Of a DNA stretch of 64,000 nt, positions 1 through 64,000 are shown in pieces. This DNA comes from Octopus vulgaris (Eukaryota), in NCBI GenBank assembly GCA_951406725.2, contig OX597814.1, positions 199,640,001 through 199,704,000 of the forward strand, written 5' to 3'. The position numbers and the translations under genes are program-made. The notes beneath the pieces were generated by a model. It worked only from the letters and a program-made list of their open reading frames with translations. It was not told where the DNA came from and did no database searches. How positions within the stretch are numbered: the first letter of the stretch is position 1; every line of letters begins with the position of its first letter.

Positions 1-231
1 ACTCTTACTCTTTTACTCTTTTACTTGTTTCAGTCATTTGACTGCGGCCATGCTGGAGCACCGCCTTTAGTCGAGCAAGTCGACCCCGGGACTTATTCTT
101 TGTAAGCCCAGAACTTATTCTATCGGTCTCTTTTGCCGAACCGCTAAGTGACGGGGACGTAAACACACCAGCATCGGTTGTCAAGCAATGCTAGGGGAAC
201 AAACACAGACACACAAACACATACATACACA

Positions 232-279
<48 letters not shown>

Positions 280-444
280 TACGACGGGCTTCTTTCAGTT
301 TCCGTCTACCAAATCCACTCACAAGGCATTGGTCGGCCCGGGGCTATAGCAGAAGACACTTGCCCAAGATGCCACGCAGTGGGACTGAACCCGGAACCAT
401 GTGGTTGGTTAGCAAGTTACTTATCACACAGCCACTCCTGCGCC
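1..444 (-). mobile_element. tRNA-derived SINE family A, near full length (runs off the window start)
   Basis: Minus strand begins GGCGCAGGAGTGGCTGTGTG with A-box and B-box-like GGTTCAGTCCC. It has an internal (TA)n and a 3' module ending (AAAAGAGT)n. More than 10 homologous copies occur in the window. Confidence 0.9.
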
Positions 445-1394
445 ATGTCTTTCCTCTTATTTTTTTTTTTAGTACTAAGATTATATTCTATAGTATTATA
501 TATAACGAATCATATTTTACTCATTTGGCAAGATTTATTGAAGCCTTCCACAGTGACCACTGTCCTACAAGAGAAAAGTTTGTTTCAATATTTTGTATTT
601 TACTGATATTTCTAAATTTCGTAGTATATTTGAAATTTGTTGCCGAAAACCTGTGTTTAACATACATTTATAGATCGGCACGTAAGTCATCAGAAGATCT
701 AATTCAGTTTCTGAGTTAACGTCCTGTCGCTTAAGATCGATAAATCGTATGTAATATATTAAAATCGTCTCCGTAAATTATTTTTCCGTGTTCTCATAAA
801 AATATCATGGAAATAAAGTAATATAACCAAATATTTTGTTTCACATAAGTTGACACAATTTGTATCAAAACATTTTACCAAGAAATGTAAATATTCAGAA
901 ATATTTAAACGTTTTATCTTTTATTTGGTAACAATTTACACAGAGAAAATACTCTGGAAAAAATAATATTAGAAAATTTGGTCGAAAAAGTTTTAAAATA
1001 AACATGATGTAGTTATATAAATATTTATTCATAGAACATTATCAATATTAAAATAAACAATTATAAATTCTAAAAATGTATGCAGCGAAGCAGATTTTGA
1101 TTAAGATCATTTTTAATCTTAAATGAGTGGAAAATATTGACCCAATCCATAAAGAAGTATTTATATTTTCTCTAGTATCACATAATAAAAATGTTTTGCT
1201 TTCATTACTAATTAATTAAATGTTTAATCAATCTTACTTTCACAATTATAGAATATAAAATAACAATGCGAATAGTCGTTTGCCGTAGGTAACCCTTTAA
1301 AAACCACAAACTTTAATCTCATCCAAGCTCCAAGGTATTCTATGATCCTTGATGATCAGTTTGAAGCATGTCACCGACTTAATATCATGAGAGA

Positions 1395-2300
1395 GGCGAT
1401 TTTCTACAATGGATGAATGATTCCTCATGTGAGAAGATTGTGCGCTTCAGACCTAGTCACCATTCCGCACCACACACCGCTGTCTCGTCCTGCAGTCGTA
1501 TAGTCTACCCTAGTCCTCCTTGTCCAGTCGTTAATGCCACCACTACTTCGTCTTTGCCGTCCGCGAACCTGTTTTCCATTCACCAAGCTTCTAAGGACGT
1601 GGGCCCTGATTATGTGGCCAAATTATTGCAGTATTGCTGTCTGACGATCATCAACAACTCTCATTACATCCTTATCTCCTCTTGGACTGAATCGTTTGTT
1701 CTACGAGCGACCCAAATGATCTGCAGCGCCCGTTCGAGCACCCTCGGTCGCTTAGTATTAACCACCTTCTGCGTCCATATCCATACAGCACCCCACCCCT
1801 GTGCAAAACTGAAGGCCAGAGCAAGAATTTTATGCTTTTACCCACGGTACGTTTTTTTCCATATTGTATTACTTGTGGAAAATAAATAGAGCGAATAATC
1901 TTCAAAAATACGGATAAAGCAAACAAACATTAAAATAATAAGTCTTGCTCTGATTCTTGGCTGCATTCCGCTGTTTCGTCAACAATGGAACCCAAGTACT
2001 TGATTTTGCTACCCTGGGTTTGCTTGACTCTTTGGTATCGTATGGTAAACCTTTTTGATGTCCTTATTGTTGCTGTGATCTTCCTCTTTTTGGTACTGAT
2101 CCTTAGCTGAAACTAAATGGAGACTAGACCAATTCTGTCAATCAGTCTCTGGAGCTCAACACTGTGATTAGCCTAATGTAGATTATTTAGCAACTACCTA
2201 GACCGATCTAGCTGAGATCATCTAACACCTGCATCACATCTTCAGGGTAGATAGAGGAAACAATGCACCATGACCGAACTCCTTTCCTGATACTATTTCG
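1395..2300 (-). mobile_element. Decayed RTE-clade LINE fragment (RT domain to C-terminus)
   Basis: Manual minus-strand translation with stops and frameshifts gives SIRKGVRSWCIVS, ELQRLIDRIG, KIKYLGSIVDETAECSQE and FGHIIRAH..GKQVRGRQRR..INDWT. These match RTE motifs GVRQGC, YLGS and FGHI.R..RGRQR. Confidence 0.8.
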
Positions 2301-2619
2301 TAAGCTCACATTTCACCATTATAACAACTGTCTGCTGACCAATGTACGGTCACCGCAGTAAGTCGACCACTGAACCCTCGATCTTCCACAATACTGTACA
2401 GGATAATATAATCAAATCTTCTCAGTAACTTTATAACTCCCGAACTTCTGTAGATACCCATATTATGAAATAATGAAAATACGACTAAAAATAATGCCAT
2501 TGATAAAAAAAAAAAGCAAATCAAAGCGATTTCTGTGTACAAATACAAAATTCGATAATTTAATGTGCATTTAGAATAATATAAAGAAATGCTATCAAGC
2601 AACGACTGAAGGTTTCTCA

Positions 2620-2825
2620 TTTGTTTATTGCCCACAGGGGGCTAAACACAGAAGGAACAAACAAGAACAGACAAAGGGGTTAAGCCGATTATGTCGACCC
2701 CAGTGCGTAACTGGTACTTATTTAATCGACCCCGAAAGGATGAAAGGCAAAGTCGACCTCGGTGGAATTTGAACTCAGAACGTAACAGCATACGAAATAG
2801 CGCTAATCATTTCCCCCGGCGTGCT
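2620..2825 (-). mobile_element. tRNA-derived SINE family B, single copy
   Basis: Contains the family core ATCGACCCCGAAAGGATGAAAGGCAAAGTCGACCTCGG..GAATTTGAACTCAGAACG shared with many copies. Confidence 0.85.
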
Positions 2826-3789
2826 TCAACGACTAAAGTTTTCTACAGTGTCGTTAAATCTTCGCAGCCATCTTGAAGTATGAGATATATTCTAACCTTG
2901 CGCGCGTGCGTGTTCTCATTTTCCCTTTCGTTTTCTTCGTGCTGTCAAACTAAAAAAACTAATAAAGAGTTGCTTTCCTGCGTCCATAGGTTAAGATTTA
3001 ATTGTCTTGAAGTGGGAGACATATTCTAACCTAATTATGGCTTTGTTAAAATATTCACCCCTGCGAACTGTTTTGACATTCGTAAGAAAAAAAAAATTAT
3101 GAATCATTCAAGTAAAATTTACTATATTGTTTCACATGCCCCAAGTAAAGTCACTCAATAATTTAGGGTTATTTTTATGTTTACCTGTTTTCTCCGTTTT
3201 TTTTTTGTTTATTTTTTTTGCTGATCATTGGCCCAGTTTTATTTCCTACACGGAATATCACTTCTAGTTTTTATGTGTTTTTTCTCTCTCATGTTTAAAA
3301 ACTTGTTTCATAAATATTTAAATTATGTTGAGCACTAAATATCGCGATTTACAATGTGTTAGGCTCCTAAGCTTCCGTTTTTAAAATATATTTTGAAGCT
3401 GAACTCATAACTAACTTTTCTTGAACATCATCATCATCATCATCATTGCACATTTCAGCGTTCTCAGTAACTGATATATATGTTTATAAGTATCACTTCA
3501 AAATGCTTAATTTATTACTGTCGACAACGTTTTCTACTTATCACTGAAAACATTAAACAGATAAATTTATTTATTGGTGGTACAGGAATTAAAATAGTTA
3601 TTTGTCGTCAAGAAATATGACTGCAAGAAAATAACACGGGTTGGGGCGGGGGCGTTCTGCATTCTAAATACAACAGGGACGTCAGATATATAATCTTGTG
3701 AGTTGAGAATAAAAGTTGGACGAAACTAAGAGTGATAGATATGTGTGGCGAGAAAGTAGTAAGGCACATTATGAATATCAACAATATAC

Positions 3790-4626
3790 TTTTCTACTTT
3801 AGGCACAAGACCCGAAACTTGGGGGGAGGGAGCCAGTCGATTAGATCGACCCAGTACGCAACTGGTACTTAATTTATCGACCCCGAAAGGACAAAAGGCA
3901 AAGTCGATCTCGGCCGAATTTGAACTCAGAACATAAAGACAGACGAAATACCTATTTCTTTACTACACACAAGGGGCTAAGCACAGAGAATAGAAACAAG
4001 GACAGACAAACGGATTAAGTCGATTATATCGACCCCAGTGCGTAACTGGTACTTATTTAATCGACCCCGAAAGGATGAAAGGCAAACTCGACCTCAGCGG
4101 ATTTGAACTCAGAACGTAGCGGCAGACGAAATACCTATTTCTTTATTACCCATAAGAGGCTAAACATAGAGCAGAAAAACAAGGACAGACATAGGTATTA
4201 AGTCGATTACATCAACTCCAGTGCGTAACTGGTACTTAATTTATCGACCCCGAAAGGATGAAAGGCAAAGTCGACCCCGGCGGAATTTGAACTCAGAACG
4301 TAGCGACAGATGAAATACAGCTACGCATTTCGCCCGGCATGCTAACGTTTCTGCCAGCTCGCAGCCTTCGGCAGACGAAATTCCGCTAAGGGTTTCGCCC
4401 AGCGTACTAACGTTTCTTATTTATTTATTGCCCACAAGAGGCTAAACATAGAGGGGACAAACAAGGACAGACAAAGGGATTAAGTCGGTTACATCGACCC
4501 CAGTGCTTAACTGGTACTTAATTAATCGACCCCGAAAAGATAAAAGGCTAAGTAGACCTCGGCGGAATTTCACTCAGTACGTAATACCGCTAAGAATTTC
4601 GCCCTGCGTACAAAAGTTTCTGCTAG
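3790..4626 (-). mobile_element. SINE family B cluster (about 4-5 partly tandem units)
   Basis: Repeated ~180-bp family B units. Confidence 0.85.
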
Positions 4627-5254
4627 GAAAATAGCTAAGGAGAGCGTTGTGTATACTAAATTAAAATACGGTAGAGTTTACATTTGTAAATTATGTTTGT
4701 TTGTTTTTTTTCATAATTTCAATAAATTTATATGTAATTCATGATGTCGCGACTGATTTCATGAGAGTGATATTTCTAGTTCGTTGTTTTTAGAATTTAG
4801 ACACTCCTACAGGGGTATTCAAAATAGTATATTCGCAAACTAAATACAGAGATAAACTCACTTGATCGAGATTTTCCGCCGTTACATTTGAGAATCCTAA
4901 TGATCTTTCTTGAACATTTCTATTAACCTCACCAATTGAGTAGAAAATGCTTCACTGATGTGGTTCTAGTGATATGTCCATTACATTCAGCAGGAGGCTT
5001 AAAGATTAGATCGGTTAACTACTGCGTTTTCTGTTTTATCATAAATATAAAATTCATTTATATTATTGGACTTATCTATTATACTTTTGTTTTTAGATTT
5101 TAAACATTCGTAGAGGGATTTTTCCCATCATTCTCAGTTATTTAAAGCTTTCCAATTAACCACGATATTTGTTATTTATTTTAATTACTAACATTTTTTA
5201 ATAACGTCTTCCTGTATGAGATTATTGAGATTTTCATACCAAATAACTGTTTGC

Positions 5255-5720
5255 CAGCGAAGAACACTGCCTGTTCGAGATAAACTCTACAGACACGGAA
5301 GCGCTGTGAGGCGGGAGTGTCCCGAGACGCGCACAGAGCGACGAAGCCGTTCTGCACGCACTCAAGCAGTGTTTAAGTATTGCTGACTTGTGGAGTTACG
5401 CCGAACAGCTGTTATCAAGTGTGGGCACGAATCTATCAGCCGAATCTATCGTGAGGACTGCCCCACATTTAACAAGACAGGGCAGGCAGTGACTATGGCG
5501 AAAGAAGTTGTGTTGTGGTCGAGGTTAAGAGGATTGAGGAAAGACACTTTACTATTCGGTCAAGCTCTGATCGACTTTTTTAAAGTTCCACTTGGAAAGG
5601 AAAGTGAGGGTAGAGAGAGAGAAGTGCTACCTTCAAGTGAAATTGTGAAAAGATGGGTGACTGGCAAATATGCTTAGAGTGAATGGCCTTAGTCTAAATA
5701 TGTGCCTGTAGATTAGGGAG
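5255..5720 (+). mobile_element. Decayed L1/Tx1-like LINE 3' fragment (zf-RVT/CCHC region)
   Basis: Frameshifted translation LPVRDKLYRHG..ECP..QSDEAVLHALKQC..DLWSYAEQLLS, then MAKEVV..GQALIDFFK..EREVLPSSEIVKRWV. This is typical of the L1/Tx1 ORF2 C-terminus and explains ORF 5390..5677. Confidence 0.75.
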
Positions 5721-6699
5721 CAGGGGAGAAGGCTCGTAACTTTGGTGGTCAGGGTAATTCTTTATTCCTACGTTTATAAACAGTACTTCTAATATCGAAT
5801 TACGTCTCTTCACATTCTAAGTTCAAACCCAACTGCAACGTCAACTCAGCCTTAATCTTTCTTGGGGCGATTTTATTGATTATCATATTCTTCCTCTGAA
5901 GAAAGTCAAGCTTTGTAGCAAGTTTATCCGTATTATTATAAATACAGACTGCAATAGGCTACTGAATGTTTTTTTTGCGCAATAATTGTCTCAGCATTCG
6001 CGTTCACATTCAGACTAGCATTACTTAGAACTCATTGGTGCCTAAATTACCATGCACATTTGCCTTACTCCTATTGGTACATTTTTATCAAATAACCTCT
6101 CCTATTACTTTCTTAGTTTATCTTACTACACTAAATAATTTATTTGTGATATCTAAAACTAAATTCAAGACATATGCTACACTGAGTGGTTGTGGGTTTA
6201 AAGACCTTTGAAATCCTTGCAAAAAATTTTTACTGCTGAAATCTTTTTTTACCTGATCTGATATTATAAAACACTAAATTTATGTTATTTAACAAAGTCA
6301 CTTCCAGGATCACTGACTCATTGTTATGTATATTAATGTGATGGTTTATGAATATTAACTTAATGGTTTCTGGCAATCATATTACAGCAGATATCAAATG
6401 ATTCACTTTATTTTTTTACATTTTTTTCATTTCCGCACGCATCTCATGTTGCTTCCATTTTGCCTAGTCTCTTCCACATCACTGTTTCAACGAATCACAA
6501 CTGTTTGTTGGCAATGAAACAAATAGTTAAAATTTTCGTAAAATAAAATTATTATTTAAACTTTAAATACTTCATACTTTCGAGATCTATTCATTCTTTT
6601 TCTCCATTCACCGCTGTCTGTTCTTTACAATTTACTTTCTCTACGAAATATTATATGACATTATCTGCATTTGTTTTAATGGAGCAGCATTCTTTACTG

Positions 6700-7500
6700 A
6701 CGTTTTCCATCTAAATACAGGATGTATGTCTTGTGTCTGGCGTCTTAGTTCGCTCAGACATCCTGACAGCTTCAGGTTTTATTCATTTTCACTTTCATAA
6801 TACATTATGTTAATCTTTCTTTTTCTTCTATGGACCTTACCCATCTATCTCATTATTGCCTGTATTCCTTACGTCATGCATTGGCTTTCATTATTTATCC
6901 GTCTAGCCGAGCAGGGAATTCTCGGGTGCCATGTAACCAGTTACAACTCTACAATCTATCGCTTCTTTTGATTTGTGTTGAATCTTTATTAGAGCAGTCG
7001 CTAGCAGAATCTGTTGAGTGATAGCGTTATTATTTTATAATATCTAGTTATGTCTCTTATTGTTCTGAGTTGCTGACATTCAGTGCATCTTTGTGAAACC
7101 ACAATGTTTGTTTCACAAAGATTGTTTCTTTCAAAAATGAATGCATTTTAATCTGTTGCATTTGTGATTTTTTTTTTTCTGTTACGTCCTATTGTTTCCA
7201 TTGTCGCATTTCTTCTGATGGTGTATAGTGTAAGGCGTTGCAATACAGAGAAGATAGTTTATAGAGTGCTTTTGAAACTAGTTCGGCGTGTCCGCTCCTG
7301 ATATACTAATGCTCATTGTCTTATGTCTATCATGCTCAGTACTTATTGTTACCTCTCACATATCCACCATTGTATTTTGCAAACTAGTTCTTTGTCTATT
7401 TGAGTTTTGGATTATTCAGATCTTTAATCATTGCTTCGTCAATCTGTCCTAAATATTATGAATAGTTATTAATTTCAATGTCCTGTAAAGGAAGAATAGC
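6700..7500 (-). mobile_element. Possible highly decayed non-LTR retroelement
   Basis: Coding-like composition with only weak motifs (Y.YLG-like); no clear assignment. Confidence 0.25.
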
Positions 7501-7518
7501 TTAATACAATGGTATGTA

Positions 7519-7685
7519 ACTCTTTTATTCTTTTATTTGTTTGAGTCATTGGACTGTGGCCATGCTGGATCACCGCCTTTAGTCGAGCAAATTGACACTA
7601 GGACTTATTCTTTGTAAGCCCAATATTTATTCTATCAGTCAATTTTGCCGAACCGCTAAGTTACGGGAACGTAAATACACCACCG
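7519..7685 (-). mobile_element. SINE family A, 3' module only
   Basis: Diverged match to the 3' module of copy 1-444. Confidence 0.8.
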
Positions 7686-7789
7686 TTAGGTATCCCTAAT
7701 ATCCCAGAAACAGCTGTAAGGCTAACTTTCTTTTTATAAATGTCCTGAAAGTTCCAGACAGCCTTAGCTTTGTTGTCACATTTTATTTA

Positions 7790-7957
<168 letters not shown>

Positions 7958-7984
7958 CCAAGTTGAGGGAGAGGAACAGGTAAA

Positions 7985-8078
7985 ATCTAGGCTACATATG
8001 TTTCCTAACTAGCAGATCCTCTGATGTTATAATTACTCAATGAATGGTATTCAACTAGCTGATCATCAGGCCGAAGAT
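7985..8078 (-). ncRNA. Degenerate type I hammerhead ribozyme motif
   Basis: CUGAUGA at 8069-8063; helix II UCAGCUAG/CUAGUUAG with one mismatch and a U-G closing pair; GAAA at 8004-8001; palindromic helix III ACAUAUGU; A17; short helix I GGC/GCC. Confidence 0.5.
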
Positions 8079-9617
8079 ACCTTAATTAAATGAAGGTTAC
8101 AGTATCGTTTGGGAATCCCAAGTTAACTCACTGAAGATATAATTTAAAATGAGTGGTGAAGACGGAAGAAGAGAATAGGAAAAAAAACTAAAAAAAAAAC
8201 AAATGTTTGAAGAAATGAAATGGTAAATAATAAAAGTAAAGGAAGAATTCAAATATTTGGGAGTGGGGAATTGTCAAAAGATTCTACTGAATGGAAACAT
8301 TTTGGGTTAATATAAGCTTGACCAACGTGCCCAGTTTAACGAAATGTCTGGTTCACTAAATCGATCTATTTACTTATTAGATCTACCGCTCGAAGCTTAC
8401 AAATTTCCTACACTTAGATCCTTGGATTTCACAATCACACACAGCTTGATAAGTGCATTGGCAAGGAACTCTTGGCTATTGAACCATTGAACCACTGTAC
8501 CTTCTCGATAAATGTTTCTGTGCTGGTAAAGTTGCAATATTTGGGTTTCAAACTTGCATATTTTCCCTGCGAGTTGTAAGCTAGTCATTAATTTACAGCA
8601 ACGCAATATGTATATGCATATGTAGAATTGATCTATGCTGTATTAGACATTTTTTTTTTCAACAACAAGTATATCATATCGTACGATTTTTAATATCTTT
8701 TAGTCAATAAGTGAACGGAGTCTTGCAAAGCAATTTGTGATATCTCTTTTTACACATGTTAAATGTAATACAAAGTGCAATATTCTAGATACGCTATATG
8801 TTATTGATATTTGACTTAGTAGAGACAACAAACAATTAAACATATGCAGACCGACGTTAGTCAATAAATAAATAAGAATTTTACCATTTGATAGAAGCGA
8901 GAACCTAAGATATTGAAATACAGTTGTGAGTTGAAATAATTACTAAAACATTTTATAGCATCAACAAAAAGCAATATTTTACCAGAATTAGTACAAACTT
9001 AAGGATATTTATGATTTTGTTAATACAGACTGATGTTTGGCAAGTCAGTTGATGGCAAAAACAGTAATTGTTGTTGTATTTAGTTTTTTTTTTGTGTCTC
9101 GGGAGGGTCATTACGCCAGTAATAACACACGCACTGGTTCAATATCACTTCTTTATTGTTAGTCAATTGGTTAAATATGTTATTGTATTTAATTGTATGC
9201 CTTTATGCATTGAATACATTTGTCAACGGGATCAATTTTGTATTTTCATTTGCATGATTCCTTTTAGTTACGGAGAATTTCATTTACAAAATAAAGATTG
9301 AAAACTAACAGGTCAAAATCATCAGACTTACTATTTGTGAGAAAGACGTTATGTAATTATGAAACCTCAAGATATGCTATGTGTTAGTTGCTCTTAGAAC
9401 TTGTCCCTTTTATCCAAGCCAAATATTTGCTACATGTCCTTTGGTGCTCTAATGTTCGCTTCAATATACTTATACATAGTAACTAAACTCGGTCGTCAGG
9501 ATATTAGATACTTTTTAAACTCGTCATCAGAAAGTGATATCACCTCTCTCCTATTTTTCCTGTTTTATTTCTCTTTCTTTTTTTTTTTTTTTTTTTGCTG
9601 TGGCTCTATTCTATATA

Positions 9618-9990
9618 GGCGCAGGAGTGACTGTGTGGGAAGAAGCTTGCTTCCCGACCACATGGCTCCGGGTTCAGTCCCACTGCGTACCACGTTGGGC
9701 AAGTGTCTTCTGCTATAACTTTGGGCCAACCAAAGCCTTGCGAGTGGATTTGGTAGATGGAAACTGAAAGAAGCCTGTCGTACACACACACACACATGTA
9801 TTTGTGTCTGAGTTTATACCAGCCACCATCGCTTGACATCCTATGTTGTGTTTACGTCCCCGTAACCTAGTAGTCAGCAAAACAGAGAACTTGGCTGACA
9901 AAGAATAAGTCCTGAGGTCGCTTTGTTCGACTAAAGGCGGTGTTCCAGCATGGCCGCGGTCAAATGACCGAAACCAGTAAAAGAATACAA
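9618..9990 (+). mobile_element. SINE family A
   Basis: GGCGCAGGAGTGACTGTGTGG head, internal (CA)n and 3' module. Confidence 0.88.
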
Positions 9991-10823
9991 GAACAGAAGA
10001 ATGCATTTCCATTCAGTTTGATAACTCTGTTCAATTCTGTGAAATTTTCATTTTGGCTTCCTAAAGTTTTTTTCTCAATTATTCTGTTCTACTGTACAAC
10101 CTGTCATTAGCTTCCATTTGTTTCCACCAACTCCTTTTTCATAAGAAACCAAGAAACAAACTATACATATTAACTGCCGAATGTTGGTAATTCAGTTGCA
10201 GTTTTAGGTAATTTTTATTTTTTCACTTATTTATTTATCTTTTACAATTCTGGAGCCTGTTTTTCTTCCCTTGTCTATTTCTGCCATAGTCTTCATTACA
10301 TATATAGAACAATTTAAAACAGAGTTACTTACTTGCAAATAAATGTGTTAACATGTGGCATTATTAACCGAGGTTACCGTGGTCTTTTTCGTAGGCTTTT
10401 CTTTCCACGGATAAACCTTATCTGCTTCCCGCTTTACACTTTACATCATGACATTTCTGTGATACACGATCCCTATTGATCGTTTTTTTACCTTTTCTTT
10501 TTACGATCCCTTTGATCGAAAACCTACCCCACTTTTTTTTCCCCAAAAAGAAAAGCTCTACTTTGTAATTTGTCCCTTCTGTGTTCAGCCCTATGTGGTT
10601 AATAAAGAAACATATATAAACCAAGAGGTGAAAAGGATTAATAAATCCAGGTATATGTCTAGAAAGTACTCAGTGGTTAAACGAGCTGGGTTAACTATAA
10701 CGAACCACCAGCTAACAAGAAATGCAAACAGAATTAACATCCGGAGTAATTCCTCATGTATGACAAGTAGATCCAAAGAGTGTCAAGAAATTCGGTGTAT
10801 ATGATGACATGAAAAATGGACGG

Positions 10824-11221
10824 GGTACTTTTTGGTTATCTTACCCCCATTTAAAAAACTGCCATTAAAAAACTGGGTTATCTCCCCACTAAAAAATAGA
10901 GTTGATGTGATGACAAGAGATTGGATTGAAAGAGTTAGATCCTTTTAATTCGACACTTTTGATTCAACACATTACTGACGTTTAGCCTCCTCAATAGGCG
11001 TGGTATGATTTGTTATAAAAATGTTATCAGATTCAAAAAGATGTTTGATTTTTTTCAGTTTACATGTTTATTAATTTTTCATTTTTTCTTTATTGAGGGT
11101 CAAACCTTTATTATTATTTTATTATTTTTTTTTAGGGAGATGCCCAAAAGTGTCAATATTTCTCGTAAAATGGGGGATATAACCCGATTTTCTAATGGGA
11201 GTGAGATAACCAAAATGTACC
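10824..11221. mobile_element. MITE-like element with imperfect terminal inverted repeats
   Basis: Left end GGTACTTTTTGGTTATCTTACCCCCATT..GGGTTATCTCCCC matches the reverse complement of the right end GGTACATTTTGGTTATCTCACTCCCATT..GGGTTATATCCCC. No clear TSD. Confidence 0.55.
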
Positions 11222-12117
11222 AAGGCGGGAAAAAAATCACATCTTTAAATGAAGATTATACCATACATTTAAAGATGCGATTTTCTCCATTTTTTTTTTT
11301 TTGTTCATGTTGTTATATATAGTACTGCAGTGGACTAGATAAACAAATAGAAAAATTCAGCAGACTCATATTCTGTTTATTTTTGACTGGTTACGAAAGG
11401 GGTAGATGGAATATATGAAAAAATGTCAGGAACAAGAAAACAGCGAAAATGATGGAAGACAACAAAACTAAGAATTAATACAACACGTGTAAAATACAAA
11501 AGATCACAAACTATGATGACAAGAAGCTTCTGTTCTCGATTGAATAAGTTGATCGAATGGTTTAGAAATGGTTTAGCTATATATTTATGGCGCTTAAAAT
11601 TAGCCACATAAGCAAGTCTACCATGTATTTCAGATTCTTCGCTTCGGCTACTATAATCAAAGCTTATATTGGTCAAATACACCAATAATGTATTCCACCG
11701 ACTTGTAGTATATGTTTTGGAGATTTAACGAAATGTTTTTTCTTTCAATGCATAATGAACACACGACATCTAATAGTTTCTCTCTTGAAATTATATGGAA
11801 GATCACGCTCGAAACGTATAATTTTGCTACACAGAGAATTTTAAATACGTTCCTTTGCACACCGGTGAGAAAGTCTGTAGCAAGCTTGCATACACATCTC
11901 TTCATAATGTGTTCATCTTGTCTGTTTCTTTTTTTGTTTTTTACTTCACCGTTTTACTTCTTTTCTTCTCATTTTTTCAAATACCACAATCGTTCGTTAA
12001 CAGTGGAGTCTCGAGCAATATTATGTAGAAAACACAATGACAGCTGAAGACGGGAAGACAACGTATATTTCAAAATAGGACTAATACAATTGACGTGAAG
12101 TTCATACTCCGATTGCT

Positions 12118-12228
12118 ATATATATATATATATATATACACGCATATGTATATATGGGTATGTATGCATATGTGTATTTGTATGTATATATATACATATA
12201 TATATATATATATGTGTGCGTGTGTGTG

Positions 12229-12263
<35 letters not shown>

Positions 12264-12264
12264 T

Positions 12265-12305
<41 letters not shown>

Positions 12306-12542
12306 TTATGTGTGTGTGTGTATATATGTGTGTGTGTGTGTGTTTATATATGTGTGTGTGTGTGTTTATATATGTGTGTGTGTGTGTGTTTATATATATG
12401 TGTGTGTGTGTGTATATATATATGTGTGTGTGTGTGTTTATATATATATGTGTGTGTGTGTGTTTATATATATAAAAATATATATATATATATGTATATA
12501 TATATACGTGTGTGGTGTGTATACATATATACACACACATGC

Positions 12543-12575
<33 letters not shown>

Positions 12576-12773
12576 CATGTTTATGTGTATATGTGTATGA
12601 TTGGTTGTTTATAGATCTGTGTGCATGTATATATATATATATATACACGTTGATGTATATATGGTTGTATATTTACGTAAAGATAAATGTGCACACGTGT
12701 AGATATATGTTTGTGTGCGTATATGCATGACTGTGTATACATAGATGTATGTTTATATACTCATATTTTGTAG

Positions 12774-12805
<32 letters not shown>

Positions 12806-12812
12806 GTGTGTG
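12118..12812. repeat. Long compound (TA)n/(TG)n microsatellite
   Basis: Directly visible; source of the spurious YIYI/CVCV ORFs. Confidence 0.97.
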
Positions 12813-13267
12813 AAGTAGCCACGGATTGTGGATTTGCCATTTTAGCAATCTCAGCAATTTAACATTTTAATGTAGTATCTATCAAACATTTGTGTTATAA
12901 GCGCAATGACACTGATTGCAATTTTAATTACTCCGGTGTTTTTTTTTGTTTGTTTTTTTACACTCAAGCAATTGCTTTGACAAAGAATCTAAAATGATGT
13001 TGTTGTTTTTTTTTTTTAAGCGAAATCAGACACGTGAGAGAAATGCCGCTAGGTTTAATATTCCAATTTTCTTGAGTATTTGTAACTATTTAAATGAAAT
13101 AGAAATAATTAATGGACGTGTCAGTTTAAAAAGAAAAATCCGTTTGATTTCGGTGGTGATGAAATAGTATAGTTTACCTAATCGCACACTGGAATTCACA
13201 TAACACTCTATGAAACAATTTGCTGGTGAACTCTGGGATTTTCTTTTCATATTGTAATGCAGTTACT

Positions 13268-13530
13268 AAAAGTAAAATAAATGCGCCCTGTTAAAGCCGA
13301 GCCAGGCTCATGGGCCCGGTTTTCCCGGTTTCAATGGCGTATGTGTTCCCCAGTTGGATGGGACGCCAGTCCATCGCAGCGTTACTCATTTTTGCCAGCT
13401 GAGTGGACTGGAGCAACGTGAAATGAAGTGTTTTGCTCAAGAACACAACGCGTCACCCGGTCCAGGAATCGAAACCACAATCTTACGATCATGATGCTGA
13501 CACCCTAACCACTAAGCCACGCGCCTCCAC
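13268..13530 (-). mobile_element. tRNA-derived SINE family C variant with CORE-like middle
   Basis: tRNA-like head on the minus strand. TSD AATGCAG(T/C)TACT at 13256-13267 and 13531-13542. Confidence 0.85.
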
Positions 13531-13816
13531 AATGCAGCTACTGCTGGGTTATTATTCAACTAAGCATTAAATGAGCTACAATATGCAAATTACCGGGAAT
13601 TATTTTTTGATTGTGTATTCAATGAAGCCAAAAATATGCTGGAGTATATTTTTTTGAAAACACGAGTAGCTCTGTGTGTGTGTTTTATGTGTGTGCATGT
13701 AGGGGTGCGTGCAAGTATGTGTGCGTGAGTACGTGTGGGCATGTTCTGTGTATGTGTGTGTCTATATGCATGCATATACAAGTATGCGTGTTTGTATGCA
13801 TGGATGTGTGTGTGGA

Positions 13817-14015
13817 TGACCGCGTGTGTATCGTTGGCTATTTTCTTTCTCCGTCTTCCCTTCCTTGGACTTTTTCTTTGTTTCTGACGAAGAGCTGCGC
13901 TCGAAACGTTAAATCCTCCTCCTTCTTTCTTTCCTTTCCTGAACGTCCAATAACACTATACTTGTTCCACGTCCTCGCGTTGTTGTGTTTTATGTTTGTT
14001 CATGTTTGGATTAAC
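13817..14015 (+). mobile_element. ~200-nt Penelope-tail/retrozyme-like unit with hammerhead-like motif
   Basis: Near copy of 26410-26600. Contains CTGACGA-A-GAGC TGC GCTC-GAAA-CGTT at 13884-13910 and ends in (TAGA)n. Confidence 0.7.
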
Positions 14016-15231
14016 TAGATAGATAGATAGATAGATAGATAGACGCACTTTTTTCACACGTTTATAAACGATGCTGTGAAAATACAATTGTTTTAATCAT
14101 AGGTCAGTTTTCATGATCAGTGGCGTTCCAAGTACTTATGGAACTATTTCTATCTAAGAATAAAGCTTGTGTGTCTCTATGGACAAACTTTCGGTATTGG
14201 TACACGATGTCATTCACCCACACGACCTCCCTTCATGACATAAAAAAGCTAAGCTGAAAAAGAGGGTGAAAGATCACTTCTACATGTGACTCTGTTTTGA
14301 CTAATGATAAGCTCATAACTCTTATTCGCCAACAGTTAATTAATGAATCTTCTCTACGTAGAGTTAGAAGAAGGCTCGCTTCTATGTGTGACTCAATTTT
14401 GTAAAATTAATCGCTATGTGTAATTGGATGTGTCTGTACAGAAGCAAATGAGCTGGAACTGTTAAAGATGTTTTGCTAACGACATATTTGTATTAATCTT
14501 CGTTTCGGGAATTGAAGTGTGTATATTCTGGGAACTGAAGTATGTATATGTGTGTAAACACATTTCATTTAGTGAGCTCCAAGCAGAATATTTGGATACT
14601 TCCACTCAAGCTTTGTCTTTATCTAAAATTCCTTGTTAATTGTATCAGATAATGAAAGCAAAACATGCGCGAATCCTATTCAACAACGTACATTCAACGC
14701 TCAAGATATTTGACGATATGATGTTTCTATTGTAATTATTTACAACCACCTCTTCTTTAATTACTGAGGTTAAGCAACGTAGCATCTTCGCTTTTTAAGT
14801 CTTTTCACTGTGTCTTTTACTGTTTCAGGCAAAATGGATAACAAAGTAACATACGCTGTATAATTTCCTTTATTATTTTCTTGTTCACTTAGTTATGTGC
14901 CTATTATAGACACCGGATACGTGAAGCTGGCTCGTTCCACTTACTGGCTTCACTTCTATCATGTGCTACGAAGAATTTTCAGTACTTTCATAATGAGATA
15001 TTGAAAATGTATTATATATATAGGTAATAATGAATCCACGAAAAATGTTCGCCTAGTTCTGATATATATATATATATATTATCAGATTGCCTGTTGCGGA
15101 ATTACGTCAAATTTATAAGGATTCATATTTTTTTCTCCCCAATAAATAACAATTTCAATGTTCCATTATCTTAATTTCATAAAACGAAGAGCAATACTTA
15201 CCCAAATGTGCCCCTCCCCACCAAATCTGTT

Positions 15232-15875
15232 TCTTCATAACTTCCAGGAAAATAGATATTTTTAATGAAATTTTCTACAAATATACTTCAGATTGCGTAG
15301 ATTCAGATTATATGGGAATTTGTTGTGAAAACATTTCCAGTGGATGGGGAGAAGAGTTTCAGAAAATTCACATGAGTCGGATTTGTTTCCTTGTAATTTT
15401 CAGAAAAATTAATATTTTTTTTTTTTTTAATGAAATTTTCTGTAAATACCTTTCAGAGTGTGTAGATCACGATTATATCGGAATTTAATATAAGAAAAAT
15501 GGTGGCTTGCACACAAACACACACACACACACACACTGACATATAATCACATATACCTACAAAATGAAACTTGAAATTTTGTCAAAAATTGTGATCTGTG
15601 TCACCGTGCTCACCGTCTTCCTTTTCACATCAAATTCTGCTATAATCGTAATCTATACACTCTGAAAGGTATTTGTAGAAAATTTCATTAAAAAATACCC
15701 ATTTTTCAGAAAGTTATGAGGAAACAAAATCAACTCGAATGAATTTTTAGAAACTCCTCTCACTACCTCCAGAACATTTTTTACAAGAAATTTCGATATA
15801 ATCGGAATCTATTCCATCTGAAGCGTATTTGTAGAAAATTTCATTTTTAAATATCCATTTTCCAGGAAGTTTAAG
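15232..15875. mobile_element. Foldback-like element with ~250-bp imperfect inverted arms
   Basis: 15232-15490 aligns with the reverse complement of 15630-15875. Each arm carries the AATGAAATTTTCT.CAAATAC subrepeat twice. Confidence 0.75.
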
Positions 15876-16047
15876 AAAACAAAGTCAGGTAGAATCACCC
15901 TTGTGTACGTTCACCAAATGAAGGTTATGTTTTCCACATTTTTTTTAAAAAGCATGGCTGTGTGATTTGAAAGGTAATTTCTCAACCAGTCGCACGGCAC
16001 AGCACTTGAGAAAGTGTCTTCTGCTATGGCTCCGTCCGACTAATACC

Positions 16048-16278
16048 TATTTCTTTACTACCGGCAAGGGACTAAACACAGAGGGTACAAATTAGGACAG
16101 ACAGACGGATTAAGTCGATTATATCGACCCCAGTGCGTCACTGGTACTTATTTAATCGACCCCGAAAGGATGAAAGGCAAAGTCGACCTCGGTGGAATTT
16201 GAACTCAGAACGTAGCGACAGACGAAATACCGCTAAGCATTTCGCCCGGTGCGCTAACGTTTCTGCCAACTCACCACC
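16048..16278 (-). mobile_element. SINE family B inserted into an older A-like SINE head
   Basis: 18-bp TSD CTCCGTCCGA(C/T)TAATACC at 16030-16047 and 16279-16296. Confidence 0.88.
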
Positions 16279-16888
16279 CTCCGTCCGATTAATACCTTGC
16301 CAGTAAATGTTGTAGACGGGCGATTACTGCAGAATTCGGGTGTGTGAGTGTGAGAAAGAGAGAGAAAACCAGTTTTAGTTTCTTACAATCTCTAATTCAG
16401 CAAAAAAAAAAAACGATAAAATAAGTATCAATCTTTTAAAGATTATTTAGGTAATGAGGCTGATTTGATGGATTAAAACCTTTCAAGGCGATGCCCCAGC
16501 ATGGTCGTAGTTTAATGACTGAAACAAGTGGAAAAAGCAAATACTTAAGAATTCTCTTGGGAATTAAAGCCAATAACAGTTATTCATTGTCGTGAAATCC
16601 ACACAATTAACTTCAAACGAGAGATGCATTGATTAAATTATATGCAAATACTGATCTCGGAGTGGACTGCTTTAGCGTATTTTAAGCATCCTTACTGTGT
16701 TTGTGTCACAAAACAAATGTATTTTGTAGCAGAGGAGCATACAGAGCTAATTGTTCTTCTATGACAAATAATGTTTCAAGCTAAACAGAGAGAAAAATTC
16801 CTTGTTGTGAATCAGCATTAATCCAGTGTACGAGGCTGCAGTCAATATTTATAACACTTATTCATATTGTCATTGTCCTTCTGTTGGT

Positions 16889-17297
16889 TTACTCGTTTAC
16901 TCTTTTACTTGTTTCACTCATTTGACTGCGGCCATGCTGGAGCACCGCCTTTAGGCGAGCAAATCGACCCCGGGACTTATTCTTTGTAAGCCCAGTACTT
17001 ATTCTATCGGTCTCTTTTTGCCGAACCGCTCAGTGACGGGGACGTAAACACACCAGCATCGGTTGTCAAGCAATGCTAGGTGGACAAACACAGACACACA
17101 AACACACACACATACACATATATATACATATATACGACAGGCTTCTTTCAGTTTCCGTCTACCAAATCCACTCACAAGGCATTGGTCAGCCCGGGGCTAT
17201 AGCAGAAGACACTTGCCCAAGATGCCACGCAGTAGGACTGAACCCGGAACCATGTGGCTGGTTAGCAAGCTACTTACCACACAGCCACTCCTGCGCC
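16889..17297 (-). mobile_element. SINE family A, full length
   Basis: High similarity to 1-444. Confidence 0.92.
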
Positions 17298-17836
17298 GTT
17301 TATTCCTTTCGCATGTAAATTGTTACTCAAAAATAAAGCATCTGAATATTGAAGAGAGAAAGGATGCAAGAAAAATGGATTTCAAAAGTTAAAGAAAGAA
17401 AATCTCATCTTGAATAACAGTTTCAGGCATTTTTCATATATATAGAAATCCGGTAAAAGTGATCGGTCGTGTAAGTACCAGGCTTTAAAAAATGTACTGT
17501 CATCGATTCACTCGACCAAAAGTTTTTCAAGGCGGTGTCCCAGCATGGGGTAAACGCACGCACGCACGCACACATACACACACACACACACATATATATT
17601 AACCGGTGTTGTTCAAACGTTAGCGTAAACTATTGGTTCGTTTTGTTCTCTTTATCATCATCTTATAATAACTTTTATGACTCGTATTACTACCTCAGTC
17701 AATCTAAATGTATATATTTGTCGTTACCTGTCATAAATAGCCTTTTTCTATTTGCAATATGTATTTTCGTTGATTTTTCATATTTTACCCTTACATTTCC
17801 ACGTGTATTTTATATTTTCTTTTAGAAACATATTTC

Positions 17837-17890
<54 letters not shown>

Positions 17891-17958
17891 TTTGGAGTTG
17901 GTGAGTGTGTTAAATTATAAGGCACAAAACGAAAATGACTCTCCCCAGACAGAACAGA

Positions 17959-17997
<39 letters not shown>

Positions 17998-18162
17998 ATA
18001 CACATACAGAATTCATTTCATCAATATAATGTTAGCAAGTCAACGATTGGTTGTCTTCATTGCGTTTTCTCTTCGTATTATATTGTTGAGTTGGAGTTTT
18101 CTTTCAAATTCTGGAAGCATAAATTGGTTTATTATTTCTTCTGTGGTCAATAATATATATAT

Positions 18163-18219
<57 letters not shown>

Positions 18220-18840
18220 AAGGTAAAAATATAAATCTGCTGTCCCTCCCACCTCTACATACAGAAGATCCATTATTTAATAGCTGGCCAATAAGAGTTA
18301 TGATCATATTATTAGCTATATAAACTTGATATACTTGTCACTGTAGTATATGATTGACGACTAATCGATACTTTCAAATAAGATTTAGCAAATTGCCTGC
18401 ACGTGTGGTTATTATAGCTTCAAATATGTTTACCCATATTATTTCCTTCTGAAATATTTTATTTTGTAATTAAAAACTGATTTTCTATTAAACGAATCTT
18501 TACGTTTATGATTGGGAATCATTGTCTGATAGCATTGAGTTCATTGTATTTTCTTTATTCATAAAGAACGTCATCTAATAATGATACGGGGAGAGGAATA
18601 ATTTTTAATCATCAAAATAAAATTCATTTCGAGTCTCTTTTCCAAGATGATTAAACAATGCGCTTTGCACATCAGGTTTGGTTCAGTGATACAAATAATG
18701 TGAACGATGCATGTAAATCTTGAATTGAAATCCAGTTTTGTATGAAGAGTACAAAATAAGAAGAAATTTAGAAGTAAATATGGCTTCTTTGCGTAACTGT
18801 ACTAAGCGATTTGTATTTTACTCTGCAATGGTTACTGTTA

Positions 18841-19154
18841 TGGAGGCGCAATGGCCCAGTGGTTAGGGCAACAGACTCGCGGTCGGAGGATCGTGGTTTC
18901 GATTCCCAGACCGGGCGTTGTGTGTGTTTATTGAGCGAAAACGCCTAAAGTTCCACGAGGCTCCGGCAGGGAGGGGGCGACTCCTGTTGTACTCTTTTGC
19001 CCCAACTTTCTCTCACTCTTTCTTCCTGTTTCTTGAGTAACGCTGCGATGGACTGGCGTCCCGTCCAGCTAGGGGGGAAACATATACCACAGAAACCGAG
19101 AAACCGGGTCCATGAGCCTGGCTAGGCTTGAAAAGGGCGCATAAATAAATAAAT
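18841..19154 (+). mobile_element. SINE family C, intact
   Basis: A box TGGCCCAGTGG, B box GTTTCGATTCC, (TAAA)n tail, and a perfect 14-bp TSD AATGGTTACTGTTA at 18827-18840 and 19155-19168. Confidence 0.93.
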
Positions 19155-20041
19155 AATGGTTACTGTTAAGCAGAGTCTATCAAACACTTAGTAACTTGCA
19201 AATTGCTTTAAAATAAGTAAACTCATGAATATTCTAAATGATCGTAGATTTCATTTTTGGAGGCAAAAAAATGTCTTGATGTCTATAGCGAGTTGCTTCG
19301 AGTATTTGGTCGTATTTTCTTATTTTCAATTTAAAGAACAATAAATTAAGTTCTGTTATATGACTACCATCAGGAGGGAGGTATTATCCAGCTGGAATTG
19401 AATACTGGAAAGTTGTTCAAACACATTGACATTAAAATATTTATTTCCAAGTAAGCTGCATTTCTGTTCATTTCTGTTACATCTGCTTTAACATACATCC
19501 TACCAGCTTAGAAAAGGAAGGTTATATGAATGATGTAGTTCTACATATATTATGCTTGTAAATAAAATTGTCTACTAATAAGGTCACGGTTGGAAAGTGT
19601 TCCATCGAATGTTTTCTCAGTTCAGGCTGCCCTGAGGTAAAGAACAACAAATGTTTTTTTACAGACTTGTCTGCTACACCACAACCTAAATATATTTCTT
19701 TAATTAACCATTTTTTCTTTTTGTTTGTTTTTAAACATTTAAGTGTTAACTATATCATGTATCTTTCCTGTCGACATAGACTACTACATTTCTTACATTA
19801 TTATAGCTTGTTAGTTTCCTCTTGTTAATTACATGTATTAAAGATTTTGATAACACCCATCTGGTAGTCTTCGGAATTCTTGTTAACTGCCTGCTTTAGC
19901 TTTTCTCATATTGGCAGGTTAATTTGCTTACCATCGTAGTTTACAAAAAGATAAAACTTATATTTACAATAGTGAAGTACTCAGATTAAAAATATATTCA
20001 CCTTTCACATAGGATTCTGCGTTCAAATTTGTATATAAATA

Positions 20042-20266
20042 TTGGGTTGTCCGGAAAGTTCGTGCTGATTTATAGTAGCCTACCTTTCGACTTACCTTCC
20101 CAGGCACCTCAATTCTGGGAAGAGGGTATTTTCAAGTTAAAGGAAAGATGGAGATGCATTGTGCAACAAAATGGTTCATATTTGGTTGATTAAAAATGTA
20201 GTGGCAAGTATTTATTGACCTTTTTCTTTCCTATAAAAATCGGCACGAACTTTCCGGACAACCCAA
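20042..20266 (+). mobile_element. Non-autonomous mariner deletion derivative
   Basis: 30-bp TIRs TTGGGTTGTCCGGAAAGTTCGTGC(T/C)GATTT with TA flanks. Internal 20113-20193 encodes FWEEGIFKLKERWRCIVQQNGSYLVD*, the mariner transposase C-terminus. Confidence 0.92.
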
Positions 20267-20814
20267 TATAATATTAACTTACAAATAAGAGCACGCTACA
20301 TTTGAAGATGTCAACATTGAATTTATTGATACGGTTTTAATTTCACGATACATATTCAATGTTATTCGTTGAAATTAAATGTGAAATGTTTATGACAATT
20401 ATAGATGTTTCTTCGATAATGGCTGGGCTTGGATCATTGGATTACCGATTTAAATACAACAGCAAATCTGCAGCGAATGAATTTAAAAGTGAATCTACTT
20501 TTGTCAATAACTGTATTGAAATTGCATGACAATCAATCATTTCTAAACTGAAATATCTCACGCATCTGAAAGTTAAATGCCTAGGCTTCTGAATGAATGA
20601 GTGAATTTAATGACACTTCTAAAGCGTTCTGAAGTGAAATGCGTTTATAAGATATGAAAAAAAAAATTATGAAACCTTCAAATATCGAAATAAATTAAAT
20701 CTTGTGACAATCTAAAATACCACCCATATATTTTTATATAAGTTGTGTTGATTATGATAAGGAGTTAAGGCATAGAAGCACATTAATTGTATTGTTAGCA
20801 TCTGACATTAAGGT

Positions 20815-21411
20815 ACCGAGCTGGCAGAAACGTTAACGCGCCGGGCGAAATGCTTAGCGGTATTTCGTCTGCCGTTACGGTCTGAGTTCAAATTCCGCCG
20901 AGGTCGACTTTGCCTTTCACCCTTTCGGGATCGATTAAATAAGTACCAGTTACGCACTGGGGTCGATATAATCGACTTAATCCGTTTGTCTGTCCTTGTT
21001 TGTCCTTTCTGTGTTTAGCCCCTAACGGGTAGTAAAGAAATAGGTATTTCGTCTGCCGCTACGTTCTGAGTTCAAATTCCGCCGAAGTCAACTTTGCCTT
21101 TCATCCTTTCGGGGTCGATTAAATAAGTACCAGTTACGCACTGGGGTCGATATAATCGACTTAATCCGTTTGTCTGTCCTTGTTTGTCCTTTCTGTGTTT
21201 AGCCCCTAACGGGTAGTAAAGAAATAGGTATTTCGTCTGCCGCTACGTTCTGAGTTCAAATTCCGCCGAAGTCAACTTTGCCTTTCATCCTTTCGGGGTC
21301 GATTAAATAAGTACCAGTTACGCACTGGGGTCGATGTAATCGACTTAATCCCTTTGTCTGTCCTTGTTTGTCCCCTTTATGTTTAGCCCCTTGTGGGTAA
21401 TAAAGAAATAA
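20815..21411 (+). mobile_element. SINE family B tandem trimer (184-bp period)
   Basis: TATTTCGTCTGCCG recurs at 20861, 21045 and 21229 after a single tRNA-like head. Confidence 0.92.
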
Positions 21412-22330
21412 GAATCGTTATCGCGTTTGACAAAATGCTTAGCGGCATTTCTTTCTTCTCTTTATGTCATGAGTTCAAACACCTGTAGGTTAGCTTTATA
21501 GGGTCGATAAAATAAAGTACCAGCCAAGTACCGAGTTCAATGTAATAGATTTGCCTAAACCTCTCAAAGTTACTGGCCTTGTTGCCAAAATTAGAAAGAA
21601 TTATTTAAAATCTCAATCAATACAGAAATTGAGTTTGAACAAAGAGACATCCAGGAAAATGTCCTATATCACTGCGGTTTACAGTCTGAATAATCGCCAT
21701 TTATTGTTTAAAATATATAAAATTTACCAAATAACTTGGATCTTAAATTATTCATCGGTGTTATAAAAGAAAACAGATGCTTCTTTTCTTTGGGGCTGAA
21801 TATCAAGAGCTGCACACGAACATTTTGAAACTGTCTACCTCAGGGTGTTGTACTTGCTCCATCTATGCAAATGATCACTCGAAATATAATACTGAACTTG
21901 TTATCTATGCATAATTTCCCAAGGTGAAATTTGGATATCAAAACATGGCTTGATGAATACTTTAAACAACCTAAGCTATCGTTGCTACGAAAGCAAACAT
22001 TTAATTCTTAATCTTGTGAAAACACAACTCTTATTTTAATTCTCTTTTTCTTTTTTGTTTCATGTAATGAATAATGAAATCTTTAGATAGTTAAATATCT
22101 TGTGGTCATGAACAAATTTCTAACGAGTGTTTTGGAACATTTCCAGAATTCAAAACATCTCTTCGTTGCTAGAACATAATCTAAATCTCATAAAACAATT
22201 TAAGGACCAATGTGAGCACAAAATAATATCCTGCTATTTGTAACAACTTTTCAATACGGTTTCAAACCCTTAGACGCTCCGAATAACAGTATTGGCTCTA
22301 TGCAACTGAGTTGTAGTATAGCTACATATT

Positions 22331-22636
22331 CTTATTTCTTTACTACCCACATTTCGCGCGGCGTGCTAACGTTTCTGCCAGCTCGCCGCCTTATAGCTAC
22401 ATATTCTTTTATATATTTCTTTATTGCCCACAAGGGGTTAAACATAGAGGGGACAGACAAAGAGATTAAGTCGATTACAACTACCCCAGTGCGAAACTGG
22501 AACTTTATTTATCGACCCTGAAAAGATGAAAGGCAAAGTCGACCTCGGTGGAATTTGAACTCAGAAAGGTAGCGGCAGACGAAATACCGCTAAGCATTTC
22601 GCCCGGCGTGCTAACGTTTCTACCAGCTTGCCGCCT
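22331..22636 (-). mobile_element. SINE family B full copy plus an internally deleted mini-copy
   Basis: TATAGCTACATAT occurs three times (~22317, ~22392, ~22648), bracketing both copies. Confidence 0.85.
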
Positions 22637-22689
22637 TCTTTTATACTATAGCTACATATATCCTTTAGATCTCTGAACGCCGTTCTCAA

Positions 22690-24120
22690 CGAGACCTCCA
22701 TAACTGATTGTCTCAAGCTTACTGACTCACACAGTCTTATGTGTTGAGTCATTTGAGATAAGACTGTCGGTATCTCCCTTTCCATCTCTGTTCCCTACAA
22801 ATCTCCTTGCTCATACTCCTACCTCCGCTATTTCTCTTCTCAATCAAGGCACCAAATCCACTTCACCGTTCTCCTAGTTTCTCTGCCTTAATTGACTCTA
22901 CAGCATCGATTCGGATTTCGAATCGTCACGTGAGAGAATGTGACATGTGTTCCTCAAACGAAGGTATCTTCGATCGGTTTTGAACCCTGCCCTCAGCAGA
23001 ACTCAGGCTGTCGTTCGAGCCACCGTTTTCCCCATCCCTTCTTCACAGAGAGGGGTTAGAGAATGGTGGTTACTCACATTGAGACTAGATTACTCACCTT
23101 CACCATCCGTTCATCCGTACGTACATCTGCCCTACACTTTCATCTACAACTTCCAAATCCTACTCTCTGACACCCACAATCGCCTCATCTCTCTCGCACA
23201 TCTCCTCGCCGCCTTCAAGAAAGATAAAAAAAAATGCCGGCAACGTCTTAGAAGCTCCATACCACTTAGCCATGCACAACCAGCCACATTTCAATGCGTT
23301 CGCTAGAGATGCAACACTTGTCCCGATATCAACAGTGCTACGACCATCACCGATCCTTAGTCGCAGTACCACATTACATGAAACTTCCACACGTCTACTG
23401 ACATCATATACTGCATTATCAGTGAACTTAGCGATACCATCTACATTGGTGGTGGAACAGGCTGTCGCCCAGCCGATCATTTTCGCGAACACATTCCAAA
23501 TATTCTACTACGGATACCTATTTTTTTACTACCCACAAAGGGCTAAACACAGAGGGGACAAACAAGGACAGACAAACGGATTAAGTGGATTATATCGACC
23601 CCAGTGCGTAACTGGTACTTATTTAATCGACATCGAAAGGATGAAAGGCAAAGTCGACCTCGGCGGAATTTGAACTCAGAACGTAGCGGCAGACGAAATA
23701 CCTATTTCTTTACTACCCACAAAGGGCTAAACACAGAGGGGACAAACAAGGACAGACACACGGATAAAGTCGATTATATCGACCCCAGTGCGTAACTTGG
23801 TACTTATTTAATCGACCCCGAAAGGATGAAAGGCAAAGTCGACCTCGGTGGAATTTGAACTCAGAACATAACGGTAGACGAAATACCGCTAAGGATTTCG
23901 CCCGGCGTGCTGACGTTTCTGCCAGCTCGCCGCCTTATATTCTACCACGGATACCCCGCCGCCTACTACGAGACAACGGGCTACGCCATTACCTACTTAT
24001 CAGAATCCGGCATCTCTGTACACCGTGGATCCGCACAGACAAGGAAATGAAAGAAGCAACCCTTATTAAAACTTGTAATCAGTCTCCCTGTTCTGTGGAG
24101 AGTATTTTTCCATATACCTC
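22690..24120 (+). mobile_element. Decayed Penelope-like element (RT C-terminus, linker, GIY-YIG endonuclease), interrupted by a SINE B dimer
   Basis: Translation gives KLTDSHS, FS*FLCL..DSDFE..FLKRRY, NFQILLSD..AAFKKDK, C..RCNTCP, IIYCI..IYIGGGTG..DHFREH, and after the SINE GISVHRGS. These match PLE motifs (KPTDSH, IPYSQFLR, C..C, IYCI..YIGET..RFREH). Confidence 0.82.
23519..23937 (-). mobile_element. SINE family B dimer
   Basis: Two units bounded by one 18-bp TSD TATTCTAC(T/C)ACGGATACC at 23501-23518 and 23938-23955. Confidence 0.9.
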
Positions 24121-25167
24121 TTCGCTTATTATCCAGCTGTTTAATATCTTTATCTACGCGTAGTATTACAGTTTTCTCGTCCAAGCCATTAAAGAAAATG
24201 TATTGTCCTATGTAGGTAAAAATAGGCAGCCTTTGTAAAATTTATATGTATGTAGTATATCCCAAATGTAAACGAATATTTTCGTAACAATTACTGTCCA
24301 TTCCTAATTCACATGATTGTTGCTAACAACTAATTTCGTTAGCTTCTCCCTTGGTTCCATACATTTAAAATAAATAATTAAAATTAATCACAGTGCATTT
24401 TCAGAAACGACTACGCGCAATAAAATTTATTTTTTAGTATCTTATTTTAATCAGGAAGAATTTTCTAATTATTTCATTAAAGCTGTGATACGGTTAAACC
24501 CAAGTGAAAATCTACTTGTAAATGAATTCAACATAAAATCAAATGACTTCTAATACAGTAAAATATCTACATAAAGTATTGAAATGCTTTATTCAAAATA
24601 CAAACAGTACTGTCTCTTCCACGGGCGTAGTTTACTTCAAGTTTGAAATGAACGTAATTAGCAAATTGTCATGCTGTGTTAACATTGCACTAAAAAAATT
24701 AATTAGGGTACGCGCATAATTTTCATATTTTAGAATATGTTTAATAAGTTTGATTTCTGATAGTCATAGTAACTTCAAGGCAATTCACAGCATGACTTCG
24801 CATTTAAAATGGAAAACATCTTTTCCTAAGTAGTCCGTTCAACGCGTTCAAAACCTCCGCACGTTACGTAGGCTTGGAACTTGGTTAAAGAAAGAAAGTG
24901 AGAGAGAGGTGGGGAGTTTTAACAATTTGGATAGTTCCCTTCAGCTAAAAATTGGTACAAGGTAAATTGAAAACTACGCTGTCATAGTAATTACATTAAA
25001 CCATTACTTTCCATTTTGAAGACGTAAATCTGTCACAAGTTTCTGGGTTTTGTTTTGTTTTGTTTTTTCAAGTTGTTTATATGATTTTCTTTATCTTAAA
25101 CTAAAACGATAGATCGTAAAAGTCAAGTAGATCCACTAGTTCAAAGTGAAACACATACATAGAGCTT

Positions 25168-25489
25168 TCTCTCTCACACTCGCTCACTCTCTCTGTTTAT
25201 CTTTCTCTCTCCCTCTCTCTTTCTCCCTCTCTCTTTCTCTCTCTCTTTCTCTCTCTCTCTTCTCTCTCTCTCTCTTTCTCTCTCCCTCTTTCTCTCTCTC
25301 TCTCCCTCTTTCTCTCTCTCTCCCTCTTTCTCTCTCTCTCCCTCTTTCTCTCTCTCTCCCTCTTTCTCTCTCTCCCTCTCTCTCTCTCTCTCCCTCTTTC
25401 TCTCTCTCTCTCCCTCTTTCTCTCTCTCCCTCTTTCTCTCTCTCGCTCTTTCTCTCTCTCGCTCTTTCTCTCTCCCGCTCTTTCTCTCT

Positions 25490-25550
<61 letters not shown>

Positions 25551-25660
25551 CTCTCTTTCTCCCTCTTTCTCTCTCTCTCCCTCCCCTCTCTCTCTCTTTC
25601 TCTCTCTCTCCCCTTCTTACTCTCTCTCACACACAGACACATCATACACTCACGCACACT
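25168..25660. repeat. (CT)n-rich polypyrimidine/polypurine tract
   Basis: Directly visible; source of the LSLS/ERER ORFs. Confidence 0.97.
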
Positions 25661-26224
25661 TACACACATTTGCGTCTAAGCTAAGCTACCATTTCCAGTC
25701 AACGTGACAGTACAAGATATCGACCATCGCCAAGACTATTCTTGGTGTACTTCCGTTCGGTCTATTCACTTCATATATTTACTTCTCCTTTTCACTTGTA
25801 CAACGAAGTATTATCCTTTAATTTTGCTACAAGTTCGCTTTGGCTTGTCTCACTTAGTAAACCGAGATTCAGATATTTCCTGTTCAGTATTACATAAAGA
25901 CATCAATGAAATTGCAATTAGTTAATGAATATGTAAAATAAAACCAAAAATTAGTTTGAGTGATTAATCTTCCTATACCTTAGCCGTTTACAAAAACATT
26001 AGGGATAAGCATTAAATTTCATTATATGAAACCTTCGTATGTTTAATTCTGTCAAATCTCAGATCTCCAGTTGTCTGAAGCCTCTCCAGCATGTAATTTT
26101 CTGAATTTCTCTTCTAATTTGAAGCATCCAAAAAGTCACCGTATTCATTTTTCGTCTGTTCAAAGTCTGTTCTCCAGACAAAGAAAGTGTTGGTGAGAAA
26201 TTTTGAGATTGAGTTATATAATAA

Positions 26225-26600
26225 AAAAAAAATAGAGAAAAGACAAGAAGGCGAATACGTGGGACATACAAAGCATTAGTAAGACGCTCAGGAAAGAAGC
26301 AGTTGTTGTTTAACGATTCGAGCAAAAGCTCTTCTTCCGAATCCAGAGACATAAGAAAGTCCAAGCGAAAAGGTGGAAGGAGGAAAAAACATCGCCAACA
26401 GTCCACGTGTGACCGCGTGTGTATCGTTGGTGATTTTTTTCCTTCCGTCTTCCCTTCCTTGGATCTTTCCTTTTCCTATCTTTCTGACGAAGAGCTCAGC
26501 TCGAAACGTTAAATCCTCCTTCTTTCTTTTCCTGAGCGTCCAATAATACTATACTTGTTCCACGTCCTCGCGTTGTTGTGTTTTCATGTTTGGATTAACT
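26225..26600. mobile_element. Head-to-head pair of Penelope-tail-like units
   Basis: Plus copy 26410-26600 has CTGACGA-A-GAGC TCA GCTC-GAAA-CGTT at 26484-26510. Related minus copy ~26405-26225 has the degenerate core CGGAAGA-A-GAGC TTTT GCTC-GAAT-CGTT. Confidence 0.7.
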
Positions 26601-26613
26601 ATATATATATATA

Positions 26614-27140
26614 CTAGCAGTATCAACCGGCGTTGCTCGGGTTTGTAAGGGAAATAACTATATAAGCATTTTTAGAGAGTTATAGCAAAAAAATAGCAAA
26701 AAAATGCACTAAAAATGGAATAAAAAATAATGGTAATTTTGGTGTCTTCAAGCCATGAAGTCGTTGTTCTAAAAGAACGCTGGTCTCCTTGACAACGCAT
26801 TATGACGTTGATTTCCTTACACTCCCTTCCCCACAGCTTCACGGGGGAGGGAAGAAGGGGAAGAAGCAACACAGGTGCAAATGTGACCATGGACGCCAAC
26901 TCCGCCGCCATCGACACACGAAAAAATATGCATTAAAATGGAATAAAAAATGATGTTAAATTATTTTTAAAATCGTAGACTCATCGTAGACGCGCGCTAA
27001 TACGCAGACGGGCTCGATATGAATCACGACTATAAGATACCCGAATTTGATTAAACTGCACCGCAAAATGTGGGAGTAGTTAGGAATCTAAATCGAAGGG
27101 GACAGACACTCACACAACTACAGTTTTATATATATATAGA
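26614..27140 (-). mobile_element. Non-autonomous Helitron
   Basis: On the minus strand: 5'-TC start, GC hairpin (CCCGAGCAACGCCGG) just before 3'-CTAG, A/T insertion site, no TSD. Confidence 0.85.
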
Positions 27141-27144
27141 TATA

Positions 27145-27640
27145 CTAGCAGTATCGCCCGGCGTTGCTCGGGTTTGTAAGGGAAATAACTATATAAGCAT
27201 TTTTAGTGAGTTATAGCAAAAAAATAGCAAAAAATGCATTAAAAATGGAATAAAAAATGATGGTAATTTTTTTTAAATCGTTGACTCATCGTAGACATTT
27301 TTAGAGAGTTACTTCCCTTATATAATAGCGAAAAATGCATTAAAATGGAATAAAAAATTATGGTAATTTTTTTTAATCGTTGACTCATCGTAGACATTTT
27401 TAGAGAGTTACTTCCCTTATATAATAGCGAAAAATGCATTAAATTGGAATAAAAAATGATGGTAAATTTTATTTTAAATCGTAGACTCATCGTAGACGCG
27501 CGCTAATACCCAGAAGGGCTCGATATGAATCACGACTATAAGATACCCGGTTTTGGTTAAACTGCACCGCAAAATGTGGGAGTAGTTAGGAATCTAAATC
27601 GTAGGAGACAGACACACAACCTTACTTTTATATATAAAGA
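27145..27640 (-). mobile_element. Non-autonomous Helitron (tandem to the previous copy, with internal duplications)
   Basis: CTAG at 27145-27148, hairpin CCCGAGCAACGCCGGG, 5'-TC at 27640. Internal repeat of the AAATGCATTAAA.TGGAATAAAAAA block. Confidence 0.87.
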
Positions 27641-27769
27641 TTTGTGCAACAACTAAAACATTCGGTTGTGCAAATTGTTTGCACAGGAAACCTGCCCTGT
27701 GTGGCGGTAATTGCCGTTTTTGTGGATCTGTTTCAGGTTTTTTAGCGATTTCTGTTTTGGCGACTTCAA

Positions 27770-28156
27770 GCTATGAAGTCGTTGTTCTAAAAGAACGCTG
27801 GTCTCCTTGACAACGCATTACGACGTTGATTTCCTTACACTCCCTTCCCCACAGCTTCACGAGGGAGGGAAGAAGGGGGAGAAGCAACACAGGTGCGGAT
27901 GTGAGCATGGACGCCAACTCCGCCGCCATCGACACACGAAAAAATATGCATTAAAATGGAATAAAAAATGATGCTCAATTATTTTTGAAATCGTAGACTC
28001 ATCGTAGACGCGCGCTAATACCCAGACGAGCTCGATATGAATCACGACTTTAAGATACCCGAATTTGATTAAACTGCACCGCAAAATGTGGGAGTAGTTA
28101 GGAATCTAAATCGAAGGGGACAGACACTCACGCAACTACAGTTTTATATATATAGA
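27770..28156 (-). mobile_element. Helitron, 5' part of the same family, lacking the standard 3' end
   Basis: Near copy of ~26750-27140. Confidence 0.8.
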
Positions 28157-28324
28157 TATACTGCCACGCCGTCGGTTACGAAGACGTGGGTTCCACGTGA
28201 TCCTCCTCATGAAAAAAACATGCAAGTGGTTGAGTACTCTCCAGAAACGCATACCCTTAGCGTAGTTCTCGGGGATGTTCAGCATGACAGAGAATGAGAC
28301 ACCGCAGTTCCTTTCAATTTCACG

Positions 28325-28450
28325 TACAACTCATTTTCGCCAGCTGAGTGGACGGGAGCAATATGAAGCGAAGTCGCTTTCTCAAGGACACAACGCATCG
28401 TGAATCGTACTCTCGATCGCGAACCGAGTACCTTAAACAATAAGCCACGT
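28325..28450 (-). mobile_element. SINE family C fragment
   Basis: CCAGCTGAGTGGAC..CTCAAGGACACAACGCA matches 13390-13450. Confidence 0.7.
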
Positions 28451-28799
28451 GCCTATGCACGTACATATTATATATATACATATATATATGTACCTACACA
28501 TATATATATATACATACATACACACACACATATGCCTATATGTATATATACACACATATGCATATGTGCATGTATACAAATATATGCATATATGTATACA
28601 CATAAACACATATGATTTCTAAATATTTGTTAACTGTTGTTATTTTAGTGTGTGCGTGTGTGTATAGATAGTTAGACGTAGATATATATATCATGTCCAT
28701 AATTACATCTAGTGTTAAAAGTTTTTGCCATCCGTTTTTGTACCCTATATATCTGAATAACTTACAGAATATATAATCGAGACCAGAACAAGTGTGTGT

Positions 28800-28806
28800 G
28801 TGTGTG

Positions 28807-28867
<61 letters not shown>

Positions 28868-29021
28868 TGAATATTTGCATACATGCATCATGATATATTT
28901 ATTTATATAAACATGTATATATATGTACATATATATATATATATTTATATTATATATATATATATATATATACATATAGGTTTATATATATACATATATG
29001 TATATGTAATAACGTATATGT

Positions 29022-29063
<42 letters not shown>

Positions 29064-29106
29064 TATATACATACATATAAGTATATATAATAACGTATGT
29101 GTATAC

Positions 29107-29137
<31 letters not shown>

Positions 29138-29342
29138 ATTATATACATATATGTGTATATATATACATACATATATAAGTATATATAATAACGTATATGT
29201 GTATATATATACATATATGTATATATATAATATATACATATATGTATATATATATATATTATATATAATTATATACATATATATATATATATATACATAT
29301 ATATACATACATATAAGTATATATAATAACGTATGTGTATAC

Positions 29343-29376
<34 letters not shown>

Positions 29377-29670
29377 ATTATATACATATATGTTATATAT
29401 ATATACATACATATAAGTATTTATAATAACGTATGTGTATACATATATATACATATATATATATATACATATATGTATATATATATAATTATATACATAT
29501 ATGTGTATATATATACATACATATAAGTATATATAATAACGTATATGTGTATATATATATATATACATATATGTATATATATAATTATATATATATATAC
29601 ATATATATATAATTATATACTTATTTATATATAACTATTTATATATACTATTTATATATACTTATTTATA
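28800..29670. repeat. (TA)-based microsatellite with higher-order structure
   Basis: Landmark TAATAACGTAT recurs about six times at ~80-140-bp spacing. Confidence 0.9.
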
Positions 29671-30693
29671 TATAACCCGTCGTTGCCGGGACATAGTGTT
29701 AGTGCATGTATATATGTGTATATATATGTGTATATATTTCATGTACATTTATATATATATACATCTACACATAAAATACAAAATACAAAGTTATATCTTG
29801 ATATCGCTATTGATAACAATACTCAAAATATATAACAGACTGGAATTGTTAGCCCGTCTCTTGTAATTTCAATCAATTGTATCTTGTCCTCCCTCTTGTA
29901 TAGAAGTGTGCCTACAATCCACCCTACCTCTACGTCTGGGGGGGGGGCATTTAAAATTTTTTTCCGGAACGTCCTACGTCCCAGATATAAAGCTAAAAAT
30001 AAAATATTTCCACTTTGCAAGTTCGAGTCGAGTACTCCCTTGCACGCTCCGTTGACTCGAACCTTGCTTCTATTGTGGCGAGTTTATCGCCTCTGATTAG
30101 ATATCTTTCATAGTCCCACTAAGACACTTTTCGAAGGTGCTTTTCTCCAGTTGTTCAAATCTTTTTTCTCTACATTGTATACTTTATAGACAATAGTCTT
30201 TTCTTTAATTTAATTTTTTATTATCTATCTGGACTATTCCATTTCTGCTCGCTAATTTTATTTTTAATTTATTCCCATTCATGTGAAGCCATTTGTTCAA
30301 GTCATTGATGCAATTTTATACCAATTGCTATTTTTACTTTTGTTATGTTACGATTATATTATACTTTAGTTTGATTTTAATTATTACTTACTACATATAA
30401 TTCAATTGTTATTATTATTTTTATTGTTAAAGTGAAAGTATCTGACATAAAATAGGGAAATGTTTTTGTTTCACCTTTAACAAGTAATACTGAAATAGTG
30501 GAGAAGATATGATATTGTTATGGGCTCGCTCTATGCAAGAAGTTGCAAATTATTTTTGCCCATGAAACTACATGGACCCTAAGTAAGGCATGTGTAAAAT
30601 TTGAATGAAATTGGTTGTGTAGTTCTCAAGTTTTAGGGAAACACACAGACATACAGACAGACACACATTCTCAGTTTTATATATATATAAAGA
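29670..30693 (-). mobile_element. Probable Helitron-type non-autonomous element (~1 kb)
   Basis: 5'-TC(T)TTATATATA..AAAACTGAGA start at 30693 and a CCCG..CGGG hairpin near 29675. The CTAG end is not visible. Confidence 0.55.
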
Positions 30694-32797
30694 TTATATA
30701 CTTATATATATATATATAATTATATACTTATATATAGCAAACATTCACTTAAGTGCCAAGGATGTTACAGCCTACTTATAAAGGTAGAAATTCCAGAGTT
30801 TAGTGAAATGCGTTGGGAGGTAAACAAAATTGAGGTTACTTCAAGTATTTGAGAAATATTTTAACTTCTAAAGGTAAAAGTCATTACATTTTGCCGTGGA
30901 GAAGAATTATTGCTTGTTGTAAATTGTGTGAAAACACCGCATCTGCTCAATGTCTTCCCATCCACTTTCGGACTCTCAAACGCGTTTCAAGGATTCACAG
31001 GGTTTTCTAAACATTTGTTAACTGTTGTGTTATTTGTGTGTATGTGTGTGTGTAGATAGACATAGATGAATTATATATATATATATATATAATAGGTTAT
31101 AATATATATATATATATATATAAAAGGGGTTTGTATGATTGTGTATAGAGGGATATATATTATTCAAAGAAATTCCAACTGTCTGTTTTTTACGTTTTAT
31201 TTATATTCTTTATAATATTAATGTAGAATATAGAATATATAGTATAAATATATATATATATAGTAAAATGAAATGAAGTATTGATTGTCTTATTGAATAG
31301 ATGAAATATTGAATATAAAATATTAAGGGACAAGTGTACTTTCTTGCATTATAGCAGTCTTCATAATTCAATCCAGTATTAAACGTTTTCTGCCCTCCGA
31401 TTTTCGTTTGGTACCCTATATATCTGAATAACTTACGGAATATATATTCGAGACCAGAACAAGTGTATATATATATATTCATTCATGGATATTCATTCTT
31501 GGATATTTGCATACATGCATCATGATATGTTTATTTATATAAACATATTCGATATTTTTAATGAGATATCAAACATCAATTGCCGATACATTTCATTAAA
31601 CCTATAAAGTTTATTCTGAATCATTGCTCTCCTGCCTCTTGGGTTCATAATTTCCTGATGAAATATAGATTAGTGTTGCAGCTCTGAAGAAATGACAACT
31701 TTGATTTATTTGTGTGTTATCTCGCCAAACGTATACATTAACCGCGCAAAAGAACTATAGGCTTGGATTCTGGATTCGTAATTTTATTTAATATATCAGC
31801 AAAAGTATTATGGAAATCGATCGTACGATATTTAAAAGTACTATAAGCAACAGTACATAAGTTTCCTTCTCGGGAAAATCTTTCTGAAAACCGTATTAAA
31901 TCAGCTGAATTCGCATAAGATATTGACATTTATTACTGAGTAGTATATAAATTTTACACATAATCGAATATACAATCAACTTTAATGCTAACAATGTCCC
32001 CATTTTTTGTGAATGAACGTCTTACTATAGTAATAATTCCCAACCTTTTAATGCTATCTTGTCTAAAAGGATTTAAGATTTAAGACGTCACTTAATTTTG
32101 ACAGTTTTCTTATAAATTCTGAAGAAGAGTAGACAAAATTCCTAGCGCTATGTACTTAGGTACCTTTAATTTCTGCATGGAAATTCTACTGCAATCAGTT
32201 TTCCCTTTCGTACTAACAATAAAACAAAAATCAATTATATGCTGTTGATTAACTCGACTACACTCTCTTCTCTGACTCTTGTAGCCATATTCCTCTGATA
32301 CCTATAAAAGATACTATACATATCAATAGTTTCAAAGTCAGATTCCATCTTAAGCACTTGATGAGAACTTAGTTCTTTCATAAAGTAAACCTGCATCTTA
32401 AATGGGAAAAACTTATTCCGTCTTGGGAGGGATAATTTTTACTTGTGATATCTTTCTTCTATCTCCCAAACTATCTCATAACAATACTACGAACTTAGAC
32501 TCCCCGAAGAGGCAGAAGCTATTTACATCACATCTGTTAAGAACTTTTACTTATCTCTTGTGATTTATACATCTTTATGCATTTGTATTGCTCTATCTCT
32601 TCCCAAAATCTTGACTCGATGCCTGTTATTTGCTTCTCTATCCTTTTGTTTTATCACGCATTATATCAGCTTATTCAATACATTGTCTATAGACAACCTC
32701 CATGTAGGCAACAATCACATCCCTGCATTTAAGGTTGAAGTTTAAGCACAGAAGTCCTGAACATGAAATTATCATTTGACGTAGAAAGATATATATA

Positions 32798-33181
32798 TCT
32801 TTATATATAAAAGAAAGGTTGTGTGTCTGTCTACTCCGATTTAGATTCTTAACTACTCCCACATTTTGCGATGCAGTTTAACCAAAACCGGATATCTTAT
32901 AGTCGTGATTCATATCGAGCCCTTCTGGGTATTAGCGCGCGTCTACGATGAGTCTACGATTTTTAAAATAATTTACCATCATTTTTTTCCATTTTAATGC
33001 ATTTTTCGCTATTATATAAGGGAAGTAACTCTCTAAAAATGTCTACGATGAGTCAACGATTTTAAAAAAATTTACCATAATTTTTTATCTATTTTTAATG
33101 CATTTTTTGGCTATAACTCTCTAAAAATGCTTTATAGTTATTTCCCTTACAAACCCGAGCAACGCCGGGCGATACTGCTAG
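32798..33181 (+). mobile_element. Non-autonomous Helitron
   Basis: A|TC at 32798, hairpin CCCGAGCAACGCCGGG, CTAG|T at 33178-33182; same family as 27145-27640. Confidence 0.9.
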
Positions 33182-33182
33182 T

Positions 33183-33450
33183 GTATATATATAATAAGAA
33201 AATGGAGAAATACATCTTAATCAATAATCAACTACCAGATAATACCCAATCACATAATTTATTTAAACCACTACATATGAACATTAAGGTCAAACATAAT
33301 AATATAGAACAAAACAATGTACATGAATGAGTAATATGATACAATAAGTACAGTATGTATAAGTGAATATAAATAAATACAAATATAAATATAAACTACA
33401 TCTTACAGCTGTTTCGGTCATGCAGATATGGGTGCCTCATTATGCTCATA
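33183..33450 (-). mobile_element. Penelope-tail-like repeat with degenerate hammerhead remnant
   Basis: Minus strand ..AATGAGG..TGACC-GAAA-CAGCTGT-A at ~33400-33445 with palindromic ACAGCTGT. Its tail is repeated at ~45595-45780. Confidence 0.55.
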
Positions 33451-33934
33451 TTAAGACTTGCTGTTGACCTGCAGGTTCTGCTGCAAAACATTCTCGAGTG
33501 TGGCCCTTTCATGCGACTTTCTTGGGCACTAGCAACGTCGTCGCTAGTGCGGGTTACGTTTAATAAGTGTCTTATTAAACCCGACTTTGGCTGGCACTTG
33601 ATTACAAGTTATTCAAGGGCAGGTGTCTTGTTGAAGAGATGAAAATTTGGCTTACCCACCTGGAGAAATGGAGAGAGAGAAAGGCAAGATGCAAGTTGAA
33701 TATGAGAGACAGAATAAAATAGAGGAGCAGAGGAGGTGGACGTTTAGTTAAAGAGTGTTAGAGTGAGAATAGTGTGACAGATGATTAGAGGCAAGGAACG
33801 AGTTGGAAACAGAGAATATCAGTTCAGCAGAGAGGATGTGAAGGAAAGGAATAGCGCACCATAGAACATTGGAAGAGTGGGATGAGCTGTTGAGGGAGGT
33901 TGACAGAACCGCGATTCTGCTAAATTAGGCGGAT

Positions 33935-34327
33935 CTTCTCTAGTACATTTCGGTTTCCTCGTCATCTCCTCTGAGAGACTGAGTATATTGAATTTAGTCA
34001 TTACCATCTCATTCCAGGTCTTCTTGGGTGTCCCTTTTCCACAAGTCCGTTCCGGTATTTCTTTATACCGTTGTCCTCATCCGTTCACATCACACAACTT
34101 TTTCTCCTGTACTCTACATCTGATACCTTTACTGCCCAATTTTTCTCTCGTCACATTTGTACTTTGACGTACATGTACAATGATGTTGCAAATCCATCAG
34201 AGCATACTTGTTTCATTTCTTTCAAATTTTCAAATGTTTTTCTGCATTTCCTACCCAAGTTTCACAAACTTGTGGCATTACTGTTCATCTACGGGCATCG
34301 TACAATCTAACTTTCACTCTGAGAGAG
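33935..34327 (-). mobile_element. Decayed RTE-clade LINE 3' fragment
   Basis: LSLRVKVRLYDA..CETW..RTCGKGTPKKTWNEMV..ILSLSEEMT matches the RTE ORF C-terminus. Confidence 0.75.
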
Positions 34328-34337
34328 AGGTCAGTTC

Positions 34338-34818
<481 letters not shown>

Positions 34819-35739
34819 TATATTTTGAGAGACTATCAACTACTTCTAGGGAATTTTCTGAGCATTCCAGAATGTCTATTACCCGTGTATTCTTAGTGTT
34901 TATTGCTCCTGCCCATCTGCCAAATAACCTTCGTGTGATTACACGGCACTTTTTGTGTCCATAGTTTGTACAGAGTACGCCGTATGGAATTCCTTCCTAC
35001 ACCTTTTCTAAATGTAGAACAGGGCTATTTACCTGAAAAGATTAGTGTCTTGATTGAAAATTGACACAATCGTTTGAGCATCTGATAAAAGTTTCTGCAA
35101 GTTCTGTTCAACTGTCTGTTCTCGGAGTTCAAATCAAGCGATCAGCTTTGCTTTTCATCCTTTCACCAGTCTTGGACATCAGATTAGTAGAAGTGCTAGA
35201 GCATCAGATGCTTTGTAGTAATTAATATGTTTCAGTTTCGTGCGATCTGAGTTAAAATCTGTCCTCCTGTTACCGAAATAGAAATGTAACACTTCCTGTC
35301 GGGATTTACACCGGACAGATTGTATCAGCAACTGAAAAATGAATGGGAAATAAAATGAATAGCTTCTTTGGCTCCACTGGAAAATCGGCTGCAATACGAG
35401 GTTTTATATATTAATAATGGGTAGAATATTCAAATTTGAATATTCATAAAGATATTATTAATGCTAATATCATCTACGGTAAATATAAGTAATCGATAAC
35501 ACCAGCAACAATAACAGAGGTGGTTAACAGGTATTAATTAAAGAGCATTAACTGGCCGAAATTTCAACATCACTAAGTCATTCTCAGTAATAATTTTGTT
35601 GAAGAATAAGCTCGTACTCTACAATAAGTATTGGGTAACCCCTTAGTTTAATGTGAAATTGTTTTTAATATAACTAAGTATAGAATCAAAATGTATATGT
35701 GTATACACAAGTAAGTATATATATATATATATATATCGC

Positions 35740-35925
35740 CATGATAGATCGTTAGCTACTACACACATTTTTTTCTCTTTGTTTTTTCTGTGTCCCTTTC
35801 TGTAGAAGAGCGTAGGCTTGAAACGTAAAAGACTTTTTCTATTCCTGAGCGTTATACTAATACATCTGTTTTGTACACCCCCTGCCGTCGTCTTCTGTTT
35901 TTTTCGTAAACTCTCCCTATATATA
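35740..35925 (+). mobile_element. Penelope-tail-like unit with a variant hammerhead-like core
   Basis: CTGTAGA-A-GAGC GTAG GCTT-GAAA-CGTA at 35800-35827 (A6 replaced), ending in (TA)n. Confidence 0.55.
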
Positions 35926-35944
35926 TATATATATATACACAACC

Positions 35945-36142
35945 TATAAACAAGGGCAAAAGAAGAATTATTTCTATGCCAATATGCTGATAATAGACTT
36001 TAAATCGTCAATTTCCACATCTCATTATACATTCACTATAAATACTTATAGTGAATGTATAATGAAATGTGGAAATTGCCGATTTAAAGTCTGTTATCAG
36101 CATATTGGCATAGAAATAATTCTTCTTTTGCTCTTGTTTATA
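35945..36142. repeat. Near-perfect palindrome: 97-bp arms, 4-nt loop
   Basis: 35945-36041 pairs with 36046-36142 with 4 non-Watson-Crick positions. Confidence 0.95.
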
Positions 36143-37489
36143 ATTTGTTTATAATTTTAATCTTTAAAGGTATTTTGATATGTTCCCACTTTTGATAAAA
36201 TTTTTTCTGAAAAAATTTTTATCCTATATTAGTAGTATATATATAAATATACATACACACACACACACTCTACTATCATCGTCAGCCATTCTTTTTACTA
36301 AACGATTAGTAAATAAACTATTATGCCATCAATCAATTCCTTACCCTTTTCCTTTTCCATGAGGTGCTGATAGCTATTCCGTCTCACGACGGCAATGGCT
36401 TATTTATTAATCCTTTTGCAAATATAAAAACAATTGGCGGTCGCTAATAGAGAAGTACCTACTTTTCTATATCGTAGAAGTAAAGAACAATATATATAGC
36501 CTGTTGCTATGTGATATGTACTGGAGTAATCTGCCCATATTATGGCCCATTGTCTTGTCTATTCGGTAGCTATTGGTGCATAAATCATACTTTGGCACAC
36601 TAATGAGTAGCTGTGAAGCAAAATAGATTCTTCAGTTCTGTTATATTTTTTATTTATACTTCGCTGCATTTAATCTTCTAAATTATATGAAAGAAGAATA
36701 ACCGAGATTACGATGCATGTGGAGAGTCAGACGGTGAAAGTATTAGTTACAGCTTCCGTGTGTTTTATCTTATCCTGCAAGTAAATTGATGCGGCTGTTT
36801 GTATTTAAGACAGAAAAAGCCAGGCACTCGTAGTTTTAATTTAATATTTGGCTGTTGCTCTGAATGCGATGTGTTTTTGTTTCTTCTTTTCGGAATAACT
36901 CTTCGACCAATCAGTTTTGTAATCTTTATTCTTTTAATCCACGTTTCTTCCCATTTTACGAAAAATCTTTACGTTTTGTTTTGTATACAAAAGTATTCAG
37001 AAATCGGAATACAAAAATATATCTTTGAAATAGTCCATTAAAATGTCTTTCAACATGTTCAAACTTACGTCAGTTACAACATTAAGCTAGCGAGTTGGCG
37101 AGCGGAGAAGCTTAAGTTGTTTATTTTGGACGGTTTTCATTCAGTTTTCTCCATCGCCCCTTTCGCTCTTCTTACGTAGTAGGAATATTCTATTGTTTTA
37201 TGCTGTATTGTTTTATGTTATACCATCAGCAGTTATTTGCTTTTTATTTGCTTTTCTTTAGTCAGCTTTCTTCTGTTGAATCTTAAATTGTTACTTACAG
37301 TACACTCTGCACCGTGTTTGAAAGCTAATGAGAGTATTGACGCCGTGGTTATATTTGCGTGTATGGATTGAATGGGAGGGATAGTTTACGTAGAATGCTG
37401 CTTGTATTAAGTGATCTGGACTATTGTATAGCTATTGTTTAAAGGGGGAAACTGTAAATGAAGTAGTAGAGACTGTGTGGTGTGGCGGG

Positions 37490-37720
37490 GCTGTAGCTTA
37501 CTACTTCAACAAACCAGGCTTCTCACATATCCAGGTGGTCTGTCATGTTTAGAATTTTTGTTTCGTTGTGGGTGTGTCTGTGTGTAGCTTGTGATGCGAA
37601 GTGTATTGTTCTGTGTTTTTTAGTAGTTTATGGTTTGTTGCGGAGAGATTTGTGGGCCAAAGCAGGGCTGGCAATAATACCATGATGGCTCTATTGTTGT
37701 TCTTCTCATAGAGGGAACCA
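37490..37720 (-). mobile_element. Probable decayed I/Jockey-group LINE fragment
   Basis: Frameshifted ..TNLSATN.KLL.. and HNETKILNMTDHLDM resemble the post-RT region of I/Jockey-group elements. Confidence 0.5.
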
Positions 37721-37841
37721 ACGCACACATCCCCAGGAAGATGGGGCAGCGGAAATTGAAGACGATGGACAGACAAGTGGCTGTGTTTAATAAAAGTGAA
37801 ATGAGCTTAAACTTTTTTAATTTGTCCAGTATTATGATGAA

Positions 37842-38223
37842 GGCGGCGAGCTGGCGGAAACGTTAGCACGCCGGGCGAAATGCGTAGCCGTATTTCGTCT
37901 GCCGTTACGTTCTGAGTTCAAATTCCACCGAGGTCGACTTTGCCTTTCATCCTTTCGGGGTCGATAAATTAAAAATTAAATACCAGTTACGCACTGGGGT
38001 CGATGTAATTGACTTGATCCTTTTGTCTGTCCCCTCTGTGTTTAGCCCCTTTTCTGAGTTCAAATTCCGCCAAGGTCGACTTTGCCTTTCATCCTTTCGG
38101 GGTCGATAAATTAAAAATTAAATACCAGTTACGCACTGGGGTCGATGTAATCGACTTAATCCGTTTGTCTGTCCTTGTTTGTCTCCTCTATGTTTAGCCC
38201 CTTGTGGGTAGTAAAGAAATAGG
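37842..38223 (+). mobile_element. SINE family B dimer
   Basis: GGCGGCGAGCTGGCGGAAACGTTAG head and two core units. Confidence 0.9.
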
Positions 38224-39074
38224 AAAAGTAATTATTTCTAGCTTTTATTTTCCAGTTTCATTTAAACAGAAGGGGCGAAAAAATTCGCTGCTTTTATTTT
38301 ATTTTTTTTTTTGCGGTGGTGGCGGGTCTGGTGTTTGACCTCTGCCCCGATATTATTATTTATATACGATTTTTGTTGTTCCATCCTTTTCACCAAATTT
38401 GGGGCTTATTGTTTAAGTATGATTGTGTGACGCTTTCCCCTCCTTACCATGTTTTCTATCCATTATGTGGATACTATAGCAATGTATTTAATTTCAAGTG
38501 TGTTGGTTTTTACATAGGTAATGTGTTTATGTTGAATGGGTAATGGTTTTTTTCTCTCGCATTTATTGCTCACTGGAAAGGAAATAGTAGATTTGGTAGC
38601 TACTAACCCCCACCAGTCTATTCTGTTAAAGCCTTCTGTTTAAGTAGTTGACGTAGAATCGGAGAAGTTGTACAGCAAAATTTGGTTATTTTTAAGAAGG
38701 AGCACCATTTACCTATGTGGTTCTGTATATTTTTAGGTGTGGAACGGTAATGTAGGTATAGTTTTAAAAGTGTTGGCGTGAGGTTTTGTACTTGTGACAC
38801 ACCGTTCAGAGAATATCTGAGATACGTTGTCGCTGTACATTATTTCATTTCTTAAGCGACTTTTGTCGAGATTTCGAATTTTCAGATTTACAATGGGATA
38901 CTTCGATCAACAGATTAAATTGATTGATACCAACTTTCATAAGAAATGTTTAATTGGGAAGCACCTTCTCTATCCTGCAGCAAAAACAATTCCAAAGCCT
39001 ATTATCAAAGTGAGAAGTTCGGTGTAATAAGTAGCGGTTTGTAAATCCCATTCACGTATTTTCTACATAATCTA

Positions 39075-39753
39075 CCGTAAATCCTCGAGTACAGTCCGCC
39101 CTTGAGTATAATACGTAGGGGATTTTAGGGGGCTGTACCCCTGAAAAACCTAAAATTTGTGTCTAATATGCACCCCTTGTCTAACTTGAGTCAAGGAGGT
39201 CTATATAATGTCCTTGGTTTGTAAAAATGTATACGGTAAGGTCCTTTATTATTATTGTATATATCACAAAATGGGCGAACCTTTTGCACACGTGACTTTG
39301 TTTACATTTCTGAAGATAACAGAAACCCTTTTCTCCCACCCCTAACCCTAACATAAACCCTAAACCTAACCCCCATATATAAAAAAAAAACACTTTCTTG
39401 AAATGTATCCGGCACTTATACCGAAGTTACGCCACATAATGTAAACGTGTAGCTTTTTTGTGCATTTTGTTGGTAGAAAATAAAGAAATAACAGTAATAA
39501 CGTTTAATAAATGTTGCTTACTGCAAGTTATGGATGACTCTTTTATGACTTCATTGCTTTCAGGCTTAGCTTAAGGTATTTTCGCGCCCGACATCACAAA
39601 ATGCGTCTGAATAAACATTGCCGGACAGCAAATAGGGACTCGGATATTGCTTAGAAAATATTTTTCATTTTTAACCTCGTATATAGTACGCACTAGGGAT
39701 TTTGACCTTTAAATTTTGGGGGAAAAATACGGATTATACTCGAGGATTTACGG
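39075..39753. mobile_element. Non-autonomous Tc1/mariner-superfamily element (Tc2/pogo-like termini)
   Basis: Perfect 17-bp TIR CCGTAAATCCTCGAGTA at both ends with TA flanks at 39073-39074 and 39754-39755. Confidence 0.88.
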
Positions 39754-40284
39754 TAATCTGGTAGGGTTTCTTCGGAGAGTCCATTATTGTCGCATAAATA
39801 TTTGAAAGAATAAACTACATTTTAGACAAATACGAATGCAATCGTCTGCAACTTTTAATATATTTTGAGCTGCTTTCGTACACTTGTTCCATGCCAGTTG
39901 TTTGAAGGGATCAAAATATATAGTAAAGGGAAATGGAAAAGAACGCCTTTCTTGAAAGTTGACATTTAAAAAAATAAAAAACTATTTCTGTGAAAGCATC
40001 AACTGCCGCTGGTTTAAAACCTATTGTTAAAATGTTTGGCGATATGACTGGCTAGCATATCAATTCCTAAAAACAATGAACTCTGTTGTATCACTTCAGT
40101 TCTTCTGGCCATTAGAGTATAGGTAAGGTTGATTGAGCAAAGATAGAACTGTATTGGAATACTGCGTATTTACACTGGATAAAAACTGGGGAATTCTTTG
40201 AGTCGAAAAATAAAATAACTCTGGCTGATATGATCACTGCCGTACAAAAATAAGTAAAAGGGAAGTGAATTTGAATACATATTG

Positions 40285-40380
40285 GTGGCACCTTGGCCAA
40301 GTGTCTTCTACTATAGCCTCGGGCCAACCAAAGCCTTGTGAGTGCATTTGGTAGTCGGAAACTGAAAGAAGCCTGTCGTG

Positions 40381-40412
<32 letters not shown>
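40285..40412 (+). mobile_element. SINE family A fragment
   Basis: GTGGCACCTTGGCCAAGTGTCTTC..AAGAAGCCTGTCG. Confidence 0.8.
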
Positions 40413-40422
<10 letters not shown>

Positions 40423-40665
40423 ATTTAGGGTATCTACCAGATACCGCCAGGCTGAAAATAGCAGCCAAAATCTGACTCTAAAACCACATTAAATGTTCAT
40501 ACAGTACAAGGAGAGAAGACAAATAGACAAAATAAGACTAGTAAACAATTACTGGATAATTCCAGATCCCGGATTTCTGACTTTGCATTAGAAATGCTTT
40601 GCCTCATCAATGGAATATACACAGAAAGTAACATAAATACACACACACACACACACACACACATA

Positions 40666-40881
40666 TACTCTTTTTACTCTTTTACTTGTTTCAGTCATTT
40701 GACTGCGGTCATGCTGGAGCACCACCTTTAATCGAGCAACTCGACCCCAGGACTTATTCTTTTGTAATCCCAGTACTTATTCTATCAGTCTCTTTTGCTG
40801 AACCGCTAAGTAACGGGGACATAAACACACCAGCATCGGTTGTCAAGCAATGCTAGGGAGACACACAGACACACACACACA

Positions 40882-40919
<38 letters not shown>

Positions 40920-40968
40920 TACGACGGGCTTTTTTCAGTTTCCGTCTACCAAATCCACTCACAAGGCT
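40666..40968 (-). mobile_element. SINE family A, 5'-truncated
   Basis: 3' module plus internal microsatellite; followed by a (CATACGAATACTTACATATACGAAT)-(TA)n repeat to ~41160. Confidence 0.85.
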
Positions 40969-41009
40969 ATATATATATATATATAACATACGAATACTTA
41001 CATATACGA

Positions 41010-41060
<51 letters not shown>

Positions 41061-41077
41061 CGAATACTTACATATAC

Positions 41078-41121
<44 letters not shown>

Positions 41122-41232
41122 CATACGAATACTTACATATACGAATGTATACATACATATATATGCTCGTATGCAACACGACCAGTTTAAGTTGCCCGCT
41201 TCGTAATTCCTCGTGCGATATGGTTAAAAAAT

Positions 41233-41290
<58 letters not shown>

Positions 41291-42187
41291 TATTCAGAAA
41301 ATAAATTTCTTACAATGAGTGCAACATATGCTTCGAAATTTCGACTCGTTCCGAGCGTTCCTTTGTGAGTCACTGATTCATGATTCCTTGAGGCAATTCA
41401 GTTTCGGCTTAGTTTACGATGCAATAACGATTTTCCAGAGGTTTGCTTTTTCAAATGTTAAAATTTAGCGGTTTCAATACAAGCATTATTGTCTCTGTAA
41501 TTATGTTCTCTTAATGGTTCGGTTCGATAATGGAATCTACCTGTGTGTGGATTCCCACAAGATGATGCATTTCATAATATTAGTCACATTTCCAAGGAAC
41601 GTGTTCAACATTTTTTGTTTTTATTACAACAAATTATCAATTCTTTTTGGGGATGTTTTTGTTCGTTTGCTCACAGAATATTGGAAAGCCTTTTAAATGG
41701 ACTTAATTTTTATTAACTTTTAAATTGCCAGATAGAATATATAATTTATTTCATTCTTCTTACATTGAAATAACAGGAAGAAATGACGTATTAAAAATTA
41801 TAAGAGTGGACTAATAAACGTATTATGTCCTTTTCATTTCCATGCGAGCGTAGAAACAGAAAATCTTTCACTTTCTGCGTGCTTCATACTGAGTTTACTG
41901 ACGATGTATTATATCTTGCGATATAATTATCTCGCAAAGAAATTACATATATATCGGCTTGCAATGAATCTATAATGAACCCCTGGGTTCAGTCTGTACT
42001 TTACTGGGATTGTAATTTGATAGTTCAGTTGTTTTTGTGCTGGATTGCAGTTTCACTATTTGTGCAATACTTCTGTCCAATCATGAGAGTCAGGGTTCTT
42101 TGCGCCGTTTACCCGCTCTTGGTTCAATTTCATCACTTTGACATTCAGATCTCTGGGCAAAGGGCATATCATGTCTATATCCTTCTG

Positions 42188-42569
42188 TTTCTTTACTACC
42201 CACAAGGGGCTACACTGAGAGATGACAAACAAGGACAGACAAACGGATTAAGTCGATTATATCGATCCATAAAAGATGGAAGGCAAAGTCGACTTCGGCG
42301 GAATCTGAACTCAGAACATAGCGGTAGACGAAATACCTATTTCTTTATTACTCACAAGGGGCTAAACACAGAGGGGACAAACAATGACAGATAAACGGAT
42401 TAAGTCGATTACATCGACCCCAGTGCGTAACTGGTGCTTATTTGATCGACCCCGAAAGGATGAAAGGTAAAGTCGACCTCGGCAGAATTTGAACTCAGAA
42501 CGTAGCGGCAGACGAAATATCGCTAAGCATTTCGCCCGGTGTGCTAACGTTTCTGCCAGCTCACCGCCT
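42188..42569 (-). mobile_element. SINE family B dimer
   Basis: Two core units and one head. Confidence 0.9.
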
Positions 42570-44619
42570 TCCTCTGTATATAACGTTCATAGAGAGATAT
42601 CTGCCACCAACTAAACGCATTGTCCTTGTTCAACGATCTCCACCCATGTAGGGAATACATCCGTTGTAAGCAGACGTGTTGCTGTGCCACGCTGTGATTT
42701 CTTGAGTGTGCTGTGTTAATCACATTTACTACGTTTATGATCACTAGTGAGATCAGGAAAAGCATATTAATGTGCCAAATTTTAGAATTTTCGATAAACT
42801 TGAAGTTTTGAAATGCTGGCAGCCAAACCAACTAGATCCCATGTCGCCATAAAACGACGAACCACTGCCCGTCTGAAGATGTATCGAAAGTGGAGAATTG
42901 CAACACGTCTTACTCAGCTGGCGCCGAACTAAAACAAGCCCCGGACCGGTTGCAGTGCATTCATCTCAACAACGACCAGCCTTGTGGGGCAGGGGTTCGC
43001 ATCTGATTCCAACGCAACAGTTTACTGTTTGTTGTAGATGTATTTGTACTGTGAAGCTTGAGTGCTGTTGTGGATATACAATCGGCCAGCCTGAGCTAAT
43101 TTTAGGAGCTAACGCTTCGTTCGAGTGTTCGAATCCATACTAGCGACTTAACTGTATCAGCACTGTCGACAAGAGGCTGTTTAATTTGGGATTTCTGTCA
43201 GATGAGTAACAAGTAAAATGTTTCTTCTCTGAAGTATTCAAAATTGATAAAGGAAAAAAAATAAATACTAGAAACATGCCGTCCATGAAAAATTCGATTT
43301 TCTCTCTCAGCTTGAAACGAAAGTAACCAGATGATGTCAACATCCGTCCGCTAATTCTTGTTGCAGAAAGATAAAAAGAAATAATTTGATAAGTGAGTGT
43401 AAAAGGACGTTTCGCAATTACTGCCTATCGTTTGCGAAAACGAAATTGGCCTTAAGGCGAGGGAGATGGGGCAACGACTGAGTGGACTTCATACTTCACA
43501 TTATCTGATTCAGTGCCTCATGTTTCCGAGTTTAATCCCATCACTGTCAACATTTCTGTTCAAAAAAGTTCTGTAACTGCAAAGGAAACAAATTTGTAAA
43601 AAGAAAATGAAAGGAAAAAAACATACATACAACAAGAATTTCCGATTAAATCTCTTTTTTTTTTCAAGATTCTAATTTTTTTTTTTCTTGCCTGTGTAGT
43701 GTTTTGTTTTAGTCATCTCGATTTAAAGAGAAAAACAACTGCACTGATTGAAAAACCAGTCGGTTGTCATGAATTTCTGCATTAAGAAGGAACAAGCAGA
43801 AAGTGAGGTTTTGCGAAAATTGCGCAAACACAACCTGACCACAAAGACTTTTTTAAAATAATACAAATTCAACAATACCGTTTTATTTCTAGTTTTTGTA
43901 AAACAAAACAAGATATCTAGTCTTAAGACATCGATAAATTATTATTATTTCCATTTCAGAACCTTTTGATCAACTACAAACATTTTCATTCCGGATTTAA
44001 CACGAAGCCGTTAGTGTGTAAAATAACTTGCGCAACTTGCTACGTCGAGAGATACTCTTTTTAATTTAACAATTCTAAGGGAAATAATTGGCTTTACTGA
44101 GCTGAGGACTCAGCTCAATTGTGTAACCTGGGTGATGTTATTGACACCGTTTGTGTAACTGAGGAGCGAACGAACATTAATGGGGTGATTGCATGTTTGT
44201 TTACACTAATTATCATCGTTGCAATACATCATAACTTCGAAATTATCTGTAGTGAAGCCAGAATCCAGTGAGCCACGATGTCTGTAGAATTTTTCCATTT
44301 AACAATGATTGAAGTGATTAGTCCGGTACCGTCAGACATTTCTGAGATAATCAAATTGCACAACAACATGCTGCAATCAGTATTGTTGAACAACAATCGA
44401 ACAGAAGTTTTCCCCGTGTCCTTGTTTTAAATTACCTAATCAATGAATGTTGTAACTGAATCTTTCATAGTTCATTCTAATAGCTTAAAAATGGACGAGA
44501 ATACTGAAGAAATCAAGAAAGTTGGATAGTTATGGCTTAAATGCTGGTTGGACAATTAAACTTATTGATTCAGTATAATGATGCTGCCTTAAAAGGAGTC
44601 TAGCAATAAAGTATTAAAC

Positions 44620-44983
44620 TGGCTGTGTGGTAAGTAGCTTGCCTACCAACCACATGGTTCCGGGTTCAGTCCCACTGCGTGGCATCTTGGTCAAGTGTCT
44701 TCTGCTATAGCCTCGGGCCGGCCAATGCCTTGTGAGTGGATTTGGTTGACGGAAACTGAAAGAAGCCTGTCGTATATATGTATATGTATGTGTGTGTATA
44801 TGTTTGTGTGTCTGTGTTTGTCTCTCTAGCATTGCTTGACAACCGATGCTGGTGTGTTTACGTCCCCGTCACTTAGCGGTTCGGCAAAAGAGACAGATAG
44901 AATAAGTCCTGGGGTCGAGTTGCTCGACTAAAGGTGGTGCTCCAGCATGGCTGCAGTCAAATGACTGAAACAAGTAAAAGAGT
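44620..44983 (+). mobile_element. SINE family A
   Basis: Family head (slightly truncated) and 3' module. Confidence 0.9.
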
Positions 44984-45155
44984 ATATATGTATATTTAAA
45001 GGACAAAACCACTAGGTGGTCGGCTGTATGCTAGAAGTAGATCACCTACGATCAAACTACAAAGAAAAGAATGTTCTCTAGAGGAAATTCAGCGGACACC
45101 AGAACCATAGGCGGGTAAGACCGATGAAAATTGTATAAAAAAAAAACAGAATTAC

Positions 45156-45231
45156 TCACAGACTGGCGGTTTCGTCTATTAACAAATGAATCACTTATAT
45201 AATCCAATTGTCCGTAGACTCGTCAGTGCGA
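45156..45231 (-). ncRNA. Type I hammerhead ribozyme, complete catalytic core
   Basis: Helix I UCGCA/UGUGA; CUGACGA at 45226-45220; helix II GUCUA/UAGAC extended by further stems; GAAA at 45173-45170; short helix III AC/GU; GUC cleavage triplet at 45163-45161. Confidence 0.8.
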
Positions 45232-45282
45232 TCGTTCCACAGGTAATGTGATCACGGTGATATATATATATATATATATATA

Positions 45283-45585
45283 TCACCGTGACCGACCAGG
45301 TTATCAGATGTTGCTACACATCACTGGTCACAATGCGCTTCGAATTGTTTTAGCCTTCAAATGACGCCACCCCGCTGGCTAAGCGAGCAGGCCAACAGAA
45401 GAAAGTGTGAGAGAAAGTCGTGACGAAAGAGTACAGCAGGTATCGCCACCACCCCTTGCCAGAGCCTTGTGGAGCTTTAGGTGTTTTCGCTCAATAAACA
45501 CTCACAATGCCCTGTCTGAGAATCAAAACCGCGATCTTATGACCGCGAGTCTGCTGACCTAACCACTGGGCCATTGCACCTCCAC
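45283..45585 (-). mobile_element. SINE family C variant
   Basis: Head matches 18841-18960; different 3' half ending in (TA)n. Confidence 0.85.
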
Positions 45586-45779
45586 TATATATATATATAC
45601 AAAATAAGAAAATGGAGAAATACATCTAAATCATTTATCAACTACCAGATAATACCCAATCATATACTTTATTAAACCACTACATAAGAACATTAGGGTT
45701 AAACATAAAAATATATAACAAAACAGCGTACATGAATGAGTAATACAATACAAAAAGTACAATCATTATAAGAGGGTAT

Positions 45780-45850
45780 AAATAAATAAATATAAATAGA
45801 TATAAAATATATACATATATATATATAAATAGATATAAATATATATAAAT

Positions 45851-45889
<39 letters not shown>

Positions 45890-45922
45890 TAATATATATA
45901 AATAGATATAAAATATATATAT

Positions 45923-45985
<63 letters not shown>

Positions 45986-45990
45986 AATTT
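45780..45990. repeat. (TA)n-rich microsatellite
   Basis: Directly visible. Confidence 0.95.
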
Positions 45991-46789
45991 TCTGTCAAAC
46001 ATATTGCTAAAGTTGTTTTGTATTTTGTTGTGGGGTTTTTTTATGAAATTATTTGGAACGCAAGCAGTTTCTTCTGAAGACATAAGGAGCCAGAAAAAAA
46101 TCTGTCAGTGAAGTTTCTCTGTGGGGCCACAATATAATGAGCAACTAAGATGAGACACTAGAATGCACCAATTGATTTGCTATGCATGTGGTAATTTGAG
46201 TAGAAAAATGTATGCTTAAAGCATAAACTATTTATTGTTCTTTCTCAAATAATAATAAAAAAATATATCAGCTCTTGAAAAGAAAACACATGTTTGAGAA
46301 TCATTTAAAAAACAAATTTTTTCTTGTGGTAAATATTCAGTTTAACCATCATTAAGTGTTTGTTCAATTATGACATAGATCAATAGATCAGTAATTATCT
46401 ATAAAAAAAAAATTTTAGATCCACCCATAATTATTTTACTATGTTTCTTCTGCCGCAACCTTTTCAAAGTTATAATGTTACTATATAAAGTTGCCATAGC
46501 AATCGCCAAAGAAAATATTTCTTCGTGTGTTTCTTAGGAACTAGAAGCATATCTTAAATGTCTTTAGACAAATCAGGCAGTTCTTTGTCCTGTTATTGTT
46601 TTAAATATTCCTCGTTTATCCAGCTGAATTTCATTTTGTAACGAAATACTAATTGCCGTATCATCTTTTACTTTAATTTTTTCTTTTGAGAAAATCTCAT
46701 CAATGTGTTTACTTTCTATTCATCCAAAGTAGAGAATATCATAAAACATATCACAAATAATAAACATGATAACAGAAAAATATTGTTTT

Positions 46790-47150
46790 ACTCTTCTTCT
46801 TCTTCTTTCATTTCTTCTTTCATTTCTTTTTCTTTCACTTCTTCTTCTTTCTTTCACTTCTTCTTCTTCTTCTTTCACTTCTTCTTTCACTTCTTCTTCT
46901 TCTTTCACTTCTTCTTTCGCTTCTTTAATTTCTTCTTCTTTCACTTCTTCTTCTTTCACTTCTTCTTCTTTCACTTCTTCTTTCATTGATTCTTCTGTCA
47001 CTTCTTCTTCTTCTTCTTTCACTTCTTCTTCTTCTTTCACTTCTTCTTCTTCTTTCACTTCTTCTTCTTCTTTCACTTCTTCTTCTTCTTTTACTTCTTC
47101 TTCTTTCACTCCTTCTTCTTCTTCATCTTCTTTCACTTCTTCTGCTACTT
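46790..47150. repeat. (TTC)n-based minisatellite, unit TTCAC(TTC)n of 15-18 nt
   Basis: Directly visible; reads EEEVK/EEEEVK on the minus strand. Confidence 0.92.
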
Positions 47151-48371
47151 GTTTTTGCTTTCCCTTATCCTTTTCTTTCCATCCTTCTCTTAAAACCATT
47201 CTAATCTTTCTCCCAGCGCTTCTCCTTGACTTCTTGTTTCAGATATTTCCACATGTTCTCTCATCATCACTCTCCTTCATTTTCCCTACCACTAAGTTCT
47301 TCTACGTTTTCGCTCCATTCTCTTTCCCTCTTTCATCATCCATTCCTGGAACACAACGATAATGGATTACTACCTTTTACGTTAATTCCCAATGTGGTTT
47401 CTATTAACGCTAAATAATAATAATAAATTCCAATCCACTTATATTAGTGTGTGATTGTCGTCATTAGACATTTCACATTCACTCCCCGTTATCCTTTCTC
47501 AAATATACTTCCGTTGCTTTTGTTTTGTTGCTTCCCAGAACAGTTCTCCTCTTTATATTTATTATCTGAAAAAAAAAAATATGATCTGAAAATTAATCTG
47601 GTAATACAATTGATGACAACATCTAGAACAACCTGGATTGGTGCCAAACTGTTTTATATGACAAGGCCAGCTATTTGCACCCCGCCAAAAAATTAACCAA
47701 CTTTGATTTTCAAAATCAAAATGTTTTAGAGAAAAAAATAAAATAGAAATTTGAAATCACTGAATTTATTTTAAAAAGCAAAAATAATACCAGTCTTTGA
47801 TCAATTGTTTTCAAATACAAAATACAAAAAATATTAGCACACAAATCATTTTGACAGTGTGTTTAGTTGAATGCATTTTTCTGTCAGGACAATATAAAAT
47901 TAAAACCTTTTTCCTTCTCACATACCTCTTCAGGTTAATTGATGAAACCAATCCATTATCACAGCAATAAGCAGAGAAGTAAACAAAAATCGTTGTTAAA
48001 AATGTAACTTCTTTGGCAGAGGAATTCTTGTGAATTGAGTTGTTAATATTTGTCATTTGTTTCAAGTCTAGATGCATCAAAATCTCACTTACCATGCTTT
48101 GAATTTGTAGAATTTATCACCAATTGAATCAAATAAATTGCTATTGATTGGGCATGCTCAATTGATGTAAATGCCTAGGAACTATTTTCTTTGTACAACA
48201 TTGTTGAACATATATGTTATTTTATAAATTTGTACTATGATAAACTTAGCTCACCATTAGCCAGTGGTACCAATTGTGTGAGAGGATCACTAGAGAAATG
48301 GAAACATTGGATACATTACCCAGGAATTTGTTGTACGAAGAAACATGATCCTTGTGGTGGTACAGACATTA

Positions 48372-48795
48372 TAGGGCAGCGAGCTGGCAGAAATGTTAGC
48401 ACGCCAGGCGAAATGCTTAGCGGTATTTCGTCTGCCATTACGTTCTGAGTTCAAATTCTGCTGAGGTCGACTTTGCCTTTCATCTTTTCGGGGTCAATAA
48501 ATTAAGTACCAGCTATGCACTGGGGTCAATATAATCGACTTAATCCGTTTGTCTATCCTTGTTTGTCCTCTCTGTGTTTAGCCCCTTGTGGGTAGTAAAG
48601 AAATAGAAATAGGTATTTCGTCTACCATTACATTCTGAGTTCAAATTCCGCAGAGGTTGACTTTGCCTTTCATCCTTTCAGGGTCGATAAATTAAGTACC
48701 AGTTACGCACTGGGGTCAATATAATCGACTTAATCCATTTGTCTGTCCTTGTTTGTCTTCTCTGTATTTAGTCCCTTGTGGGTAGTAAAGAAATA
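48372..48795 (+). mobile_element. SINE family B dimer, CpG-decayed
   Basis: Bounded by a perfect 13-bp TSD GGTACAGACATTA at 48359-48371 and 48796-48808. Confidence 0.92.
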
Positions 48796-49548
48796 GGTAC
48801 AGACATTAGAAGCCATTCATCTACTGCTTAGAGTTAGCAATTTACTGGATTATGTCAAGGACCTTATATTCTATATTGACTTGCTTTTTGGTGGTGAGGA
48901 GCCATTTAATGGTATTTGTTATAACATTTGACAATGGAGATTCATAATTAGCAATTCTTTTTCTTCATGTTGTCCAAGAAAAACTTCTCTCATAAAAGCA
49001 CATCCTTTAGTGGAACAAATCTCCAAAAATGTTCTTTTACGATACTTTCAGGCTCAAATATTTCATTATCTGATCGTTTGATTGCACCAACAAAATACAT
49101 AATCATTGTAATTTTCACAATATAACCAGTAGCAGCTGAGCTGTCCAGAATAATTGAAGAGCAGAGTTTGTATGTGTCAAAGCTACTTTATATAAGCTAC
49201 TTGCTAAATACTGCAGAAATTCATTTTGAATATTCATTAACTCATGAAAGATCAAAAGGGGCCAAATATTCTAAAAAGTGTAGAATAAGAAAAAATTCCA
49301 TTAATAGCACTGTAACTTTTAATTTGTATCACAAAATGGTAAATCTGGCATTTTTCTGACAATGGTCATTGAACTTTGCACAGTTGTCAATATTATCCTG
49401 GCTTAATTTTTAGCTGGTCTTAACATCACTTCTTTATCCTTTAGGTAAATGTATTTTAAGTTCATCCCAGGTCTGTTAGTTTTCTAAACGGTCAACATTC
49501 CATATTTCTGAAGGAAGAGTTGATCTATTGTTCTTCCAGACTTCTGAG

Positions 49549-49685
49549 CTTATTCTTTGTAAGCCTAGTACTTATTCTATCGGTCTCTTTTGCTGAACTG
49601 CAAAATTACAGGGACGTAAACACACCAGCATCGGTCATCAAGCGATGTTGGGGGGACAAACACAGACACATGAACATATACACAT

Positions 49686-49734
<49 letters not shown>

Positions 49735-49900
49735 TATACAACAGGCTTCTTCCAGTTTCCATCTACCAAATCCACTCACAAGGCTTTGGGTTGCCCAAGG
49801 CTATAGTAGAAGACACTTGCCAAAGGTGCCATGCAGTGAGACTGAACCCATAACCGTGTGGTTGGTAAGCAAGCTACTTACCAAACAGCCACTCCTGCGC
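49549..49900 (-). mobile_element. SINE family A, CpG-decayed
   Basis: Family head and part of the 3' module. Confidence 0.88.
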
Positions 49901-51850
49901 AAAAGAAAAATCACTTGTTTTCTGAGCAAATCTTGAGGAAAATTATGTGGTTTGTGTTGTACTATAAATTGCCATGAATTATCACTGTAAAGATGGGGTC
50001 AGTTAACAGCCTCTGTAATTCAAGCCTGGCATGACATTATCATCTTTAACAGACTTTCTACTATTCTCAATTTTCTTAACACAATCTTTTCCTTCTGTGT
50101 TTATCAGATATGTCTTCAATTCGTGAAACTTCTGTCCACAGATTGTCGTTTATTTTTTTTTTTTTTGTTGGAACTCTACATTCAACTTCCCCAGTCAAAG
50201 TTTAACAACAAAAGTTTTGTTCTTGATTTGTTTCCTCTACACAAAAGTATTTCAAGAAGAACTCTTCTTACTTCTTTTGTTCCTTTTTTATTTTTCTGCC
50301 TTTCTCTCAAATATGATTAATAAAAAAGCAACAGCACTAGATTTCATTACCACAAGTCACTAGAAAACTAAAAATAAAATACGACATCATTGTACATAAC
50401 TGAGAACAGGTAGTTTTATTTTATTTCTAAATAAATATATAATGTGATTGCTTTTGAGAGTCAGCATTATGTGTCTCTGAACTCTGTATGCAAGCCAAAT
50501 TCTTAGTTAGCCTAACAGTAACACTGGCCCTGATAAGAAGGATATAGTTTTATAGATATTTTTGTTCAAATAACAAAGAAAATTGATATTTACTGAGCAG
50601 GTACAAAAACAATTAAAGTAAAACTATTCAAAAGATGAATTCAGATACTGAAATACAAGACAACCGTCAGAAACTTTTGTTTTCAACTGCTTATTTTAGC
50701 AGATTAAATTATATACCAGAGACAATTATTTCTACCTTATAAAAGGGGAAAATATATAGTATATTTTTGGATTTAGATTGTCCTTTTAAAATAATTGTGT
50801 CCTCTATTGCTTTATATACGAAAAAAATTCAATGTTTATGATTTACCTAATTACTTCATCACTGCTTCCTAGCAAATCAATTAAATGACATCTAGAAAAG
50901 CTTGTACTAAGATGAGTAATTATTTCAAAAACTCCTTTTTGAAATCAGATATCTGCAGTTAAAACAAATTACTTCTTTAGTAGTTCGGATTTACAAGCCT
51001 TTGCCTCAGCCTTTATGCAAGAAAAAAAAAATAATAATTAGTTAGAGGTTCCCTTTGTTCAAAACATATATACACCCAATGATAATATTAGAAAAAAATG
51101 GCTTTTGTTGTAATATGATATAAATCAATATTTATTAATCTCATGCAATTGCAACAAACCTTGTTAATGGCTTCGTGTTTGTAGTCAAATGTCTCCATCA
51201 GTGAATGATTATCCTGTTTGACTTTAATGGACGAGAAAATGAGAGAAAATGTAACTTGCATAATTTGATTTGGAGCAGAGAAACAGAATACTCCAACCAA
51301 GGATCAATTCTCTCTCACTGATTTAGCTGACTGAACTTGGGAAAAACATTCAGGTATTCACCGTTTTAAAAATCACGCAGGTAAACATAATTGTAGTTAC
51401 ATATAAGAAACTTGGAAAAATTAGGCTCTATGAAAATGTTGTAGTGTATCTTGTTTAGTGTTGGATATTAATATATTAATATGCTTTATACACACTTTTG
51501 ACAAGTTGTGGTACACCTGATCACTGTATACAATAATTTCATTATTATTATTATCATTATTATATCTATCTCCTTCGAAAGAGAAATAAAAGTTAATATT
51601 TTGCTTTGTATAAAGTGGTGAGCTGACAGAGCCAGTAGCATTCTAGGCAAAATACTCACTGGCCTTTCATTCATCTTTACTTTCTGAATTCAATTTCTAT
51701 CAAGGTTGAATCTGTCCTTCATCTTTTCAGGGCCAATAAAACGGTACCAGCTGAACAATGGGGTCAATGTAATCAATTATCCCTGTCCCTGAAAATTTCT
51801 GGCCTTGTGCCGATCGTAGGAAAAGAATATTTTGCCTTATAGGATAAGAT

Positions 51851-52167
51851 TATTATTTTTATTTATGCGCCCTTTTCAAGCCTAGCCAGGCTCATGGGCC
51901 CGGTTTACCGGTTTCTATGGTGTATGGGTTCCCCCAGGTGGATGGACACCAGTCCATCACAGCATTACTCAAGAAACAGGAAGAAAGAGTGACAGAAAGT
52001 TGGGGCGAACGAGTACAACAGGGGTCACCCCCCACCCTGCCGGAGCCTCATGGAGCTTTTAGCTGTTTTCGCTCAATAAACACACACAAAGCCCGATCTG
52101 AGAATCGAAACCACGATCCTCCGACCACAAGTCCGCTGCCCTAACCACTGGGCTATTGCGCCTTCAC
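51851..52167 (-). mobile_element. SINE family C
   Basis: Colinear with the reverse complement of 18841-19154. Confidence 0.88.
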
Positions 52168-52857
52168 ATAGTGTTAGATAGCTCAGATAAATTAGTACGT
52201 AAAAACATATGCATCTTTATCAAAGGATGATAAGTTCTGTGCAGATAACTTCTGCTCTTGTTAACAACATTGTGGTTTTTCCTATTAGATATGGCTGTAT
52301 ACATTGGGCTGTACCCCAGGTAAAGTTCGTCAATCTAATTATCCAAGTCAATTTAGAGAAAAATCAGGTTTCCTTCTTCCATTGTTGTCACGTGGTTGTC
52401 TGTATGTAGATAATCCATTTGTGGAAATAATTGTTCCTACAATACGAAAAATCCGAATGTTTGCAAAATAATATCAAGCATTCCATTGAAACTACTGCTT
52501 AATAAGAATAGTAAACAAGACAAAGAGTATTTTGAAGTATGGTTTAACAAAACAGTCAATATTCTTAAATATGTTTACCAAGCTTTGAGTTAGAAGCTAC
52601 AACCTGTTCGATACAGCTGCAATTGCTGGCCATTAATCCAGAACATTGGTTCTTTCACAACATTTGTAATTCTATGTACTATAGTCAGTCAATACAGTAC
52701 ATACACATTGACAAGATTGATATAATGTAAACGAGTGTCAGAGAATCTTTTCCTTGTTTACTGAAGCAAGGTCAAAACCCAGTGACTGGAAGTCGAAATA
52801 TGTTATTGAAATTTGATGAGTTATTAATTATCTTGTTTTTTTTTTTTTACACTCATA

Positions 52858-53156
52858 GGCGTAGGAGTGGCTGTATGGTAAGTAGCTTGCTTATCAACCA
52901 CATGGTTCTGGGTTCAGACCCACTGCGTGGCACCTTGGGCAAGTGTCTTCTGCTATAGCCTCAGGCCAACCAAAGCCTTGTGAGTGGATTTGGTGGATGG
53001 AAACTGAAAAAAGTCTGTCGTATATATGTATATATATGTATATTTGTATGTGTATATGTTTGTGTGTCTGTGTTTGTCCCTCCAACATCGCTTGACAACC
53101 AATGCTGGCGTGTTTACGTTCCCGTAACTTAACTCTGAGAATGTAATATATATATG

Positions 53157-53208
<52 letters not shown>

Positions 53209-54265
53209 CGCAGGAGTGGCTGTGTGGTAAGTAGCTTGCTAACCAGCCACATGGTTCCGGGTTCAGTCCCACTGCGTGGCATCTTGGGCAAGTGTCTTCT
53301 GCTATAGCCCCGGCCCGACCAATGCCTTGTGAGTGGATTTGGTAGACTGAAACTGAAAGAAGCCTGTCGTATATATGTATATATATATATATGTGTGTGT
53401 TTGTGTTTGTCCCCCTAGCATTGCTTGACAACCGATGCTGGTGTGTTTACGTCCCTGTCACTTAGCGGTTCGGCAAAAGAGACCGATAGAATAAGTACTG
53501 GGCTTACAAAGAATAAGTCCCGGGGTCGATTTGCTCAACTAAAGGCGGTGCTCCAGCATGGCCGCAGTCAAATGACTGAAACAAATAAAAGAGAAAGAGA
53601 AAGAGATATGTTTATTTGTATGTGTATATGTTTGTGTGTCTGTGTTTGTCCCTCCAACATCGCTTGACAACCAATGCTGGTGTGTTTACGTTCCCGTAAC
53701 TTAACTCTGAGAATGTAATATATATATGTATATATATATATATATATATATAGGCGCAGGAGTGGCTGTGTGGTAAGTAGCTTGCTAACCAGCCACATGG
53801 TTCCAGGTTCAGTCCCACTGCATGGCATCTTGGGCAAGTGTCTTCTGCTATAGCCCCGGGCCGACCAATGCCTTGTGAGTGGATTTGGTAGACTGAAACT
53901 GAAAGAAGCCTGTCGTATATATGTATATATATATATATGTGTGTGTGTGTTTGTGTTTGTCCCCCTAGCATTGCTTGACAACCGATGCTGGTGTGTTTAC
54001 GTCCCTGTCACTTAGCGGTTCAGCAAAAGAGACCGATAGAATAAGTACTGGGCTTACAAAGAATAAGTCCCGGGGTCGATTTGCTCGACTAAAGGCGGTG
54101 CTCCAGCATGGCTGCAGTCAAATGACTGAAACAAATAAAAGAGAAAGAGAAAGAGATATGTATATTTGTATGTGTATATGTTTGTGTGTCTGTGTTTGTC
54201 CCTCCAACATCGCTTGACAACCAATGCTGGTGTGTTTACGTTCCTGTAACTTAACTCTGAGAATG

Positions 54266-54316
<51 letters not shown>
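52858..54316 (+). mobile_element. SINE family A tandem array (one partial copy plus two 546-bp units)
   Basis: Heads at 52858, 53207 and 53753; units 2 and 3 are nearly identical. Confidence 0.93.
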
Positions 54317-54319
<3 letters not shown>

Positions 54320-55933
54320 GGATCCTTTTGAATCAAACTGCTGTGATCTATACATGTAACTCCTAATAAATGTGTTGGCTATAGTAGAAGATACTTCCCC
54401 AAGATGCCATGCAGTGGGTTTGAACATGGAACTATGAGGTTGGGAAGCAAGCTTCTTGCCACACAGCCATACCTGCACCAATGTCGATATAGGTCAGAAA
54501 TATTGAAAGGAATGTATATTTTTTAATGATGCTATTTCAATTGTTTACAAAAAAAATAAAATTGAAGTAAAGTTGTAAATAAAAAACATACGTTTTTATT
54601 TTGGATCAATAGATTTATTTGTGAGGACGAAGGTTCTACATGGATTGAATAAAACGACAGAAAATTAATCCCCTCTTTATATTCTGTATAATGTTGATAA
54701 AAACTTAGAAAGTGAATACATAGATCTCTTAGAAAAATAAACAAAGCTATGCCATTTATAATCTTTTATAGTATTATAAACATTCTAGACACAGAAATTA
54801 CAATCTTATAAAATTGCAGATATATTGTTTTGGTTTTTTTTATGTATATACTTCCTTATTTATTTTTTTTATTAGTGGAATATGTGTTTTTATTTCTTGC
54901 CAGAACATTTTATTTACAAAAAAATAAGAAAAAAAAAACCTCTCATAACTCTGATAATTGTATGGATTTTGCTACCTATAATCATAGAAATCTATAAATA
55001 TTTTAAAATTTATTATCTGTTTTATCAAGTTCATTGGAAGAATGATTTTTGAAAAAATCAATCTCCAAAACTAATAAATCGGCATGAACAAGGTTATTCT
55101 ATGGAGCAAAAATGTAAATAAATTTGTGCCACTGTTTTCATTACTGAATAGGAGTTTTATATTTTATGTTGATATTATATTCTTCAGTTCTGCTCTCTCT
55201 CTCAAAGGTTACATACAGCCATCCATATTTTTCTGTTTCTGTTAGTAAATGACAGCTTCATTTGCTGCGATTTTATGATTTGGAACATTTACAGTGATTC
55301 AATGGCAGATACTGTTTCACTGTTTTCTCTATGAGACAGAAAGGAAAATATATCTCCCCAGCCGAAATTGTCATAGACCTACCTGTGTGGTTGTATTATT
55401 CTTTATCACTAATCTACCTATATAAAAGAGGAAAAAAACTTGCACACTTTGGGTTTGGTAAGGATTCAATGGCACTAGACGTGCTAGGATCAAGCGGAAA
55501 ATTTACACACCTATAGAAGGCGTGGTGTAGTTATGGCCAGAGTAGGTTTCAAGTCTCTATCTTGATAACAAAGGCCTGAAACAATGCATTTTCTGTGTCA
55601 TACACTATTGCCTTGAGTTGTGTTCAGGCAACATGTTGGATTCTACGCATGACTGTGCACGTGTTTGTGTGAATGCAACGGAAAAATGGGGCAAAAACAG
55701 GTTCAATTTTTGAGTTTTTCGAAAAACAAAATATGAGCATATATGTAGAAAAATTTCCTGAATCAATTGGAGCAAGTTTGAATTCTCTAGCTTGAAAAAT
55801 GCAAATTCTAGCAGTTTTGAGAGTGCCTTTTTAAGGAGTCCTCAGTTGAAAATGGTGTCAAAAAATAGCTCAAAATTAGAGAATTATTTTGCAGACCGAA
55901 TCACCTCAAAAATCGAACAGGAAGTGCTCTTAA

Positions 55934-56324
55934 TCTATATATATAAAGCTGAAGTTATCTGTGTATGGCAGGTTTGGTAGCCTTCAACTAACACTATCTC
56001 CTCCGAGACCCTGCGGTGCAAGTTGACCAAAATTGAGAGTATGATAGAAGAAGGCTTGCTCTTCATTCCATAGAAGATAAAATTCAAATCGAACCATGTT
56101 AATACCAAAAATTATTTATATCAGAAGGTACTTTTTTTCTATGAAAATCCCTATTTTTTACGATTTTTGACTGCTGCTGTGTCACCATTTTTCGGTGTAT
56201 TTCAACCAGAAAAATGTTCACCTAAAGAGAATAACAAGCTACATAATGCAAAACTTTTACTTTTCAAAAATTCCAATTCTAAAGGGTCGAAACAAACCCG
56301 AGCAATGCCGGATGGTACTGCTAG
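55934..56324 (+). mobile_element. Non-autonomous Helitron (second subfamily)
   Basis: A|TC at 55934, decayed hairpin CCCGAGCAATGCCGG, CTAG|T at 56321-56325. Confidence 0.87.
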
Positions 56325-56869
56325 TATATTTATATAAGACATGTTAAGCACAACCATTGCTGTGTGGTTAAGCTCATTTCGGAACTACATTCAGGACTTC
56401 ATACAAGTCCCATTGCATGGAACTTTGGATAAATGTCTTCTATAGACACAGACCAATCAATGCTATATGAGTTTATTAGACAGAAACTGTAGGAAACCTG
56501 TAGGATGTGTGTGTGCATCATTTTATCTTTTACTTGTTTGACATTGAACGACATGCTGGGGCCTTGAAGTATTTAGTCAAGCAAATTAACTCCAGCACGT
56601 GTTCTAGCGTTTATTCTATTTGTATGTCTTGCCAAACTGCTAAGTTACAGTGATCACAGGGGGAACAAACACAAACATATACACATTGGGCTTCTTGAAG
56701 TTTTTATCTGCCAAATTCACTCACAAGGACTGAATCCCAAACCTGTATTATTGCTTTGGAATAGCACACAGTCATACATGCACACGCACACACACACACA
56801 CACACACATAACTATTCAGATGTTTGGCCTCATAGAGAGAATGAAAAGGGACCGAGACCTCTGGTGGTT

Positions 56870-57218
56870 TCCTGTGCTTCAGAAGACATGTCAAATTAAG
56901 TAAAATTGTGGTTGTCCTTGCGTTCAGGTATGTCCCCTACATCTATCTTCAGCTGAGCGATCCTAATCTTGCCGGCTTGTGGATGTTGTGTCACATAAAA
57001 AGCACCCACGCTGATGCCATGTAAAAGTGCCCCTGCCAGTTTTTGCATCAAAACTCTCAGTACACTCTGTAAAATGATCAGGATTAGGAAGGGCATCCAG
57101 CTGTAGAAAACAAGGCCAAAACAGACATGAAACCCTGGCAGCTCTTCAGCTGACCAATTCCTGTCAAACCGTCCAACCCATGCCAGCATGGAAAAAAGAC
57201 AACAAATGATGATGGTGA

Positions 57219-57220
<2 letters not shown>
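56870..57220 (+). mobile_element. Family D repeat ((GAT)n-tailed SINE or LINE tail)
   Basis: TTAGGAAGGGCATCCAGCTGTAGAAA..AACCGTCCAACCCATGCCAGCATGGAAA..GATGATG, shared with 58234, 60895 and 63790. Confidence 0.8.
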
Positions 57221-57260
<40 letters not shown>

Positions 57261-57507
57261 TCTTTTACTTGTTTCACATTTGACTGCGGCCATGCTGGAG
57301 CACCGCCTTTAATCGAGCAACTCAACCCCGGAACTTATTCTTTTGTAAGCCCAGTACTTATTCTATCGGTCTCTTTTGCCGAACCGCTAAGTGACGGGGA
57401 TGTAAACACACCAGCATTGGTTGTCAAGCAATGCTAGGGGGACAAACACAGGCACACAAATACATACACACACATACATAATATATATATATATATATAT
57501 ATATATA

Positions 57508-58072
57508 GGAAAAAAGCAACAAGAATGGATTAAAATCTCGGTACGATCGTTTCGTACGAGGACATCTTTAATAAGCTACAAAAAATGCAGTGAATACAGA
57601 TGGCTCGTACTCGTCAGCCGAAAAAATATCAGAGAATTCCCAAACATCAAAAGGGGTAGATACAAAAGAGGTTGTAAGATTAACTGCATTGAAGAAAGTT
57701 CGATTCATGGAGATCCGATGAAAGGTTTTAAACCTATAGAATTTATGCATGTCTACATATAGCTCATATTGAATATTTGATCAAGTTGTATGAAGAAATT
57801 TTCGGATACAGTCATGCAAAATTTCTGAAAATCCATAAGAGGCAAAGTGACTGCCACATCATGTAGAGGAAAGTCACTGCATTTTTTGTAGCTTATTAAA
57901 GATGTCCTCGTACGAAACGATCGTACCGAGATTTTAATCCATTCTTGTTGCTTTTTCCTATTTATAATCACCCCACTTGTCGTATGGTTAACACCATATA
58001 GATATCCGGTGCATCCTAGTTAAGGACCATATTCATGTGAATTCTTTAGAATTCACTAGAATCTCAATTACT

Positions 58073-58075
<3 letters not shown>
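57508..58075. mobile_element. Hammerhead-bearing insertion with an ~86-bp inverted duplication (57508-57593 / 57874-57958)
   Basis: Arms are reverse complements apart from a 1-nt indel. The minus-strand copy carries a full HHR; the plus-strand copy carries only its 3' half and continues to a (TA)n at ~58075. Confidence 0.8.
57536..57623 (-). ncRNA. Type I hammerhead ribozyme, complete core with palindromic helix III
   Basis: Helix I UUUCGG/CCGAGA; CUGACGA at 57617-57611; perfect 7-bp helix II GUACGAG/CUCGUAC; GAAA at 57553-57550; helix III ACGAUCGU; GUA triplet, predicted cut between 57542 and 57541. Confidence 0.87.
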
Positions 58076-58117
<42 letters not shown>

Positions 58118-58233
58118 GACAGGCTTCTTTCAGTTTCTGTCTACCAAATCCACTCACAAGGCTTTGGTCAGCCCAGAAGCAAGGTGCCACGCAGTGGGAC
58201 TGAACTCGGAACCATGTGGTTCGTAAGCAAATA

Positions 58234-58572
58234 TATCATCATCATCATTTAACGTCCATTTTCCATGCTCTGGCATAGGTTGGATGGCTTGACTGAGGCC
58301 TAGTGAGACAGCAGCTTTACCAGGCTTCAATCTGATCTGGCAATGTTTCTACAGCTGGATGCTCCTCCTAACACCAACCACTCGGAGAGTGTAGTGGATG
58401 CTTTTTACATGCCACCAGCACAGGAGCCAGTCAGGTGGGCCTAGCATCGATAACGTTTGAATAGTGCTTTTTACGTGCCACAGGCACAGCAGCCAGTCAG
58501 GGAATACTGGCATCGACCATGTTCGGATGGTGCTTTTTACATGCCACTGGCAGAGGAGCCAGTCAGGTGGAC

Positions 58573-58575
<3 letters not shown>
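58234..58575 (-). mobile_element. Family D repeat
   Basis: (CAT)n end and shared core. Confidence 0.8.
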
Positions 58576-58607
<32 letters not shown>

Positions 58608-60282
58608 AAAATGCTAATACACTTGTTTGTTGTTCATGCACCTGTCTTTGTTTTTTAGTTTTTCTATAAATTTCAACTACATATATACACACACATATAC
58701 AAACATACACATTGTTTGTGAGTGGATGTTGCCATCTCTTCAGTCTTGTTGGTCCCTGCCCAAGTGAAATGGTGTTATGTTAGCTTTCTAGCTACCCTAT
58801 GCTTTCTAACTCCTGTGGAAAGAAAAGCAATAGACCAAGTTGAAAAAGATGATTAAAGGTTTGTGATAGGAAGAGCATCTGGGTTCGAGATACAATCTTA
58901 AATATGTAACCATCTAACCCATGCTAGCATGGAAAAATGAACAAACATGTCTTGATAACAAAAGGATTAATTTGGGGATGGGAACAGATTGGGATGTGGT
59001 TAACTTAGAGCTTGTGTGAAATGAAAGTAACCAAATATTTAATACTGTTTTCTAAATGTAATCTATTGTTATGAAAGAGTAAATACATCAAACAACTGGA
59101 TGTTTTATTATTTTCAACAGGAAAAAGAAAAAAATATTTTAAACGTTATTAACCTATTATATAGGAACAATATAGGAATATATAAATGTTGAGAATTTAA
59201 AGAAATAAAATGTTTGTGAAATCGTAAAAATATTTTAAAATCTCATAATTGAATTTTGTTGATTTGCTATATAGCTGTACCTGATCAGTATGAAATTGAT
59301 TCTTCACAAATATCAGGCACCTGACTCATAAGGTGATACAAGCAAAATTATTACTAAAATAAGAATAATATTAACTGATATATCATAGAATTTATAAATG
59401 TTTTAAAATTTAATTTGCTATCAACATTAAAAGATTTCTTTTGAGAATCTATAGATATTGCATAATAAAATATTTGAATTTTTGGTTTGAGACAATTCTT
59501 AGTTTTCTGACTTCATGTCTACTAGATATTGTATACAATGTTACAAAAATACCTGATTTTTCTCTGAAATTATATTTTTGCTCTTCATGTTGTTTGATGC
59601 CTATTTTTAATAGTGATTGATTATAATTTATTAGAAAATTAAAATTATATTTTTTATTCAATAATTTGTTCAATCATTGTTGAGATACCTAGTGGGGATT
59701 GTTATAGAAAGTAACATAGGAATTAAATATTTAGAAAATCATTCCTATGAGAAAAGTTAAGTACATTCCATACAGACACATACAAATTTTTTCAAAAATA
59801 CATATACACACATATCCTCTATTTTGTTCCTGCGAGCAAGGCTTCTGCATAAAAAGCTCTCAGTACCTCAAGGGAGAATAATAATTTTTCTAAGGATAGA
59901 TATTTTACAGAATTTATTCTATCTTGGTTAACAGGAATATCTTTTATAAACAAATAATCTGATAAAGAATATTATATATATATATACAAACACACACACA
60001 CATATATAAATGCACATGCACAAACATATATATATATATATACATGTGTGTGTACATGTGTCTGGAAATATATACACATGCATGCCTGCATCGTTAAGAT
60101 TCCTATGCGCAATGCCTTCAGCTTGTATCTTCTGAATGCAGACATGGCTTAGTGGTTAAATAATTCATTTTGCAACTGTATGGTTTTGAGCTCTTAGCCA
60201 ACCGATGTCTACATACTGAATTTGATTGATGGAAACTGTATGAAGCCTTTGTATGAGTATGTTTGTGTATTATTTATATTCT

Positions 60283-60530
60283 TTTATTCTTTCACTTGTT
60301 TCAGTCATTTGACTGCAACCATGCTGGAGCACTGCCTTTAGTCGAACAAATCGACCCCAGGACTTATTCTTTGTAAGCCTAGTACTTATCCTATTGGTCT
60401 CTTTTGCCAAACCGCTAAGTTACGGGAACATAAACACACCAACATTGGTTGTCAAGCGATGTTGGGGGGCAAACACAGACACACAAACATATACATAATA
60501 CATACATACATATATATATATATACATATA
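60283..60530 (-). mobile_element. SINE family A 3' module, CpG-decayed
   Basis: GACTGCAACCATGCTGGAGCACTGCC versus GACTGCGGCCATGCTGGAGCACCGCC in left-hand copies. Confidence 0.85.
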
Positions 60531-60894
60531 TATATGTGTGCCTCACTGCAGCTATGCTGTGACTGGAACAAGTAAAAGAGTAATCCTTTCTACTACAGGC
60601 ACAAGACCTGGATTATGTGGGGAGGGGGACAGTTGATCACATCAACCCCAGTAGTCAACTGTTACCTGATTTATCGACCCCAAAACGATGGAAGGTAAAG
60701 TTGACCTTGAGGGAATTTGAACTCAGTAAATAGCAACGGACGAAGTACTGCCAAGCATTTCATCCAGCAGGCTAATGATTCAGCCAGCTCACCACCTTTA
60801 ATAATAATAAGAAGAAGAATCGTTTCTACTATAGGCACAAGGCCTGAAATTTGGGGAAGAGGAATAGTCAATTACAGCAACCCCAGTGTTTGAT

Positions 60895-61310
60895 CATCAT
60901 GATCGTTTAACATCCGTTTTCCATGCTAGCATGGGCTGGACAGTTCGATCGGGGTCTGGGAAGCCAGGAGGCTGCACCAGGCTCCAGTCTGGTCTGGCAG
61001 TATTTCTACAGTTGGATGGCCTTCCTAATACCAACCACTCCATGAGTGTAGTGGGTGCTTTTTACGTGCCACCAGCACAGGGGATGGAGGAGGCTGGCAA
61101 CGTCTACAATCAGTTGGTACTTTTTACGTGCCACCGGCATGGACGCCAGTCAAGGCGGTGCTGGCATCAGCCGCGTTCGGATGGTGCTTTTTACGTGCCA
61201 CCAGCACGGGTATCACAACTACAATTTCCATTTGATTTTTATTTTGATGTTGATGTACTTGACTCAATAGGTCTCCTCAAGCACAGCAGGTCACCCTGCG
61301 ATCCAAGGTA
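60895..61310 (-). mobile_element. Family D repeat
   Basis: Shared core with internal repeats of TGCTTTTTACGTGCCACC. Confidence 0.8.
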
Positions 61311-61312
61311 AG

Positions 61313-61637
61313 CACTTGTAGTTAATTTATTGACCCCAAAAGGATGAAAGGCAAAGTCGGCTTTGGCAGAATTAGAACTCAGAACGTAGTGACTAGTAAA
61401 ATGCCTATTTCTTTACTACCCACAAGGGGCTAAACACAGAGGGGACAAATAAGGACAGACAAACGGATTAAGTCGATTACATTGTGTCCAGTGCATAACT
61501 GGTACTTAATTTATCGACCCCAAAAGGATGAAAGGCAAAGTCGACCTCGGCGGAATTAGAACTCAGAACGTAATGATGAGTGAAATACCACTAAGCATTT
61601 CATCCAGCGTGCTAACGATTCTGCCAGTTCGCCACCT
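61313..61637 (-). mobile_element. SINE family B dimer, CpG-decayed
   Basis: Two core units and one head. Confidence 0.88.
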
Positions 61638-61990
61638 TACACCTGTATAGAATGACATACATACTATTGTTTCTTCAATCTATGAGAACAGTTAGAAAGG
61701 TAAATGAGAAATACTTGCATTGTAGACCGTCAAGGGCTCTGTAAATAGGAACACAAATGTATATTAAGGAATCAAAATGTCTGCCATTTCAGGTATTTCA
61801 CTTTTAGTGTAAATACCTTAACCATCTCATTTTAACATCAAAAACCAGAGAAGACCTATCATAATAATGATAGCAGAAATAAACATTCTTCAAATATAGT
61901 GTAAATATGTTCATTCAAGGTGTATACATCTTAATATATATGCTTTGATTTATTTGCACAAATCATTTTATTTACATTATTTATATATTA

Positions 61991-62386
61991 CTAGCAGTAT
62001 CACCTGGCATTGCTCGGGTTTGTTTCGAGCCTTTAGAATTAGAATTTTTGAAAAGTAAAAATTATGCATTATGTAGCTTGTTATTCTCTTTAATTAAGTG
62101 AACATTTTTCTGGTTGAAATACACCGAAAAATGGCGACACAGCAGTTAAAAAAATCGTAAAAAAATAGGGATTTTCATAGAAAAAAAGCACCTTTTTGAT
62201 GTAAATAATTTTTGGTGTTAACATGGTCCGATTTGAATTTTTTCTTCTATGGAAGGGAGAGCAAGTCTTCTTCTATCATACTCTTAATTTTGGTGAACTT
62301 GTACCACAGGGTCTTGGAGGAGATAGTGTTAGTTGAAGGCTACCAAGACACAGACAACTTCAGCTTTATATATATATATATATAGA
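61991..62386 (-). mobile_element. Non-autonomous Helitron (second subfamily)
   Basis: Reverse-complement homolog of 55934-56324; CTAG at 61991-61994, 5'-TC at 62386. Confidence 0.87.
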
Positions 62387-63183
62387 TTTTATTATAGCTC
62401 TGGACTTGATGTAATTCTATTATATTAAAGTTCATAGCTCACTTTTTCTCCCTTATATTACAAAATACATCTCCCTTGTTTCCTCTTTCTATGCACACAC
62501 ACACACACACACATTAAACACGTTCTTCAGTGTGTATATATTTGTGTGCATTTGTTACTGTTATCACCATTTCTCTCAACAGCTGCAGGTTTCTCACTCT
62601 CTGTAATAACTAATTTATTCAAGATACAAACTATTAATTTTCAAATTGTGTCTTTTCCTTTTCCCTTTTGAATAAGTCATAAATGTCATTCGTCTTCTGT
62701 TCAGCTGGTAAACTATTTCCTAGATTACTTACACCAGTGCAAAGAGAGATATTAATTGATATTTATCTCTAGAAGTTTGTCATACAAAATACACAGACAT
62801 TCATTGTTTACCATGTATATATTAAAAAAAGAACAGTTGGTTATTTTCAGATGAGAAATCTTATAACTAATAAGTATAGTTCTCTTTAATTGAGTATTGT
62901 ATTTTTTCTTATATTTCTCCTTTAATTCATAAATGAAGATAAATTCCTTGTCATTCTACCTTGAAATTTTAAACATGACAGAATTGTGTCAAAAATAGAA
63001 TATAATTTTGCACAGGTTGAAATATATATATATATATACCATAACTTTATTGATTTTAAAGTGAAATTTCTCCCCAGCATATTAAATTCATTGAGATTTA
63101 TTTTATATCTTTCACAGTTGAACCAAGTCAAACTATTAGTTTTTGTATTATCAGCAATGTAATAACATATATATTCATGTCAG

Positions 63184-63772
63184 ATGACTTAAGATTTTCC
63201 CTGGTATATGTTTATGTTGCATGACTTAGGGTTTTCCATGAGATACATTTGTCACATGACTTATGGTTTTCCATGGAATATATTTATGTCACATGCATTA
63301 AGGTTTTCCATGGGATACATTTGTCATATGACTTAAGGTTTTCCATGGGATATATTTGTTACTTGATGTAAGGTTTTCCATGGGATATTTTTGTCACATG
63401 ACTTAACTCTTTCGATACCAACCTGGCTGAAACCAGCTCTGGCTCTATGTACAAATGTCTTCTTTTCATAAGATTTGAATTAAAATCTTCCACCAAACCT
63501 TAGTCACAATTTATGTTCCTAGTACTAGCTGAATGATAACTAAGTTATTTTACTAAATTCTTTGTTTTAAAGTAATTGAAAGAAACACAAAGCATCTCAA
63601 AATAAATACGGTAATGAAAGGTTTAAAGTATTCCATAGGATATATTTATGTCATATGACTTAAGGTATTCCATGGGATATATTTGTCACATGACTTAAGG
63701 CTTTCCATGGGATATACATATGTCACATGACTTAAGTTTTTTCATGGAATATATTTATGCCACTTGACTTAA
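63184..63772. repeat. 35/37-bp minisatellite (~10 units), consensus GACTTAAGGTTTTCCATGGGATATATTT(AT)GTCACAT
   Basis: Directly visible; interrupted at 63407-63622. Confidence 0.93.
63407..63622. mobile_element. piggyBac-like MITE (216 bp)
   Basis: TTAA duplicated at 63403-63406 and 63623-63626; imperfect TIRs CTCTTTCGATACC / ACCTTTCATTACC. Confidence 0.8.
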
Positions 63773-63789
63773 ACAAACATATATGCTGG

Positions 63790-64000
63790 TGGAATGTGGA
63801 AAACAACAGTTGAGCGTGGTCGTTGCCAGTGCCGCCGAAATGACTCCCATGCAGATGGCATGTAAAAAACACCTTTTGAGCATGGTCATTTCCAGTACTG
63901 CCTGATTGGCCCTCGTGCCGGTGGCATGTAAAAGCACCCACTACACTTTTGGAGTGGTTGGTGTTAGGAACGGCTTCCAGCTGTAGAAACTTTGCCGGAT
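63790..64000 (+). mobile_element. Family D repeat, truncated by the window end
   Basis: GGCATGTAAAAGCACCCACTACAC..GGTGTTAGGAACGGCTTCCAGCTGTAGAAAC. Confidence 0.78.

What the first reader, a model, noticed from the sequence alone, without database searches (positions are those of the whole stretch)
57536..57623. Complete hammerhead ribozyme hidden in what looks like a MITE
Seen: on the minus strand every conserved HHR core nucleotide is present (CUGACGA, GAAA, GUA). Helix I is 6 bp. Helix II is a perfect 7 bp, extended by CAUCU/AGAUG and a CUGCA/UGUAG hairpin. Helix III is the self-complementary ACGAUCGU. Established: minimal type I HHRs with a palindromic helix III are typical of Penelope-like elements and animal retrozymes, and can cleave as dimers. 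Inference: this is a self-cleaving RNA of a small non-autonomous retroelement, which a repeat annotator would likely mislabel as a TA-flanked MITE.
Basis: partly seen in the sequence, partly recalled or inferred. Interest (0 to 1): 0.8.

Follow-up and report, generated by a model that had tools for sequence, protein, structure and literature searches.

The report
Hammerhead ribozyme in truncated retroelement insertion
The minus strand at 57536-57623 carries a genuine-looking type I hammerhead ribozyme motif. It most likely sits in a short, dead, Penelope-type retroelement insertion whose two inverted ends make it look like a MITE. This kind of element is already known to be very common in animal genomes.

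Summary
Every hammerhead core nucleotide and all three helices are at the stated coordinates, with the cut between 57542 and 57541.

- **Rfam:** Hammerhead_1 (RF00163) matches 57536-57623(-) end to end, but only at 21.4 bits (cut-off 34). The hit appears only when about 100 nt are searched, because helix II carries a 47-nt insert.
- **Chance:** a descriptor of my own finds two hits in the window, this one and a second at 45155-45232(-). Dinucleotide shuffles give 0.01 hits per window.
- **The MITE look:** it comes from an 83-nt perfect inverted repeat, 57511-57593 / 57874-57956 (85/86 nt with one indel). Both arms hold the 3' half of the ribozyme. Only the DNA next to arm 1 completes it.
- **Best reading:** a 366-nt 5'-truncated copy plus an 85-nt inverted twin, both with 3' ends outward, next to a (TA)n tract. 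This is the published signature of Penelope-like element insertions, which carry hammerheads near their 3' ends.

I found no other copy in the window or in any searchable collection. Conservation, covariation and cleavage are therefore untested. This is a new member of a known kind, of modest interest.

The parts
57536..57623 (-). Complete type I hammerhead ribozyme motif (HHR1). Predicted cut between 57542 (A17) and 57541 (C1.1).
   Evidence: Sequence; Rfam RF00163 full-length match, 21.4 bits, E = 0.0026 on 105 nt; own descriptor against shuffles.
57611..57617 (-). Core box CUGACGA (C3-A9).
57554..57610 (-). Helix II: 7-bp stem GUACGAG/CUCGUAC, then a 43-nt extension (CAUCU/AGAUG and the CUGCA-UUUUU-UGUAG hairpin). 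There are 57 nt between A9 and G12.
   Evidence: Fold. Rfam shows it as a 47-nt insert in loop 2.
57543..57553 (-). GAAA (G12-A15.1) and the self-complementary helix III ACGAUCGU. In a monomer this is 2 bp plus a GAUC tetraloop. Between two copies it is an 8-bp duplex.
   Evidence: The monomer helix III adds +0.3 kcal/mol. The 8-bp duplex is -10 kcal/mol.
57508..57593 (-). Inverted-repeat arm 1. It is the 3' end of the long copy and holds the 3' half of HHR1 plus a 34-nt tail after the cut site.
   Evidence: the repeat finder I1, 83 nt, 100%; arm alignment.
57874..57958 (+). Inverted-repeat arm 2. It is a short 85-nt inverted copy of the same 3' end. It holds only the 3' half of the ribozyme, and no CUGANGA lies upstream of it.
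   Evidence: No descriptor hit on the + strand here.
57594..57873 (-). Unique internal 280 nt. Its last 30 nt (57623-57594) supply helix I 5' strand, the CUGACGA box and helix II 5' strand. There is no convincing ORF.
57479..57507 (.). (TA)n tract at the tail of an abundant SINE (57402-57507), directly abutting arm 1. It is the likely insertion target.
45155..45232 (-). Second, unrelated type I hammerhead motif (HHR2). It also has a long helix II (46 nt between A9 and G12).
   Evidence: Descriptor; Rfam RF00163, 19.2 bits, E = 0.013 on 101 nt.

Best explanation
The 451-bp unit 57508-57958 is a dead-on-arrival insertion of a Penelope-like retroelement, or of a non-autonomous retrozyme mobilised by one. 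It has two parts.

- **Long copy:** a 366-nt 5'-truncated copy on the minus strand (57873 to 57508). It carries the element's type I hammerhead 34 nt before its 3' end.
- **Short copy:** an 85-nt, even more truncated copy of the same 3' end, in inverted orientation (57874 to 57958).

How it most likely arose and works:

1. **Insertion (inferred from published biochemistry):** the PLE protein nicks both DNA strands at a (TA)n-rich target. It primes reverse transcription from both nicks on the 3' region of the element's RNA. Both outer ends of the insertion are therefore the element's 3' end.
2. **Role of the ribozyme:** in the master element's multimeric or tandem transcripts, two hammerheads pair through the palindromic ACGAUCGU to form an 8-bp helix III. 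Each then cuts after GUA.
3. **This copy:** it is a single copy and is probably inactive.

Shown here: the motif, the inverted twin architecture and the (TA)n flank. Inferred: the PLE origin, the twin-priming mechanism and any catalysis.
For: **The motif is real**
- The core and three helices are all present.
- Rfam Hammerhead_1 aligns full length.
- Descriptor: 2 hits observed against 0.01 expected.
- Starting from the window's real stems of 7 bp or more, only 0.07 are expected to be flanked by both core boxes, before helices I and III are even required.
- HHR2 has the same architecture but different helix sequences. Four of 6 helix I pairs and 3 of 5 helix II pairs differ on both sides and still pair.

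**The inverted repeat is a copy, not a functional terminal repeat**
- The arms are 83/83 identical, with one T-run indel.
- The arm boundary falls inside the loop of helix II, so the arm is an arbitrary truncation of a longer functional unit.
- Only the sequence contiguous with arm 1 completes the ribozyme.

**Match to published PLE anatomy**
- Insertions are highly 5'-truncated, often with an adjacent inverted 5'-truncated copy that forms inverted repeats.
- The HHR lies near the 3' end, and (TA)n is a preferred target (PMC8557442).
- Dual HHRs occur 100-700 bp apart on opposite strands, and most motifs are single and derive from truncated PLEs (PMC4209133).
- A purified PLE protein cleaves and extends both DNA strands, with the same RT start sites on each (PMC11167929).

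**Ribozyme style and dimer requirement**
- Helix III of 2 bp plus a palindromic tetraloop is the invertebrate type (PMC7229834).
- Dimer requirement is consistent.
Against: - No second copy of this family was found in the window, in metagenome, genome or viral collections, or through ORF look-ups.
- Variable 5' truncation, a link to an RT/GIY-YIG ORF, and covariation within the family are therefore all untested.
- No RT or GIY-YIG domain appears in the 100 longest open frames of the window.
- The Rfam score is below the gathering threshold. Scaled to the whole window, the E-value would be about 1.6.
- Long perfect terminal inverted repeats with TA on both sides also fit a DNA-transposon MITE.
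- The (TA)n flank belongs to a SINE tail that is common in this genome, so it is weak evidence of target choice.
- The canonical loop 1 - loop 2 contacts are not recognisable.
Confidence: 0.66

Rival explanations
1. It is a true MITE or foldback DNA transposon with roughly 86-bp terminal inverted repeats and a TA target-site duplication. It happens to contain, or once captured, a hammerhead-bearing fragment. It moves as DNA by cut-and-paste, and the ribozyme plays no part in its spread.
For: - 83-nt perfect inverted arms, with GG/CC ends.
- TA immediately outside both ends.
- Small size and no ORF.
Against: - The arm boundary cuts through helix II of a complete ribozyme, and the ribozyme is completed on one side only. 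This is what an arbitrary truncation of a retro-copy gives, not a functional terminal repeat.
- Hammerheads are a hallmark of PLEs and retrozymes, whose insertions are documented to form exactly such inverted ends.
- There is no other copy in 64 kb.
- No other near-perfect short-range inverted pair in the window would suggest an active long-TIR MITE population.
Confidence: 0.17
2. It is a solo retrozyme or PLE fragment whose inverted arm is secondary. The arm would come from a local palindromic duplication, for example from hairpin or replication errors at the (TA)n tract, or from a foldback artefact of the assembly. It would not come from the insertion mechanism.
For: - The arms are 100% identical apart from one homopolymer indel, which is typical of long-read error.
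- The region is full of (TA)n palindromic tracts.
Against: - Both arms stop at the same nucleotide (…GCUUUUU(U)CC), and unique DNA follows on the right side.
- The twin structure is the expected PLE outcome and needs no extra event.
Confidence: 0.1
3. It is a chance match: an ordinary hairpin that happens to be flanked by CUGANGA and GAAA, with no ribozyme ancestry.
For: - The Rfam score of 21.4 bits is below the 34-bit cut-off. There was no hit at gathering or in the 361-nt search.
- The relaxed descriptor has a background of 1.46 hits per shuffled window.
Against: - The strict descriptor expects 0.01 hits per window, and none of 300 shuffles reached h1>=5/h2>=5.
- Agreement with the Rfam consensus goes beyond the invariant core: C7, G10.1-C11.1, U10.2-A11.2 and C15.2-G16.2.
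- Helix III is palindromic, which is not a feature a chance match would favour.
- There is a second independent hit in the same window.
Confidence: 0.04

Closest known systems
Hammerhead ribozymes in the pseudo-LTRs of Penelope-like elements (Cervera & de la Pena 2014; Craig et al. 2021)
   Same: - Type I topology, with a stable 7-bp helix II.
- G10.1-C11.1 is present.
- Helix III is small and palindromic, so a dimer is needed.
- The motif lies close to the element's 3' end.
- The insertion is 5'-truncated, has an adjacent inverted truncated copy, and abuts a (TA)n tract.
   Different: - No RT/GIY-YIG ORF or pLTR homology could be shown.
- There is no bulged nucleotide between A9 and G10.1, which the min-HHR families usually have.
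- Helix II carries an unusually long extension, with 57 nt between the two core boxes.
Animal non-LTR retrozymes (Cervera & de la Pena 2020; Li et al. 2026 preprint)
   Same: - Canonical-like type I HHR with a 2-bp helix III plus a palindromic tetraloop, the 'invertebrate' type.
- AT-rich, non-coding unit of a few hundred nt.
- Monomeric dispersed copies are reported, and retrozymes are proposed to be pLTR derivatives of PLEs.
   Different: - It is not in a tandem array, and there is no direct repeat inside the unit.
- circRNA expression is unknown.
Rfam RF00163 Hammerhead_1 (Schistosoma / newt satellite type)
   Same: The full-length alignment shares CUGACGAGU…ACGAAACG..CGU with the consensus, including the loop-less palindromic helix III.
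   Different: - It scores 21.4 bits against a gathering score of 34.
- It has a 47-nt insert where the model has a 4-nt loop.
- H17 is A rather than C.
- The loop 1 / loop 2 tertiary-contact nucleotides are not recognisable.
Stowaway / Tc1-mariner-type MITEs
   Same: Short, non-coding, with terminal inverted repeats and TA on each side.
   Different: - The arms are much longer than is usual for this type (my own knowledge).
- Their inner boundary cuts a ribozyme in half.
- No family of uniform copies was seen.

Membership tests
Hammerhead ribozyme, type I | Conserved core: C3 U4 G5 A6 N7 G8 A9, G12 A13 A14, the A15.1-U16.1 pair, and H17 (not G) before the cut. | tested here: met
   CUGACGA at 57617-57611, GAAA at 57553-57550, U16.1 at 57543 and A17 at 57542.
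Hammerhead ribozyme, type I | Three helices around the core, with helix I open-ended. | tested here: met
   Helix I is 6 bp. Helix II is 7 bp plus an extension. Helix III is 2 bp plus a tetraloop, or an 8-bp intermolecular duplex.
Hammerhead ribozyme, type I | Rfam curated score cut-off (34 bits for RF00163). This is a curators' threshold, not a biological feature. | tested here: not met
   The score is 21.4 bits. There was no hit at gathering. The shortfall coincides with the 47-nt insert in loop 2.
Hammerhead ribozyme, type I | Conservation of the core and compensatory changes in the helices among homologous copies. | tested here: inconclusive
   No homologous copy was obtainable. Only a cross-family comparison with HHR2 was possible. 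It shows 7 pairs changed on both sides that still pair.
Hammerhead ribozyme, type I | Mg2+-dependent site-specific self-cleavage. | not testable with these tools
   This needs in vitro transcription of monomer and dimer. Folding predicts an inactive monomer in which core ACGA pairs with UCGU (P = 0.84-0.97).
Penelope-like element insertion | A single ORF with a telomerase-like RT and a GIY-YIG endonuclease. | tested here: not met
   No RVT or GIY-YIG Pfam hit in the 100 longest open frames of the window, and none in the unit. This cannot be an autonomous copy. A 366-nt 3' fragment would not be expected to hold the ORF.
Penelope-like element insertion | Hammerhead motif in the terminal non-coding repeat, near the 3' end. 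| tested here: met
   The cut site lies 34 nt from the outer end of the unit. Feature as described in PMC8557442.
Penelope-like element insertion | 5'-truncated copy with an adjacent inverted 5'-truncated copy, 3' ends outward. | tested here: met
   A 366-nt copy plus an 85-nt inverted copy that end at the same nucleotide. The ribozyme is complete on one side only.
Penelope-like element insertion | Insertion bias for microsatellites such as (TA)n, with variable target duplication. | tested here: inconclusive
   (TA)n abuts arm 1 and TATTTATAA abuts arm 2. However, (TA)n tails of SINEs are everywhere in this window.
Penelope-like element insertion | Sequence homology to the pLTR of a full-length PLE in the same genome. 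| not testable with these tools
   The source genome and Repbase are not available.
Animal non-LTR retrozyme | Head-to-tail tandem repeats (about 170-400 bp), each with a type I HHR. | tested here: not met
   It is a single unit with no internal direct repeat. Monomeric derivatives are nevertheless reported.
MITE (TA-targeting DNA transposon derivative) | Terminal inverted repeats, a flanking TA duplication, small size and no ORF. | tested here: met
   The TA duplication cannot be told from the TA-rich context.
MITE (TA-targeting DNA transposon derivative) | A family of many near-uniform copies that all have both termini. | not testable with these tools
   There is no second copy in the 64-kb window.

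The most novel reading that the evidence does not exclude
The unit is a functional design rather than a dead insertion. It would be a foldback element in which the roughly 86-bp inverted arm acts as an antisense clamp that switches the hammerhead off in read-through transcripts. Alternatively, it would be a DNA-mobilised MITE that carries a ribozyme. The long helix-II hammerhead would then define a class that standard Rfam screens miss.
Probability: 0.06. Interest if true: 0.6.

Novelty: new member of a known kind. Interest (0 to 1): 0.3.

Why it matters
Mainly for annotation. A hammerhead with a 57-nt helix II is invisible to a standard Rfam scan: there was no hit at gathering, and none until the search was cut to about 100 nt. 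The inverted twin ends of a PLE-type insertion will also be called a TA-flanked MITE by repeat finders. If the family is young, as the identical arms suggest, the source genome may hold an active hammerhead-bearing PLE or retrozyme lineage. That would make it useful material for the still open question of what these ribozymes do for PLEs. The phenomenon itself is well documented in animal genomes: thousands of such motifs, mostly in truncated PLEs.

Tried and rejected
- **Rfam at gathering, whole window:** nothing.
- **Rfam at E<=10 on 361 nt:** only microsatellite-driven miRNA noise. The hammerhead hit appears only with 105 nt.
- **Other copies in the window:** BLAST of the unit against the window found only its own inverted arm. 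The first BLAST was swamped by the flanking SINE and (TA)n.
- **External copies:** exact-pattern scans of metagenome contigs, prokaryotic genome contigs and viral contigs found nothing.
- **ORF trick, using spurious ORFs across the element to find other copies or the source organism:**
  - no encoding contig;
  - no homologue;
  - none of 10 window ORFs is in the protein collection.
  - The organism was therefore not identified with tools.
- **Coding content:** ORFs in the unit are short and unconvincing. Pfam on the 100 longest open frames gave no RT or GIY-YIG, only three chance-level hits.
- **Covariance model:** the MAFFT alignment of HHR1 with HHR2 misaligned the 3' halves, so I built no model and counted pairs by hand in a script.
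- **Dimer cofold:** the output was uninformative. I replaced it with the duplex energy of helix III.
- **Weak candidates:** the relaxed descriptor gave a min-HHR at 13884-13910(+) and a degenerate motif at 8069-7993(-). Neither is supported by Rfam, and the relaxed descriptor has a background of 1.46 hits per shuffle. I do not count them as evidence.

Full report
**1. The observation**

Read on the minus strand, 57623 to 57536 is UUUCGG-CUGACGA-GUACGAG-[43 nt]-CUCGUAC-GAAA-CGAUCG-UA-CCGAGA.

- All invariant hammerhead positions are present: C3-A9 at 57617-57611, G12-A14 at 57553-57551, A15.1 at 57550, U16.1 at 57543 and A17 at 57542.
- Helix I is 6 bp with one U-G pair.
- Helix II is a perfect 7 bp beginning with G10.1-C11.1. 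It continues through CAUCU/AGAUG and a CUGCA-UUUUU-UGUAG hairpin.
- ACGAUCGU is self-complementary.
- The MFE fold reproduces helices I and II and both extensions (-27.2 kcal/mol against -17.2 for shuffles, z = -3.7).

**2. Is it more than chance?**

- Rfam found nothing at gathering thresholds in the whole window. It also found nothing at E<=10 in a 361-nt stretch.
- With only 105 nt given, so that the filters are lax, RF00163 Hammerhead_1 aligns to exactly 57536-57623(-). The match covers model positions 1-45 of 45, at 21.4 bits and E = 0.0026.
- That alignment agrees with the consensus beyond the invariant core: C7, U10.2-A11.2, C15.2-G16.2 and a loop-less palindromic helix III.
- The score is below the 34-bit cut-off. 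The alignment shows a 47-nt insert where the model has 4 nt.
- I wrote an RNAmotif-style type I descriptor: CUGANGA, helix II of at least 4 bp, GAAA, a palindromic or hairpin helix III, UH, and helix I of at least 4 bp. It gives two hits in the window, this one and 45231-45156(-).
- Three hundred dinucleotide-preserving shuffles give a mean of 0.01 hits. None has both helices of 5 bp or more.
- A null built from the window's real stems of 7 bp or more expects 0.07 of them to be flanked by both core boxes, before helices I and III are required.
- The second hit also matches RF00163 full length (19.2 bits, E = 0.013 on 101 nt).
- HHR2 differs from HHR1 on both sides of 4 of the 6 helix I pairs and 3 of the 5 helix II pairs compared, and those changed pairs still pair.

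Chance is therefore a poor explanation.

**3. What surrounds it**

- The 'MITE' look is a perfect 83-nt inverted repeat, 57511-57593 and 57874-57956, with 280 nt between the arms.
- With one T-run indel it extends to …GCUUUUU(U)CC, so the arms are 57508-57593 and 57874-57958.
- Outside the left arm is (TA)n (57479-57507), the tail of a SINE that is abundant in the window. Outside the right arm is TATTTATAATCA.
- The arm boundary at 57593/57594 lies inside the loop of helix II.
- Both arms therefore contain the 3' half of the ribozyme: the helix II 3' strand, GAAA, helix III, the cut site, the helix I 3' strand and a 34-nt tail.
- Only the unique DNA contiguous with arm 1 supplies the 5' half: the helix I 5' strand, CUGACGA, the helix II 5' strand and CAUCU.
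- Upstream of arm 2 on the plus strand there is no CUGANGA.
- The arms are thus arbitrary truncations of a longer functional unit. The unit reads as a 366-nt copy on the minus strand (57873 to 57508) plus an 85-nt inverted copy (57874 to 57958), head to head with both 3' ends outward.
- There is no second copy in the window.
- No other near-perfect short-range inverted pair occurs in the window.
- There is no convincing ORF in the unit.
- No RT or GIY-YIG domain appears in the 100 longest open frames of the window.

**4. How it most likely works**

This anatomy is the published signature of Penelope-like element (PLE) insertions.

- Craig et al. 2021 (PMC8557442) describe four matching features:
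  - a high degree of 5' truncation;
  - frequently an inverted 5'-truncated copy immediately adjacent, forming inverted repeats around the unit;
  - hammerhead motifs near the 3' ends in the pseudo-LTRs;
  - (TA)n as a preferred target.
- Cervera & de la Pena 2014 (PMC4209133) make these points:
  - They found thousands of such motifs per animal genome.
  - Most were single motifs attributed to truncated PLEs.
  - Some were 'dual' motifs 100-700 bp apart on opposite strands.
  - The motifs have a long helix II, a conserved G10.1-C11.1 and palindromic 15.2-16.2/loop 3.
  - They work as dimers, with low activity in vitro.
- The 2020 NAR study (PMC7229834) calls a 2-bp helix III capped by a tetraloop the invertebrate type.
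- A purified PLE protein cleaves and extends both DNA strands and starts reverse transcription at the same internal sites for both (PMC11167929). This gives a mechanism for two outward-facing 3' ends.
- A 2026 preprint argues that animal non-LTR retrozymes are pLTR derivatives of PLEs and often occur as monomers.

My reading is that a hammerhead-bearing PLE or retrozyme RNA was reverse-transcribed from both nicks at a TA-rich site. This left a truncated copy and its inverted twin.

In the master element, two ribozymes pair through ACGAUCGU and cut after GUA. The 8-bp duplex is -10 kcal/mol, whereas the monomeric helix III is worth +0.3 kcal/mol.

This genomic copy is probably inert, for two reasons.
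- In the monomer, core A6-A9 is predicted to be paired with UCGU (P = 0.84-0.97).
- A transcript through the whole unit folds into a roughly 90-bp foldback of -198.7 kcal/mol that buries the 3' half.

The identity of the arms (0 substitutions in 83 nt) suggests a recent insertion.

**5. What is not shown**

- No homologous copy could be retrieved. DNA scans of the metagenome, prokaryotic genome and viral collections found nothing.
- Protein look-ups with ORFs from the element and the window also found nothing.
- As a result, several things are untested: family-level conservation and covariation, variable 5' truncation, linkage to an RT/GIY-YIG ORF, and catalysis.
- The source organism was not identified by any tool. 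The window is an AT-rich (about 36% GC), SINE- and microsatellite-laden eukaryotic sequence. From memory, the SINE resembles cephalopod repeats, but that is only a lead.
- A DNA-transposon MITE with long TIRs and a TA duplication remains possible (about 0.17). So does a secondary palindromic duplication or an assembly foldback (about 0.1).

**6. Comparison and novelty**

- It works like, and most probably is, a PLE/retrozyme hammerhead.
- It fails the definition of an autonomous PLE, because there is no ORF.
- It fails the definition of a tandem retrozyme, because it is a single unit.
- It meets the structural features of a truncated PLE-type insertion.
- Its distinctive trait is the long helix II: 57 nt between the core boxes here and 46 nt in HHR2. 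This hides both motifs from a standard Rfam scan.
- Craig et al. mention cores separated by 35-50 nt in some Naiad PLEs as 'half cores', so even this has a precedent.

**Verdict:** It is a new member of a known kind, of modest interest.

Noticed in passing
window 45155-45232 (-): A second complete type I hammerhead motif: AUCGCA-CUGACGA-GUCUA-[36 nt]-UAGAC-GAAA-CCGCCAG-UC-UGUGAG. Rfam RF00163 scores it 19.2 bits, E = 0.013 on 101 nt. It is unrelated in sequence to HHR1 (z = 0.5). It lies just downstream of a (TA)n tract flanked by the short inverted repeat CACGGTGA…TCACCGTG.
   Followed up: partly
window 13880-13914 (+): A candidate PLE-style minimal hammerhead: GUUU-CUGACGA-A-GAGC-UGC-GCUC-GAAA-CG-UU-AAAU. 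It has the bulged nucleotide after A9, G10.1-C11.1 and the palindromic CG that the literature describes. It has no Rfam hit, and it came from a relaxed descriptor with 1.46 background hits per shuffle.
   Followed up: partly
window 7993-8075 (-): A degenerate hammerhead-like motif: CUGAUGA … GAAA-CAUAUG-UA. It has a palindromic helix III, an AGAUUUUA tail like HHR1, and ends about 36 nt after the putative cut at a (TCTA)n/(TG)n microsatellite. Its similarity to HHR1 is weak (z = 3.0). Helix II is poor and there is no Rfam hit. It may be an old relative of the HHR1 family.
   Followed up: partly
window 57402-57507 and at least 12 other places (e.g. 159-267, 44773-44861, 60431-60535): An abundant SINE whose 3' part ends in (CA)n/(TA)n microsatellite. 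It dominates the window and supplies most of its TA tracts.
   Followed up: no
window 18841-19155 (+), 51860-52167 (-), 45394-45585 (-): A tRNA-derived SINE family with a (TAAA)n tail. The copy at 18.8 kb is flanked by a 13-bp direct repeat ATGGTTACTGTTA, which looks like a target-site duplication. The 45.5-kb copy has a different 3' half ending in (TA)n.
   Followed up: partly
window 58399-58596 (+): Three tandem copies of a 66-nt unit (71-76% identity) running into a (TA)n tract (family D3).
   Followed up: no
window 20809-21416 and 23513-23937: Inverted pair of about 92% identity over roughly 375-424 nt, with 185-nt sub-repeats, about 2.1-2.3 kb apart. This is an unexamined larger repeat structure.
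   Followed up: no
window 25146-25679 and 46720-47362: Long low-complexity purine/pyrimidine-rich tracts that give spurious ORFs of 160-200 aa on both strands.
   Followed up: no
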